A stretch of 46,725 nt of DNA from an uncultured Bdellovibrionales bacterium (lineage in GTDB: Bacteria > Pseudomonadota > Alphaproteobacteria > Micavibrionales > SZUA-601), in the NCBI GenBank assembly GCA_964496065.1, contig CAZBXD010000009.1, forward strand, positions 1 through 46,725, in the 5' to 3' direction. Shown piece by piece: positions 1-46,725 of the stretch. The notes under the pieces were generated by a model. It was given only the letters and a program-made list of their open reading frames with translations. It was not told the origin of the DNA and made no database searches. Every line of letters starts with the position of its first letter. Position 1 is the stretch's first letter. The position numbers and the translations under genes were made by a program.

Positions 1-61
1 TTTTTATATATGAGGATGTTTTTCTCTTTTCGTGTTGTCATATCCGTGTATTGTTAAAATC

Positions 62-634
62 ATGATGATCAATAAAAAAAATCTGCCGAATATATTAACC
101 TTCGCTCGGATTTTGGCGATCCCTGTTATTACAATTCTGTTTTTCTTTCCTTTCCAATGGGCCGCTTGGGCCGCACTGTTTATCTATATCCCAGCAGCAC
201 TCACGGATTTTTTTGATGGCTATTTTGCACGCGCTCATCAGACAATCACGCCAATTGGTAAATTTATGGATCCGATTGCTGATAAGCTGTTTGTTGGGGC
301 AATGTTGTTCCTGCTTGTCGCTTTTGATCGTTTAACCGGGATTTGGGTTCTTCCAGCGGTGATTATCTTTATGCGGGAAATGTTTATTGCCGGCCTTCGT
401 GAATATCTTGGGCCAATGAATATCCAACTGCCCGTTAGTCGTTTGGGAAAATGGAAAACCATGATTCAAATGACAGCGATTGGGTTTTTAATTGTTTCTG
501 GTTACAATACGATTACTTGGATCCCAGAGCAATCAATTGGTCAGCTGGGGCTAACGCTAGCCATGTTTATGACAGTGAAATCAGGGCTTGATTATGCAGC
601 TGTCGGTTTGAAGCATATTCGCGATAGCGAATAA
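62..634 (+). CDS. pgsA: CDP-diacylglycerol--glycerol-3-phosphate 3-phosphatidyltransferase (CDP-alcohol phosphatidyltransferase family)
   Basis: CDP-alcohol phosphatidyltransferase motif DFFDGYFAR...G...DPIADK; multi-TM protein of about 190 aa. The ORF track starts at GTG 32; the in-frame ATG at 62 (MMINKKNLPNILT) is the more typical start. Confidence 0.85.
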   Translation: MMINKKNLPNILTFARILAIPVITILFFFPFQWAAWAALFIYIPAALTDFFDGYFARAHQTITPIGKFMDPIADKLFVGAMLFLLVAFDRLTGIWVLPAVIIFMREMFIAGLREYLGPMNIQLPVSRLGKWKTMIQMTAIGFLIVSGYNTITWIPEQSIGQLGLTLAMFMTVKSGLDYAAVGLKHIRDSE

Positions 635-638
635 AATT

Positions 639-653
639 GTTCTTCTTTTGTTC
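639..653 (+). promoter_or_regulatory. Putative LexA (SOS) operator, GTTC-N7-GTTC direct repeat
   Basis: The sequence GTTCttcttttGTTC at 639-653 exactly matches the alphaproteobacterial SOS-box architecture. It lies 43 nt upstream of the ATG of a Y-family polymerase gene, a classical SOS regulon member. Confidence 0.5.
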
Positions 654-695
654 TTGTTAGTATGTTAGGATTATCCTCCTGTAATGGAGTAATTT

Positions 696-1991
696 ATGGC
701 ACAATCTCTGGCAACACAATTGACTACCCTTTTTTTGGATCTCAACAGCTATTTTGCCAGTGTTGAGCAACAGATTAATCCTAGTTTTCGCGGGAAACCT
801 TTGATTGTTGTACCAACAGAAACCGAGGCAACTTGTGCCATTGCGGCCAGTTATGAGGCCAAACGTTTAGGGATTAAAACGAATACGCCGGTTTGGGAAG
901 CGCGGGCAAAATGCCCTGATTTAATTGTTATTCCCGCGCGCCATAATCGCTATGTTGACTACCATAAGCGAATTATGGCGGAACTTGATCGGCATGCCCC
1001 CATTATCAAAATTTGTTCGATAGATGAGGCGGCGTGTGAAATTCCGCATCGCTATCGTGAGCCGGAGCTGGCGATGGCCCTGGCACAACAGATTAAAATA
1101 GGTATTTGGAAAAATGTTGGCGAGGCTATTAACTGCTCCATTGGGATTGCGTCCAATGCGCTGTTAGGCAAGATTGCTTCCGATATGCAAAAACCAGATG
1201 GCTTGGTCGTCCTCTATCCCGATAAAATCCCGGAGGCGCTTTATCATCTGAAGCTACTTGATTTTCCAGGGATTGGTTTGGGCATGGAGCGGCGTTTTTA
1301 TCTCAAAGGAATTTTTAACATTGAGCAGTTTTGTAATTTATCGCCGAAACAGGCACGCAAAATCTGGGGGAGTGTCACGGGGGAGCGCTATTGGTATCAA
1401 CTACACGGTATGGAGATTGCCTCCCTCCCTTCCAAACGCACCACTGTGGGGCATAGCCATGTTTTGGCGCCGCCGTTACGCTTTCCGGATAAGGCACGAT
1501 TGGTTGCCCGTCGTTTGGCGGCCAAAGCCGCCAGTCGCTTGCGCAGATTAGGCTATTACGCGGGATGTGTTTACCTGTCTATTCGTTTTGTTGATCAAAC
1601 CCGTTGGTCAGGAGATCGCCGCTTATCCCATGCACAAGACAGTTTTTCTCTTCTCCATATTGTTGATGACTTATGGCGGCAAATGGCATTACAGATTGGC
1701 GATCTTTCCCATCGGCGCGTGAAAAAGGTGAGTGTTGGTTTTTTATCCTTGCGCCAGCGACAGATGATTACCAAAGACCTTTTTTCTGTCTCTCAAGAAC
1801 AAATCAAAAAATGGGAAGCCATTAGTGACAATATGGATCATTTGAATAAAAAATATGGCCGGGATACGGTGTTTATTGGTGCATTGCCGGGTATGAAAAA
1901 CAAGAAAATGTCGGCATTGGAAATGGGACAATACTCAGGGACAAAAATTGCCTTTTCTCGTATACCGGACCATGAAGAATTTTATGAATAG
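696..1991 (+). CDS. Y-family (DinB/UmuC/ImpB-type) translesion DNA polymerase
   Basis: N-terminal LFLDLNSYFASVEQ and downstream SIDEA acidic catalytic motifs typical of the Y-family palm domain; 431 aa; SOS-like box upstream. Confidence 0.8.
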   Translation: MAQSLATQLTTLFLDLNSYFASVEQQINPSFRGKPLIVVPTETEATCAIAASYEAKRLGIKTNTPVWEARAKCPDLIVIPARHNRYVDYHKRIMAELDRHAPIIKICSIDEAACEIPHRYREPELAMALAQQIKIGIWKNVGEAINCSIGIASNALLGKIASDMQKPDGLVVLYPDKIPEALYHLKLLDFPGIGLGMERRFYLKGIFNIEQFCNLSPKQARKIWGSVTGERYWYQLHGMEIASLPSKRTTVGHSHVLAPPLRFPDKARLVARRLAAKAASRLRRLGYYAGCVYLSIRFVDQTRWSGDRRLSHAQDSFSLLHIVDDLWRQMALQIGDLSHRRVKKVSVGFLSLRQRQMITKDLFSVSQEQIKKWEAISDNMDHLNKKYGRDTVFIGALPGMKNKKMSALEMGQYSGTKIAFSRIPDHEEFYE

Positions 1992-1997
1992 AAAGAG

Positions 1998-2765
1998 TTA
2001 AGCAACCATTTCAATCGGGCCGATAGCACGACCATGGATAAATTGGTCAACATAGGCGTTGTTGGCATTTTCCATCTCATGTACAGGCCCAGTCCAGATC
2101 ATCTGCCCCTTATATAGCATGGAGACACGGTCGGCGATTGAGCGCACACTTGCCATATCATGTGTAATCGTGACAGCCGTGGCGCCGATTTCTTTCACAC
2201 ATTTTACAATCAACTCATTAATAACATCTGACATAATTGGATCCAGACCAGTGGTTGGTTCGTCAAAGAAAATAATCTCTGGTTCAATGGCAATGGCACG
2301 TGCAAGCGCAACGCGTTTTTGCATACCACCAGACAGTTCAGCCGGGAATTTAAAGGCAGAATCTGGGCCAAGACCGACCGCCCGTAGTTTCTCCACGGCA
2401 AAGTCGGGCGCTTCTTTTCGGCTGATTTTCTTACGTTGCAAGAGAGCAAAGCAGATATTTTCCCACACAGGGAGTGAATCAAAGAGGGCACCCGCTTGAA
2501 AGAGCATACCAAATTTTTCCCGGATATGAAGTTGTTCTGCAGGCGAAGCGCCAACCATTTCCTGCCCATCGATCATAATTGATCCGCTATCAGCATGTAA
2601 AAGACCAAGAATACATTTCATCAAAACGGATTTACCGGATCCGGATCCGCCGATAATTACCATTGATTCCTGTTGCCGCACGTTGAGATCAATTCCACGC
2701 AGGACATGATTATCATCAAAGGATTTACTGACATTCTGAACGCTGATCTTAAGGTCTGTTGTCAT
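1998..2765 (-). CDS. mlaF: ABC transporter ATP-binding protein, MlaF-like (phospholipid/lipid asymmetry transport)
   Basis: Walker A GGSGSGKS, ABC signature LSGGMQKR and Walker B IIFFDEPT. It overlaps the upstream MlaE-type permease gene by 4 nt. Confidence 0.8.
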   Translation of the reverse strand: MTTDLKISVQNVSKSFDDNHVLRGIDLNVRQQESMVIIGGSGSGKSVLMKCILGLLHADSGSIMIDGQEMVGASPAEQLHIREKFGMLFQAGALFDSLPVWENICFALLQRKKISRKEAPDFAVEKLRAVGLGPDSAFKFPAELSGGMQKRVALARAIAIEPEIIFFDEPTTGLDPIMSDVINELIVKCVKEIGATAVTITHDMASVRSIADRVSMLYKGQMIWTGPVHEMENANNAYVDQFIHGRAIGPIEMVA

Positions 2766-3592
2766 GAAAAGAATACCTGGGTCAAGATATAGTTACAGAT
2801 CAAGATTAAAATAGAGGAAGAGACAACTGCACCAGTTGTTGCGCGACCAACGCCTTGGGCACCGCGGCCAGAGAAGAAGCCGTTATAACAGCCCATCAAG
2901 GCAACGATATAGCCGTAGACACCGGCCTTAACGAGACCAGAAATTACATCAATGGGTTCTAAGAAATCGATTGTTTGCTTGAGATAGTTAGCGGGGTTAA
3001 AGCCCAGTTTGTGAATACTAATGATATAACCACCAAAGACCCCAATAATATCGCCAACAAGCACAAGAAGGGGGAGCATTAAAACACCCGCAATCAAGCG
3101 TGGTGCAATCAAATACTTATATGGGTTCGTCGTCAGGGTGCGCAGGGCATCAATCTGTTCTGTGACGCGCATCGTGCCAATTTCTGCCGCCATCGCAGCA
3201 CCAATCCGCCCAGCCACCATCAAACCAGCGAGCACAGGGGCCAATTCTCGTGTGATGGAAAGAACAACAACGGTTGCCACGGCACCTTCTGCTGAAAAAC
3301 GAGAAAACCCAGTATAGCTTTGTAGAGCCAGGACCATCCCGGTAAATAAGGTCGTGAGACCAACCACAGGGAGGGAGTAATAGCCGATTTCAATAAATTG
3401 CCGGAAGATCAATCGTGGATAAATCGGCGGGCGGACAACATGCGAGGCACTAATACCAATAAAATAGCTTAAGCGACCGGTGGCATTGAGAAATTTCAAC
3501 ACGGTACGGCCGATATGCTGTAAGATACTAATAGGCAGATTTAAGAGCGCTTCCATGCCCGTTAAAATGGCATTGAACGGACGCAAAGGCAA
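2762..3592 (-). CDS. mlaE: ABC transporter permease, MlaE-like
   Basis: About 260-276 aa polytopic membrane protein with the MlaE/Ttg2B-like layout, translationally coupled to the MlaF-like ATPase. The exact start is uncertain; alternative Met at residue 12. Confidence 0.75.
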   Translation of the reverse strand: MPLRPFNAILTGMEALLNLPISILQHIGRTVLKFLNATGRLSYFIGISASHVVRPPIYPRLIFRQFIEIGYYSLPVVGLTTLFTGMVLALQSYTGFSRFSAEGAVATVVVLSITRELAPVLAGLMVAGRIGAAMAAEIGTMRVTEQIDALRTLTTNPYKYLIAPRLIAGVLMLPLLVLVGDIIGVFGGYIISIHKLGFNPANYLKQTIDFLEPIDVISGLVKAGVYGYIVALMGCYNGFFSGRGAQGVGRATTGAVVSSSILILICNYILTQVFFS

Positions 3593-3602
3593 GGGGGATT
3601 AT

Positions 3603-5102
3603 TTACTCACTATGATGGCGGTCAAGGTCAGAAAAACGAGTAAATTCACCATCAAAGAAGAGCTTAACCGTACCAATTGGGCCATGGCGCTGTTTGCCAA
3701 GAATGATTTCAGCAACATTTGTTGCGCGTGCCAGCTGTTCCTGCCAACGGGCGTAGCGATCACCAAATTTCTCCGGTGTTTCATTCGCGTGTTGGGTTGG
3801 TTCTTCACGCGAGAGGTAATATTCCTCCCGATAAATGAACATGACGACATCAGCATCTTGTTCAATTGAACCTGATTCGCGAAGATCAGAAAGCTGTGGG
3901 CGCTTATTCTCACGTTGCTCAACTTGACGAGAGAGCTGCGATAAAGCAATTACTGGCACATTTAATTCTTTTGCCAAGGTTTTAAGGCCGCGCGAGATTT
4001 CTGAGATTTCCTGCACCCGGTTATCATTAGAGCGGCGGCCCGATCCTCCCAAGAGTTGCAGATAATCGAGGATGATAAGGTCAAGACCATGTTGACGCTG
4101 TAGACGTCGGGCGCGGGTGCGAATACCGGAGATATTCAACGCAGCACTATCATCAATATAAAGGGGCAGAGTCGAGAGTTTCTGGCTCGCTTCCGCAAAG
4201 CGGTGGAAATCATCTTGGGAAATATCGCCACGGCGAATTTTCTCGGATCCGATATTGGCAACATCCGACAGAATACGGAGCGCGAGCTGTTCCGATGACA
4301 TCTCAAGGGAGAAAATGCCAACCCGGGCACCTTCTTTACCCTGACTTTCAACATAGGCGTTCGCCGCCTTGTAGGCGATATTAATGGCCAGCGAGGTTTT
4401 CCCCATAGAAGGACGGCCAGCGAGAATAATCAGGTCACTGGGGTGAAGGCCACCGAGCTTTTTGTCCATATCACGAAAACCAGAGGTGACACCGGTGACA
4501 TTACTGTCGGATAAAAAGGCTTTTTCAGCGGTTTTAATCGCCGTGGTTAATGATTCTTGAAACGGGATAAAGCCTTTTTTGTAGTCCCCATGCTCAGCCA
4601 AATTAAACAGCGTCGCTTCAGCCGTTTCAATCTGGGTAGTTGGCGGATTTTCTATATCATGTTCATGCGCCGTGTTCGAGATCTCTTCACCAATTGTGAT
4701 GAGCTGACGACGCAAATAAGTGTCATAAACCGCTTGACCGTAGGCCTGCGTATTCGCTACGGAGACAACATTTGCTGCTAGATCAGCCAAATAGGCCGGG
4801 CCACCAACATGAGCAAGACCATCGTCTTTGGCAAAAAAAGCTTTTAGGGTGACAGGATCGGCAACTTGTCCACGATCACATAAGGTCACGATTGCTTGGT
4901 AAATCGCGCCATGGGTGGGATGATAGAAATGCTCAGGCTTGAGGAACTCATTAACTTTTTCAATCGCTTGATTGTCAAGCAAGAGAGCACCAAGCACCCC
5001 TTGCTCCGCCTCTTCATTATGCGGACGTGCGCGATAGTCGGTGTTGCTGCCATCATTATCAGACGCTGTGTCAACTGTTAAGACAGATTTCAGTGAAGTC
5101 AT
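3603..5102 (-). CDS. dnaB: Replicative DNA helicase DnaB
   Basis: N-terminal PHNEEAEQGVLGALL, Walker A GRPSMGKTS, Walker B LIILDYLQLL and C-terminal RHGPIGTV; 499 aa, a normal length with no intein. Confidence 0.95.
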   Translation of the reverse strand: MTSLKSVLTVDTASDNDGSNTDYRARPHNEEAEQGVLGALLLDNQAIEKVNEFLKPEHFYHPTHGAIYQAIVTLCDRGQVADPVTLKAFFAKDDGLAHVGGPAYLADLAANVVSVANTQAYGQAVYDTYLRRQLITIGEEISNTAHEHDIENPPTTQIETAEATLFNLAEHGDYKKGFIPFQESLTTAIKTAEKAFLSDSNVTGVTSGFRDMDKKLGGLHPSDLIILAGRPSMGKTSLAINIAYKAANAYVESQGKEGARVGIFSLEMSSEQLALRILSDVANIGSEKIRRGDISQDDFHRFAEASQKLSTLPLYIDDSAALNISGIRTRARRLQRQHGLDLIILDYLQLLGGSGRRSNDNRVQEISEISRGLKTLAKELNVPVIALSQLSRQVEQRENKRPQLSDLRESGSIEQDADVVMFIYREEYYLSREEPTQHANETPEKFGDRYARWQEQLARATNVAEIILGKQRHGPIGTVKLFFDGEFTRFSDLDRHHSE

Positions 5103-5149
5103 AAGAGCTATTCTATATTCAAAATAATGTTAATTACCAGAGTATTCTG

Positions 5150-5184
5150 TAAAAAAAAGAGCCAGCCTGTGACAGGCGGCTCTT
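5150..5184 (-). terminator. Rho-independent terminator downstream of rplI
   Basis: The minus strand reads AAGAGCCGCCTGTCACAGGCTGGCTCTT followed by a T8 run. This is a GC-rich extended hairpin between the rplI stop and the dnaB start. Confidence 0.7.
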
Positions 5185-5245
5185 CTTAGAAAAGTAAAGA
5201 TCAGCTAAGATGCTTTTAAGAAGCCGCGTTTTCTTTGGTTTCTTC

Positions 5246-5944
5246 CTAAGCTGTTGCATTATCAGCGTCAGCCTCAGTAGCATCGGTATCCTCAGATGCC
5301 GCCGCTTCCGCTGGAGTAGGTGCTGCCGCTTCTTCAGCTTGATCAGTTAGGGTTGCTTTTGCTTGTTCGGCTGCTTCTTCGCTTTCAAAGACTTCAGCAA
5401 CAGCTGCGTCAACATCAATCTCAACTTCAGTCTCTTCAACAGCATTTCGATCAATAATTAGGGCACCGCCGCGCTCTAGCTGAATTTTTGCTTCTTCTTC
5501 AGAGCGGGCAACATTGGCCGTAACCTCAACAACAACTTCGGGATGCAGCGTAACACGTGCTGTAAATAGCCCCAACATTTTGATGGATTCGTTCAACGCA
5601 ACCTGTTGACGTGTAATAGTTGTACCGGAGGCCGTGACAGCTTCAGCGATATCGCGAGAGGATACCGAGCCATAAAGCTTACCAGATTCAGCCGCCTGAC
5701 GAACAACAGTAACAGTAAGATCATCGCTCATTTTCTTAGCAACAGCTTCAGCATCTTTTTTCTTTTGCAGATTATCGGCTTCAAGCTGTTTCTTTTGTGT
5801 TTCAAAAAAGGCGATATTATCCTGTGTCGCACGAAGCGCTTTCTTACGTGGGAGCAGGAAGTTGCGGGCATAGCCTGGCTTAACGGTGACCGTGTCACCC
5901 ATTTGGCCGAGGTTTTCAACGCGTTCAAGAAGAATAACTTGCAT
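5246..5944 (-). CDS. rplI: 50S ribosomal protein L9 with a long acidic/Ala-rich C-terminal extension
   Basis: [32 protein letters not shown] is the L9 N-terminal domain. It is the third gene of an rpsF-rpsR-rplI operon. 232 aa. Confidence 0.93.
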
Positions 5945-5955
5945 GATTTTTCCCC

Positions 5956-6198
5956 TTATTCTTTATGTGCGGTGTATGGCAAAAGAGCCAAGGCACGCGC
6001 CCGTTTGATTGCTTTGGTTAATTCGCGTTGCTTTTTTGTGCACACGCCGGTAATGCGGCTCGGGGTAATTTTACCACGCTCTGACACGAATTTTTTTAAT
6101 AAGTCGACATCTTTATAGTCGATCTTTGGCGAATTGTCGCTGGAGAAAGGACAAACCTTCCGGCGACGGAAGAATTTTGGTGCAGATTTCTCATTCAT
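5956..6198 (-). CDS. rpsR: 30S ribosomal protein S18
   Basis: The S18 signature region [26 protein letters not shown]; 80 aa; overlaps the rpsF stop by 4 nt. Confidence 0.95.
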
Positions 6199-6533
6199 GC
6201 TGCTTCTCCTTCTTTCTTATTCATCATAATTGTTTGGCCTTCAGGCTTTTCTTCCAATGCTGTGGAAAGAAAACGCAAAATATCTTCGTTGAGGCGCAGG
6301 TTACGCTCCAACTCGTCTTTTGCTGCTGCCGCTCCATCGATATGGAAGCACACATAATGCCCTTTACGGTTTTTGTTGATTCGGTAGGCCAACTGACGCA
6401 ATCCCCAAAATTCGGTATTGATCACTTGTCCACCATTATCGTTCACGATATCGGCCATCTTTGTAGCCAGTTCTTTACATTGACCGTCGGTCAAGTCTTG
6501 CCGTGCAATAAACACGGTTTCATAATAAGCCAT
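6195..6533 (-). CDS. rpsF: 30S ribosomal protein S6
   Basis: [14 protein letters not shown]... is a typical S6 N-terminus; SD GGAGG upstream; first gene of the S6-S18-L9 operon. Confidence 0.93.
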
Positions 6534-6557
6534 TTTTACCTCCTTATGGCTGTTAAA

Positions 6558-6578
6558 GCTAAGGCCAAATGCCTTAGC
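6558..6578 (-). promoter_or_regulatory. Perfect 8-bp hairpin in the rpsF 5' leader (possible S6:S18 autoregulatory element)
   Basis: GCTAAGGC-caaat-GCCTTAGC lies about 25 nt upstream of the rpsF start codon. Its position matches where r-protein leader structures occur. Confidence 0.3.
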
Positions 6579-6747
6579 AAGGTAGGTGTGGACGGTTTAT
6601 AGCCCCGTTATACCCTAAAAAGCAAGAACTTTTTTGTTTTCGGTTCCCCCGATCCAAGAGAAGAGAGTCTTTTATGTCTTATGGAATGTAATATGGGTAA
6701 TAATATTTTTAATTCAAGAAAAACACTATTTTTTGTCAAGAAAAACC

Positions 6748-6777
6748 TTGCCTATAAGAGAAGAATCGGTTTATAAA
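6748..6777 (+). promoter_or_regulatory. Candidate sigma-70 promoter (TTGCCT-N17-TTATAA) for the small acidic ORF
   Basis: -35-like TTGCCT at 6748-6753 and -10-like TTATAA/TATAAA at 6771-6777, about 45 nt upstream of the ATG at 6820. Confidence 0.3.
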
Positions 6778-6819
6778 GCGCGCAATCCATTTCAACCAAA
6801 AAATAAGGGAGTGTAAAAA

Positions 6820-6903
6820 ATGGGATACAAAGACGAAGAAGACGAAGACCCACTTGATAATGGCGATAATCAGTTTGACGAAGAAGATGAGTTTCTTACT
6901 TAG
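6820..6903 (+). CDS. Hypothetical 27-aa hyper-acidic small protein (MGYKDEEDEDPLDNGDNQFDEEDEFLT)
   Basis: It is not in the ORF track because it is shorter than 60 aa. SD AAGGGAG lies 7 nt upstream of the ATG, a promoter-like element is upstream, and an intrinsic terminator is about 65 nt downstream. There is no homology evidence. Confidence 0.35.
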   Translation: MGYKDEEDEDPLDNGDNQFDEEDEFLT

Positions 6904-6967
6904 GGAAGCTCCAGAAAAGTTACCAGTCACTTAAAGCTCTAATTTATAAAAGATTTTAATAATACAT

Positions 6968-6997
6968 AAAGGCGGCTCTAGTCGCCTTTATTTTTTT
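6968..6997 (+). terminator. Rho-independent terminator
   Basis: AAAGGCG-gctctagt-CGCCTTT followed by ATTTTTTT. It is oriented for plus-strand transcription and sits between the small ORF and fabD. Confidence 0.65.
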
Positions 6998-7070
6998 GTC
7001 CTCAGACAAAACTTGACAAAAGGGCAAAAACCACTATCTCTATGGCTGTTTTTATAACAGGAGTTTATCA

Positions 7071-8015
7071 ATGACCACAGCATTACTCTTTCCCGGACAA
7101 GGATCGCAAACGATCGGCATGGGCAAAGATTTCTATGATTCTTTTGCCTCCGCCCGTGAGGTTTTTGAGCAAGTGGATGATGCGCTCAATCAAAAACTCT
7201 CGCAGATTATTTTTGAGGGTCCTGAGGATCAGATTAATCTCACTGAAAATACGCAACCAGCTTTGATGGCGGTGTCCATGGCGGTGATGGCGGTTTTATC
7301 AAAAGAAGCCGGCCTTAATATCGCTGAAAAAATATCTTTTATGGCGGGTCATTCCTTGGGTGAGTATAGTGCCTATGCGGCGGCGGGATCATTCTCCCTT
7401 GCGGATACAGCCCGTCTTTTGAAAACCCGTGGTCAGGCGATGCAAAAAGCCGTCCCGGTTGGACAAGGCGCCATGGCTGCCGTGATCGGGTTAGAAATGG
7501 CGGATGTGGTTGGTCTTTGCGATCAAGCTTCAACGGATGATTCGTTGTGTTCTTTGGCGAATGATAACTGTCCGGGGCAAATCGTTGTCAGCGGTCATAC
7601 CGCGGCGGTCGAAAAAGCTGCGGCTTTAGCGACAGAAAAAGGGGCGCGTAAAGCTGTGATGTTGCCAGTGAGTGCCCCGTTTCATTGTGCGCTGATGTTG
7701 CCCGCGGCTGAAGCAATGGCGATTGCCTTGTCTGAGGTTGAGGTCACTATGCCGTCTTGCCCGGTTTATGCGAATGTGACAACAAGGCCAGCCAAATCAG
7801 TCGATGAAATTCGTGCCCTTCTTGTGCAACAGGTCACAGACCAAGTGCGCTGGCGCGAAACCATTGGCGCCTTGCAGGCTGATGGCGCCACCCGTTTTGT
7901 TGAAATTGGCGCGGGTAAGGTTTTGACCGGGCTGATGCGTCGCATTGATCGTGCAGCAGAGACATTTGTTGTCAATACGCCTGAGGATGTTGATGCCCTC
8001 GTCAAAGCACTCTAG
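7071..8015 (+). CDS. fabD: Malonyl-CoA:ACP transacylase
   Basis: N-terminal FPGQGSQ.IGMG and active-site GHSLGEYSA; first gene of the fab cluster. Confidence 0.95.
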   Translation: MTTALLFPGQGSQTIGMGKDFYDSFASAREVFEQVDDALNQKLSQIIFEGPEDQINLTENTQPALMAVSMAVMAVLSKEAGLNIAEKISFMAGHSLGEYSAYAAAGSFSLADTARLLKTRGQAMQKAVPVGQGAMAAVIGLEMADVVGLCDQASTDDSLCSLANDNCPGQIVVSGHTAAVEKAAALATEKGARKAVMLPVSAPFHCALMLPAAEAMAIALSEVEVTMPSCPVYANVTTRPAKSVDEIRALLVQQVTDQVRWRETIGALQADGATRFVEIGAGKVLTGLMRRIDRAAETFVVNTPEDVDALVKAL

Positions 8016-8035
8016 TTTTTAATCAGGAGAAAAAT

Positions 8036-8773
8036 ATGTTTGATTTAACAGGTAAAACGGCGCTTGTAACCGGCGCTTCCGGCGGTATTGGTGGCGAAAT
8101 TGCCAAAGCGTTGCATGCACAAGGCGCAACTATCACCATTACAGGCCGTAAAAAAGAAGCTTTGGATAAACTGGCTGGTGAGTTGGGGGGGCGTGTCCAT
8201 GTGGTTGTGGGCGATCTGTCTTCTGCGGAAGCGGCAGACGCCGTTGTTGCGGTAGCAACACAAGCAATGGAAAAGATTGATATTCTTGTCAATAATGCAG
8301 GCCTGACCCGTGATGGTTTGGCGATGCGCATGAAAGATGAAGATTGGCAGGCCGTTATTGATGTGAATCTCACAGCGGCGTTTCGTTTATCGCGCTCTGT
8401 CATGAAAGGGATGATGAAAAATCGCTTTGGACGGATGATCAATATTACATCCGTGGTTGGTGTGACAGGGAATCCAGGGCAAGCAAACTATGTGGCGTCA
8501 AAAGCTGGAATCATCGGCATGTCCAAGGCTTTGGCGGCTGAAGTGGCCAGTCGTGGCATCACGGTAAACTGTGTTGCGCCGGGCTTTATTCAAACGGCAA
8601 TGACAGATGTCTTGACAGAGGAGCAAAAAAATCGCATCTTGCCTGCCGTTCCTGCGAACCGCTTGGGTCAGCCAGACGAAATTGCCTCTGCAGTTGTTTA
8701 TCTGGCGAGTGATGAAGCAGCCTATGTGACAGGCCAGACAATCCATGTTAATGGTGGGATGGCAATGATCTAG
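8036..8773 (+). CDS. fabG: 3-oxoacyl-ACP reductase
   Basis: SDR Rossmann motif TGASGGIGG, NNAG, and the catalytic YVASKAG (YxxxK); it lies between fabD and acpP. Confidence 0.95.
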   Translation: MFDLTGKTALVTGASGGIGGEIAKALHAQGATITITGRKKEALDKLAGELGGRVHVVVGDLSSAEAADAVVAVATQAMEKIDILVNNAGLTRDGLAMRMKDEDWQAVIDVNLTAAFRLSRSVMKGMMKNRFGRMINITSVVGVTGNPGQANYVASKAGIIGMSKALAAEVASRGITVNCVAPGFIQTAMTDVLTEEQKNRILPAVPANRLGQPDEIASAVVYLASDEAAYVTGQTIHVNGGMAMI

Positions 8774-8912
8774 ACAAGGCTGTTTGGTCTTGACAAGAGG
8801 GGCCGGGACAGGCAGAAATAGCTTTCAAGAGTTTCGGTGTGATAAAGTCTTTATGGCACCATCTGCCAAATAAAGAATTTTTTGGTTTCAGTTAATACGA
8901 AAGGAAAAATAA

Positions 8913-9149
8913 ATGAGTGATATTGCTGACCGTGTAAAGAAAATTGTTGTTGAACATTTAAGTGTCGACGAAGATAAAGTTGCGCCTGAGGCAAGCTTTA
9001 TTGATGATTTGGGCGCTGATAGCCTTGATACTGTTGAGCTTGTCATGGCTTTTGAAGAGGAGTTCGGTATTGAAATCCCTGATGATGCAGCTGAGAAGAT
9101 CTTGACATTCCAAGATGCTGTCAACTACATCGAAGAAGCTTCTGCTTAA
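8913..9149 (+). CDS. acpP: Acyl carrier protein
   Basis: 78 aa with the phosphopantetheine attachment motif [12 protein letters not shown]. Confidence 0.97.
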
Positions 9150-9160
9150 AAGGTTAAATA

Positions 9161-9191
9161 TCCCCTCTATACGGGGGGTGTTTGATTTTTT
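9161..9191 (+). terminator. Weak hairpin plus T-tract after acpP (possible partial terminator)
   Basis: CCCC-tctatac-GGGG(GG) followed by TGTTTGATTTTTT. The stem is short, so this is at best an attenuating element. Confidence 0.35.
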
Positions 9192-9209
9192 GTAAATCTG
9201 GAACAAATA

Positions 9210-10472
9210 ATGAGACGTGTTGTTGTTACTGGGCTTGGTATGGTCTCCCCGCTTGGAATGGGTGTCGATCATACATGGTCTCAACTCATTGCCGGTAAAA
9301 GTGGCATTGGAGGGGTGACGAAATGCGATATAGCAGACATCCCAGCGAAAGTTGCCGGTGAAGTCCCCCTGGGTGATGGAACAAATGGCACCTATAATCC
9401 AGATATTTACGTTGATGCTAAGGAACAGCGAAAGAATGATTTCTTTATTATTCTTGGTTTATCTGCAGCTGAAGAAGCAATTAAAGATAGTGGCTGGAAA
9501 CCAGAAACGGATGAGCAATGTGAACGCACAGGCGTGATGATTGGGTCTGGAATTGGTGGTCTGCCTGAGCTTTCAAAAGGACAGATGACCCTCCATGAAA
9601 AAGGACCGCGTCGTCTGTCACCGTTTTTTATTCCAGCCTGCTTGATCAATCTTGTGTCTGGTCAAGTATCAATTAAATATGGGTTTAAAGGGCCAAATCA
9701 CTCTGTAGTGACCGCTTGTTCGACTGGGGCTCATGCAATTGGCGATGCGTCACGGATCATTAAATATGGCGATGCAGATGTTATGATTGCTGGCGGCGCT
9801 GAGTCGGCAATTAATCGCCTTGGCCTGGCTGGATTTGCTGCTGCGCGCGCGTTATCAACGAGTTATAATGAAACCCCTGAGAAAGCATCACGCCCATTTG
9901 ATAAGGATCGAGACGGCTTCGTCATGGGTGAGGGCGCTGGTATTTTAGTTTTAGAGGAATTAGAGCATGCTAAGGCGCGTGGTGCTAAAATCTATGCTGA
10001 AATATCCGGTTATGGTATGTCGGGTGACGCGCATCATATTACATCACCAGCGCCGGATGGAAACGGTGGTTTTCGCTCTATGCGTGCTGCTTTAAAAGAC
10101 GCCGGCGTCGCACCGTCTGATCTTGATTATATCAATGCACATGGAACATCAACGCCATTAGGCGATGATATTGAAGTTTCTGCGGTCAAACGCCTGCTTG
10201 ATGGATCTGAAAATGCTGTAATGTCATCAACAAAGTCGTCAATTGGCCATCTGCTTGGAGCTGCTGGTGCGGTTGAGGCAATTTTCTGTATTAAAGCAAT
10301 TAAGGAAGGGATTGTTCCACCAACTTTGAACCTTAATAATCCATCTGAAGGATGTTTAGGCATTGATCTTGTCCCGCATGTTGCGCGTGAGAAAAAGATT
10401 GAGGTTGCGTTGTCGAATTCGTTTGGTTTTGGTGGGACAAACGCGTCTCTCGTTTTGAAGGCGTTTAAGTAA
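9210..10472 (+). CDS. fabF: 3-oxoacyl-ACP synthase II
   Basis: KAS II active-site Cys in VVTACSTGAH, His motifs HGTSTP and GHLLGAAG, and C-terminal NSFGFGGTNASL. Confidence 0.95.
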   Translation: MRRVVVTGLGMVSPLGMGVDHTWSQLIAGKSGIGGVTKCDIADIPAKVAGEVPLGDGTNGTYNPDIYVDAKEQRKNDFFIILGLSAAEEAIKDSGWKPETDEQCERTGVMIGSGIGGLPELSKGQMTLHEKGPRRLSPFFIPACLINLVSGQVSIKYGFKGPNHSVVTACSTGAHAIGDASRIIKYGDADVMIAGGAESAINRLGLAGFAAARALSTSYNETPEKASRPFDKDRDGFVMGEGAGILVLEELEHAKARGAKIYAEISGYGMSGDAHHITSPAPDGNGGFRSMRAALKDAGVAPSDLDYINAHGTSTPLGDDIEVSAVKRLLDGSENAVMSSTKSSIGHLLGAAGAVEAIFCIKAIKEGIVPPTLNLNNPSEGCLGIDLVPHVAREKKIEVALSNSFGFGGTNASLVLKAFK

Positions 10473-10477
10473 ACGAG

Positions 10478-11461
10478 ATGCGTTTTCTTAACGCACTCCT
10501 TTCAGCCTTCTTTATTTTACTTATCCTTGGGGCGGTTGCTTTTTTAACCTTAGGCGTTCTGATTAACCAAGACGGCCCCCTTACAGAAGAGAAAACCGTT
10601 ATCATTGATAAGGGGAAGGGGGGTATTCACATTGCTAATACCCTAGAGCAAGAAGGGGTCATTAAAGAAGCTTTGCTTTTCCGTTTAGCGCTGCGTTTTG
10701 AAGGAGCGGAGCGGGAGCTGAAAGCCGGTGAATATCTTTTCCCTCCCCAAGTCAGCATGCGAGAGGTGGTCAATATCATCCGCCAAGGAAAATCGGTGGG
10801 TTATTATGTGACGGCTGTGGAAGGATGGACGGTTAAGCAGATCATAAATGAGTTGAATAAAGCAGAACATCTTATTGGAAATATTAATAAAAATATAAAA
10901 GAGGGGTCACTGTTTCCAGATACGTATCAATATGCACGCGGTGATACCAAGCAATCCGTCATTGATCAGATGACAGCCGCGGCTGATGCCTATTGGGCGG
11001 AAGCTTGGCCGAAACGGGCGTCTGATCTGCCCTTTGACACGGTTGAGGAAGCCAAAGTCCTCGCCTCCATTGTTGAAAAGGAAACCAGCGTTCCGGAAGA
11101 ATGGGGGATTGTTGCTGGAGTTTTTGTTAATCGCCTCAATAAAGGGATGTTGTTACAAACCGATCCTACGGTTGTTTATGCGATTACGGATAAGCTTGGC
11201 CATATGCAGGGGAAGCGCCTTTTAAAGAAGCATTTGGAGGTTGATAGTCCTTATAATACTTATAAATATCCGGGCCTTCCGCCGGCGCCGATTGCCAATC
11301 CCAGCCGGGCGGCCATCGACGCTACGCTTAATCCAGATAAACATGATTATATTTTCTTTGTCGCCGATGGCACAGGCGGGCATCTCTTTGCTAAAACCCT
11401 AAAGGAGCACAATGCCAATGTCGCCAAATGGCGCCAATATCGTCGTGAGACTGGCAAGTAA
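10478..11461 (+). CDS. mltG: Endolytic murein transglycosylase MltG (YceG family)
   Basis: N-terminal TM anchor, a YceG-like domain (EGWTVKQI, SIVEKET, FVNRL...LQTDPTV.Y), and the conserved position after fabF. Confidence 0.88.
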   Translation: MRFLNALLSAFFILLILGAVAFLTLGVLINQDGPLTEEKTVIIDKGKGGIHIANTLEQEGVIKEALLFRLALRFEGAERELKAGEYLFPPQVSMREVVNIIRQGKSVGYYVTAVEGWTVKQIINELNKAEHLIGNINKNIKEGSLFPDTYQYARGDTKQSVIDQMTAAADAYWAEAWPKRASDLPFDTVEEAKVLASIVEKETSVPEEWGIVAGVFVNRLNKGMLLQTDPTVVYAITDKLGHMQGKRLLKKHLEVDSPYNTYKYPGLPPAPIANPSRAAIDATLNPDKHDYIFFVADGTGGHLFAKTLKEHNANVAKWRQYRRETGK

Positions 11462-11464
11462 GCG

Positions 11465-12232
11465 CTATTTTTTTGGGGTTTTATTGGCAATTTTTTCAGC
11501 TAGAAAATCAGGTAAAGTATTGAGAAGCCAAGCTCCAAAATAGGTTGGAAAGGGGAAAGCAATCCGGCCTTTGTTTTTCTCCAAGCCAAGTTTGATAATC
11601 TCTGCTGCTTTTTCTGTCTCCATAAAAAAGGGCATTTTATAACTGTTCACTGCTGTCATCGGGGAGCGAACAAAGCCGGGACAAATCACACAGACATCAA
11701 TTCCATAGGGCTTAAGATGCCCACGTAAGGCTTCGCCATAGCTTTTTACGGCTGCCTTACTGGCACAATAGGCAGGGGCGCCCGGCATCCCGCGGAACCC
11801 GGCCATAGACGACATCAAGGCGATCTGCCCGCGTTGTCGGGCAATCATTTTATCCATCACTGGATGAATGGTATTGAGCACACCATTAACATTGATATCA
11901 AAAATTTTTCTTACTTGGGCATCACCTTCAGGCCCCTGGCTTGTCCCGGCTGAAATACCCGCATTAGCAATACATAAATCAATCGGATTTTGCGCATCAA
12001 ATTTTATCAACCATTTTGCCATAGCCTCTTGATCGGTAACATCAATCACACCGGTTGTGACCTGTGCGCCTTTACCCCGACAACTCTTGGCTACGTTTTC
12101 TAAACGCTCTTGGTTGCGCCCTGTTAAGCCAATATGGGTATTTGGAGCAGCATAAGCATGGGCAAGAGCGTCACCGATACCACTTGAGGCACCAGTAATA
12201 ATAATTGATTTTTTAATTGCTTCACTAGACAT
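11465..12232 (-). CDS. SDR-family NAD(P)-dependent oxidoreductase
   Basis: TGASSGIG dinucleotide-binding motif, NAG, and catalytic YCASK. The substrate is unknown. Confidence 0.8.
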   Translation of the reverse strand: MSSEAIKKSIIITGASSGIGDALAHAYAAPNTHIGLTGRNQERLENVAKSCRGKGAQVTTGVIDVTDQEAMAKWLIKFDAQNPIDLCIANAGISAGTSQGPEGDAQVRKIFDINVNGVLNTIHPVMDKMIARQRGQIALMSSMAGFRGMPGAPAYCASKAAVKSYGEALRGHLKPYGIDVCVICPGFVRSPMTAVNSYKMPFFMETEKAAEIIKLGLEKNKGRIAFPFPTYFGAWLLNTLPDFLAEKIANKTPKK

Positions 12233-12290
12233 TAAGAGCTTACCTGTTATAGTTTTCTACAATTCATAACTATAGTCAAAGGAAGTACCC

Positions 12291-12989
12291 TTGTCTGCTG
12301 CAAAACGAAGTGAATTTCATGTTGCTGATGATCTCGATCTGTCTAATGTTAGCCGGATTGAGGGTCTGAAAAGACGCGGATTAATGTTTGTGTTAGCTGC
12401 TCCTTCTGGCACAGGTAAAACAACACTTGCGCGTGGTCTTATAGAAGCAGATGCCGATACAATGTTTTCAGTTTCTTATACAACGCGCACACCTAAGCCA
12501 GGCGAAATTGATGGCGTTGATTATCATTTTGTCACAGAAGAAGAGTTTAAGAAAATGATTGATGAGGGAGTTTTTCTTGAATACGCTAATTATGTGGGCA
12601 ATTTCTATGGCACACCAAAGGCTCCAGTAATTGAGGCGCTAGAACAAGGCAAAGATGTTCTCTTTGATATTGAATGGCAAGGGGCGGCACAGATTTTGGC
12701 ACAAGCGCCTGACGATGTTGTACGGATTTCTATTTTGCCACCAAGCGCTGATGAGCTTCGCTCCCGGCTCGATAAGCGTGCCAAAGATACACCAGAAAGT
12801 ATCAAGAAACGCTTAAAAACAGCCCTTGATGAGCTCACGCGTTATGAAGATTATGACTATGTTGTTATCAATAGCCATCTCAAGGATACCTTATATAAAT
12901 TAAGGACAATTCTTGGTTCAGAGCGGATGAAACGTCATCGTTTACGAGGACTCAATGAGTTCATCTTGAAATTAAAGAACGATTTTTAA
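12291..12989 (+). CDS. gmk: Guanylate kinase
   Basis: P-loop APSGTGKTT and TTR.PKPGE.DGVDYHFV. The start is TTG at 12291, preceded by AAGGAAG 5 nt upstream; no in-frame ATG occurs before the conserved RRGLMFVL segment. Confidence 0.9.
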   Translation: MSAAKRSEFHVADDLDLSNVSRIEGLKRRGLMFVLAAPSGTGKTTLARGLIEADADTMFSVSYTTRTPKPGEIDGVDYHFVTEEEFKKMIDEGVFLEYANYVGNFYGTPKAPVIEALEQGKDVLFDIEWQGAAQILAQAPDDVVRISILPPSADELRSRLDKRAKDTPESIKKRLKTALDELTRYEDYDYVVINSHLKDTLYKLRTILGSERMKRHRLRGLNEFILKLKNDF

Positions 12990-13807
12990 ATTTGCGCTTT
13001 CGCTATGGCGCGATAACTACCGATACTGAGATCTTCGGCTCTTTGGGTTGGGTCGATTCCGATTTTTTCCCAGTCAATAGTGAGTGTTTTCATCGATTGC
13101 CGCAGCATTTTACGGCGCTGATTAAAAGCGGTGGCAACGATTTTCTCCATGGTTTCGAAAGGAATATCATCTCGTTGCTTTTTCGGGGTCAGATGAACAA
13201 TAGAGGACGTGACTTTTGGTGGGGGTGTAAAGGCGCTGGGCGGTAAGTCAAAAGCAATATGGACATCACAAAGCCACTGTGCCATGACTGAAAGACGCCC
13301 ATAAGCTTTGGTTTTTGGCTCCGCCACAATCCGATCTGCGACTTCTTTTTGAAACATCAATGTCATAGATTGATAGTCATGGATATTCTTAAGCCACCCC
13401 ATAAAGAGTGGGGTTGCAACGTTATATGGCAGATTGGCAACAATTGCGCGTGGCGCAGGGGCTATCGACAAAATATCCGCCTCAAGTGCATCTACATGAT
13501 GCAAGGTTAACCGTCCATTGGCAGCTGAAAAAAGCGGCGCTAGGGCTTCGACGAGCCGAGGATCTTTCTCAAGTGCAATGATTTTTTTTGCGGATGTTTC
13601 TGTGAGCAGGGCACGAGTCAGACCACCTGGGCCAGGGCCAACTTCAATCACACTTGTGCCCGGTTTTATTTGAGCATGGCGCGCAATCTTTGCTGTGATA
13701 TTCAAATCGAAAAGAAAGTTTTGGCCTAGTGCTTTATTTGCACTCAGACCCTGCTGTGCAATCACTTCTCGTAAAGGGGGGAGAGATCGGATGGCCGCGA
13801 TAGACAT
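12986..13807 (-). CDS. rsmA: 16S rRNA (adenine1518/1519-N6)-dimethyltransferase RsmA/KsgA
   Basis: LGQNFL, the SAM-binding motif VIEVGPGPGGLT, and NLPYNV. Confidence 0.93.
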   Translation of the reverse strand: MSIAAIRSLPPLREVIAQQGLSANKALGQNFLFDLNITAKIARHAQIKPGTSVIEVGPGPGGLTRALLTETSAKKIIALEKDPRLVEALAPLFSAANGRLTLHHVDALEADILSIAPAPRAIVANLPYNVATPLFMGWLKNIHDYQSMTLMFQKEVADRIVAEPKTKAYGRLSVMAQWLCDVHIAFDLPPSAFTPPPKVTSSIVHLTPKKQRDDIPFETMEKIVATAFNQRRKMLRQSMKTLTIDWEKIGIDPTQRAEDLSIGSYRAIAKAQI

Positions 13808-13818
13808 TATCCAGAAGC

Positions 13819-15072
13819 CTAGTTTTTAATATCAATATATGCCGTTGCTTTTAGGTCGCGGACATAGCGCTGTTGCAAGCGTTCCAAGCGGTCCATCCCA
13901 ATTTTATTGGCAATTTGATCTCTCAGCTCATTATCCGTATTTTTTTGTCGACGATCACAAACCATGACAAGAAGATAGCCCTCAGAAACACGAACTGGCT
14001 CAGACAACTGCCCGTTAGCAAGGTTTTGAATAGCATTTTTTACAAAAGCTGGCAGTTGCTGTTCATTGATAAACCCAAGATCTTTTGTCATTGGGCTATT
14101 CTGTGCCGTAATCAGATTGTCCATAGCATCACACCCCTTGGTTTTTTGCTGTAAACTCTTTGCCGTAGCTTCGGCTTCAGCGATATCTGTGTCGTTTGCT
14201 TCAGGTAAAAGTGGAATGATTGTTTGTTTAATTTGCACTTCTGTGATAGCTGCCCCAGAGGTATTGACGGTACGTTGGTCGCGTAACAAGAGGATATGAT
14301 ATCCAAAATCGGACCTAATAGGCTCAGATACAGATTGTGGTGTCATCGTTTTAATGGCTTGATCAAGAGCTGGGTCAAGGATGCCTTCTAATACCCAACC
14401 AATTGCCCCACCATTTCGGGCCTCACTCCCTTGTGAAAATTGTCGCGCTATCCCAGGAAAACTAGCACCAGCACGGATTTGTTTGACAAGATCTTGGGCG
14501 AGCGCTTTTTGTTTGGCGTTTTCACCATCGTCATTCACCTTTAGAAAAATCTCGGCCAGATTATATTCTGACTTCCCTTCATGCTTATTAAGGTCAGCAA
14601 TAAAGTTATCAATATCAGCTTCTGTGACATTGACCTGTGGACGTAAGCGCTGGCGAATTACTTGTGTCCAGGATAGCTGTGATCGAATTTGACGTTCTAA
14701 ACTTGGTAAAGCACCAAAACTTTGTCCTAAAATTTCCTTGAATTTTTGTGGATCAACCTTGTTTTGGTTAGCAATATTATCGATAGCTTTTTGAATATCT
14801 TCTTGAGGAATTTCAATATTGAGACGTTTTGCTTCTTGGAGACGAAGCTGTTCTTCGATAAGACTATTTAAAGCCTGCGCTTCAATCTTTTTGCGCGACT
14901 CTTCGCTATCTTTAATGTTCGATGCGCGTAATCCCAATTGGACCCGCCCTTCCACGTCACTATGTGTAATAATGTCATTATTGACGATTGCTGCAATGCC
15001 CATGCGTTGAGCATGAGAGTGTGAAGAAAAGCAGATAAGAATAACAGAAATTATAAGTATTTTTATTTTCAT
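13819..15072 (-). CDS. surA: Periplasmic chaperone / peptidyl-prolyl isomerase, SurA-like
   Basis: Signal peptide MKIKILIISVILICFSSHSHA, a SurA N-terminal-like region, and a parvulin core (SDFGYHILLL). It occupies the conserved position between rsmA and lptG. Confidence 0.8.
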   Translation of the reverse strand: MKIKILIISVILICFSSHSHAQRMGIAAIVNNDIITHSDVEGRVQLGLRASNIKDSEESRKKIEAQALNSLIEEQLRLQEAKRLNIEIPQEDIQKAIDNIANQNKVDPQKFKEILGQSFGALPSLERQIRSQLSWTQVIRQRLRPQVNVTEADIDNFIADLNKHEGKSEYNLAEIFLKVNDDGENAKQKALAQDLVKQIRAGASFPGIARQFSQGSEARNGGAIGWVLEGILDPALDQAIKTMTPQSVSEPIRSDFGYHILLLRDQRTVNTSGAAITEVQIKQTIIPLLPEANDTDIAEAEATAKSLQQKTKGCDAMDNLITAQNSPMTKDLGFINEQQLPAFVKNAIQNLANGQLSEPVRVSEGYLLVMVCDRRQKNTDNELRDQIANKIGMDRLERLQQRYVRDLKATAYIDIKN

Positions 15073-15099
15073 GACGCGTTTATAACATATTGTGTAAGA

Positions 15100-16203
15100 T
15101 CATCCATCCTCTAAATGTAAAATTGCTCCAAGACCGATCATTAAGCTTATAGCAGCTGGGGCAAAGGCAGCGATTTTAATGGGAAGAAGATCGGAAATTC
15201 CAAAAGCTTGCAAAACATCACCCATAAAGAAGACGAGAAAAGCGATACCAACACTGCCAATAATTAAGTTCCAGTTATTGCTTTGTCGTGGCGGGCGTAA
15301 AGCAAGTGCAGCAGCAAGCAGAATGAGCGCAAGATAAAGAATAGGATCTGATAAAAGCGAATAATAATGTGCTTTGAGAGAATTAGATGAAAATCCAGTT
15401 GCCTCAAGCACATTGATATAGCTTGGCAATTGCCAAAAAGAGACAGTCTGTGGTGATGAAAATCGACTTTCAATTTCTTGTATAGTCAAATCTGTTTTTA
15501 GCTGGGCTTTGTCAAGCTTTTCAGGGCGAACCTCTCCTGTCTCGCTAACGGTTGCATCATTAAATATCCATGCTCCTTCACTCAAATATGCTGACGGGCT
15601 ATCTAAACGATGCGTTAATTGTAAATTCTGATCATAAAAAAGCACAATAACATGATTAAGAAGCCATTCAGGGGTTTTAACTTTTGGCGCATGAAGAATT
15701 GCTGGGCCCTTCTCGGTTTCTTGTTTAAGCCACAAACCAGTTCCAGATAAATCAATTGCACTAGTTGCATTATTGCCAATATATTGATTTTCAAGGCGCT
15801 CATATTCACGCAGCAAGATAGATGATGCAGGGTTAATCATCGTGATTTTGACGAGAGCAATTAAAATAGCTGTGATAAGAACCGGCATCATAAAGCGCCA
15901 AGCTGATATTCCGGCGGAACGGACAACAACAAGCTCATGTGAACGGGTTAACCGCCAAAAAGTATAAATCGCAGCAAATAAGACAGCAAAGGGGAAGAGC
16001 TCTTGCCCAACCTCTGGTAGTTTAAACAACCCCATTTTAATCAATAGTCCAATATCAATATCGCCACGTTTTGCTAATCGACGGCTGAGTTCAACTGTTT
16101 CAAAAATAAATGTAATGGTTATCAAGGTGCTAAAAAAGCCAAGAAAATTGACCCAAAATTGTCGACCGATATACCAAAATAGAGTTGGAGAGCTTTGAAT
16201 CAT
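15100..16203 (-). CDS. lptG: LPS export ABC transporter permease LptG
   Basis: LptF/LptG (YjgP/YjgQ) family topology: 3 TM, a large periplasmic loop, then 3 TM. It is the second of a tandem pair; its start overlaps the lptF stop by 1 nt. Confidence 0.85.
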   Translation of the reverse strand: MIQSSPTLFWYIGRQFWVNFLGFFSTLITITFIFETVELSRRLAKRGDIDIGLLIKMGLFKLPEVGQELFPFAVLFAAIYTFWRLTRSHELVVVRSAGISAWRFMMPVLITAILIALVKITMINPASSILLREYERLENQYIGNNATSAIDLSGTGLWLKQETEKGPAILHAPKVKTPEWLLNHVIVLFYDQNLQLTHRLDSPSAYLSEGAWIFNDATVSETGEVRPEKLDKAQLKTDLTIQEIESRFSSPQTVSFWQLPSYINVLEATGFSSNSLKAHYYSLLSDPILYLALILLAAALALRPPRQSNNWNLIIGSVGIAFLVFFMGDVLQAFGISDLLPIKIAAFAPAAISLMIGLGAILHLEDG

Positions 16204-17342
16204 TACGGTGCTGCCACAAAATAGCTTTTTAATTTGTTAATCATAGAAGGACCTGATCGGTCTTGTGCGCGTATAACTTGATATGCTATGAGCGGCGGAA
16301 TAAGAGCAATTATATAAAGGCCAATTACCCCTATAAAGGACTGTGAAGCATAATTGGCAAGCCCGAGGTTACCTCCTTGGATAAGAATAAGGAGGGCGAC
16401 AGCAATAACAATTTTTTTTGTTTGGCCACGCCGGTTAAACTGTCCCGAAAAAAGACAAGCAATTGCAATGAGACTGAGGGCAATGGCTAGAAAAGGGCGC
16501 GTGATTCGGTTATGCGCCTCGGCGATAAAACGTTGTGATAAGTCGGGTCTTAAATCTGGGCTATACGCACTTTTGAATAGGTCGGGTAAAATACGTTCAT
16601 CCGCATCAATCCATGGATTGATGGCACGCTTATCAAGGGCAGATATATCAAGGCTGTATTCATCAAAGCGCAAGGTTTCGACAACGCCTGATCTTGGGTT
16701 AAATTGTTGACGCATGCCATCGTAAACAACAACAAAAGGTTTGCCTTCGCGCATAACAATCCCACCACTTTCGGCCAAGATGGTTGTTGGGGCCGCATCC
16801 TTCTCTCGATTAGAGTGAATCATAATACCAGATAAGCTAGATGTTCCACGTCGGTCAGCGATATAAATGGTCGTATGGTTGCCAATTGTGTTGAAAACTC
16901 TCTCACGAAGCAGCACGGTTGTGTAGTCAGACTTAATAACATCTTTTAAGCGGTCAAGTTCCCGATTGGCTAACGGAGTCAGCCAGCCACTCATACTAAA
17001 AACGGTTATGGCAACCAAAACAGCTGTCAAAATTGCTGGGCGCACCAGTCTTTTATATGACGTTCCAACCGATTGCATGATAACAATTTCTGAGTCCATC
17101 GTCAGTTTGTTATAGATAAATAATATTGAAATGGCTAAAGCAATTGGCATGATGATTTCAAGAAATTTCGGTACGGTTAGGATAAGCAACATCCCAAAAA
17201 GATTAAGAGGTGCACCACCATTTACAATAAGTTCTAATAATCGTAGAGATTGCGTAAGCCAAATAATAAAAGTGAGAACAAAACTGATGGCCAGTGTGCT
17301 CAAAACAAGTTGTTTAAATAGATAATGGTTTAGCAATTGCAT
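16203..17342 (-). CDS. lptF: LPS export ABC transporter permease LptF
   Basis: LptF/LptG family topology. It is the first of the tandem pair and is divergent from holC, as in the conserved lptFG/pepA-holC arrangement. Confidence 0.85.
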   Translation of the reverse strand: MQLLNHYLFKQLVLSTLAISFVLTFIIWLTQSLRLLELIVNGGAPLNLFGMLLILTVPKFLEIIMPIALAISILFIYNKLTMDSEIVIMQSVGTSYKRLVRPAILTAVLVAITVFSMSGWLTPLANRELDRLKDVIKSDYTTVLLRERVFNTIGNHTTIYIADRRGTSSLSGIMIHSNREKDAAPTTILAESGGIVMREGKPFVVVYDGMRQQFNPRSGVVETLRFDEYSLDISALDKRAINPWIDADERILPDLFKSAYSPDLRPDLSQRFIAEAHNRITRPFLAIALSLIAIACLFSGQFNRRGQTKKIVIAVALLILIQGGNLGLANYASQSFIGVIGLYIIALIPPLIAYQVIRAQDRSGPSMINKLKSYFVAAP

Positions 17343-17444
17343 AAATTATTTTTATAGGTTTTGATGGCCATGAACCAGAGGAAAAGTATAAAAAAATAAA
17401 ATCGCTTTTTTAAAGTTTAGCATGCCTGTATGGTGCTATATGAT

Positions 17445-17900
17445 ATGACTGAAATTCGATTTTACCATCTCCAACGCTCCTCATTAAAACAGACACTCCC
17501 AAGTCTGCTAGAGAAAATAATAGAGCGAGATATGCGCGTTGTTCTATACTTACCAGATTCCAAGCAAGTTAAGGAAATTGATCAATGGTTATGGAGCTAT
17601 AAACCAGAAAGCTTTTTGCCCCATGGGTGTGATGGCGATCCTGTGCCTGCAGAGCATCCAATTTGGATAACATCGACACAGAGTAATCCAAATAATGCGG
17701 ATGTTTTAATTGTTACGGATGCTGCTGAATGGCAAGGGTCTATGGATAAAATTAAAATTCGATGCGAAATTTTTGACGGTAACGACAAAAATATCTTATC
17801 CAAATCACGTCATAATTGGAAAGAATTTTCTGCCCAAAAATATGATTTATCATATTGGCAACAAGACCAACAAGGGCGCTGGATAAAAAAAGAGAGCTAG
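17445..17900 (+). CDS. holC: DNA polymerase III subunit chi
   Basis: MTEIRFYHLQRSSLKQTLPSLLEK... is a typical chi N-terminus; about 150 aa. The start is placed at the second Met (17445) rather than the ORF-track Met at 17430. Confidence 0.85.
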   Translation: MTEIRFYHLQRSSLKQTLPSLLEKIIERDMRVVLYLPDSKQVKEIDQWLWSYKPESFLPHGCDGDPVPAEHPIWITSTQSNPNNADVLIVTDAAEWQGSMDKIKIRCEIFDGNDKNILSKSRHNWKEFSAQKYDLSYWQQDQQGRWIKKES

Positions 17901-17901
17901 G

Positions 17902-20900
17902 TTATTCTTGATGTTTTTGCCACTGTTTAAGGGCTTTTTTTGTTTCTTCCAATATCGGCTCATAAAGTGGTACAAGAAAATCCATTCGTTCCTTGTTCCT
18001 TTTCATGCCAGCTTTCTCGAGGGCTCCTCCTAGCGCTGCAAGCCGTTCAAGACCAAAATTGGCAGCCATGCCCTTGAGTTCATGACCCCGTTCACTTACA
18101 TCATCATAGTCGGTATATGATGCGGCTTCTTTAAGGGCTTCAAGAATTTCTTGAGCTTTTTTGAACAGGTCAACGAAAAGATCATCAAGCGTTTCTTTGC
18201 CAAGGGATTCCTGCAAGTCTTTGATCATGCTGGTGTTCATTAGGTCAACAGATTTTCCAGCTTCATCGGCCATTTCGTCGAGAGAAGGTCCAGTTTCTTC
18301 TTCTTCTTCAGCAAACTCATTCGCGTAGTCCTCTAAATTGTCTTCTGCAAATTCTTCAATATCCTCTTGGGTAATCTTATCCTCTTCCTCGTCAATTATA
18401 ATATCATCAAGAGTGTCTGTTTTTGCCTTGCCAAGCCCAAGCATAACACTTGCTAGGGCTTTTTTATAAAACGCTTTTCCTTCTTCCTTCAAAGTACTCA
18501 TTTTGTCCTTTAATTCAGTTTTCTTTACTGCTTTTTGTTCATCCGGTTTATTTGTATGGTCTTCTTGTGAAAGCGACTGAGGGGTATCCATCTCTTGTGT
18601 TGGCATTGTTTCTTTTTCGTCTGTTTTACCTTTTCCGATAGATTTCTTAACTTCTGTCATCTTAGTCATTACCGATTCTGCCATTTCTGCCGTTGCGGAG
18701 AGAGGTGTTTGTTTTGTTCCTTTCTTCTCAACGACTGTGGAGGGTTCAACTAGTGGTTTTTTGTCCTCAGGTTTTGAGCTCTCCCCCTTTTCTTCATTAG
18801 ATAATTCATGAGCAGGTGTTTTTATTTGTGATATAGGAGGATTTTCATTTTCTTCAACAATGGGCTTTGTCTCTACCTTAGTGTTTTCAGCAGTCTTGTT
18901 CTCTTCTGGGCTAGCAGAAGACCGGTTTTCTATTTCTGGTTCGAGGTCAGTAATTTTCTGTCGAGGTTCTGGCATCGTAATCGGTTCTTGCATTGCTTTT
19001 TCAACGGCACTACGAATAGCCTCAAGCGATGGTGGTTTACTTAAGAACCCAGTCATCCCTGCGGCACGGCAACGTTTCACATCTTTTTGCAGTGTATTGC
19101 CTGTTACTGCAATGACGGGAAGGTGAGAAATTTTTGAATTCTTGTCAGCGCGAATTTCACGGCATAGATTGGGACCATCCATTTGTGGCATTTGCATGTC
19201 GGCCAGGACAAGATCAAAACTGTCTTTACTCAGAAGCTCAAGCGCTTCAGGGCCAGAACTTGCAGAGGTCACGCTGTGCCCATCTTTCTCCAATAGCCCG
19301 CTCAAAACCTTTAGATTAATCTCATTATCATCGACGCTTAAAATCTTGAGAGGTTGAAGAGTTGAGGGCGTGTCAGATTTTTCCCCTTCACCTCTTTGTG
19401 TGGCCTGTTCGGGATTAGTTACCGTTAAGGGGAGAGTAAACCAAAACGTACTCCCACTGCCTTGTTTACTTTTGACACCAATTTTCCCCCCCATTGCTTC
19501 AACAAGCATTTTACAAATATTAAGACCTAAGCCTGTCCCACCGTAGCGGCGGCTAATTGTTTCATCTGCTTGCTGATATGCGCCAAATAATTTTTCTTGA
19601 GCTGATTCAGAAATTCCAATACCTGTGTCAATTACTGAGAAAAGGAAGGTGTTTAGTTCTTTATCGCTGGTTTCTTTTTCAATTTTGATCGTGACACTTC
19701 CAGATTTTGTAAATTTAATTGCGTTACTTAGAAGGTTAAGAAGAATTTGACGAATACGGTTTGGATCGCCTTGGACGTTTTCTTCAATGTCATTTGCAAT
19801 ATCAATTTTGAGATCAATACCTTGTTCATTTGCACGGCCAGACATCAACATTGTCACAGATTGTACAAGGCGCCGTAATTCAAAATTGACATGTTCTAAC
19901 TCCATATGACCGCTTTCGATTTTTGAAAAATCAAGAATATCATTTAAAAGAGCAAGGAGTGTTTCACCAGAATATTTGATTGTCTCAATATATTCACGCT
20001 GTTGGTTATTAAGGTCACTTTCCAATGTCAGTTGAACCATCCCCATAATACCGGTCATTGGTGTTCTAATTTCATGACTGATCATAGCAAGAAAATCTGA
20101 TTTTGCTTTGTTTGCATGATCAGCTTCGGCCTTAGCAACTTTTAATTCATGAGCGCGAACTGCATCTCTTTGACGCAAATCTTGCAGCATATTTTTTTCA
20201 CTTTCTCGCTTGCGTTGCAGGGCTTGCTTTTCTGTTTCTGTTTCAACCTTGATTGAGTGTAGTTTCGATTCAAAGTCTTGTTTAAGATCAAGATGTTTTT
20301 GATGTGACTGGATTGATTTTAATTTGATGTAAGCTAGCATATAGAGTGTCAGAACAATAATATGGATCAAGAGACTAAATTGCTGTGACATCACCGGCAT
20401 TAAATAACCCACACCTAAGATAGCCCAAGCCAGCGCAAACAGAAGATAACTTTGGTAACGCAGAGCATAAAAAACGGATAAAATGGTAATAAGGGCTGCA
20501 GCATAGCCAGGTAGAAGAAGATAAATTTCAGTGAAAGCTTGGGGTAAGCCGGGAATAAATGCAATGCAAAAACCAGATATCCCTGTAATAATCGCAAGAA
20601 GACTTACAATTAAATCAAGCACTTTTTTGTTATTTTTGAGATCCAAGACACTATGGCCTAGAGCAAGTGTAAGGCTTGCAACAAGCCCATAAGAAATAGT
20701 GATAATAAGATTAATAATATCAACAGATAGATAGGCTGTAAGGCTGCTGAAATGACCTTCTAGAAGAAGAAAGCTTCCGATTGCTGAGGGGGTATAAAAA
20801 GCAAAACTTAAAAGGGCCTTGAGATTTGACATAAAAAAGAGGGTTAGGGCAATACTACTGATTACAATCATTGCAGAGAAAATTAAAGAATAGGCGAGGG

Positions 20901-21543
20901 TGTTTTTTAATTTTTCTTGCTCAAACGCTCTTTCTTGCATGAGGCGAGGCGCTGCAATAAAGGGGGCATTTTCCATGGTTTCAACCATGACAAGGAGGTC
21001 TTTTTTTTGTCCAGGGGCAATGTCGAACTTAAAATGTGATACTCCAAAAAAATTCATCAAAGGGGTGCCATCACCATTTACGTCATAAACTTGCATTTGA
21101 CGGGCCAGTGGGGCTTGTTTTTCAAAAGATGGAGCAAGAGAAAAAACCCAATCAGAGACCTGTGATTGGTTTCTTACAGACAGTTTAAACCAATAGAGGT
21201 TTTTTTCGTGACCAAAATCTAAAGTAGGGGTATAAGGTGCAGTATAATTGCGGTGGCGATTGAAATGAGCCCGTGCTTGATGAAAAGAAATAATATTCGT
21301 TTTATCCTTGAAATAGGGGAGGTTCCTTTGCAAGGAGATCGTGTCATATTCGGGTAGCAATTCTGTCGTATTTTGTGCATGGGCTAAACCAAAGCAGGAT
21401 AGCATTACAAAAATCATTGCCAAGGATAGAGCAATTTTTCTGAGACGGTTTCTATTCTTTTGAGCTAACTGGATCATGCACACACTGCTGAAAAAACAAT
21501 ACAAAAATACTATAACAGGACTCTTAACGTCCCATAAAGACAA
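17902..21543 (-). CDS. Hybrid sensor histidine kinase: signal peptide, 7TMR-DISMED2-like periplasmic domain, 7TM, HisKA, HATPase_c, REC, long disordered linker, HPt
   Basis: NLYWFKLSVRNQS sensor-domain motif followed by about 7 hydrophobic helices. H-box FLAMISHEIRTPM, N-box LLNLLSNAIKFT, and G-boxes DTGIGI and GGTGLGL. REC domain ILSVDDNEINL...LADMQMPQMDG...KP. C-terminal HPt motif GHELKGMAANFG. The likely true start is ATG at 21477 (MIQLAQKNRNRLRK plus an h-region ending AHA-Q). Confidence 0.88.
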   Translation of the reverse strand: MSLWDVKSPVIVFLYCFFSSVCMIQLAQKNRNRLRKIALSLAMIFVMLSCFGLAHAQNTTELLPEYDTISLQRNLPYFKDKTNIISFHQARAHFNRHRNYTAPYTPTLDFGHEKNLYWFKLSVRNQSQVSDWVFSLAPSFEKQAPLARQMQVYDVNGDGTPLMNFFGVSHFKFDIAPGQKKDLLVMVETMENAPFIAAPRLMQERAFEQEKLKNTLAYSLIFSAMIVISSIALTLFFMSNLKALLSFAFYTPSAIGSFLLLEGHFSSLTAYLSVDIINLIITISYGLVASLTLALGHSVLDLKNNKKVLDLIVSLLAIITGISGFCIAFIPGLPQAFTEIYLLLPGYAAALITILSVFYALRYQSYLLFALAWAILGVGYLMPVMSQQFSLLIHIIVLTLYMLAYIKLKSIQSHQKHLDLKQDFESKLHSIKVETETEKQALQRKRESEKNMLQDLRQRDAVRAHELKVAKAEADHANKAKSDFLAMISHEIRTPMTGIMGMVQLTLESDLNNQQREYIETIKYSGETLLALLNDILDFSKIESGHMELEHVNFELRRLVQSVTMLMSGRANEQGIDLKIDIANDIEENVQGDPNRIRQILLNLLSNAIKFTKSGSVTIKIEKETSDKELNTFLFSVIDTGIGISESAQEKLFGAYQQADETISRRYGGTGLGLNICKMLVEAMGGKIGVKSKQGSGSTFWFTLPLTVTNPEQATQRGEGEKSDTPSTLQPLKILSVDDNEINLKVLSGLLEKDGHSVTSASSGPEALELLSKDSFDLVLADMQMPQMDGPNLCREIRADKNSKISHLPVIAVTGNTLQKDVKRCRAAGMTGFLSKPPSLEAIRSAVEKAMQEPITMPEPRQKITDLEPEIENRSSASPEENKTAENTKVETKPIVEENENPPISQIKTPAHELSNEEKGESSKPEDKKPLVEPSTVVEKKGTKQTPLSATAEMAESVMTKMTEVKKSIGKGKTDEKETMPTQEMDTPQSLSQEDHTNKPDEQKAVKKTELKDKMSTLKEEGKAFYKKALASVMLGLGKAKTDTLDDIIIDEEEDKITQEDIEEFAEDNLEDYANEFAEEEEETGPSLDEMADEAGKSVDLMNTSMIKDLQESLGKETLDDLFVDLFKKAQEILEALKEAASYTDYDDVSERGHELKGMAANFGLERLAALGGALEKAGMKRNKERMDFLVPLYEPILEETKKALKQWQKHQE

Positions 21544-21566
21544 AGCACGAAAATAGATATAATGTT

Positions 21567-21779
21567 TTAAACAAAAACAAAATAAAGAATAAGCAGGATA
21601 GCAATTGCTATAATCGTCGTAAACTTGCTATATTTAACGAAGATAGAATACCGTCTTTCAAAACGATTTACTGCTTTTGGGCATGTTTGAGGAGTTTTTT
21701 TATCCATCGTTACTCTCATATTAATATTAAAAACTTGTATTTTGTCATGGTTATGATCAATAATTTGGCGCATATTCAT
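21567..21779 (-). CDS. Hypothetical small protein with a C-terminal TM helix (doubtful)
   Basis: It is an open reading frame only, immediately upstream of the hybrid kinase on the same strand. The C-terminal hydrophobic stretch is TTIIAIAILLILYFVFV. There is no SD or homology evidence. Confidence 0.15.
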   Translation of the reverse strand: MNMRQIIDHNHDKIQVFNINMRVTMDKKTPQTCPKAVNRFERRYSIFVKYSKFTTIIAIAILLILYFVFV

Positions 21780-21832
21780 GAAAGAATGCTTATTACAAGT
21801 AAAAAATGCATAATAATGGAGATAATTGCAAT

Positions 21833-22960
21833 ATGAGAATGGCTATAAATATTCTGAGAAGGCATATTTTTTCTCTCTTGCTTGGTTGTTTTATAGCGGC
21901 GTTGCCGATTACTCTGTCAACAGCATCGCAAGATCGACTTTACGATGTTGATAATCAATTAGTCGATGTCACAGGTGAAAACCCTGTTCTGGCGCGCGAA
22001 AGTGCAATTATACAAGCGCAGCGTCAAGCCTTTGACGTGTTGGCACAAAGGCTACTTCCAGAAGCTGAGTATGCAGCGCTTCCAAATTTCAGCGATGATG
22101 TAGTTGCCAGTTTAGTCAAAGATTTTAGTGTTAAAAATGAACAGATTTCATCAGATCGCTACAAAGCGAATTTTACAGTGCGGTTTGATGGCCCCAGTGT
22201 TGAGAGAATTTTTGGCTTAACGGGAATCCATTATTCTGATACGGAAAAAGGTCCAGTAATTATGTTGCCTTTTTTGCAAATTGGTTCCCGTTTAGTAATA
22301 TGGGAAGAGCCAAATCCATGGCGCGAAGTATGGCAAGAAGCCAATTTGGATGAGGGGCTCGTCCCTATCCGGGTCCCTTTGGGCGATATTGCTGATATGT
22401 CTGATGTGCCAGATGCATCAATATTTTCTGGTCAAGCAGGTAACCTAATCTCTCTCTCTCAGCGTTATGGCGGAGATAGTATCTTTCTAGCAGTTGCTCA
22501 AAGTCGTGGCGCTGCCTTAGAGGCAACGGATGGTTTGTTGGTTACACTCTACGCAACATCAGGCCAGGACATCAAGCGGGTTGATGAGCTAACAGTTCCA
22601 GCTGGAGAAAATGCAAGCTTTTTAAAGGCCATGCAGGATGTTGTAAACTATTTGCGCAATGACTGGAAGCGGCAAACAGTTGCTTTTGACGTTGCGCAGG
22701 CTCAAACTATTAATGTTCAAGCCTCCTTTAATGGCTTAGCAGAGTGGATTGATATTAAACAGAGACTTGAAGGAATAGCTCTTGTTGAGGCAATCAGAAG
22801 TGATAGTATGACCCATAATCAAGCAGAGCTGACAATTGAATATACTGGATCATTGGACGGGCTGCGTGGTGCGTTGGGACAAAGTGATCTTTTTCTGTCG
22901 GAGACGGTGATGGACGGATTTCGGTACGCTTTACGATTAGGGGACTCTCTTTATAATTAA
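21833..22960 (+). CDS. Secreted hypothetical protein, DUF2066-like
   Basis: Signal-peptide-like N-terminus (RRHIFSLLLGCFIAALPITLSTASQ). The position upstream of the AI-2E transporter and hda matches my recollection of the conserved DUF2066-perM-hda neighbourhood. Start placed at ATG 21833, with GGAGA 10 nt upstream. Confidence 0.6.
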   Translation: MRMAINILRRHIFSLLLGCFIAALPITLSTASQDRLYDVDNQLVDVTGENPVLARESAIIQAQRQAFDVLAQRLLPEAEYAALPNFSDDVVASLVKDFSVKNEQISSDRYKANFTVRFDGPSVERIFGLTGIHYSDTEKGPVIMLPFLQIGSRLVIWEEPNPWREVWQEANLDEGLVPIRVPLGDIADMSDVPDASIFSGQAGNLISLSQRYGGDSIFLAVAQSRGAALEATDGLLVTLYATSGQDIKRVDELTVPAGENASFLKAMQDVVNYLRNDWKRQTVAFDVAQAQTINVQASFNGLAEWIDIKQRLEGIALVEAIRSDSMTHNQAELTIEYTGSLDGLRGALGQSDLFLSETVMDGFRYALRLGDSLYN

Positions 22961-22979
22961 GCTTAGGTTGAGATAGAAA

Positions 22980-24059
22980 ATGAAAATATCAAATGTTGCA
23001 TCGTTTTGGGCTCTTGTTACTGTTTTAATTTTCGGGTTTGTTTGGCTTTTAAAAGATATCTTAGCGCCATTTGTTGTGGGGCTTGCAATTGCTTATCTTC
23101 TTAATCCTCTAGTAGAAAAACTGACAGAAAAGCTTGGGGTCCCCCGCTGGTCAATCGTTAGTTTGGTATTGCTGGTCTTTACGATTTTAGTTGTGATTAT
23201 TGGGATGACAATCGCCCCATTTTTAATTGATGAGATAGCAAATTTCTATAAAAATTTACCCTATTACACCAATCGGTTAATTGGTTTTTTTGAGCCAATA
23301 GTTGAGGGGGTTTTGGCGCAAGTTAGTCCTGACGATATCGAAAAGGTCAAGGAGCAAGTTGGCAGTAATGTTGGAACATTTTTCTCTGGAATTGGGGATG
23401 TCGTCAACCAAATTTGGACAAGCGGATTAGCGATTATTGATATTGTCTCCTTTTTAATCATTACGCCCGTGGTTGCGTTTTATATGATGCTGGATTGGCT
23501 TAAAATTCAAAAAATTATCGATGATTTGATTCCCAGACACTACCTTGAAACTATTCGTGGATTATTCATGGAGTTTGATCGGACATTGTCGGGTTTTATT
23601 CGTGGTCAAACGATGGTTTGTTTATTTCTTGGTGTTTTTTATGCAGTTGGTTTAACAGCCGCGGGGCTTAATTTTGGGATTGCGATTGGGTTTATGGCGG
23701 GGATTTTATCCTTTATTCCCTATATTGGGTCGTTCTTTGGTTTGTTGACCAGTGTTGGCGTTGCATTTGTTCAATTTGATGGGCTAACGATGCCGGTCAT
23801 TATTGCGGCAATCTTTTTCATCGGCCAAGCAATTGAGGGAAATATCCTAACGCCAAAATGGGTTGGAAACAAAGTCGGCCTTCATGCTGTATGGGTTATT
23901 TTTGCCTTAATGGCGGGGGGAAGTCTTTTTGGTTTTACCGGGCTTTTATTGGCTGTACCTGTTGCGGCTTTGATTGGTGTAATGGTTCGCTACACGGTTG
24001 ATTGGTATCAACAGAGTGTCTACTATAATTCAGCTACAAAAAAACGTCTTAAAAAGTAA
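22980..24059 (+). CDS. AI-2E family transporter (PerM/YhhT-like permease)
   Basis: 359 aa, about 8 TM, with the characteristic C-terminal GLLLAVPVAA segment of the AI-2E/UPF0118 family. Confidence 0.8.
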   Translation: MKISNVASFWALVTVLIFGFVWLLKDILAPFVVGLAIAYLLNPLVEKLTEKLGVPRWSIVSLVLLVFTILVVIIGMTIAPFLIDEIANFYKNLPYYTNRLIGFFEPIVEGVLAQVSPDDIEKVKEQVGSNVGTFFSGIGDVVNQIWTSGLAIIDIVSFLIITPVVAFYMMLDWLKIQKIIDDLIPRHYLETIRGLFMEFDRTLSGFIRGQTMVCLFLGVFYAVGLTAAGLNFGIAIGFMAGILSFIPYIGSFFGLLTSVGVAFVQFDGLTMPVIIAAIFFIGQAIEGNILTPKWVGNKVGLHAVWVIFALMAGGSLFGFTGLLLAVPVAALIGVMVRYTVDWYQQSVYYNSATKKRLKK

Positions 24060-24757
24060 TGACAGCCAGGCAATCGACCTTTAATTTTGACTTGCCGACC
24101 GCGATGAGTGGTCAGGATTTTATTGTTTCAAGCTCGAACCAAGAAGCGCTGAAGTGGTTGGGCGATGTACATAGCTGGAAATTACCGGCTCTCATTATTT
24201 ATGGCGCACCGTCATCGGGTAAAACGCATTTATGCCAAATTTGGCAAGAAATTTATCACGCCGAAGAATTAATTAAACAAGACTTGAGCGATCAGAAAAC
24301 TATGCTTGATTTATTGAGTCCAAATGGGTTTTACGTCATTGATAATCTCGATGATGTTATTGAAGAGAATAAGAGGCAACAGGAGAACCTTTTTCACCTA
24401 TATAATTACTTGTTCAATAATGGAGGGTGGCTTCTGCTTACTTCTTCTGTGCCACCCAAGGAGTTAAAAATTACACTCCCTGATCTATCATCACGATTAA
24501 GAGGTATTCCTGCAGTAGAGATCAAGGATCCTGATGATCAGGTGTTAAACGCCTTGCTTATAAAGCTTTTTGATGATCGCCAGATCATGATTAAGCCAAG
24601 CGTTATTGCGTATTTAATGACACGGTTGGACCGTTCTTATCAAGCAATACATGATGCTGTGCAGGGGCTTGATCAACGATCGTTACAAGGAAAGCGACCG
24701 ATTACCATTCCGCTTGTTCGAGAATGGTTTGGGGGGAAATATAAAAATATACTTTAA
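24059..24757 (+). CDS. hda: DnaA regulatory inactivator Hda/HdaA-like AAA+ protein
   Basis: Short AAA+ protein of 232 aa with Walker A GAPSSGKTHL and Walker B-like FYVIDNLDD. Its ATG overlaps the stop of the AI-2E gene (TAATG). Confidence 0.8.
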   Translation: MTARQSTFNFDLPTAMSGQDFIVSSSNQEALKWLGDVHSWKLPALIIYGAPSSGKTHLCQIWQEIYHAEELIKQDLSDQKTMLDLLSPNGFYVIDNLDDVIEENKRQQENLFHLYNYLFNNGGWLLLTSSVPPKELKITLPDLSSRLRGIPAVEIKDPDDQVLNALLIKLFDDRQIMIKPSVIAYLMTRLDRSYQAIHDAVQGLDQRSLQGKRPITIPLVREWFGGKYKNIL

Positions 24758-24839
24758 CGGTATCAAAGGGTTGCTATTTAGTCATGAATCCGTTAAAAGA
24801 CGCTAACCTATACAGAATTTAAATATAAAAGGGACAAAA

Positions 24840-25256
24840 ATGGCGCGCGTTACCGTTGAAGATTGCATCGATAAAATTGAAAATCGCTTTGAGCTTGTCA
24901 TGATGGCGGCCCAACGTACTCGGGAAATTGGATCCGGGTCTCTCCTGACTATTGATCGTGATAATGATAAAAATGCAGTTGTTGCTCTGCGTGAGATTGC
25001 AGGTCAAACCCTTCAAATTGAAGAATTAAAAGAAGCACTTATTCGCCGTAATCAGCGTATGATTGCGGTTGAAGATGAGGAAGAGGAAGTTGTTGACCTC
25101 ATGGATGGTGAGGAGGCATGGGCGAATATTGCTCGTGATGCAGCTGATCTTGAAAATGCTCTTGAGGCAGACGGGGTTCATGAAACTGATGCCGAGCAAG
25201 AAGAAATCTTGGCGAGTGAGACACCAGAAGCAGACTCCACAATTATTAATGAATAA
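24840..25256 (+). CDS. rpoZ: DNA-directed RNA polymerase subunit omega
   Basis: MARVTVEDCIDKIENRFELVMMAAQRTREI is the canonical omega N-terminus. It has an acidic C-terminal tail and lies directly upstream of spoT. Confidence 0.95.
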   Translation: MARVTVEDCIDKIENRFELVMMAAQRTREIGSGSLLTIDRDNDKNAVVALREIAGQTLQIEELKEALIRRNQRMIAVEDEEEEVVDLMDGEEAWANIARDAADLENALEADGVHETDAEQEEILASETPEADSTIINE

Positions 25257-25355
25257 GTTATGATTATTGGCTATTCTGCCATAACATAATTTATTTAACC
25301 TTAAATTCGTTTAGCCTTGATTCTGTCATGGCTGAGTCTGTTCTAGTAAACTGGT

Positions 25356-27512
25356 ATGATCCGACAATTTGAACTTGTAGAACAAGTAAAGTCATATGAT
25401 CCTGATACTGATGAGGATCTGTTAAATCGGGCTTATGTCTATGCTATGAAAATGCATGGGTCACAAAAGCGGGTTAGTGGTGATCCTTATTTCTCTCATC
25501 CAATAGAAGTGGCTGGAATTCTTGCTGAAATGCATCTTGATGATGCCTCTATCGCAACGGCACTTTTACATGACACTTTAGAAGATACCGCCGCAACCTA
25601 TGAAGAAATTTGTGACATGTTTGGCGATGAGGTGGCAAAACTGGTTGATGGCGTCACAAAATTGACCCGCATTGAATTGCAATCGGTTGAACATAAACAG
25701 GCGGAGAATTTTCGTAAGCTTGTTCTAGCAATGTCACAAGATATCCGGGTTCTTTTGGTTAAACTGGCAGACCGTCTGCACAATATGCGTACCTTACACT
25801 ATGTCCAAAAGCCTGAAAAACGTCGTCGTATTGCTACAGAAACTCTTGAAATCTATGCTCCACTTGCTGAACGGATCGGGATGCAACGCATCAAAGATGA
25901 GTTACAGGATTTGTCGTTTAAGGAGTTGAATGGGGATGCGCGAGAAAGTATTGAAAATCGGCTATCTTATTTGCGTGAAGATGGTGCAGATCTTGTAGAA
26001 GAGATTATTAAAGAGCTACAAGTGTTATTCAAAGATGGTGGCTTGGACATTGAAATTTCTGGGCGTGAAAAAACCAAATATTCAATTTGGCGTAAGATGC
26101 AGCGTAAAAATGTGGCTTTTGAGCAGCTGTCAGACATTATGGCGTTTCGTGTTCTTGTTAAAGATATTGGGGAATGTTATCACGCTCTTGGGATTATTCA
26201 TAGTCAATATTCAGTTGTGCCTGGGCGCTTTAAAGATTTTATTTCAACGCCAAAACGCAATGGCTATTCATCTCTGCATACCACTGTTATTGGTCCAAAA
26301 AGACAGCGGATTGAAATTCAGATTAAAACCGCTGATATGCATAGCGTTGCTGAGTTTGGTGTGGCGGCGCATTGGGCCTATAAGCAACAATCTGGTGATA
26401 GCAAACAGTATCGCTGGTTGCGTGAACTACTTGATATTCTTGAAAATGCTCAGCGTCCTGATGAGTTTCTTGAACATACCAAGCTTGAGCTCTTTCAAGA
26501 GCAAGTTTTTTGTTTTACCCCAAAAGGTGAGTTGATTGAACTCCCTCGCGGGGCAACACCGGTTGACTTTGCTTATGCGGTGCATTCTGGTGTTGGTGAT
26601 ACCTGTGTTGGCGCCAAAATTAATGGGCGGATTGCTCCCCTAACAACAGAACTTGAAAATGGCGATCAGGTGGAAATTACGACATCAAAAACCCAAACCC
26701 CCTCACCAAGTTGGGAGCGCTTTGTTGTCACAGGTAAGGCGCGTGCGCGCATTCGTAAATTTATCCGTCTACAGCAAAGGGAGGAATATGCAACGCTTGG
26801 TAAAGCAATGTTACAAAAAGTTTTTCGACAAGAAGGGTATGACTTCACCGAAAAAGCTTGCCGTAATGTCTTGACTAATTTTCGTCACGACAATTTAGAC
26901 GATCTCTATGCCACGATTGGCTCTGGTAACCGAACAGCGCGAGAAGTTTTTAATGTGATTTTTCCTGGGCATCGCACTGAGTCAGCAAGTGATAAAAAAG
27001 TGCTTACTGAGGATAATTTAGTTAAGACATCGGTTGATCGCAAAAAAAATAAAGATATGCCAATAGCTATTAAAGGCTTAATTCCTGGGATGGCTCTCCA
27101 TTATGCACGCTGTTGTCACCCGCTTCCTGGGGACCGTATTGTTGGTATTGTAACAACAGGTAAAGGAGTTACGATCCATACAATTGATTGTGAGACGCTC
27201 GAAGGATTTTCAGATCAGCCAGAGCGCTGGCTTGATGTTAGCTGGGAAGGGGGGGCTGGTGAAAATGATATTTTCTCTGGACGTCTTACATTAAATGTAA
27301 CAAATGAAACAGGGAGTTTAGCAACACTCTCTACTGTTATTGGCAAGAATGGTGGCAATATCACGAATATTAAGATTACGGCTCGATCTGTTGATTTTTA
27401 TGATTTATTTATTGATGTTCAGGTCAAAGATGCTAAGCATCTTAATGATATCGTTGCAGCATTACGGGCAACACCAATTATTACGTCAGTAGAGAGAACA
27501 CGTACGGGGTAA
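25356..27512 (+). CDS. spoT: Bifunctional (p)ppGpp synthetase/hydrolase (RelA/SpoT homologue)
   Basis: HD hydrolase motifs (HPIEVA, LLHDTLEDT), synthetase motifs (GREKTKYSIWRKM, DIMAFRV, YSSLHT), and TGS and ACT-like C-terminal regions; 718 aa. Confidence 0.95.
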   Translation: MIRQFELVEQVKSYDPDTDEDLLNRAYVYAMKMHGSQKRVSGDPYFSHPIEVAGILAEMHLDDASIATALLHDTLEDTAATYEEICDMFGDEVAKLVDGVTKLTRIELQSVEHKQAENFRKLVLAMSQDIRVLLVKLADRLHNMRTLHYVQKPEKRRRIATETLEIYAPLAERIGMQRIKDELQDLSFKELNGDARESIENRLSYLREDGADLVEEIIKELQVLFKDGGLDIEISGREKTKYSIWRKMQRKNVAFEQLSDIMAFRVLVKDIGECYHALGIIHSQYSVVPGRFKDFISTPKRNGYSSLHTTVIGPKRQRIEIQIKTADMHSVAEFGVAAHWAYKQQSGDSKQYRWLRELLDILENAQRPDEFLEHTKLELFQEQVFCFTPKGELIELPRGATPVDFAYAVHSGVGDTCVGAKINGRIAPLTTELENGDQVEITTSKTQTPSPSWERFVVTGKARARIRKFIRLQQREEYATLGKAMLQKVFRQEGYDFTEKACRNVLTNFRHDNLDDLYATIGSGNRTAREVFNVIFPGHRTESASDKKVLTEDNLVKTSVDRKKNKDMPIAIKGLIPGMALHYARCCHPLPGDRIVGIVTTGKGVTIHTIDCETLEGFSDQPERWLDVSWEGGAGENDIFSGRLTLNVTNETGSLATLSTVIGKNGGNITNIKITARSVDFYDLFIDVQVKDAKHLNDIVAALRATPIITSVERTRTG

Positions 27513-27515
27513 AAA

Positions 27516-28097
27516 ATGTTTCGGCGCCGCAAAAAACTAAGTTTTATAAGGTCTTTGCGTGCCATCTTTTTTCCGCGTAAGGGTTGGCGGCGTATTTTTT
27601 ATTATTTGACGCATCGTTTGCGTCGTCGTCCCGGTGATCCTCACTACATTGCAATGGGAGCTGCTTGTGGCGTTGGGATTAGTTTTATGCCGTTTCTGGG
27701 GGTCCATCTCTTATCGGCTTATTGCCTTACACGGCTGTTAAGGGGGGATGTTTTTGCCATGATTGTTGGCACAGCAATTGGTAACCCATGGACTCTCCCT
27801 ATTATGCTTTTTGGATCCTACTATGTAGGAAATTTAATAATTGGCAGTTTTAGCCAGCACCATGATATTACATTGAATGCAATGGAGTTATCTTTTAGTA
27901 CTATCATGGATGAGCCTTTAACGCTTCTTCTGCCGATGACGGTTGGTGCAATTGTTTTGGGACTTATTTCGGGCATTACTACATATTATCTTGTCTTTAC
28001 AATGGTTCGGGGGTATCAAACACATCGTAAAAAACAACTCAGCGATCGACGATATGCATTAAATCGGATGCTGAATGATATAAAAAAAAAGCGATGA
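27516..28097 (+). CDS. DUF2062 domain-containing membrane protein
   Basis: GDPHYIAMGAACGVGISFMPFLGVH...GNPWTLP pattern and 3-4 TM segments, typical of DUF2062. Confidence 0.7.
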   Translation: MFRRRKKLSFIRSLRAIFFPRKGWRRIFYYLTHRLRRRPGDPHYIAMGAACGVGISFMPFLGVHLLSAYCLTRLLRGDVFAMIVGTAIGNPWTLPIMLFGSYYVGNLIIGSFSQHHDITLNAMELSFSTIMDEPLTLLLPMTVGAIVLGLISGITTYYLVFTMVRGYQTHRKKQLSDRRYALNRMLNDIKKKR

Positions 28098-28100
28098 GAT

Positions 28101-28499
28101 ATGATTATTGGTATAGGAGCAGACATTGTTAGCATTGAGCGTATCCGCCGTCTTAATGATCGTTACGGAGCTCGATTTATCGAGAAGTTTTATACGCTTG
28201 AAGAGCGTGATCAAGCCAAAGAGCGCCAAGACCCGGTTCGATATTATGCTAAGAGATTCGCAGCTAAGGAGGCGGTTTTAAAAGTTTTAGGTACGGGCAT
28301 GCGAGCGGGGTTGTCATGGCACGATATATCGGTTGTCAATGATAGATTGGGTGCGCCGCTGGTTAAAATCACAGGCGGCGCTGCTCAAGCAATTGAAAAA
28401 AAGCAAGGAAATTCAGAGCAAAAACCAATAATTTCTATTTCATTATCTGATGAAGACGCCTATGCTTTAGCCTTTGTTGTGATTGAAACGGGTGAATAA
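28101..28499 (+). CDS. acpS: Holo-ACP synthase (4'-phosphopantetheinyl transferase)
   Basis: MIIGIGADIVSIERI... and FAAKEAVLKVLGTG motifs; about 130 aa. Confidence 0.92.
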   Translation: MIIGIGADIVSIERIRRLNDRYGARFIEKFYTLEERDQAKERQDPVRYYAKRFAAKEAVLKVLGTGMRAGLSWHDISVVNDRLGAPLVKITGGAAQAIEKKQGNSEQKPIISISLSDEDAYALAFVVIETGE

Positions 28500-28501
28500 A
28501 A

Positions 28502-29278
28502 ATGGCAAAAAAAATAGTTAAGCAAGCTAAAGAGCTTAAGCCAGCAAACGCAGAAAACGATTTGTTTGAAATGATTAAAACAATCGCAATCGCGATTGTT
28601 GTGGCTGTCGGTATTCGTACTGTTGCTTATGAGCCGTTTTCTATCCCGTCTGGTTCGATGCTGCCTACTCTATTAGTGGGTGATTATCTCTTTGTTTCAA
28701 AATATTCCTATGGCTACAGTCGATATTCCTTACCAATGCAGATTGTTTCTTTCTCTGGCCGGATCATGTATAAACCACCAAAACGCGGTGATGTTGTTGT
28801 GTTTAAAAAACCCTCGGATCCTAGTATTGATTTTATTAAGCGCATCGTTGGTTTACCTGGAGACACGGTAAGGGTTATTGAGGGGCGCCTCTACATTAAT
28901 CAAGAAATGGTAGAGCGTGAACTCACAGATATATATCCAATTAAAGAACCTTTTGGTAATGATACGGAACATCAAAAATATAATGAAACGCTTCCCAACG
29001 GTGTTGTGCATGAAATTATCGAGCGTTCAGATATGAGTGAGATGGATAATACTATTTCCTATAAGGTGCCCGAGGGGCATATATTTGCTATGGGTGATAA
29101 TCGCGATGGATCACAAGATAGTCGGGTTTTGGATCAGGTTGGTTTTGTTCCAATTGAAAATATTGTTGGACGGGCAGAGTTGATCTTCTTTTCACTTGAT
29201 CATGATACCCATGCTTGGGAGATTTGGAAATGGCCTTGGGCTATTCGATTTGAGCGTCTTTTTCAAAAAATTAATTAA
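28502..29278 (+). CDS. lepB: Signal peptidase I
   Basis: N-terminal TM, catalytic Ser box IPSGSMLPTL, Lys box KRIVGLPGD, and GDNRDGSQDSR. Confidence 0.93.
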   Translation: MAKKIVKQAKELKPANAENDLFEMIKTIAIAIVVAVGIRTVAYEPFSIPSGSMLPTLLVGDYLFVSKYSYGYSRYSLPMQIVSFSGRIMYKPPKRGDVVVFKKPSDPSIDFIKRIVGLPGDTVRVIEGRLYINQEMVERELTDIYPIKEPFGNDTEHQKYNETLPNGVVHEIIERSDMSEMDNTISYKVPEGHIFAMGDNRDGSQDSRVLDQVGFVPIENIVGRAELIFFSLDHDTHAWEIWKWPWAIRFERLFQKIN

Positions 29279-29283
29279 GGGTT

Positions 29284-29955
29284 ATGACTAATCTTAAAAC
29301 ATTACAAGAGACTATAGGGTACACTTTCAAGGATAAGGCGCTTTTGATCCAGGCTTTGACCCATAAAAGTGCTCATGCCAAAAATAGCGAACTTGATGAT
29401 TATGAGCGTCTTGAATTCCTAGGAGACAGGATTTTAGGTCTTGTGATTGCAGAAATGTTATTACAAGAATTTGACGAAGAGCCTGTTGGTGCAATTGCTA
29501 AACGTCATAGTGCGCTTGTTCGTGGGCAAACACTTGTTAAAATTGCAGACCAATTTGATCTAGCGCTTTACATTAAACGCGACCATTCCGAACAACAAGT
29601 CCGGGATAGTATCTTGGAAGATGTCTGTGAAGCTTTAATCGCTGCTCTCTATCGTGATAGTGGGATGGAGGTCGCGCGTCAATTTATTGAAAAATATTGG
29701 AGGCCACATCTTAGGAGCGCTTTATCCCCTCCCCAAGATCCTAAAAGTCGTCTGCAGGAATGGGCACAAGGGTGTGGATTAGATTTACCAATCTATACGA
29801 TTGAAAAGCAGTCTGGGCCAGATCACTATCCAGATTTCAAAGTTAGTGCCTATCTCGAAGGATATGACAAAGTTTATGCGCGTGCGAGGTCAAAAAAGGA
29901 GGCAGAAAAAATAGCTGCCGAAAAACTGTATGAGGTCATTCAAAGCAATGGGTAA
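29284..29955 (+). CDS. rnc: Ribonuclease III
   Basis: RNase III signature ERLEFLGDRILG and a C-terminal dsRBD (PKSRLQEWAQ...). Confidence 0.95.
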   Translation: MTNLKTLQETIGYTFKDKALLIQALTHKSAHAKNSELDDYERLEFLGDRILGLVIAEMLLQEFDEEPVGAIAKRHSALVRGQTLVKIADQFDLALYIKRDHSEQQVRDSILEDVCEALIAALYRDSGMEVARQFIEKYWRPHLRSALSPPQDPKSRLQEWAQGCGLDLPIYTIEKQSGPDHYPDFKVSAYLEGYDKVYARARSKKEAEKIAAEKLYEVIQSNG

Positions 29956-30847
29956 GACGCGATGCGGTTTTGTTGCGGTTCTAGGAGCGCCAAATGCCGG
30001 TAAATCAACCTTAACGAATGCTCTTGTGGGAGAAAAAGTGTCAATTGTTTCACCCAAAGTACAAACGACACGCACGCGTGTTCTTGGGATTTGCATGCAT
30101 GAAAATGCTCAAGTATTGCTTATAGACACCCCTGGTATTTTTGATCCCAAGAAACGGATCGATCGGGCAATGGTTTCTGCCGCGTGGTCTGGCGCTCAAG
30201 ATAGTGACTTATCGATGCTTTTGGTTGATGCAAGCCGAAAAAAAGCGTTTGATGAAACCAAACCAATTATCGAAGTTTTGGTCGAGCAAAAAAGAAAGTC
30301 AATACTTGTTCTTAATAAAATTGATTTAATTAAACGGGATTCGCTGCTTTCTTTAAGTGAAGAATTAAATAAAATTGGCCTGTTTGATGCAACATTTATG
30401 ATTTCTGCAAAAAAAGGTGATGGTGTTGAATCGTTACGTGATTATCTTTGTAATTCTGTACCAATAGGTCCTTGGCTCTATCCAGAAGACCAGGCATCGG
30501 ACATGCCATCGCGTTTACTCGCCGCCGAAATCACTCGTGAAAAACTATTCATTCAGTTGCATCAAGAAATTCCTTATGCCATGACAGTTGAAACTGAGGA
30601 ATGGGAACAATTTGATAATGGTAGTATTCGCATTGCACAGGTAGTTTTTGTACAAAGAGAAAGTCAGCGCGCCATTGTTCTTGGCAAAGGCGGGCAGAAA
30701 ATCAAAAAAATCGGCCAGGATTCCCGCAAGGAGCTTAAAGATATTTTTGCTACGGATGTCCACTTAAAACTTTTTGTCAAAGTACGAGAAAAATGGCAAG
30801 ATGATCCCTCGCGCTATTCGGTTTGGGGATTAGATTTTAATGCTTAA
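29945..30847 (+). CDS. era: GTPase Era
   Basis: G1 GAPNAGKST, G3 DTPG, G4 NKID, and a C-terminal KH domain (VLGKGGQKIKKIG). Start placed at MGKTRCGFVAV (29945), overlapping the rnc 3' end. Confidence 0.93.
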   Translation, partial: AMGKTRCGFVAVLGAPNAGKSTLTNALVGEKVSIVSPKVQTTRTRVLGICMHENAQVLLIDTPGIFDPKKRIDRAMVSAAWSGAQDSDLSMLLVDASRKKAFDETKPIIEVLVEQKRKSILVLNKIDLIKRDSLLSLSEELNKIGLFDATFMISAKKGDGVESLRDYLCNSVPIGPWLYPEDQASDMPSRLLAAEITREKLFIQLHQEIPYAMTVETEEWEQFDNGSIRIAQVVFVQRESQRAIVLGKGGQKIKKIGQDSRKELKDIFATDVHLKLFVKVREKWQDDPSRYSVWGLDFNA

Positions 30848-30859
30848 AGGATGACAATC

Positions 30860-32056
30860 ATGAGTTTTGGTTACGTCGAAAAACCCTCTGTTAAACCTGA
30901 TAACCCTTCTTTCAGCTGCGGCCCGTGTGCCAAGAGAGAGGGGTGGACAGTCGCTGCGCTAGAGAATGCTTGTATTGGTCGAACACATCGTTCACAAAAA
31001 GCTAAACACCGTATGCGTCAAGTTGTTGATTTATCTCGTAAATTGCTTGATATCCCCGATGATTTTCTTGTGGCGATTACTCCTGCGTCTGATACAGGCG
31101 CAGTTGAGACGGCGCTGTGGAACATGGTTGGTGTCCCAGGTATTGGGGTGGATGTCTATTATTGGGAACATTTTGGCCGGATCTGGGCTAATGATGTTAT
31201 GAATCAACTTGATATTAAAGATCGCCGGATTTTAAGTTACGATTTTGGTGAAATACCTGATTTGACTAAAGTGGATGCCGATCGTGATTTGGTTTTTGTT
31301 TGGAATGGAACAACATCTGGGGTTTGTGTACCGAATGGCGACTGGTTACCCACAGGTGGGAAGGGGCTGCGTATTTGTGATGCAACTTCGGCGGCCTTTG
31401 CTTATGAGTTACCCTGGGATAAGTTGGATGTTGTGACATGGTCTTGGCAAAAGGTTATGGGCAGCGAGGCTCAGCACGGTATGCTCGCACTCAGCCCGAA
31501 GGCTGTCGAGCGCGTCAAATCATATCAGCCGACTTGGCCAATGCCTAAAATCTATAATCTCAAGAAAGATGGTGTTTTTAACGAGGGGTATTTTAATGAA
31601 GTGACAAATAATACCCCTTCGTTATTATGCGTTGAGGATGCGCTGGATGCGTTGAAATGGATTGAAACAATCGGTGGCCGGCCGGTATTGCAAAAACGAA
31701 TTGCCCTTAGTGCAGCGCATATTCAAAAATGGGTTCAGCAATCCGATTGGGTAAAATATCTTTGTGATGATCTGGTTTATCTTTCGCATACATCCCCGTG
31801 TTTTCAGATTACATCGTCAGAATTTGAGGGTTTAGATAAAGAAAAGCAATGGGATTTTGTTAATTATATGGCGGAGCTTTTGGAGGCAGAAGAGGCGGCT
31901 TATGACATTAAATGCTATGCATCAGCTCCAGCAGGTTTGCGATTTTGGTGCGGTGGAACCGTTAACCCTAATGATGTTCAAAAACTGCTCCCCTGGGTCG
32001 ATTGGGCTTATGATCAGGCCATGCTTGCGCTTAAATCGGGAAAAATTGCTATATAA
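30860..32056 (+). CDS. serC: Phosphoserine aminotransferase (alphaproteobacterial/archaeal-type SerC)
   Basis: N-terminal KPSVKPDNPSFSCGPCAKREGW resembles the SerC type-2 family, with a PLP-lysine context SWQKVMG. Start placed at ATG 30860, with AAGGA 8 nt upstream. Confidence 0.75.
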   Translation: MSFGYVEKPSVKPDNPSFSCGPCAKREGWTVAALENACIGRTHRSQKAKHRMRQVVDLSRKLLDIPDDFLVAITPASDTGAVETALWNMVGVPGIGVDVYYWEHFGRIWANDVMNQLDIKDRRILSYDFGEIPDLTKVDADRDLVFVWNGTTSGVCVPNGDWLPTGGKGLRICDATSAAFAYELPWDKLDVVTWSWQKVMGSEAQHGMLALSPKAVERVKSYQPTWPMPKIYNLKKDGVFNEGYFNEVTNNTPSLLCVEDALDALKWIETIGGRPVLQKRIALSAAHIQKWVQQSDWVKYLCDDLVYLSHTSPCFQITSSEFEGLDKEKQWDFVNYMAELLEAEEAAYDIKCYASAPAGLRFWCGGTVNPNDVQKLLPWVDWAYDQAMLALKSGKIAI

Positions 32057-32154
32057 TTACTCTATCCACAGGATTTTCTCTCGAAATTTAACTATTTTTT
32101 TCACAATAGTGCCGTATCAACGAGGGTAGCTATACTTATCTTTTGTGAATAAAA

Positions 32155-34248
32155 ATGACTGACGATAAAAATATGGAGCAACCAGCAGGACAAACCCCCG
32201 CTCAAGAAGGGGACGGCACTCCCTTACCAAACGAGACGGTACAATCAAATTTTGAAGTCTTTTTGAAAGACCGTTATAAGATTCACACGGATCAAGCCTT
32301 GACTGATTTTGAGCATAAATACGCGCAAGTTTTTATGGCATCAGAAAAAGGTAAAAACACGACCGAGTGTATAGCTGTGGTCCCAAAAGATCGCTATCCA
32401 GCGCGGCAATCAATTCTTTATCCATATTATAATTTAGGGCTATCTGGTTTGATAGAGCTTCTTGATTGGGGAGTTGTTGATTGGCTCAGTGATGGCACAA
32501 CACGCTTTGCTTTGATCTTTAAAAAGCCAGAAGGAAACATCCTTTTAGCACAGCATCAAAAACGCCGCGATCCGATGACGGAGGATAATATTAAAAAATT
32601 TATTATCACCCCGATTGCAGACGTTATACAAGACATCTCTGATCGTGGAATTTTTCATGGGAATATTCGTCTCGATAACATCTATTATTCAAGCAATAAC
32701 CATGCGGTCTTGGGGGAGTGTTTTTCTTCTTTTCCTGGGGCTATTCAGCCAGTACTGTATGAAACAATTGAACGGGGGATGTGTGATCCGCAATCTCGCG
32801 GTGAAGGAACCGCACAAGATGACATTTACGCACTAGGTGTCACGGTTTCTATTTTATTGCGCGGCGAAAATCCATTTCTTGGCATGAGCGCTAAACAAAT
32901 TACAGAAGATAAAATTAATAAAGGCTCTTTTGGACTATTAACAGAAGGAATGCGCTTTACAGCAAGTATGTCAGAATTTTTGCGTGCCACCTTGCACGAT
33001 GATCCAAAACAACGATGGACAGTTGAACAATTAACCGCTTGGGTACAAGGGTCTCGTTCGCCTGCCAAGCAAAAGATTCATATTAAAAAGGCCTCACGAA
33101 CGGTCGAATTCAATGGTAAGAAATATTACCACATTCCATTATTGGCAAGAGACTTGCCAGATAATCCTTCTGAGGCTGTTCGTTTAATTGAAGATGGGAC
33201 CATTACAAATTGGCTTGAAAGAAGTTTAAAAGCTCAAGAAATATCAGATGCTCTAACAGAGGCAATTAGCCGAGCATCCATGGGGGGGAAGGGGAGCGCT
33301 GACTATCCAGCCCGCTTAATAACATATGCGTCCATGGCCTTGGATCCCATGGCTCCAATTCGCTATAAGGGGTTATGTGTATTTCCTAAAGGGATCGTTG
33401 GCGGCCTTGTTGAGGCTATACTCACTGGCAAGGATATTAAAGTTTATGTCGAAATTATCAAGAATAGATACCCTTGGACCTGGCTTGGTTTTAAAGAAAA
33501 CATGGCAAATGACACCTTAGATTTACTGAGAATTTTTGATTCATGTTCAAAAATTATCAATCGTAGTGGCGCAAGTAATGGTGTTGAACGCTGTATTTAT
33601 GAACTCAATAACGACGTACCGTGTTTAAGTTCCATGTTTAAAAAGAAATATGTCAACGATCCACAAGACATGGTAAAGGCAATGGACAATATCGTGAATG
33701 ATTTGGATCTTTCTGTGTCTTTAATAGATCGCCATGTGGCTTCTTTTATCTCATGTCGTGACAATAAAGACCAGTCGGGGCTTATTGGTCTAATCCAAGG
33801 GACAGACGCGATTAAGCGTAGCTTAGCTATGATTACACTTTTTCAAAATATTCAGGTTCGATATTACAAGAAACCTCTTGTAAATATTGCCAAGCGACTC
33901 TCTGCGGATGCTGAAATTGTTATTGAGCGCTATCATAACACGGATTTAGCGAATGATATTCGAAAAAAAATTGCTAAAACAGTTGAAAAAGGTGATATCA
34001 CAAAGCTGTTATCCCTAGTTGATAACCCGCAAATTGTTAACAAAGACAAGCTGGAATTTGAAACAGCGTGTCAGGAATATTTTATCCTCAAGCAAGAATA
34101 TGAAAATATCACAAAGCGCCTTGAAGGAAATAAGGCGCATGGTACTTCAGTGGGACGTGAACTTGCAGCTGTTATTTCTGGTGTTATGGCTGGAATACTC
34201 ATTGCTGGTCTACTCCTGATAACAATTACATCAGGGTTTGGGGGATAA
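32155..34248 (+). CDS. Tail-anchored protein-kinase-fold protein with degenerate catalytic motifs (predicted pseudokinase) plus about 370 aa of unknown domain
   Basis: Kinase-like subdomains are recognisable by eye: catalytic-loop position IFHGNIRLDN (vs HRDxKPxN), activation-segment start LGECF (vs xDFG), YETIE (vs APE), DIYALGVTVSILLRGENPF (subdomain IX) and DDPKQRW (subdomain XI). I find no Gly-rich loop or VAIK lysine. A single C-terminal TM (AAVISGVMAGILIAGLLLITIT) ends 6 residues before the stop. Confidence 0.7.
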   Translation: MTDDKNMEQPAGQTPAQEGDGTPLPNETVQSNFEVFLKDRYKIHTDQALTDFEHKYAQVFMASEKGKNTTECIAVVPKDRYPARQSILYPYYNLGLSGLIELLDWGVVDWLSDGTTRFALIFKKPEGNILLAQHQKRRDPMTEDNIKKFIITPIADVIQDISDRGIFHGNIRLDNIYYSSNNHAVLGECFSSFPGAIQPVLYETIERGMCDPQSRGEGTAQDDIYALGVTVSILLRGENPFLGMSAKQITEDKINKGSFGLLTEGMRFTASMSEFLRATLHDDPKQRWTVEQLTAWVQGSRSPAKQKIHIKKASRTVEFNGKKYYHIPLLARDLPDNPSEAVRLIEDGTITNWLERSLKAQEISDALTEAISRASMGGKGSADYPARLITYASMALDPMAPIRYKGLCVFPKGIVGGLVEAILTGKDIKVYVEIIKNRYPWTWLGFKENMANDTLDLLRIFDSCSKIINRSGASNGVERCIYELNNDVPCLSSMFKKKYVNDPQDMVKAMDNIVNDLDLSVSLIDRHVASFISCRDNKDQSGLIGLIQGTDAIKRSLAMITLFQNIQVRYYKKPLVNIAKRLSADAEIVIERYHNTDLANDIRKKIAKTVEKGDITKLLSLVDNPQIVNKDKLEFETACQEYFILKQEYENITKRLEGNKAHGTSVGRELAAVISGVMAGILIAGLLLITITSGFGG

Positions 34249-34249
34249 A

Positions 34250-34765
34250 ATGGCAAAGAAAAAAACCAATAAACCGGTTAAAAATACTAAAAAGAAGAAA
34301 AAAGGCTTTAGCTTTTGGGGAGTGTTTTCTGCCCTTATAATGACTATGGGGGCTGTTTTGATGATGCCCACAACCATAATTTTTGTGATTGCCATGATCC
34401 CTACAGCAGTTGCTTCTTTCACAGATCGGACAATGGAACGTACAGCAGGTATAACGGTTGGCGCGATGAATTTTGCCGGTGTCCTCCCAGCACTTTTGAA
34501 CTTATGGCAGTCCGGTCATGCAGTCGAAAATTCACTACGAATTATTTCACAACCTCTTATGTTACTTTATATGTATGGTGGGGCTGGGATTGGAACGTTA
34601 ATATACTTTAATACTCCCCCGATTGTTTCAAATTTTCTTAAGAAAAAAGGCCTTAATCGCTTAGACCGTATTGAAAAACGACACAAACAACTCATTGAAA
34701 AATGGGGGATTACTGTAACCGGTATTGACCCAGAGACGCAGAAAGAAAAATCATCGATATCATAA
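34250..34765 (+). CDS. Hypothetical polybasic 4-TM membrane protein, translationally coupled to the pseudokinase gene
   Basis: The ATG lies 1 nt after the upstream TAA. The N-terminus MAKKKTNKPVKNTKKKKKG has 10 Lys in 18 residues, followed by four hydrophobic helices and a charged C-terminal tail. No family is recognised. Confidence 0.6.
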   Translation: MAKKKTNKPVKNTKKKKKGFSFWGVFSALIMTMGAVLMMPTTIIFVIAMIPTAVASFTDRTMERTAGITVGAMNFAGVLPALLNLWQSGHAVENSLRIISQPLMLLYMYGGAGIGTLIYFNTPPIVSNFLKKKGLNRLDRIEKRHKQLIEKWGITVTGIDPETQKEKSSIS

Positions 34766-35740
34766 TAAATCGATGATTTCCTGCATATCATTAGGGATTG
34801 GGTAGGTAAAAGAAAGATTTTCACCAGTGTTAGGGTCTTTAAAATCAAGCTTATAGGCGTGAAGAGCCTGCCTTGTGATAGAGGATATTTTTTCTTGGAC
34901 AGCTTTTGATAATAAAGACATCATTTGAGTATGTTTTAAGCGATAGGTCCGATCCCCAACAATAGGATAGCCAAGATGAAGCATATGAAGGCGAATTTGG
35001 TGGGTTCGTCCCGTATCAAGACGACATTCGATCAGACTATTATGTAAGCCTAGAGGTTTTATCACAGTATAATGAGTGATTGCGATTTTTCCGTTTTCGG
35101 TAACAACAGCCATTTTTGTTCGATTTTTTTCATCGCGTGCAATAAATGTTTCTATGGTTCCTTGTCGAGGCGAGGGGGTTCCCCAAACAAGAGCTTGATA
35201 GGCTCGTTTCATATCACGCTTTTTAATTTGCTCGGCAAGGTTGGCATGGGTGTCATTATTTTTTGCGATAACCATTAATCCGGTAGTATCCTTATCAAGT
35301 CGGTGTAGAATGCCGAGGCGATCATCGCCAGATAAATTAGACAGTTTACCACCAGTATGATGGAGGATTGCATTCACAAGAGTTCTATCTTTTTGACCGG
35401 CACCAGGGTGAACAGTAAGTCCAGCTTGCTTGTTTAAAACAATAAAATTCTCATTTTCAAAAACAATATCAAGAGGAATGTCACTATCGCTCTTAAGTAT
35501 GATTTTATCTTCCTCAGGAAGTTCAATAATAACTGTGTCTGCTGATTTAATTCTTTCCGAGGGGTTGGATAAGATTTTTCCGTCTCTCTCACGATAGACG
35601 TTGCCTTTTTTAATCGCAGACTGTATTTTCGTGCGCGGTATTTCAATTAAAATCGATGCAAGTGCCACATCTATTCTTTGGCCAATTAGTTCATCAGATA
35701 ATGAAATGCTATGTTGTTTATGTGGAGAATATGTATTCAT
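34760..35740 (-). CDS. rluD: RluA-family 23S rRNA pseudouridine synthase (RluD-like)
   Basis: N-terminal S4 domain (RIDVALAS), catalytic HRLDKDTTGLMV, and C-terminal GRTHQIRLHM. Confidence 0.9.
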   Translation of the reverse strand: MNTYSPHKQHSISLSDELIGQRIDVALASILIEIPRTKIQSAIKKGNVYRERDGKILSNPSERIKSADTVIIELPEEDKIILKSDSDIPLDIVFENENFIVLNKQAGLTVHPGAGQKDRTLVNAILHHTGGKLSNLSGDDRLGILHRLDKDTTGLMVIAKNNDTHANLAEQIKKRDMKRAYQALVWGTPSPRQGTIETFIARDEKNRTKMAVVTENGKIAITHYTVIKPLGLHNSLIECRLDTGRTHQIRLHMLHLGYPIVGDRTYRLKHTQMMSLLSKAVQEKISSITRQALHAYKLDFKDPNTGENLSFTYPIPNDMQEIIDLL

Positions 35741-35885
35741 GGATCCGGATCATAAAATTAGGTGGACACCGAAGCTTATTACACTCGTTATCGTTAACCT
35801 GCTAATGTTAGTCTTTATTATAGTGGCTTTGTCGGCAATAGGGTATAAATTCTACACACAGATACTTAATTTTATCTTTGGTTAA
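35739..35885 (+). CDS. Hypothetical 48-aa single-TM small protein (doubtful)
   Basis: The ATG at 35739 overlaps the rluD start codon on the opposite strand. MDPDHKIRWTPK is followed by a 23-residue hydrophobic helix. ORF evidence only. Confidence 0.2.
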   Translation: MDPDHKIRWTPKLITLVIVNLLMLVFIIVALSAIGYKFYTQILNFIFG

Positions 35886-35990
35886 AAAAAAGACAGTTTA
35901 ATTTCTCATAATGTTTTTGCATCGAAAAGAAATATGATGTATTGTCAGTTAGTTGTAATACATAGGTATTGAATCAATAGAGTATCAACC

Positions 35991-36413
35991 ATGGCACAAA
36001 AAGTAATGAAGACTAAAGGCAAGGCCGGTGATTTTGAGAAGACCCTTGGAAAAATTCTCAAAAATTTGCGGGCATCGATGAATTATAATCAGGAAGATAT
36101 TGCTAAGGAAATCGGTGTTACATTTCAACAAATTCAAAAATATGAAGGAGGGACAAATCGCATTCCTCTTCATAACTTCCTGAAAATATGTAATTTTTTA
36201 AATATTAAACCGCAGGCCATCATTGGCAAAGTACAGGCAGCCAATCAAACTTTCTCTTTTGGTTTCGCAGAGACAGAACAGGCTGAATTTTCTGCTGACC
36301 TATTTGCACATCCAGAAACTGGACCTCTTATTAGAGAATATTTTAAAATTAAGGATCCAGAAAAACGTAAACAAGCTCTGGACATCCTTAAAACCTTCCA
36401 AGAAGACAAATAA
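35991..36413 (+). CDS. XRE-family helix-turn-helix transcriptional regulator
   Basis: HTH_3/Cro-C1 pattern LRASMNYNQEDIAKEIGVTFQQIQKYEGGTNRIPL; 140 aa. Confidence 0.8.
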   Translation: MAQKVMKTKGKAGDFEKTLGKILKNLRASMNYNQEDIAKEIGVTFQQIQKYEGGTNRIPLHNFLKICNFLNIKPQAIIGKVQAANQTFSFGFAETEQAEFSADLFAHPETGPLIREYFKIKDPEKRKQALDILKTFQEDK

Positions 36414-36500
36414 ATACGAATAGCCTCTTTTTCTTCGGCTAAAATCTGTCTAGAATCTTTTACTTATATATAAAAAAAATAAATAAAAGGATTTTTGGAC

Positions 36501-37679
36501 ATGAAAACTTTGGCATCTCGCTATGTATTTACCAGTGAGTCGGTATCAGAAGGGCACCCAGATAAAGTTAGTGATTTTATCTCCGATTCTGTTTTAGATG
36601 CTTATTTGGCTAAAGATGCCTATGCTCGTGTTGCTGTTGAAACTTTTGCGGCGAATAATTTTGTTGTTCTTGGTGGGGAAGTTCGCTCAAGACATGAGTT
36701 TTCAAAAGCGGATATTATTGATATCGTCCGTCAAGCAATTAAAAAAATTGGCTATGAACAGAAAAATTTTCATTGGCAACATGTCCCTATAGAGGTCAAA
36801 ATTCATAAACAATCGGATGACATTGCCCAAGGTGTTGATGAACTTAACGATAAGGAAGAAGGGGCAGGTGACCAAGGGATTATGTTTGGTTATGCTTGTC
36901 GTGAAACCGAAGAATTGATGCCTGCACCAATTCAATATGCGCATTCTATTCTAAAAACTCTGGCACAGGCGCGACATTTAGGCAAATTAGAGATGCTTGG
37001 CCCAGATGCAAAAAGCCAAGTGAGTTTAGTTTATGAAAATGGTAAACCGGTGTCCACGCAATCAATTGTGGTGTCAACACAACATAAAGAAGGCTATTCT
37101 CCCGAAGAGATCAAAAACATTATCCGTCCCTATGTTGAAGATGTTATTCCGGATGGTTGGATGTGTGAAGAAGATCAATTTTTGGTTAATCCAACAGGGC
37201 GCTTTGTCGTTGGCGGGCCAGAGGGAGATTGTGGATTAACGGGTCGTAAGATTATTGTTGATACCTATGGTGGTGCAGCGCTACACGGCGGTGGTGCCTT
37301 TTCGGGTAAAGATCCAACAAAAGTCGATCGTTCTGCAGCCTATATGTGCCGGTATTTGGCAAAAAACATTGTGGCTGCTGGGTTGGCTGATCAGTGTACA
37401 ATTCAAGTTTCTTATGCGATTGGGATCGCTCATCCGATTTCTGTCTATATCAATACCCATACAACAGGTCGCGTTGATGAGTATGAATTAGAAAAAGTGA
37501 TCCGTAGTCTTGTCGACCTTAGCCCAAAGGGGATTAGAACCCATCTTGGCTTAAATAAACCAATTTATGCGCGCACAGCCGCATATGGGCATTTTGGTCG
37601 CCAACCCGAAGACGATGGTGGTTTTTCATGGGAAAAAACTGATTTAGCAGAAGCTTTGATCAAAGCATTTGAAACATAG
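36501..37679 (+). CDS. metK: S-adenosylmethionine synthetase
   Basis: [25 protein letters not shown], and [19 protein letters not shown]. Start placed at ATG 36501, two codons inside the ORF-track TTG. Confidence 0.96.
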
Positions 37680-37683
37680 GGCT

Positions 37684-38385
37684 ATGGTATATAAAAAACA
37701 ACCGGATCAGAGGTTTTATGGTCGTCGTCATGGTCGTCCCCTTAATCAGGGACGGCAAAAAGCACTAGAACAGATGTCGTATCAATACGGCGTCACCGTT
37801 TCTGAGGATCAATCTCCGCAATCGATTGATCCAAAAGATTTTTTTGAGGATTTAACACCAGAGATTTGGCTCGAAATTGGTTTTGGTAATGGTGAACATC
37901 TGGTTGCTCAGGCAGTCGCTAATTCTAAAATTGGAATGATTGGTTGTGAACCTTTTATCAATGGGGTCTCAGCGCTTTATAAATCGGTCGAAGAGCAGAA
38001 AATCGATAATATTCGTGTCTGGGCAGATGATATGCGACCGTTTTTAGATAAACTCCAATCAGACAGTATCAGCCGGGTTTTTGTCCTTTTCCCTGACCCA
38101 TGGCCAAAGACACGCCATCATAAACGTCGCATTATTAACCAAGAAAATCTTAACCGTATTGCGCGTGTTTTGAAGATTGGCGGTGTCCTGCGCTTGGCAA
38201 GTGATCATGCAGGAATGGCAGAGTGGATGTTAAATGAATGCCTTGTGCATAAACAGTTGGAATGGACAGCAACATCAAAAGATGATTGGCAAAAAGAACC
38301 TGGGGATTGGCTTGTCAGGACCCGTTATCAGGAAAAAGCCAAGGCTGGAAAGGTAAACTGGTTCATCGAATGCCAAAAGATTTAA
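37684..38385 (+). CDS. trmB: tRNA (guanine46-N7)-methyltransferase
   Basis: LEIGFGNGEHL SAM-binding motif and FPDPWPKTRHHKRR. Start placed at ATG 37684. Confidence 0.92.
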   Translation: MVYKKQPDQRFYGRRHGRPLNQGRQKALEQMSYQYGVTVSEDQSPQSIDPKDFFEDLTPEIWLEIGFGNGEHLVAQAVANSKIGMIGCEPFINGVSALYKSVEEQKIDNIRVWADDMRPFLDKLQSDSISRVFVLFPDPWPKTRHHKRRIINQENLNRIARVLKIGGVLRLASDHAGMAEWMLNECLVHKQLEWTATSKDDWQKEPGDWLVRTRYQEKAKAGKVNWFIECQKI

Positions 38386-38858
38386 ACTTTTTCATCTGTT
38401 GAAAATGCTTTCATAACATCAGATGAGGGCATTTCTGCCATATTTTTATCGTCCGGATTCTTTTTTTCTTCTTCTTTTTCAGGTTTTAATCCAGCCATAA
38501 TATTACGATTAACCTCGATCAGTGCGTCAATATCGCCTGTGCCATCAATGACTTCAGACGTCTCGCGCTCAATCCATAAAGATAAAGAGACAAGAGAAGC
38601 TCTTAATTCTTTTGGGAGAGCGTTATTTTCATTACTCAGATCAAGACGTAGAGCTGACCAAACGTCACGGTTTCGCAAAGCAGCTGTAACCCGCTTTTTA
38701 ACATCACTAGGTGTTTTGAGAGCCTCAGATAGGTCATGCGTCACCTGTGCTAGTAATCGATATTCAACATCACGAGCATTACCCGTTTTGTTTTGAACTT
38801 GCGTATAGGCGCTATAACCGTCATTTGTCATGAATTGACCATTATCTAAGTGAGACAT
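38382..38858 (-). CDS. flaF: Flagellar biosynthesis regulator FlaF
   Basis: It matches the remembered Caulobacter/Rhizobium FlaF pattern: AYTQVQNKT..ARDVEYRLLAQVT....NRDVWSAL..DL....NALP..LRASLVSLSLW......LIEVNRNIMAGL. It carries an extra charged C-terminal tail of about 35 aa. Confidence 0.8.
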   Translation of the reverse strand: MSHLDNGQFMTNDGYSAYTQVQNKTGNARDVEYRLLAQVTHDLSEALKTPSDVKKRVTAALRNRDVWSALRLDLSNENNALPKELRASLVSLSLWIERETSEVIDGTGDIDALIEVNRNIMAGLKPEKEEEKKNPDDKNMAEMPSSDVMKAFSTDEKV

Positions 38859-38914
38859 ATCTAAAGCCTATTATGCTGTTTTACGTTTAATATTGTGTGA
38901 ACTCTTAACGTTTT

Positions 38915-38955
38915 TTCAGACAAACGAAACCCGGCTGACATTAGCCAACCGGGTT
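38915..38955 (-). terminator. Probable intrinsic terminator after flgE
   Basis: The minus strand reads AACCCGGTTGgctaatgtCAGCCGGGTT, a 10-bp stem including one G-U pair, followed by the U-rich TCGTTTGTCT. Confidence 0.5.
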
Positions 38956-38970
38956 GTCGCTTTCCCCTAA

Positions 38971-40920
38971 TTATCTCAGACGGAGGAGTTCTTCTAGCAT
39001 TTCATCACTTGTACTAATCACCCGGGTACCAGCTGAATAAGCACGTTGCGTAATGATCATTTTAGAAAACTCGTCTGCTAAATCGACATTTGAGGCTTCC
39101 AAGGCGCTGCTTTCAACAAGACCAGCGCCACCAGCCCCCGCTTCGCGTAAGTTGAATTCACCACTGTCATTACTTTCTTGGTAAACATTCCCGTTTTGAA
39201 CGTTAAGGCCGTTCGAATTGGCGAAAGTAGCAATCGGCAGTTTGTATAGTTCTGCCGTTTCACCATTACTGAAACGTGCCGTTACGATACCATCATTGTC
39301 AATACTAACACCTGTTCTTAAGCCAAGTTCAGCACCGTTTTGCTCAACAAAGACAACGTTATAGTCACCGGCGTATTGGCTGAAGGATGTCAGGTCAACT
39401 GTGATGTCTTGTGGATCAGAACCATTCCCCCAATTAACCGCTGTCAGGTTCAAACTGGGTGGATCATCTTGAGCGTTGATTGAACCATCCCCGTTGAAAT
39501 TGATGGACCCTTGGGTCAGGGTGATCCCGTTACCGTCAACAATCTCAAGCTCCCACCAATTTTGTGGGTTGGCTGGGTTTTCGAGCGCTGATAGCACAGT
39601 CGGTGCCGCTGGTGGGAAAAATGTTCCTGCCACCAAGCCAAGATCGGCAAAACCGGCAACAGATATCTCAGGTAGGGCACCGCCAACTCCAGCTACTGTT
39701 AAGTTATCACCAAAATTATCTGTTGCAATGATAATGCGACCATCAACATCAAATTGAGCATTGATATCAGTTAGAGCATTAATCTGTGCAACCAGATCAG
39801 CTGCGCTATCTCCTTCAGAGATTGTTACTGTTTGCGGTGCTGCCGCTCCGGCTTGAAGTGTAAAGGTTCTTGCGGCACGATCTGTTGTACCAAAAGAGAA
39901 CCCCATTGCTAGTAAGTTAGCCTCTGAAATCGGTTGGCTACCACCAGCACGAATTTCAATTTGGGTTGTAGCGTCAAGTTGGACCGTGTTACCAGGTCCA
40001 ACAGAGGCTGGTGCACCAGTGAAACCAGCATTGATCGCAGCAACAAGAGCAGTTTGATCCCATGCCGGGTCAACAGAAACAGTGGTTGTTTCACCATTGA
40101 GTTCAATAACAAAGCTGTCTCCCAGTGTCACGCCTGGCGCAACCGCACCAATTGTTGCAGCAAGGTCAACAGTACTGTTAAAAGTTGCTGTTGAGTTTAG
40201 GTTTGGTAGATCATCAAAAATATTAGCAGTGTCTTCAACATCAATCGTTCCTGCCAAAGTAGAAGTAGGCGAGGTATGATGTTTAAATTGCATTGTTAAA
40301 TCTTGACCTTCACCAAGGCTATCAAAAACACGGAACGAACGCGTGAAATGCGCTTGTTCAGAACCGCTGAGTGGGTATGTATAGGGGACCTGTTCAGCGT
40401 CCAGGTTCAAACCAATCTCAGCCTGAGTTGTTGGGCGGGTAATCCCACCAAGGAAGGCAACATCAACCGGTACCAAACTGCTTAGGTCAGCACTGGCAGC
40501 TGGGATATTCCCATCCGTATCCAATGGCCAGCCAAGGAGGTATTTACCTGCGGTGTTGACAAGCTGTCCTTGAGAGTTTTCAGAAAATTGACCAGCACGC
40601 GTATAGAGCGGTTCTTGGCCAGCCTCAAGAGAGTTTTGCACCACAAAGAAGCCATTCCCAGAAATTGCAATGTCGGTCGCAGAACGGCTTTGTTGAATAA
40701 TCCCTTGTTGGTCAATGCGCTGTTGGGTTGAGGCCCGCACTGCACCAGGAGAGAACGCTGTAGAACGTCCTTGGGTTGTAACCAAGCTCTCAAAGCTCGC
40801 TTCAGTTCTTTTGTACCCGATTGTGTTAACATTGGCGATGTTATCAGAAATCATCCCCATAGATTGTGACTGCGCGTTTAACGCTGACACACCTGCAAAT
40901 AAAGCACCATATAAACTCAT
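38971..40920 (-). CDS. flgE: Flagellar hook protein FlgE (long form with a central insertion)
   Basis: N-terminal MSLYGALFAGVSALNAQSQSMGMISDNIANVNTIGYK, C-terminal SNVDLADEFSKMIITQRAYSAGTRVISTSDEMLEELLRL; 649 aa. Confidence 0.95.
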   Translation of the reverse strand: MSLYGALFAGVSALNAQSQSMGMISDNIANVNTIGYKRTEASFESLVTTQGRSTAFSPGAVRASTQQRIDQQGIIQQSRSATDIAISGNGFFVVQNSLEAGQEPLYTRAGQFSENSQGQLVNTAGKYLLGWPLDTDGNIPAASADLSSLVPVDVAFLGGITRPTTQAEIGLNLDAEQVPYTYPLSGSEQAHFTRSFRVFDSLGEGQDLTMQFKHHTSPTSTLAGTIDVEDTANIFDDLPNLNSTATFNSTVDLAATIGAVAPGVTLGDSFVIELNGETTTVSVDPAWDQTALVAAINAGFTGAPASVGPGNTVQLDATTQIEIRAGGSQPISEANLLAMGFSFGTTDRAARTFTLQAGAAAPQTVTISEGDSAADLVAQINALTDINAQFDVDGRIIIATDNFGDNLTVAGVGGALPEISVAGFADLGLVAGTFFPPAAPTVLSALENPANPQNWWELEIVDGNGITLTQGSINFNGDGSINAQDDPPSLNLTAVNWGNGSDPQDITVDLTSFSQYAGDYNVVFVEQNGAELGLRTGVSIDNDGIVTARFSNGETAELYKLPIATFANSNGLNVQNGNVYQESNDSGEFNLREAGAGGAGLVESSALEASNVDLADEFSKMIITQRAYSAGTRVISTSDEMLEELLRLR

Positions 40921-40969
40921 TTTTTATCTCCTTTTATATGTTCAGATCGTTAGGGTTCTTAGTTATTGT

Positions 40970-41641
40970 TTATCCTCTTACAGAAAGAATGGTGTCGATA
41001 CCGACAATCAAATCATCCATCACAAGGACAACTTGGCCATCAATAACTTCAACACCGCTGACAAGGCCGGGGACAAGGCTACTCGTTTGGATAGCTCTCC
41101 CTTCGGCGTTCTGCGCGCCGACCTGAAGTTCGTATTGTCCTGGTGGTACTGGATTTCCATTATCATCTAGCCCATCCCAGTCAAGCAGGTGTTCTCCTGC
41201 GCTTGTCGATCCAGAGAAAGACCGGATGACATTATTACTTTGATCCAAGATTGTGATAACTGTTTCTGCTGCATCATCAACAAGGAAATAACTCATCTCA
41301 AGCTCAGAGGTGCCATCATAGCTAAAGCGTGACCCTTCATAACGCACCTCCTTGCCAATAAAACCAATAGCATTATTAATTGTTGACGCACGCTGAAGGC
41401 CAACAAGTTCTTCCAACCGTTCATTTTGAGCAATTTGCTGTTCTACTTGTGAAAATTGTACAAGCTGATTGGTAAACTCAGTTGAGTCAAGTGGATCAAG
41501 AGGGTCTTGGTTTTGTAGCTGTGTTGTCAGTAATGTCAAAAATTGATCAAAATCATTGCCTAATGATGTTGTGGATTGATCAATAGCTGCAGTATCTGCA
41601 AGTGAAAGGCCGCCTAGTGTTAAAAATTGTGGGTCAATCAT
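40970..41641 (-). CDS. flgD: Flagellar hook capping/assembly protein FlgD
   Basis: FLTLLTTQLQNQDPLDPLDSTEFTNQLVQFSQVEQ is the canonical FlgD N-terminal motif, with a FlgD Ig-like C-terminus. Confidence 0.93.
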   Translation of the reverse strand: MIDPQFLTLGGLSLADTAAIDQSTTSLGNDFDQFLTLLTTQLQNQDPLDPLDSTEFTNQLVQFSQVEQQIAQNERLEELVGLQRASTINNAIGFIGKEVRYEGSRFSYDGTSELEMSYFLVDDAAETVITILDQSNNVIRSFSGSTSAGEHLLDWDGLDDNGNPVPPGQYELQVGAQNAEGRAIQTSSLVPGLVSGVEVIDGQVVLVMDDLIVGIDTILSVRG

Positions 41642-41652
41642 TATAGTTTCCT

Positions 41653-43248
41653 TTATGCTTTATAATTCACGCGATACTTACTAAAGACAGCAGAGTCGAG
41701 AGCTGCGCCAGATAATTGAATGCGATCAGTGGACAAATCCTCATTGTTATGACTGCCACGACGTGCAAAACGTTCGTGCTTTTTAAACCCATCGTGTCCA
41801 TCACCGCGCAGATCAAAACTTAAGTCTTTTGCACCAACATCAAGACCAGCATTTTGCAGTGCTTTTTCAAGATGGGCAGAATCTTTTTGGAGAAGCTGAA
41901 GCGTTTCTGAGCGATCTGCCAGAACACGAGCGGTTGTCCGGCCATCGTTATTAACTGTCAAATGCACTTCAACGCGTCCTAATTCTGCTGGGTGGAGTTG
42001 AATATTCATCCGTGATTGGTTTTGTGCATTTTTTTGAATATGGACTAGCACTTGTTGCACAGCGGGGCTGGGCGGTAGTAATGTTCGCGCGCTTTGCTGA
42101 GCGGTCGGCTTTGTTGTGTTAAGGGCATTTTGAAGAGAGTCAGCTACACCCCCTCTGACATCAAAGCTCTGACTAAAATCCCCATTTGCATCAATTGATG
42201 ACAGAAAAGATCCATCAGCGTTCAAGCCAACAGAGGCAAGAGAGAAACTCTGTGCATTAGATTTTTTGGCATTTGCCGCTGCGGTTGAATGGATCGTTAC
42301 GCCCCCTGTTTGACCTGTGTTAGCCTGTGCTTGCAGAAGGGCTGCTTTTTTATTTGATGGCACTTTTGAAATTACATCTGGGCGTGCGATTAACCCGTCA
42401 ATAGTTTCGTCCCCTTTAAGATTTAGGGTTGTTGTAGAGCCACCATTTAAAGTTACTTTGAGGTCATCAACAATTTTGCTAAGAGCAAGCTCAGGTGTTA
42501 AAGTCTCGTTATCAGATAATTTATTCTCAAGGTGTGCAATAAGATTGCTAATATTTTTTGCAAGCTCATTAAGCGCTTTTTCACTACCTGGGTTTTCGAT
42601 TCCTTCAAGCCGTTGATGAATGTTTTCAAGCAAGTTTGTAAGGCGCTTGATAACGACTTCAGCGTTTTCAACCGGTTGATCATGTGTTTGTTTCGTTTTT
42701 ATGCTTTCTATAATTTTTTCATGAATATCTTCCGGCTTTTCAGTACTTTTTACCAAACCGCTAACATCTTCATCTTTGATGGCTACACGAAGTTTAGAAA
42801 ACAAGTCAGTATCTTCGATTAAGCTAATAAAGTCTTCCGCTGGAAGTTCACCATCGCTAATTTTTTTAAGTTGGTTAACAATATCGGCTGATAAGTTAAG
42901 ATCACCCTCAGCATTCAAATCAATAAAAAGACCAGCTAGTTCACGAATAAAGAGTTGGTTTTCAGCGCTAAGCCCGTTGGCATCTTGGATTAGGTTAAAT
43001 TGTTCTGTGATTTGCCCAAGAATGTTAAAAAGTGGAGAGTTTTTATCAATGACACCCTCAGAAAGATCTTGTTGAATGGCGTTGAGATCACCCTCGCTTA
43101 CATTCATACCCCCAAGATGCGCCATTAGAAAATCAGCAAAGGTTGTTTCGGCTGATGCTAAATCACCCTGTGCCCCTGCGATGCCGCTGGCGATTCCTGA
43201 GGCTGTATTTGCTTGTGCTGTTGGTACAGTCGCAATTGGATTTGTCAC
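41653..43248 (-). CDS. fliK: Flagellar hook-length control protein FliK
   Basis: C-terminal Flg_hook domain (MNIQLHPAELGRVEVHLTVNNDGRTTARVLADRSETLQLLQKDSAHLEKALQNAGL), a low-complexity N-terminal ruler region, a GTG start, and a position upstream of flgD-flgE. Confidence 0.85.
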   Translation of the reverse strand: MTNPIATVPTAQANTASGIASGIAGAQGDLASAETTFADFLMAHLGGMNVSEGDLNAIQQDLSEGVIDKNSPLFNILGQITEQFNLIQDANGLSAENQLFIRELAGLFIDLNAEGDLNLSADIVNQLKKISDGELPAEDFISLIEDTDLFSKLRVAIKDEDVSGLVKSTEKPEDIHEKIIESIKTKQTHDQPVENAEVVIKRLTNLLENIHQRLEGIENPGSEKALNELAKNISNLIAHLENKLSDNETLTPELALSKIVDDLKVTLNGGSTTTLNLKGDETIDGLIARPDVISKVPSNKKAALLQAQANTGQTGGVTIHSTAAANAKKSNAQSFSLASVGLNADGSFLSSIDANGDFSQSFDVRGGVADSLQNALNTTKPTAQQSARTLLPPSPAVQQVLVHIQKNAQNQSRMNIQLHPAELGRVEVHLTVNNDGRTTARVLADRSETLQLLQKDSAHLEKALQNAGLDVGAKDLSFDLRGDGHDGFKKHERFARRGSHNNEDLSTDRIQLSGAALDSAVFSKYRVNYKA

Positions 43249-43313
43249 GGTGCTTACCCTTAAGCGTTGTTCTTCTTTTATGAATGGGTAAACCTTCTGT
43301 TCGCGTTATTAGA

Positions 43314-43329
43314 TGCAAGGGATGTGCCA
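43314..43329 (-). promoter_or_regulatory. Sigma-54 (RpoN) promoter, TGGCAC-N5-TTGCA
   Basis: The minus strand reads TGGCACATCCCTTGCA, a perfect match to the -24/-12 consensus. The -12 GC is about 67 nt upstream of the fliK GTG, in the ftsX-fliK spacer. Confidence 0.75.
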
Positions 43330-43447
43330 AATGGCGCTATTAAGTGTAGAACTTTGATTTACAAATGTTTTTTAGGTTTTTTCTTGATGTGGTAACAGAA
43401 ACAGCCCTAGGAAAAAAAGATCATTCCCTTGGTACACGGCAATTATT

Positions 43448-44356
43448 TCAGGGTAATTTTTTCAAGGCATGAATAACCGTCATCCGGCTCACTAGCATGG
43501 TCAGCAGAACAATCACAACAGGAACACAGGCAAAGAGCATGATGATTTGAGGGTTAATCATAAAGCTTGGCATCAAGGCTTCTTGAATATCTGGTCCAAT
43601 ATAGCGGGCAATCAGGAGGGTCAAAGAACCAAGAAATAGCCCAACAAGAGATCCTTCTAGCGCTAAGCGCATGGTTTGCCGTTGAAATTGACGCGCAATA
43701 TAAAGATCAGAAGCACCGATCAAATGCAGCAGATCTACTTCATCATGATGGAGAGCTAAACGAGTGCGTGCTGCGTTAGAGACTGCAATCAAGGCGGTCG
43801 TGAGCATAATCGCCGCAATCCCAAAGACAACAAATCGAATAGCTTTTGAAAAGGATAAAACATCATCAAGCCAATCTTCATGGGCATTAATAATGGCTTG
43901 GCGGTCAATTTTCTGAATTGTTTTTGTCAGTTCTATTAAATTAACGGGTTGTTTTGGGTCAAGCCTGACATCAATCAGGGATGGGATCGGTAGAATGGTT
44001 CCCATCGCAGTATTCAGGTCACCAAACCAAGGTTTAACCATATCCATAACTTGTTCGGGGGGGATGATAACGGCTTGGATCCCTGCGGTGTCATTCAAGG
44101 CCTCTTCAATTAAAGCAACAGTTTGCTCCATATCTTTATTATTAGCATCATAAGGGATTTCAACCGTCATTCGGTCTTGAATACTTCCGGTCCAATGTTG
44201 TGTTAAACTGTTTAGACCTAAAATCATAACGATGGATAACACAGCTAAATAACTCATCAAACCAATGAGCCAGACCAGCATATGCCCCCCTGTCCCACGG
44301 TGGAGGGGCAGGTCATAGCGCCGGTTGGTTTTTTCTTTCAAGATAGTACTGATCAT
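43448..44356 (-). CDS. ftsX: Cell division ABC transporter permease-like protein FtsX
   Basis: 4-TM FtsX topology with a periplasmic loop after TM1. It overlaps the ftsE stop by 4 nt. Confidence 0.85.
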   Translation of the reverse strand: MISTILKEKTNRRYDLPLHRGTGGHMLVWLIGLMSYLAVLSIVMILGLNSLTQHWTGSIQDRMTVEIPYDANNKDMEQTVALIEEALNDTAGIQAVIIPPEQVMDMVKPWFGDLNTAMGTILPIPSLIDVRLDPKQPVNLIELTKTIQKIDRQAIINAHEDWLDDVLSFSKAIRFVVFGIAAIMLTTALIAVSNAARTRLALHHDEVDLLHLIGASDLYIARQFQRQTMRLALEGSLVGLFLGSLTLLIARYIGPDIQEALMPSFMINPQIIMLFACVPVVIVLLTMLVSRMTVIHALKKLP

Positions 44357-45036
44357 GCGGCATTAGCCTTTTTGACGGTTTGGCTGATATGGACAGCCCC
44401 CTGTGATAGGCGCAGTTCGGGATGACCAAATTTTTCGACAATTTTTTCATTATGCGTGGCAACCAAAACCGTTGTCCCCATCCGGTTCAGCTCATCAAAA
44501 AGATGCATGAGTTTGATACCAATCTCGTCATCTAAATTCCCCGTTGGTTCATCGGCCAGCAAGAGCCGGGGACGATTAATCACAGCCCGGGCAATCGCAA
44601 CTCTTTGCTTTTGTCCCCCCGATAGGATGGATGGTTTTGAATGCATGTGATCTCCCAAGCCTACCCATTTCAATAGCTCTGAGACATTGCTGATCACACG
44701 TTTTTCATCTTTGCCATCAATCCTCAGAGGCAGGGCGACATTGTCAAAAACACTCAAATGATCGAGTAGACGAAACTCTTGAAAAACGACACCAATTTGC
44801 CGCCGTAATGGCATAAGGTCTTCGCGTGGTAATTTATGAATTTTGTGGCCCAACATAGTCACCAGACCGCGGGTCGGACGGCGCCCGAGGTAAAGCAGGC
44901 GCATAAGGGAGGTTTTACCTGCGCCAGACGGCCCGGTCAGAAAATGAAAGGAGCCCGGCTGGAGAGTGAACGAGATATCGTGCAGAACCTCTGGCCCCGT
45001 GCCATAGCGCAGCGCTACATTTTCAAATTTAATCAC
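44353..45036 (-). CDS. ftsE: Cell division ATP-binding protein FtsE
   Basis: Walker A GPSGAGKTS, signature LSGGQKQR, Walker B LLLADEPTGNLD. The start is reassigned to GTG at 45036 (VIKFENVALRYG), preceded by GGGGGGG 7 nt upstream. The ORF-track start at 45090 adds 18 non-conserved residues. Confidence 0.9.
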   Translation of the reverse strand: MIKFENVALRYGTGPEVLHDISFTLQPGSFHFLTGPSGAGKTSLMRLLYLGRRPTRGLVTMLGHKIHKLPREDLMPLRRQIGVVFQEFRLLDHLSVFDNVALPLRIDGKDEKRVISNVSELLKWVGLGDHMHSKPSILSGGQKQRVAIARAVINRPRLLLADEPTGNLDDEIGIKLMHLFDELNRMGTTVLVATHNEKIVEKFGHPELRLSQGAVHISQTVKKANAA

Positions 45037-45104
45037 AATAAAACCCCCCCATGATCCTGAGGGGGTAGTATAACCTGCTCTATCTGACACGACAATGCCT
45101 CAGG

Positions 45105-46725
45105 TTAATTTGGAGCCACCCTTATTGCGTTATTTGTTAGATTTGGAAAAAGTTGCTCTGTTATTTCATAAAGGTCTTTTTCGATTTCCTCACGTTTATG
45201 ATTTAAAACATCGTCAAGTTTTCCTAGGATTATACCTATTTTGCCGGAATATGTTGTAATCCAGTTCTTAAATGCTTTTCTACCTTTTTCGGTTGAAAGC
45301 TCAGTCTTGAATTCTTCATGGGCAATAGTGTCAGCCTTTTTATTACCGTTACCTGTGAGAGCTTTTACGCATAGGTCAGTAAACTTTTTTTGATCGTTGC
45401 CTTTATCGTAACTCTCTTGATACGATTTTTTTATTGTAAGGCAGTAAGCTAAGAAAGCTGCGGTAGGGGTAGGTATTATCTTATCTTTTGAATTTCTTGT
45501 AAGGGTTTTTCCTGAAAATTTTATGTTGTTATGCCTTTTGGGGTCAGCAAACAAAGCCCAGGTGAGCTGATCAAGGTCAAGGACAATGCCGTTATCTTTT
45601 AAAATCTTGTCAACACCGTCATAAACTTCCCTTCCCTCTTTCATATTATCTCGTATTATTGTAACGACATTTTTATAAACATCTTTGGTTTTGTGCCAAT
45701 CATAGGCTTCGGCTATCTTCTTGCTCTTAGGTTTTTCTGGAACAGGAGTAGTTTCTAAAAACCCTTCCAACATAGTCAGACGCGTTTCAAAGGCATTTAG
45801 AATATGATTTTTATGACCAAGATGGTTTTGAATTTCTATGGCTTTAGCCACGAGAGGATCATCCGGTTTCTTTTGGAATAGGAAATTTTTAAAGGTAACA
45901 AAAGCCTTTAGTAGCCAATTTAGTTTTCCTATAACGTCGCCTCTATTTTGCCCAAACTGAGTATTTACACTTGCTTTTGTTTCTTCTGCAGGAGCCTCTT
46001 CAACTTTTTCGGCTGTAGCACTTGGAGTAGTTTTATGATTTTCTTCAACACTCGTCGGATTTTGCTGATCTTCAGCTATTGGGCTTGCGGCGGAGTTATT
46101 ATCATTGTCATGTGTCTTATCATTTTTATCATAAACTATAATCCCTTTTTGTTCGGCAAATTTCCTTATTAATTCCATGGCCTCGGAATTACTTGTTGTG
46201 ACAAATAAAACATCGTGTCCTTTTAGTATAGCGGCCATAACGTGGAACTTGGCCATACTTTCTAGACAATTATTATTTCCTTCTGGAGCGTAAGTAACAA
46301 CAGAGCCGATCGCATCAACGGTTTGCCATCCGTTGGGGGCAGTCAAGACAAGGCCACTTTTATTAGCAGCAATCGAAACCGTGATATCGCGATTATCAAG
46401 TTCTTTGGCATAAGCGCTGATAAGCTGATCATCAACATCTTGATTAAGCGCGCCGTAATACGTCTGCAGAAGTTCATACGTTGAACCTTCCTTCTTCTCA
46501 AAAGCCTTTTTAACTTCTTCCGCTTTTTCCGCGATTTCTTCCGGTGGATACCCTGAACTTAGTTGTTCTTTTAAACTATTGATTTTCTTTTGATTATCAG
46601 CTATTTTGATCTCAAGCTTCTCAATCTCTTTTTGTTTATCAAGGGCATTATGGGCTCTAGAGAAGATGTCCCGTGCAAAGGCAAGGGTTTTTTTTGCCGG
46701 CTCGGATAGATCTTTTTGGTCAAAT
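45105..46725 (-). CDS. Large hypothetical protein, 5'-truncated by the window edge (orphan, AT-rich, coiled-coil N-terminal part)
   Basis: The frame of the 413-aa ORF stays open for a further 126 codons up to base 46724, with no stop and no ATG/GTG/TTG. The TTG at 46346 is therefore probably an internal Leu. No domain is recognised. Confidence 0.6.
   Translation of the reverse strand, partial: FDQKDLSEPAKKTLAFARDIFSRAHNALDKQKEIEKLEIKIADNQKKINSLKEQLSSGYPPEEIAEKAEEVKKAFEKKEGSTYELLQTYYGALNQDVDDQLISAYAKELDNRDITVSIAANKSGLVLTAPNGWQTVDAIGSVVTYAPEGNNNCLESMAKFHVMAAILKGHDVLFVTTSNSEAMELIRKFAEQKGIIVYDKNDKTHDNDNNSAASPIAEDQQNPTSVEENHKTTPSATAEKVEEAPAEETKASVNTQFGQNRGDVIGKLNWLLKAFVTFKNFLFQKKPDDPLVAKAIEIQNHLGHKNHILNAFETRLTMLEGFLETTPVPEKPKSKKIAEAYDWHKTKDVYKNVVTIIRDNMKEGREVYDGVDKILKDNGIVLDLDQLTWALFADPKRHNNIKFSGKTLTRNSKDKIIPTPTAAFLAYCLTIKKSYQESYDKGNDQKKFTDLCVKALTGNGNKKADTIAHEEFKTELSTEKGRKAFKNWITTYSGKIGIILGKLDDVLNHKREEIEKDLYEITEQLFPNLTNNAIRVAPN

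Follow-up and report, generated by a model that had tools for sequence, protein, structure and literature searches.

A predicted tail-anchored pseudokinase of Alphaproteobacteria, conserved next to a small membrane-protein gene

The window analysed here, a stretch of DNA of 46,725 nucleotides, contains an open reading frame whose product recalls a protein kinase with replaced catalytic motifs, and the question raised by this locus is what such a protein may do for the cell. A sequence-only reading had described it as a conserved kinase core with lost chemistry, acting as a scaffold or as an allosteric pseudokinase. The term pseudokinase is used here operationally, for a kinase fold lacking at least one of the VAIK lysine, the HRD aspartate and the DFG aspartate.

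Fold and domain organization

The homologue search returned at least 129 full-length homologues of the product, and E-values go down to 0 among the hundreds of full-length homologues of this protein. The open reading frame is real; because of these hundreds of relatives, the HGNIRLDN/ECF pattern discussed below is not a product of chance. The AF2 model of the whole chain has a pLDDT of 88.2 and a pTM of 0.81. Features of the protein and of the adjacent gene are collected in Table 1. Promoter and terminator scans at the gene gave background-level signals.

Table 1. Features of the predicted pseudokinase and of its partner gene; positions are those of the window.
Feature	Positions	Strand	Basis
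Whole ORF, 697 aa, predicted tail-anchored pseudokinase	32155..34248	+	ORF list, homologues, AF2 model
Residues 1-33, unconserved N-terminal tail, probably disordered	32155..32253	+	pLDDT <50 for 1-29; mean top-residue frequency 0.08
Residues 34-300, pseudokinase domain with a complete bilobal protein-kinase fold	32254..33054	+	Foldseek, VIA-align, Pfam
Residues 49-56, LTDFEHKY, beta1-beta2 loop at the Gly-rich-loop site, no Gly	32299..32322	+	between model strands 41-48 and 57-64
Residues 72-77, CIAVVP, beta-3 strand	32368..32385	+	profile alignment of fAlv to FALK of MK2
R84, start of a short alpha-C helix (85-92)	32404..32406	+	R in 167/180 (93%)
Residues 168-175, HGNIRLDN, catalytic loop, Asn for catalytic Asp	32656..32679	+	aligned to HRDVKPEN
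Residues 187-190, GECF, DFG-equivalent	32713..32724	+	LGecl aligns to LTDFG
Residues 191-228, short conserved activation-segment-like stretch	32725..32838	+	conservation and motif frequencies
Residues 282-288, DDPKQRW, subdomain XI with R287 and W288	32998..33018	+	38-sequence alignment
Residues 317-625, predicted all-alpha domain	33103..34029	+	separate AF2 model
Residues 626-660, long helix toward the membrane anchor	34030..34134	+	helix 625-658 in AF2 model
Residues 666-697, single predicted C-terminal transmembrane helix (tail anchor)	34150..34245	+	Kyte-Doolittle window 666-697, maximum 2.57
Partner gene, small polytopic membrane protein of 171 aa, N-terminus polybasic	34250..34765	+	ATG 1 nt after the pseudokinase stop

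The N-lobe sheet, helix alpha-C and the C-lobe helices E to I are all found in the AF2 model and by structure comparison. The best Foldseek matches of the model of residues 34-300 are PknB and Stk1, at E-values of about 1e-9, and VIA-align, run on model residues from about 30 to 300, gave Z-scores of 20-21 to PknA, WNK3, ULK1 and PknB, with an rmsd of about 3 A across about 250 residues. The Pfam Pkinase profile (PF00069) scores 36.1 bits against a gathering cut-off of 31.7, aligning with residues 219-294 only and extending to profile position 258 of 263. Of the 41 genomes of the order, only 12 pass this cut-off, many orthologues falling below it, and the family may have been overlooked since many of its members lie under this threshold.

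The kinase fold is followed by about 310 residues which, in a separate AF2 model (pLDDT 88.5), are entirely helical. Conserved positions in this domain include W353, P401, W443, G476, E478, R479, Y482, C490, D525-R526-H527 and Q567. Foldseek gave no match at E<=0.001; a wide VIA-align search reached a best Z of 6.2, within noise for helical models; no Pfam family was matched, and ESM Atlas scores did not exceed 0.81. In a PDB profile search the best hit, designed armadillo repeats, had an E-value of 0.004, with no stretch passing alone, and was set aside as sub-threshold. As modelled, the domain thus appears to lack a solved look-alike. A profile built on it matched 1,573 cluster representatives at 50% identity; among the 150 representatives listed, it is found only behind the pseudokinase domain or in shorter, probably fragment, proteins.

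The chain ends about 6 residues past the predicted transmembrane helix, where G667 and A671 are conserved. With this arrangement, pseudokinase and helical domain would both be cytoplasmic, held at the inner membrane face by the last helix.

Residues of the pseudo-active site

Conservation was evaluated on 180 distinct homologue sequences, a set selected on R287/W288, to which the counts below refer. The codons CAT GGG AAT ATT CGT CTC GAT AAC encode H168-G-N-I-R-L-D-N175. In a phmmer search of the PDB this stretch falls opposite HRDVKPEN of MAPKAP kinase 3, and a 38-sequence family profile, compared with MAPKAP kinase 2, pairs HgnIrpdN with HRDVKPEN, LGecl with LTDFG and fAlv with FALK. Pairwise phmmer alignments shift the placement of the DFG by 1-2 residues.

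Within the catalytic loop, H168 and N175 are each kept in 176 sequences (98%), position 169 is G in 133 and R in 43, and position 172 is R in 149 (83%) and N in 24. At the site of the catalytic aspartate, position 170, N is found here and A (64), N (44), S (22) or G (21) in most homologues, with D in only 7. The E-C-F triplet corresponds to residues 188-190 (32716-32724). G187 precedes it in 179 sequences; position 188 is E in 115 and D in 59 (acidic in 174, 97%), position 189 is C in 148 and position 190 is hydrophobic, so that the acidic residue is kept and F-G is replaced by C and a hydrophobic residue. We favour E188 as a conservative replacement of the metal-binding DFG aspartate, because of the profile alignment, its position directly after strand 184-186 and its 97% acidic conservation.

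Changes in the N-lobe are more extensive. CIAVV corresponds to residues 72-76, in which A74 corresponds to the alanine of VAIK, kept in 93%, and V76 occupies the site of the beta-3 lysine; position 76 is V (81), I (75), L (13) or M (6), and K in none of the 180 sequences. The segment LTDFEHKYAQVF, residues 49-60, includes the beta1-beta2 loop, where a GxGxx[GAS]-like remnant is found in only 11 homologues. Position 86, opposite the alpha-C glutamate, is D or E in only 46%, so that no conserved alpha-C glutamate is present. Only A74, R84, G106 and W110 are at least 90% conserved in the N-lobe, and no lysine is conserved anywhere in it across the 180-sequence family; G127 is likewise conserved in at least 90%. 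The combination of no K, no D, acidic 188 and N175 is shared by 165 of the 180 homologues: the protein has a kinase fold and a loss of triad residues which is conserved among orthologues.

Conservation within the protein is strongest in the activation-segment-like stretch and in the C-lobe, with its highest mean (0.63) over residues 184-219, which comprise strand beta-8 and the activation-segment region. Residues 191-228 contain Q198, E203 of YETIE (202-206), an inserted RGxG (215-218) and the first part of alpha-F (DDIYALG, of which DIYALG is 223-228). From the short helix 205-208 which follows it, we infer E203 to be the equivalent of the APE glutamate. None of D282, R287 and W288 varies in the 38-sequence alignment; the larger set was chosen on R287/W288 and hence gives no independent count for them.

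All four residue assignments of the sequence-only reading hold. Replacement of the HRDxKxxN aspartate by asparagine is confirmed by phmmer and profile alignment and by the AF2 model, and that of DFG by E-C-F by profile alignment, strand position and family conservation; valine at the VAIK lysine site agrees with the profile alignment and with the complete lack of K76, and the Gly-rich loop region is indeed devoid of glycine at 49-56. The correspondences it wished to see verified by HMM find support in HMM and profile alignments to solved kinases and in the AF2 model, and the substitutions, which it proposed to follow in orthologues, are fixed at both the lysine and aspartate positions. The span it gave, 32656-32721, starts correctly and ends 3 nt early, as ECF runs to 32724. 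Its picture of lost chemistry stands for the lysine, the aspartate and the glycine loop, and needs qualifying at the metal site, where N175 and E/D188 are kept.

Could the protein be a normal, active Ser/Thr kinase, with catalytic residues misassigned by alignment? Homologues are named "serine/threonine protein kinase" in some sources, and the pairwise alignments disagree on the DFG position as mentioned. However, the profile alignment, the predicted secondary structure and conservation within the family all lead to the same assignments, no conserved lysine is available in the N-lobe, no substitute for the Lys, Asp or DFG is conserved at another place, and no conserved Asp lies at or beside position 170, which makes this explanation very unlikely. 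Since the beta-3 lysine, the alpha-C glutamate, the Gly-rich loop and the catalytic aspartate are all missing, canonical kinase activity is very probably absent, and database labels of active serine/threonine kinase are probably wrong for this family.

The site has been remodelled and has not decayed, because N175, the acidic residue 188, H168, G187 and R84 are kept; their retention, together with that of A74, shows that it is under selection. The conserved metal-ligand positions, with A74, R84 and R172, leave room for ligand binding or atypical catalysis. The domain might accordingly not be inert, and could bind a metal, a nucleotide-like ligand or both in a non-canonical way, working either as a switch under ligand control or as an enzyme other than a phosphotransferase. 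SelO and SidJ, once called pseudokinases, carry out other chemistry, namely AMPylation and glutamylation. In the present family, residues around the cleft are conserved (N175, H168, G187 and acidic 188 at 97-99%, A74 and R84 at 93%, R172 at 83%, G127 at 90% or more); the position of the catalytic base, in contrast, varies freely between small residues. Moreover, the acidic residue is kept here, whereas bacterial pseudokinases that are fully degraded, among them ActPs1-3 and GLW, lose the DFG aspartate in 98-100% of their members (bioRxiv 10.1101/2025.01.12.632604). Against this, the phosphate-holding beta-3 lysine, the alpha-C glutamate and the Gly-rich loop are all gone, the N-lobe is left with no conserved lysine, and N175 and H168 are known to have purely structural roles in kinases as well. 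Altogether we consider this alternative possible and the less probable one. That the remodelled cleft (A74, R84, G127, H168, R172, N175, G187, E/D188) would be a working site, for a metal, an adenine-type or another ligand, or for a different reaction, is a slightly more tentative proposal; if true, members of this single-copy family would sense a metabolite, or catalyse an atypical reaction, while tethered to the membrane, and would act through the small membrane partner; many reduced alphaproteobacterial genomes would then have no other protein with a kinase fold. A purely structural pseudokinase would not usually conserve N175, E/D188, the adenine-pocket A74, R84 and R172, and their conservation was counted against a pure scaffold.

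Distribution and genomic context

In the order, 40 of the 41 genomes, among them all 31 of high quality, contain an open, single-copy member of the family, the closest relatives being 59-76% identical. Across Alphaproteobacteria, 119 of 301 sampled genomes (about 40%) contain it, including Azospirillum and Micavibrio; in a phylum-wide sample of 301 genomes, 14 had a match (the source genome and 13 others), all from the same class. This is a large alphaproteobacterial pseudokinase family, vertically inherited, and the losses of catalytic residues are family-wide and not the outcome of recent decay. The small size of the source genome (1.34 Mb) and the degenerate motifs could suggest a gene on its way to becoming a pseudogene, but the frame is open and full length, as are its single-copy orthologues, and retention in a reduced genome argues for a function; decay is thus the least credible of the explanations considered.

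Related loci were searched with a profile from a 10-sequence alignment of the family. In 86 of 91 loci (76 of 80 when tblastn was used), the gene that follows immediately downstream on the same strand is a homologue of the partner gene. The partner protein belongs to no Pfam or PADLOC family, and its Atlas matches are Pseudomonadota clusters with spurious automatic names. Fused longer forms (at least 1221 aa) were looked for and none was found, which counts as weak evidence; an apparent 826-aa fusion and a 574-aa ORF turned out to be off-frame ORFs of GC-rich DNA. The other neighbours are housekeeping genes, namely era, serC and an RluD-like gene. Defence kinases (MADS6/Mad6, PD-T4-6, MkoA) were also considered as relatives and rejected: the NCBIfam MAD6 match reaches 42.3 bits against a cut-off of 460, PADLOC matches do not exceed 39.5 bits and are confined to the generic kinase core, and the neighbourhood is a housekeeping one.

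The source genome, 100% complete, has no other match to Pkinase, PK_Tyr_Ser-Thr, PP2C_2 or FHA. In most genomes of the order the weak match of this family is the sole Pkinase match, and an additional one occurs elsewhere in the genome in only about 6 of 41. These data bear on the allosteric half of the earlier proposal, namely control of an active Hanks-type kinase such as is exerted by HER3, STRAD-alpha or JAK JH2. Allosteric regulation is the commonest mode of eukaryotic pseudokinases (PMC12599244); because no second Hanks kinase gene and no PP2C or FHA gene is present in the genome, such a role is hardly to be expected here. The scaffold half of the proposal is retained.

The most likely role is that of a non-catalytic membrane scaffold or sensor. 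In the preferred reading as a whole, to which we assign a probability of roughly 60%, the tail-anchored pseudokinase would act non-catalytically, as a scaffold or conformational switch. Gene order suggests that it may associate in a complex with the product of the next gene downstream, the small membrane protein, and the remodelled cleft and the C-lobe would offer a binding surface for a protein, a small ligand or a metal. Retention, the constant helical domain and the partner gene together suggest that Rhodospirillales-type Alphaproteobacteria have conserved a cellular role for this family that does not depend on a kinase. The family comprises about 1,500 clusters at 50% identity, is single-copy and is kept in 1.3-Mb genomes devoid of an active Hanks kinase, a phosphatase or an FHA reader; its role is testable by genetics in culturable members such as Azospirillum brasilense.

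Comparison with known systems

A kinase domain followed by a C-terminal transmembrane segment is the commonest architecture of bacterial STKs (bioRxiv 10.1101/2025.01.12.632604). PknB, PknA and Stk1 (PF00069, with a C-terminal membrane helix) share the same bilobal fold, at Z-scores of 19.6-21.3 and an rmsd of about 3.4 A across about 250-260 residues, with the protein described here, which, unlike them, has no beta-3 lysine, HRD aspartate, alpha-C glutamate or Gly-rich loop, and carries the helical domain between kinase fold and anchor. It also lacks an extracellular sensor domain, PASTA or other, because the chain ends so shortly after the membrane helix.

In the type VIIb secretion system of Firmicutes, the membrane pseudokinase EssB/YukC (PDB 6Z0F) serves as a scaffold together with membrane partners (PMC12599244). 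The two proteins have in common a cytoplasmic pseudokinase domain tethered by one transmembrane segment, with degraded catalytic motifs and Gly-rich loop. EssB, however, has an extracellular domain and a T7SS gene cluster, neither of which is found at this gene, whose neighbours are serC, the small membrane-protein gene and the RluD-like gene; the Asn and the acidic DFG position are kept here, unlike in EssB, and EssB is absent among the listed sequence or fold matches.

The loop reads H-G-N in JAK2 JH2 and H-R-N in HER3; both keep the beta-3 lysine, bind ATP and regulate an active kinase domain or partner. They share with the present protein the Asp-to-Asn change with the downstream Asn kept, but neither the missing lysine nor the lack of an active kinase in the genome, and they resemble it by convergence. 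One of the best PDB sequence matches is titin kinase (PDB 1TKI), which has E-F-G for D-F-G in the printed alignment, the Asp-to-Glu change also seen at E188; this eukaryotic sarcomeric protein, in contrast, keeps the catalytic-loop aspartate (HFDIRPEN). It also keeps the beta-3 lysine.

Bacterial pseudokinases are only now being catalogued, seven families being described in a 2025 atlas and a review (bioRxiv 10.1101/2025.01.12.632604; PMC12599244). Among them, the GLW family has G-L-W in place of HRD, LLL[L/W] at beta-3 and a DFG aspartate lost in 100% of members (same sources). [quoted passage not shown] Compared by these published motif definitions, a GLW string occurs in 1 of 180 sequences, and not at the loop, and LLL[LW] in none. 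Literature searches for alphaproteobacterial or tail-anchored bacterial pseudokinases gave nothing on this family, which apparently has not been studied; it matches none of the seven described families, and is set apart from GLW by the published description of the latter.

Residue correspondences and predicted fold

The sequence-only reading had predicted an inactive kinase core in the 697-aa tail-anchored protein, with Val at the ATP-binding lysine, Asn at the catalytic aspartate and ECF in place of DFG. Pfam recognizes the kinase domain over the C-lobe only, at residues 219-294, where the score of 36.1 bits exceeds the threshold of 31.7. A phmmer search of all PDB chains aligned residues 72-309 to MAPKAP kinase 3, matching HGNIRLDN to HRDVKPEN. 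A 38-homologue profile, which raises the significance to 1e-11, pairs fAlv with FALK, HgnIrpdN with HRDVKPEN and LGecl with LTDFG of MAPKAP kinase 2. On the basis of these alignments V76, N170 and E188 are assigned to the ATP-binding lysine, catalytic aspartate and metal-binding aspartate positions, and the proposed correspondences are upheld. DFG is placed off by one or two residues in the pairwise phmmer alignments; E188 is favoured as the DFG aspartate because of the profile alignment, its location directly after strand 184-186 and the presence of an acidic residue at 188 in 97% of sequences. The end coordinate originally given for ECF was three bases short, while all the remaining quoted strings are present at their places.

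Features of the pseudokinase locus (all on the + strand)
Feature	Position	Remarks
Type-2 (Methanosarcina-type) phosphoserine transaminase, upstream gene	30851-32056	NCBIfam NF002841, 547 bits
Pseudokinase ORF	32155-34248	697 aa, open frame
H168-G-N-I-R-L-D-N175	32656-32679	translated bases
E-C-F, residues 188-190	32716-32724	translated bases
Partner, 171-aa small polytopic membrane protein with polybasic N-terminus	34250-34765	start 1 nt after pseudokinase stop
Terminator-like hairpin inside partner ORF	34331-34353	

The AlphaFold2 model, computed with the family alignment, is confident (mean pLDDT 88.2, pTM 0.81), and a complete two-lobed kinase fold is predicted for residues about 30-300. 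Its top Foldseek matches are PknB and Stk1 (E about 1e-9); VIA-align superposes about 250 residues on PknA, WNK3, ULK1 and PknB (Z 20-21, rmsd about 3 A). The place of the Gly-rich loop, between strands 41-48 and 57-64, is taken by LTDFEHKY, and the claim that this region lacks glycine therefore holds.

Conservation of the cleft and distribution of the family

Residues were counted in an alignment of 180 distinct full-length members. The starting set comprised 192 sequences, from which those lacking R287 or W288 were dropped with the intention of excluding wrongly called ORFs.

Residues found at cleft positions in the family (n=180)
Position	Canonical role	Residues
74	Ala of VAIK	A 168
76	beta-3 lysine	V, I, L or M; K 0
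84	none, family-specific	R 167
86	alpha-C glutamate	acidic in 46%
168	His of HRD	H 176
169	Arg of HRD	G 133, R 43
170	catalytic aspartate	A 64, N 44, S 22, G 21, D 7
172	Lys of HRDxK	R 149, N 24
175	metal-binding Asn	N 176
187	residue before DFG	G 179
188	Asp of DFG	E 115, D 59

The substitutions at 76 and 170 are fixed family-wide, and 165/180 sequences share a common state, with neither lysine nor catalytic aspartate, an acidic residue 188 and N175. No conserved lysine was found anywhere in the N-lobe across the family. Taken together with the residue counts, this makes the whole family a pseudokinase by the usual definition, and canonical kinase activity is very probably absent. The earlier notion of lost chemistry is to be qualified, given the retention of N175 and of an acidic 188: the cleft is remodelled and under continuing selection, not simply decayed. 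The main alternative, that the cleft still binds a metal or nucleotide-like ligand or supports a different chemistry, draws on the conserved Asn, the acidic residue, the arginines and the adenine-pocket alanine; SelO and SidJ are cautionary precedents (PMC12599244), and we regard it as rather improbable.

An H-G-D catalytic loop (7/180) and/or a GPGG-type Gly-rich remnant in the beta1-beta2 loop (only 11/180) is found in family loci L080 and L084 (Skermanella), in further members P0015 and P0051, and in a few others. All of these lack the beta-3 lysine, and the remnants may have been inherited from an active ancestor.

The gene is open and single-copy in 40/41 genomes of the order, and in 31/31 of the high-quality ones. 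Members were found in 119/301 genomes of an even sample across the class, and in 14 genomes of a 301-genome phylum sample (the window's own and 13 others), all of the same class; they include Azospirillum brasilense, Micavibrio aeruginosavorus, Rhodocista, Skermanella, Arenibaculum and Roseiterribacter. That reduced genomes have kept it as a single copy points to a basic role in the cell.

The Pfam Pkinase gathering threshold is exceeded in 12/41 genomes only, many orthologues falling below it, and some database records label members as active serine/threonine kinases. The family may thus escape Pfam-seeded kinome surveys and be mislabelled elsewhere.

Helical domain, membrane anchor and gene context

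A short linker joins the kinase fold to an all-helical region (residues 317-625, about 310 in all), which has invariant positions of its own (W353, P401, W443, G476, Y482, C490, D525, H527 and Q567) and gives a confident model when predicted alone (pLDDT 88.5). No solved look-alike was returned by Foldseek at E<=0.001; the best Z of a wide VIA-align search, 6.2, lies inside the tool's noise range for helical models, and a PDB profile search gave sub-threshold rows only (best E 0.004, designed armadillo repeats). When a library of 1.84 billion was searched with a profile of the region, 1,573 cluster representatives matched. Among the 150 matches listed, the proteins either are roughly 690 aa long, with the domain starting near residue 300, or are shorter and probably fragments; longer fused forms of the family were not found, which is weak evidence. 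As the single transmembrane helix lies at the extreme C-terminus (about residues 666-690, some six residues before the chain ends), nearly all of the protein would face the cytoplasm.

The partner matches no Pfam or PADLOC family. In 86/91 loci of other genomes (76/80 by tblastn) a homologue is encoded immediately downstream in the same orientation. Three of the five loci without it are contigs ending there; L051 and L052, from Rhodospirillales HK-STAS-PROT-21 and an Alphaproteobacteria MAG, truly have no partner nearby. The hairpin inside the partner ORF is probably due to chance, since such sites occur at background number in the region.

In the window, era and type-2 serC lie upstream of the pair, and the gene that follows it, in convergent orientation, encodes an RluD-like pseudouridine synthase; against Pfam-A at E<=1, the phosphoserine transaminase gene gave nothing except a chance YdaS_toxin match. 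In Azospirillaceae (loci L020-L046 of Azospirillum and its relatives, at roughly positions 1100-8900 of each), a hisZ-like gene and then purA precede the pseudokinase and its partner, and a sigma-70-family (rpoH-like) gene and then rluD follow, both convergent. The neighbourhood is partly old, because purA is the upstream gene in 46/80 loci and rluD lies downstream in 32/80. These neighbourhoods are housekeeping, and no functional clue from them is trusted.

Proposed role and known pseudokinases

The classic role of a pseudokinase is the allosteric control of an active kinase. Of the scaffold or allosteric functions suggested by the sequence-only reading, the latter is unlikely here, because the window's genome (1.34 Mb, 100% complete by marker genes) has no additional Pkinase match and none to PK_Tyr_Ser-Thr, PP2C_2 or FHA. 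Across the 41 genomes of the order, most show this weak Pkinase match alone, and about six have an extra one elsewhere. The scaffold is the preferred reading: the protein would be a membrane-tethered, non-catalytic scaffold or conformational switch, acting together with the downstream membrane protein, and its binding surfaces would be the conserved C-lobe, the activation-segment-like stretch and the remodelled cleft. The probability of this whole picture is put at about 0.6.

No paper on this family was found in the literature. Seven bacterial pseudokinase families have been described, ActPs1-3, GLW, CP1, DYD and DLHK (Kannan-lab atlas, bioRxiv 10.1101/2025.01.12.632604; review PMC12599244). 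Among these, only GLW is proteobacterial and has its TM region on the C-terminal side; its defining features are G-L-W replacing HRD, LLL[L/W] as the beta-3 motif, and a DFG Asp that is missing in all members (same sources). Compared with GLW as described, the present family has none of these three features. The best functional analogue is EssB/YukC, likewise a membrane pseudokinase scaffold, although architecture and gene context differ. The H-G-N loop recalls that of JAK JH2, whose catalytic loop also reads H-G-N, a likeness that would be convergent, and the Asp-to-Glu change recalls the EFG of titin.
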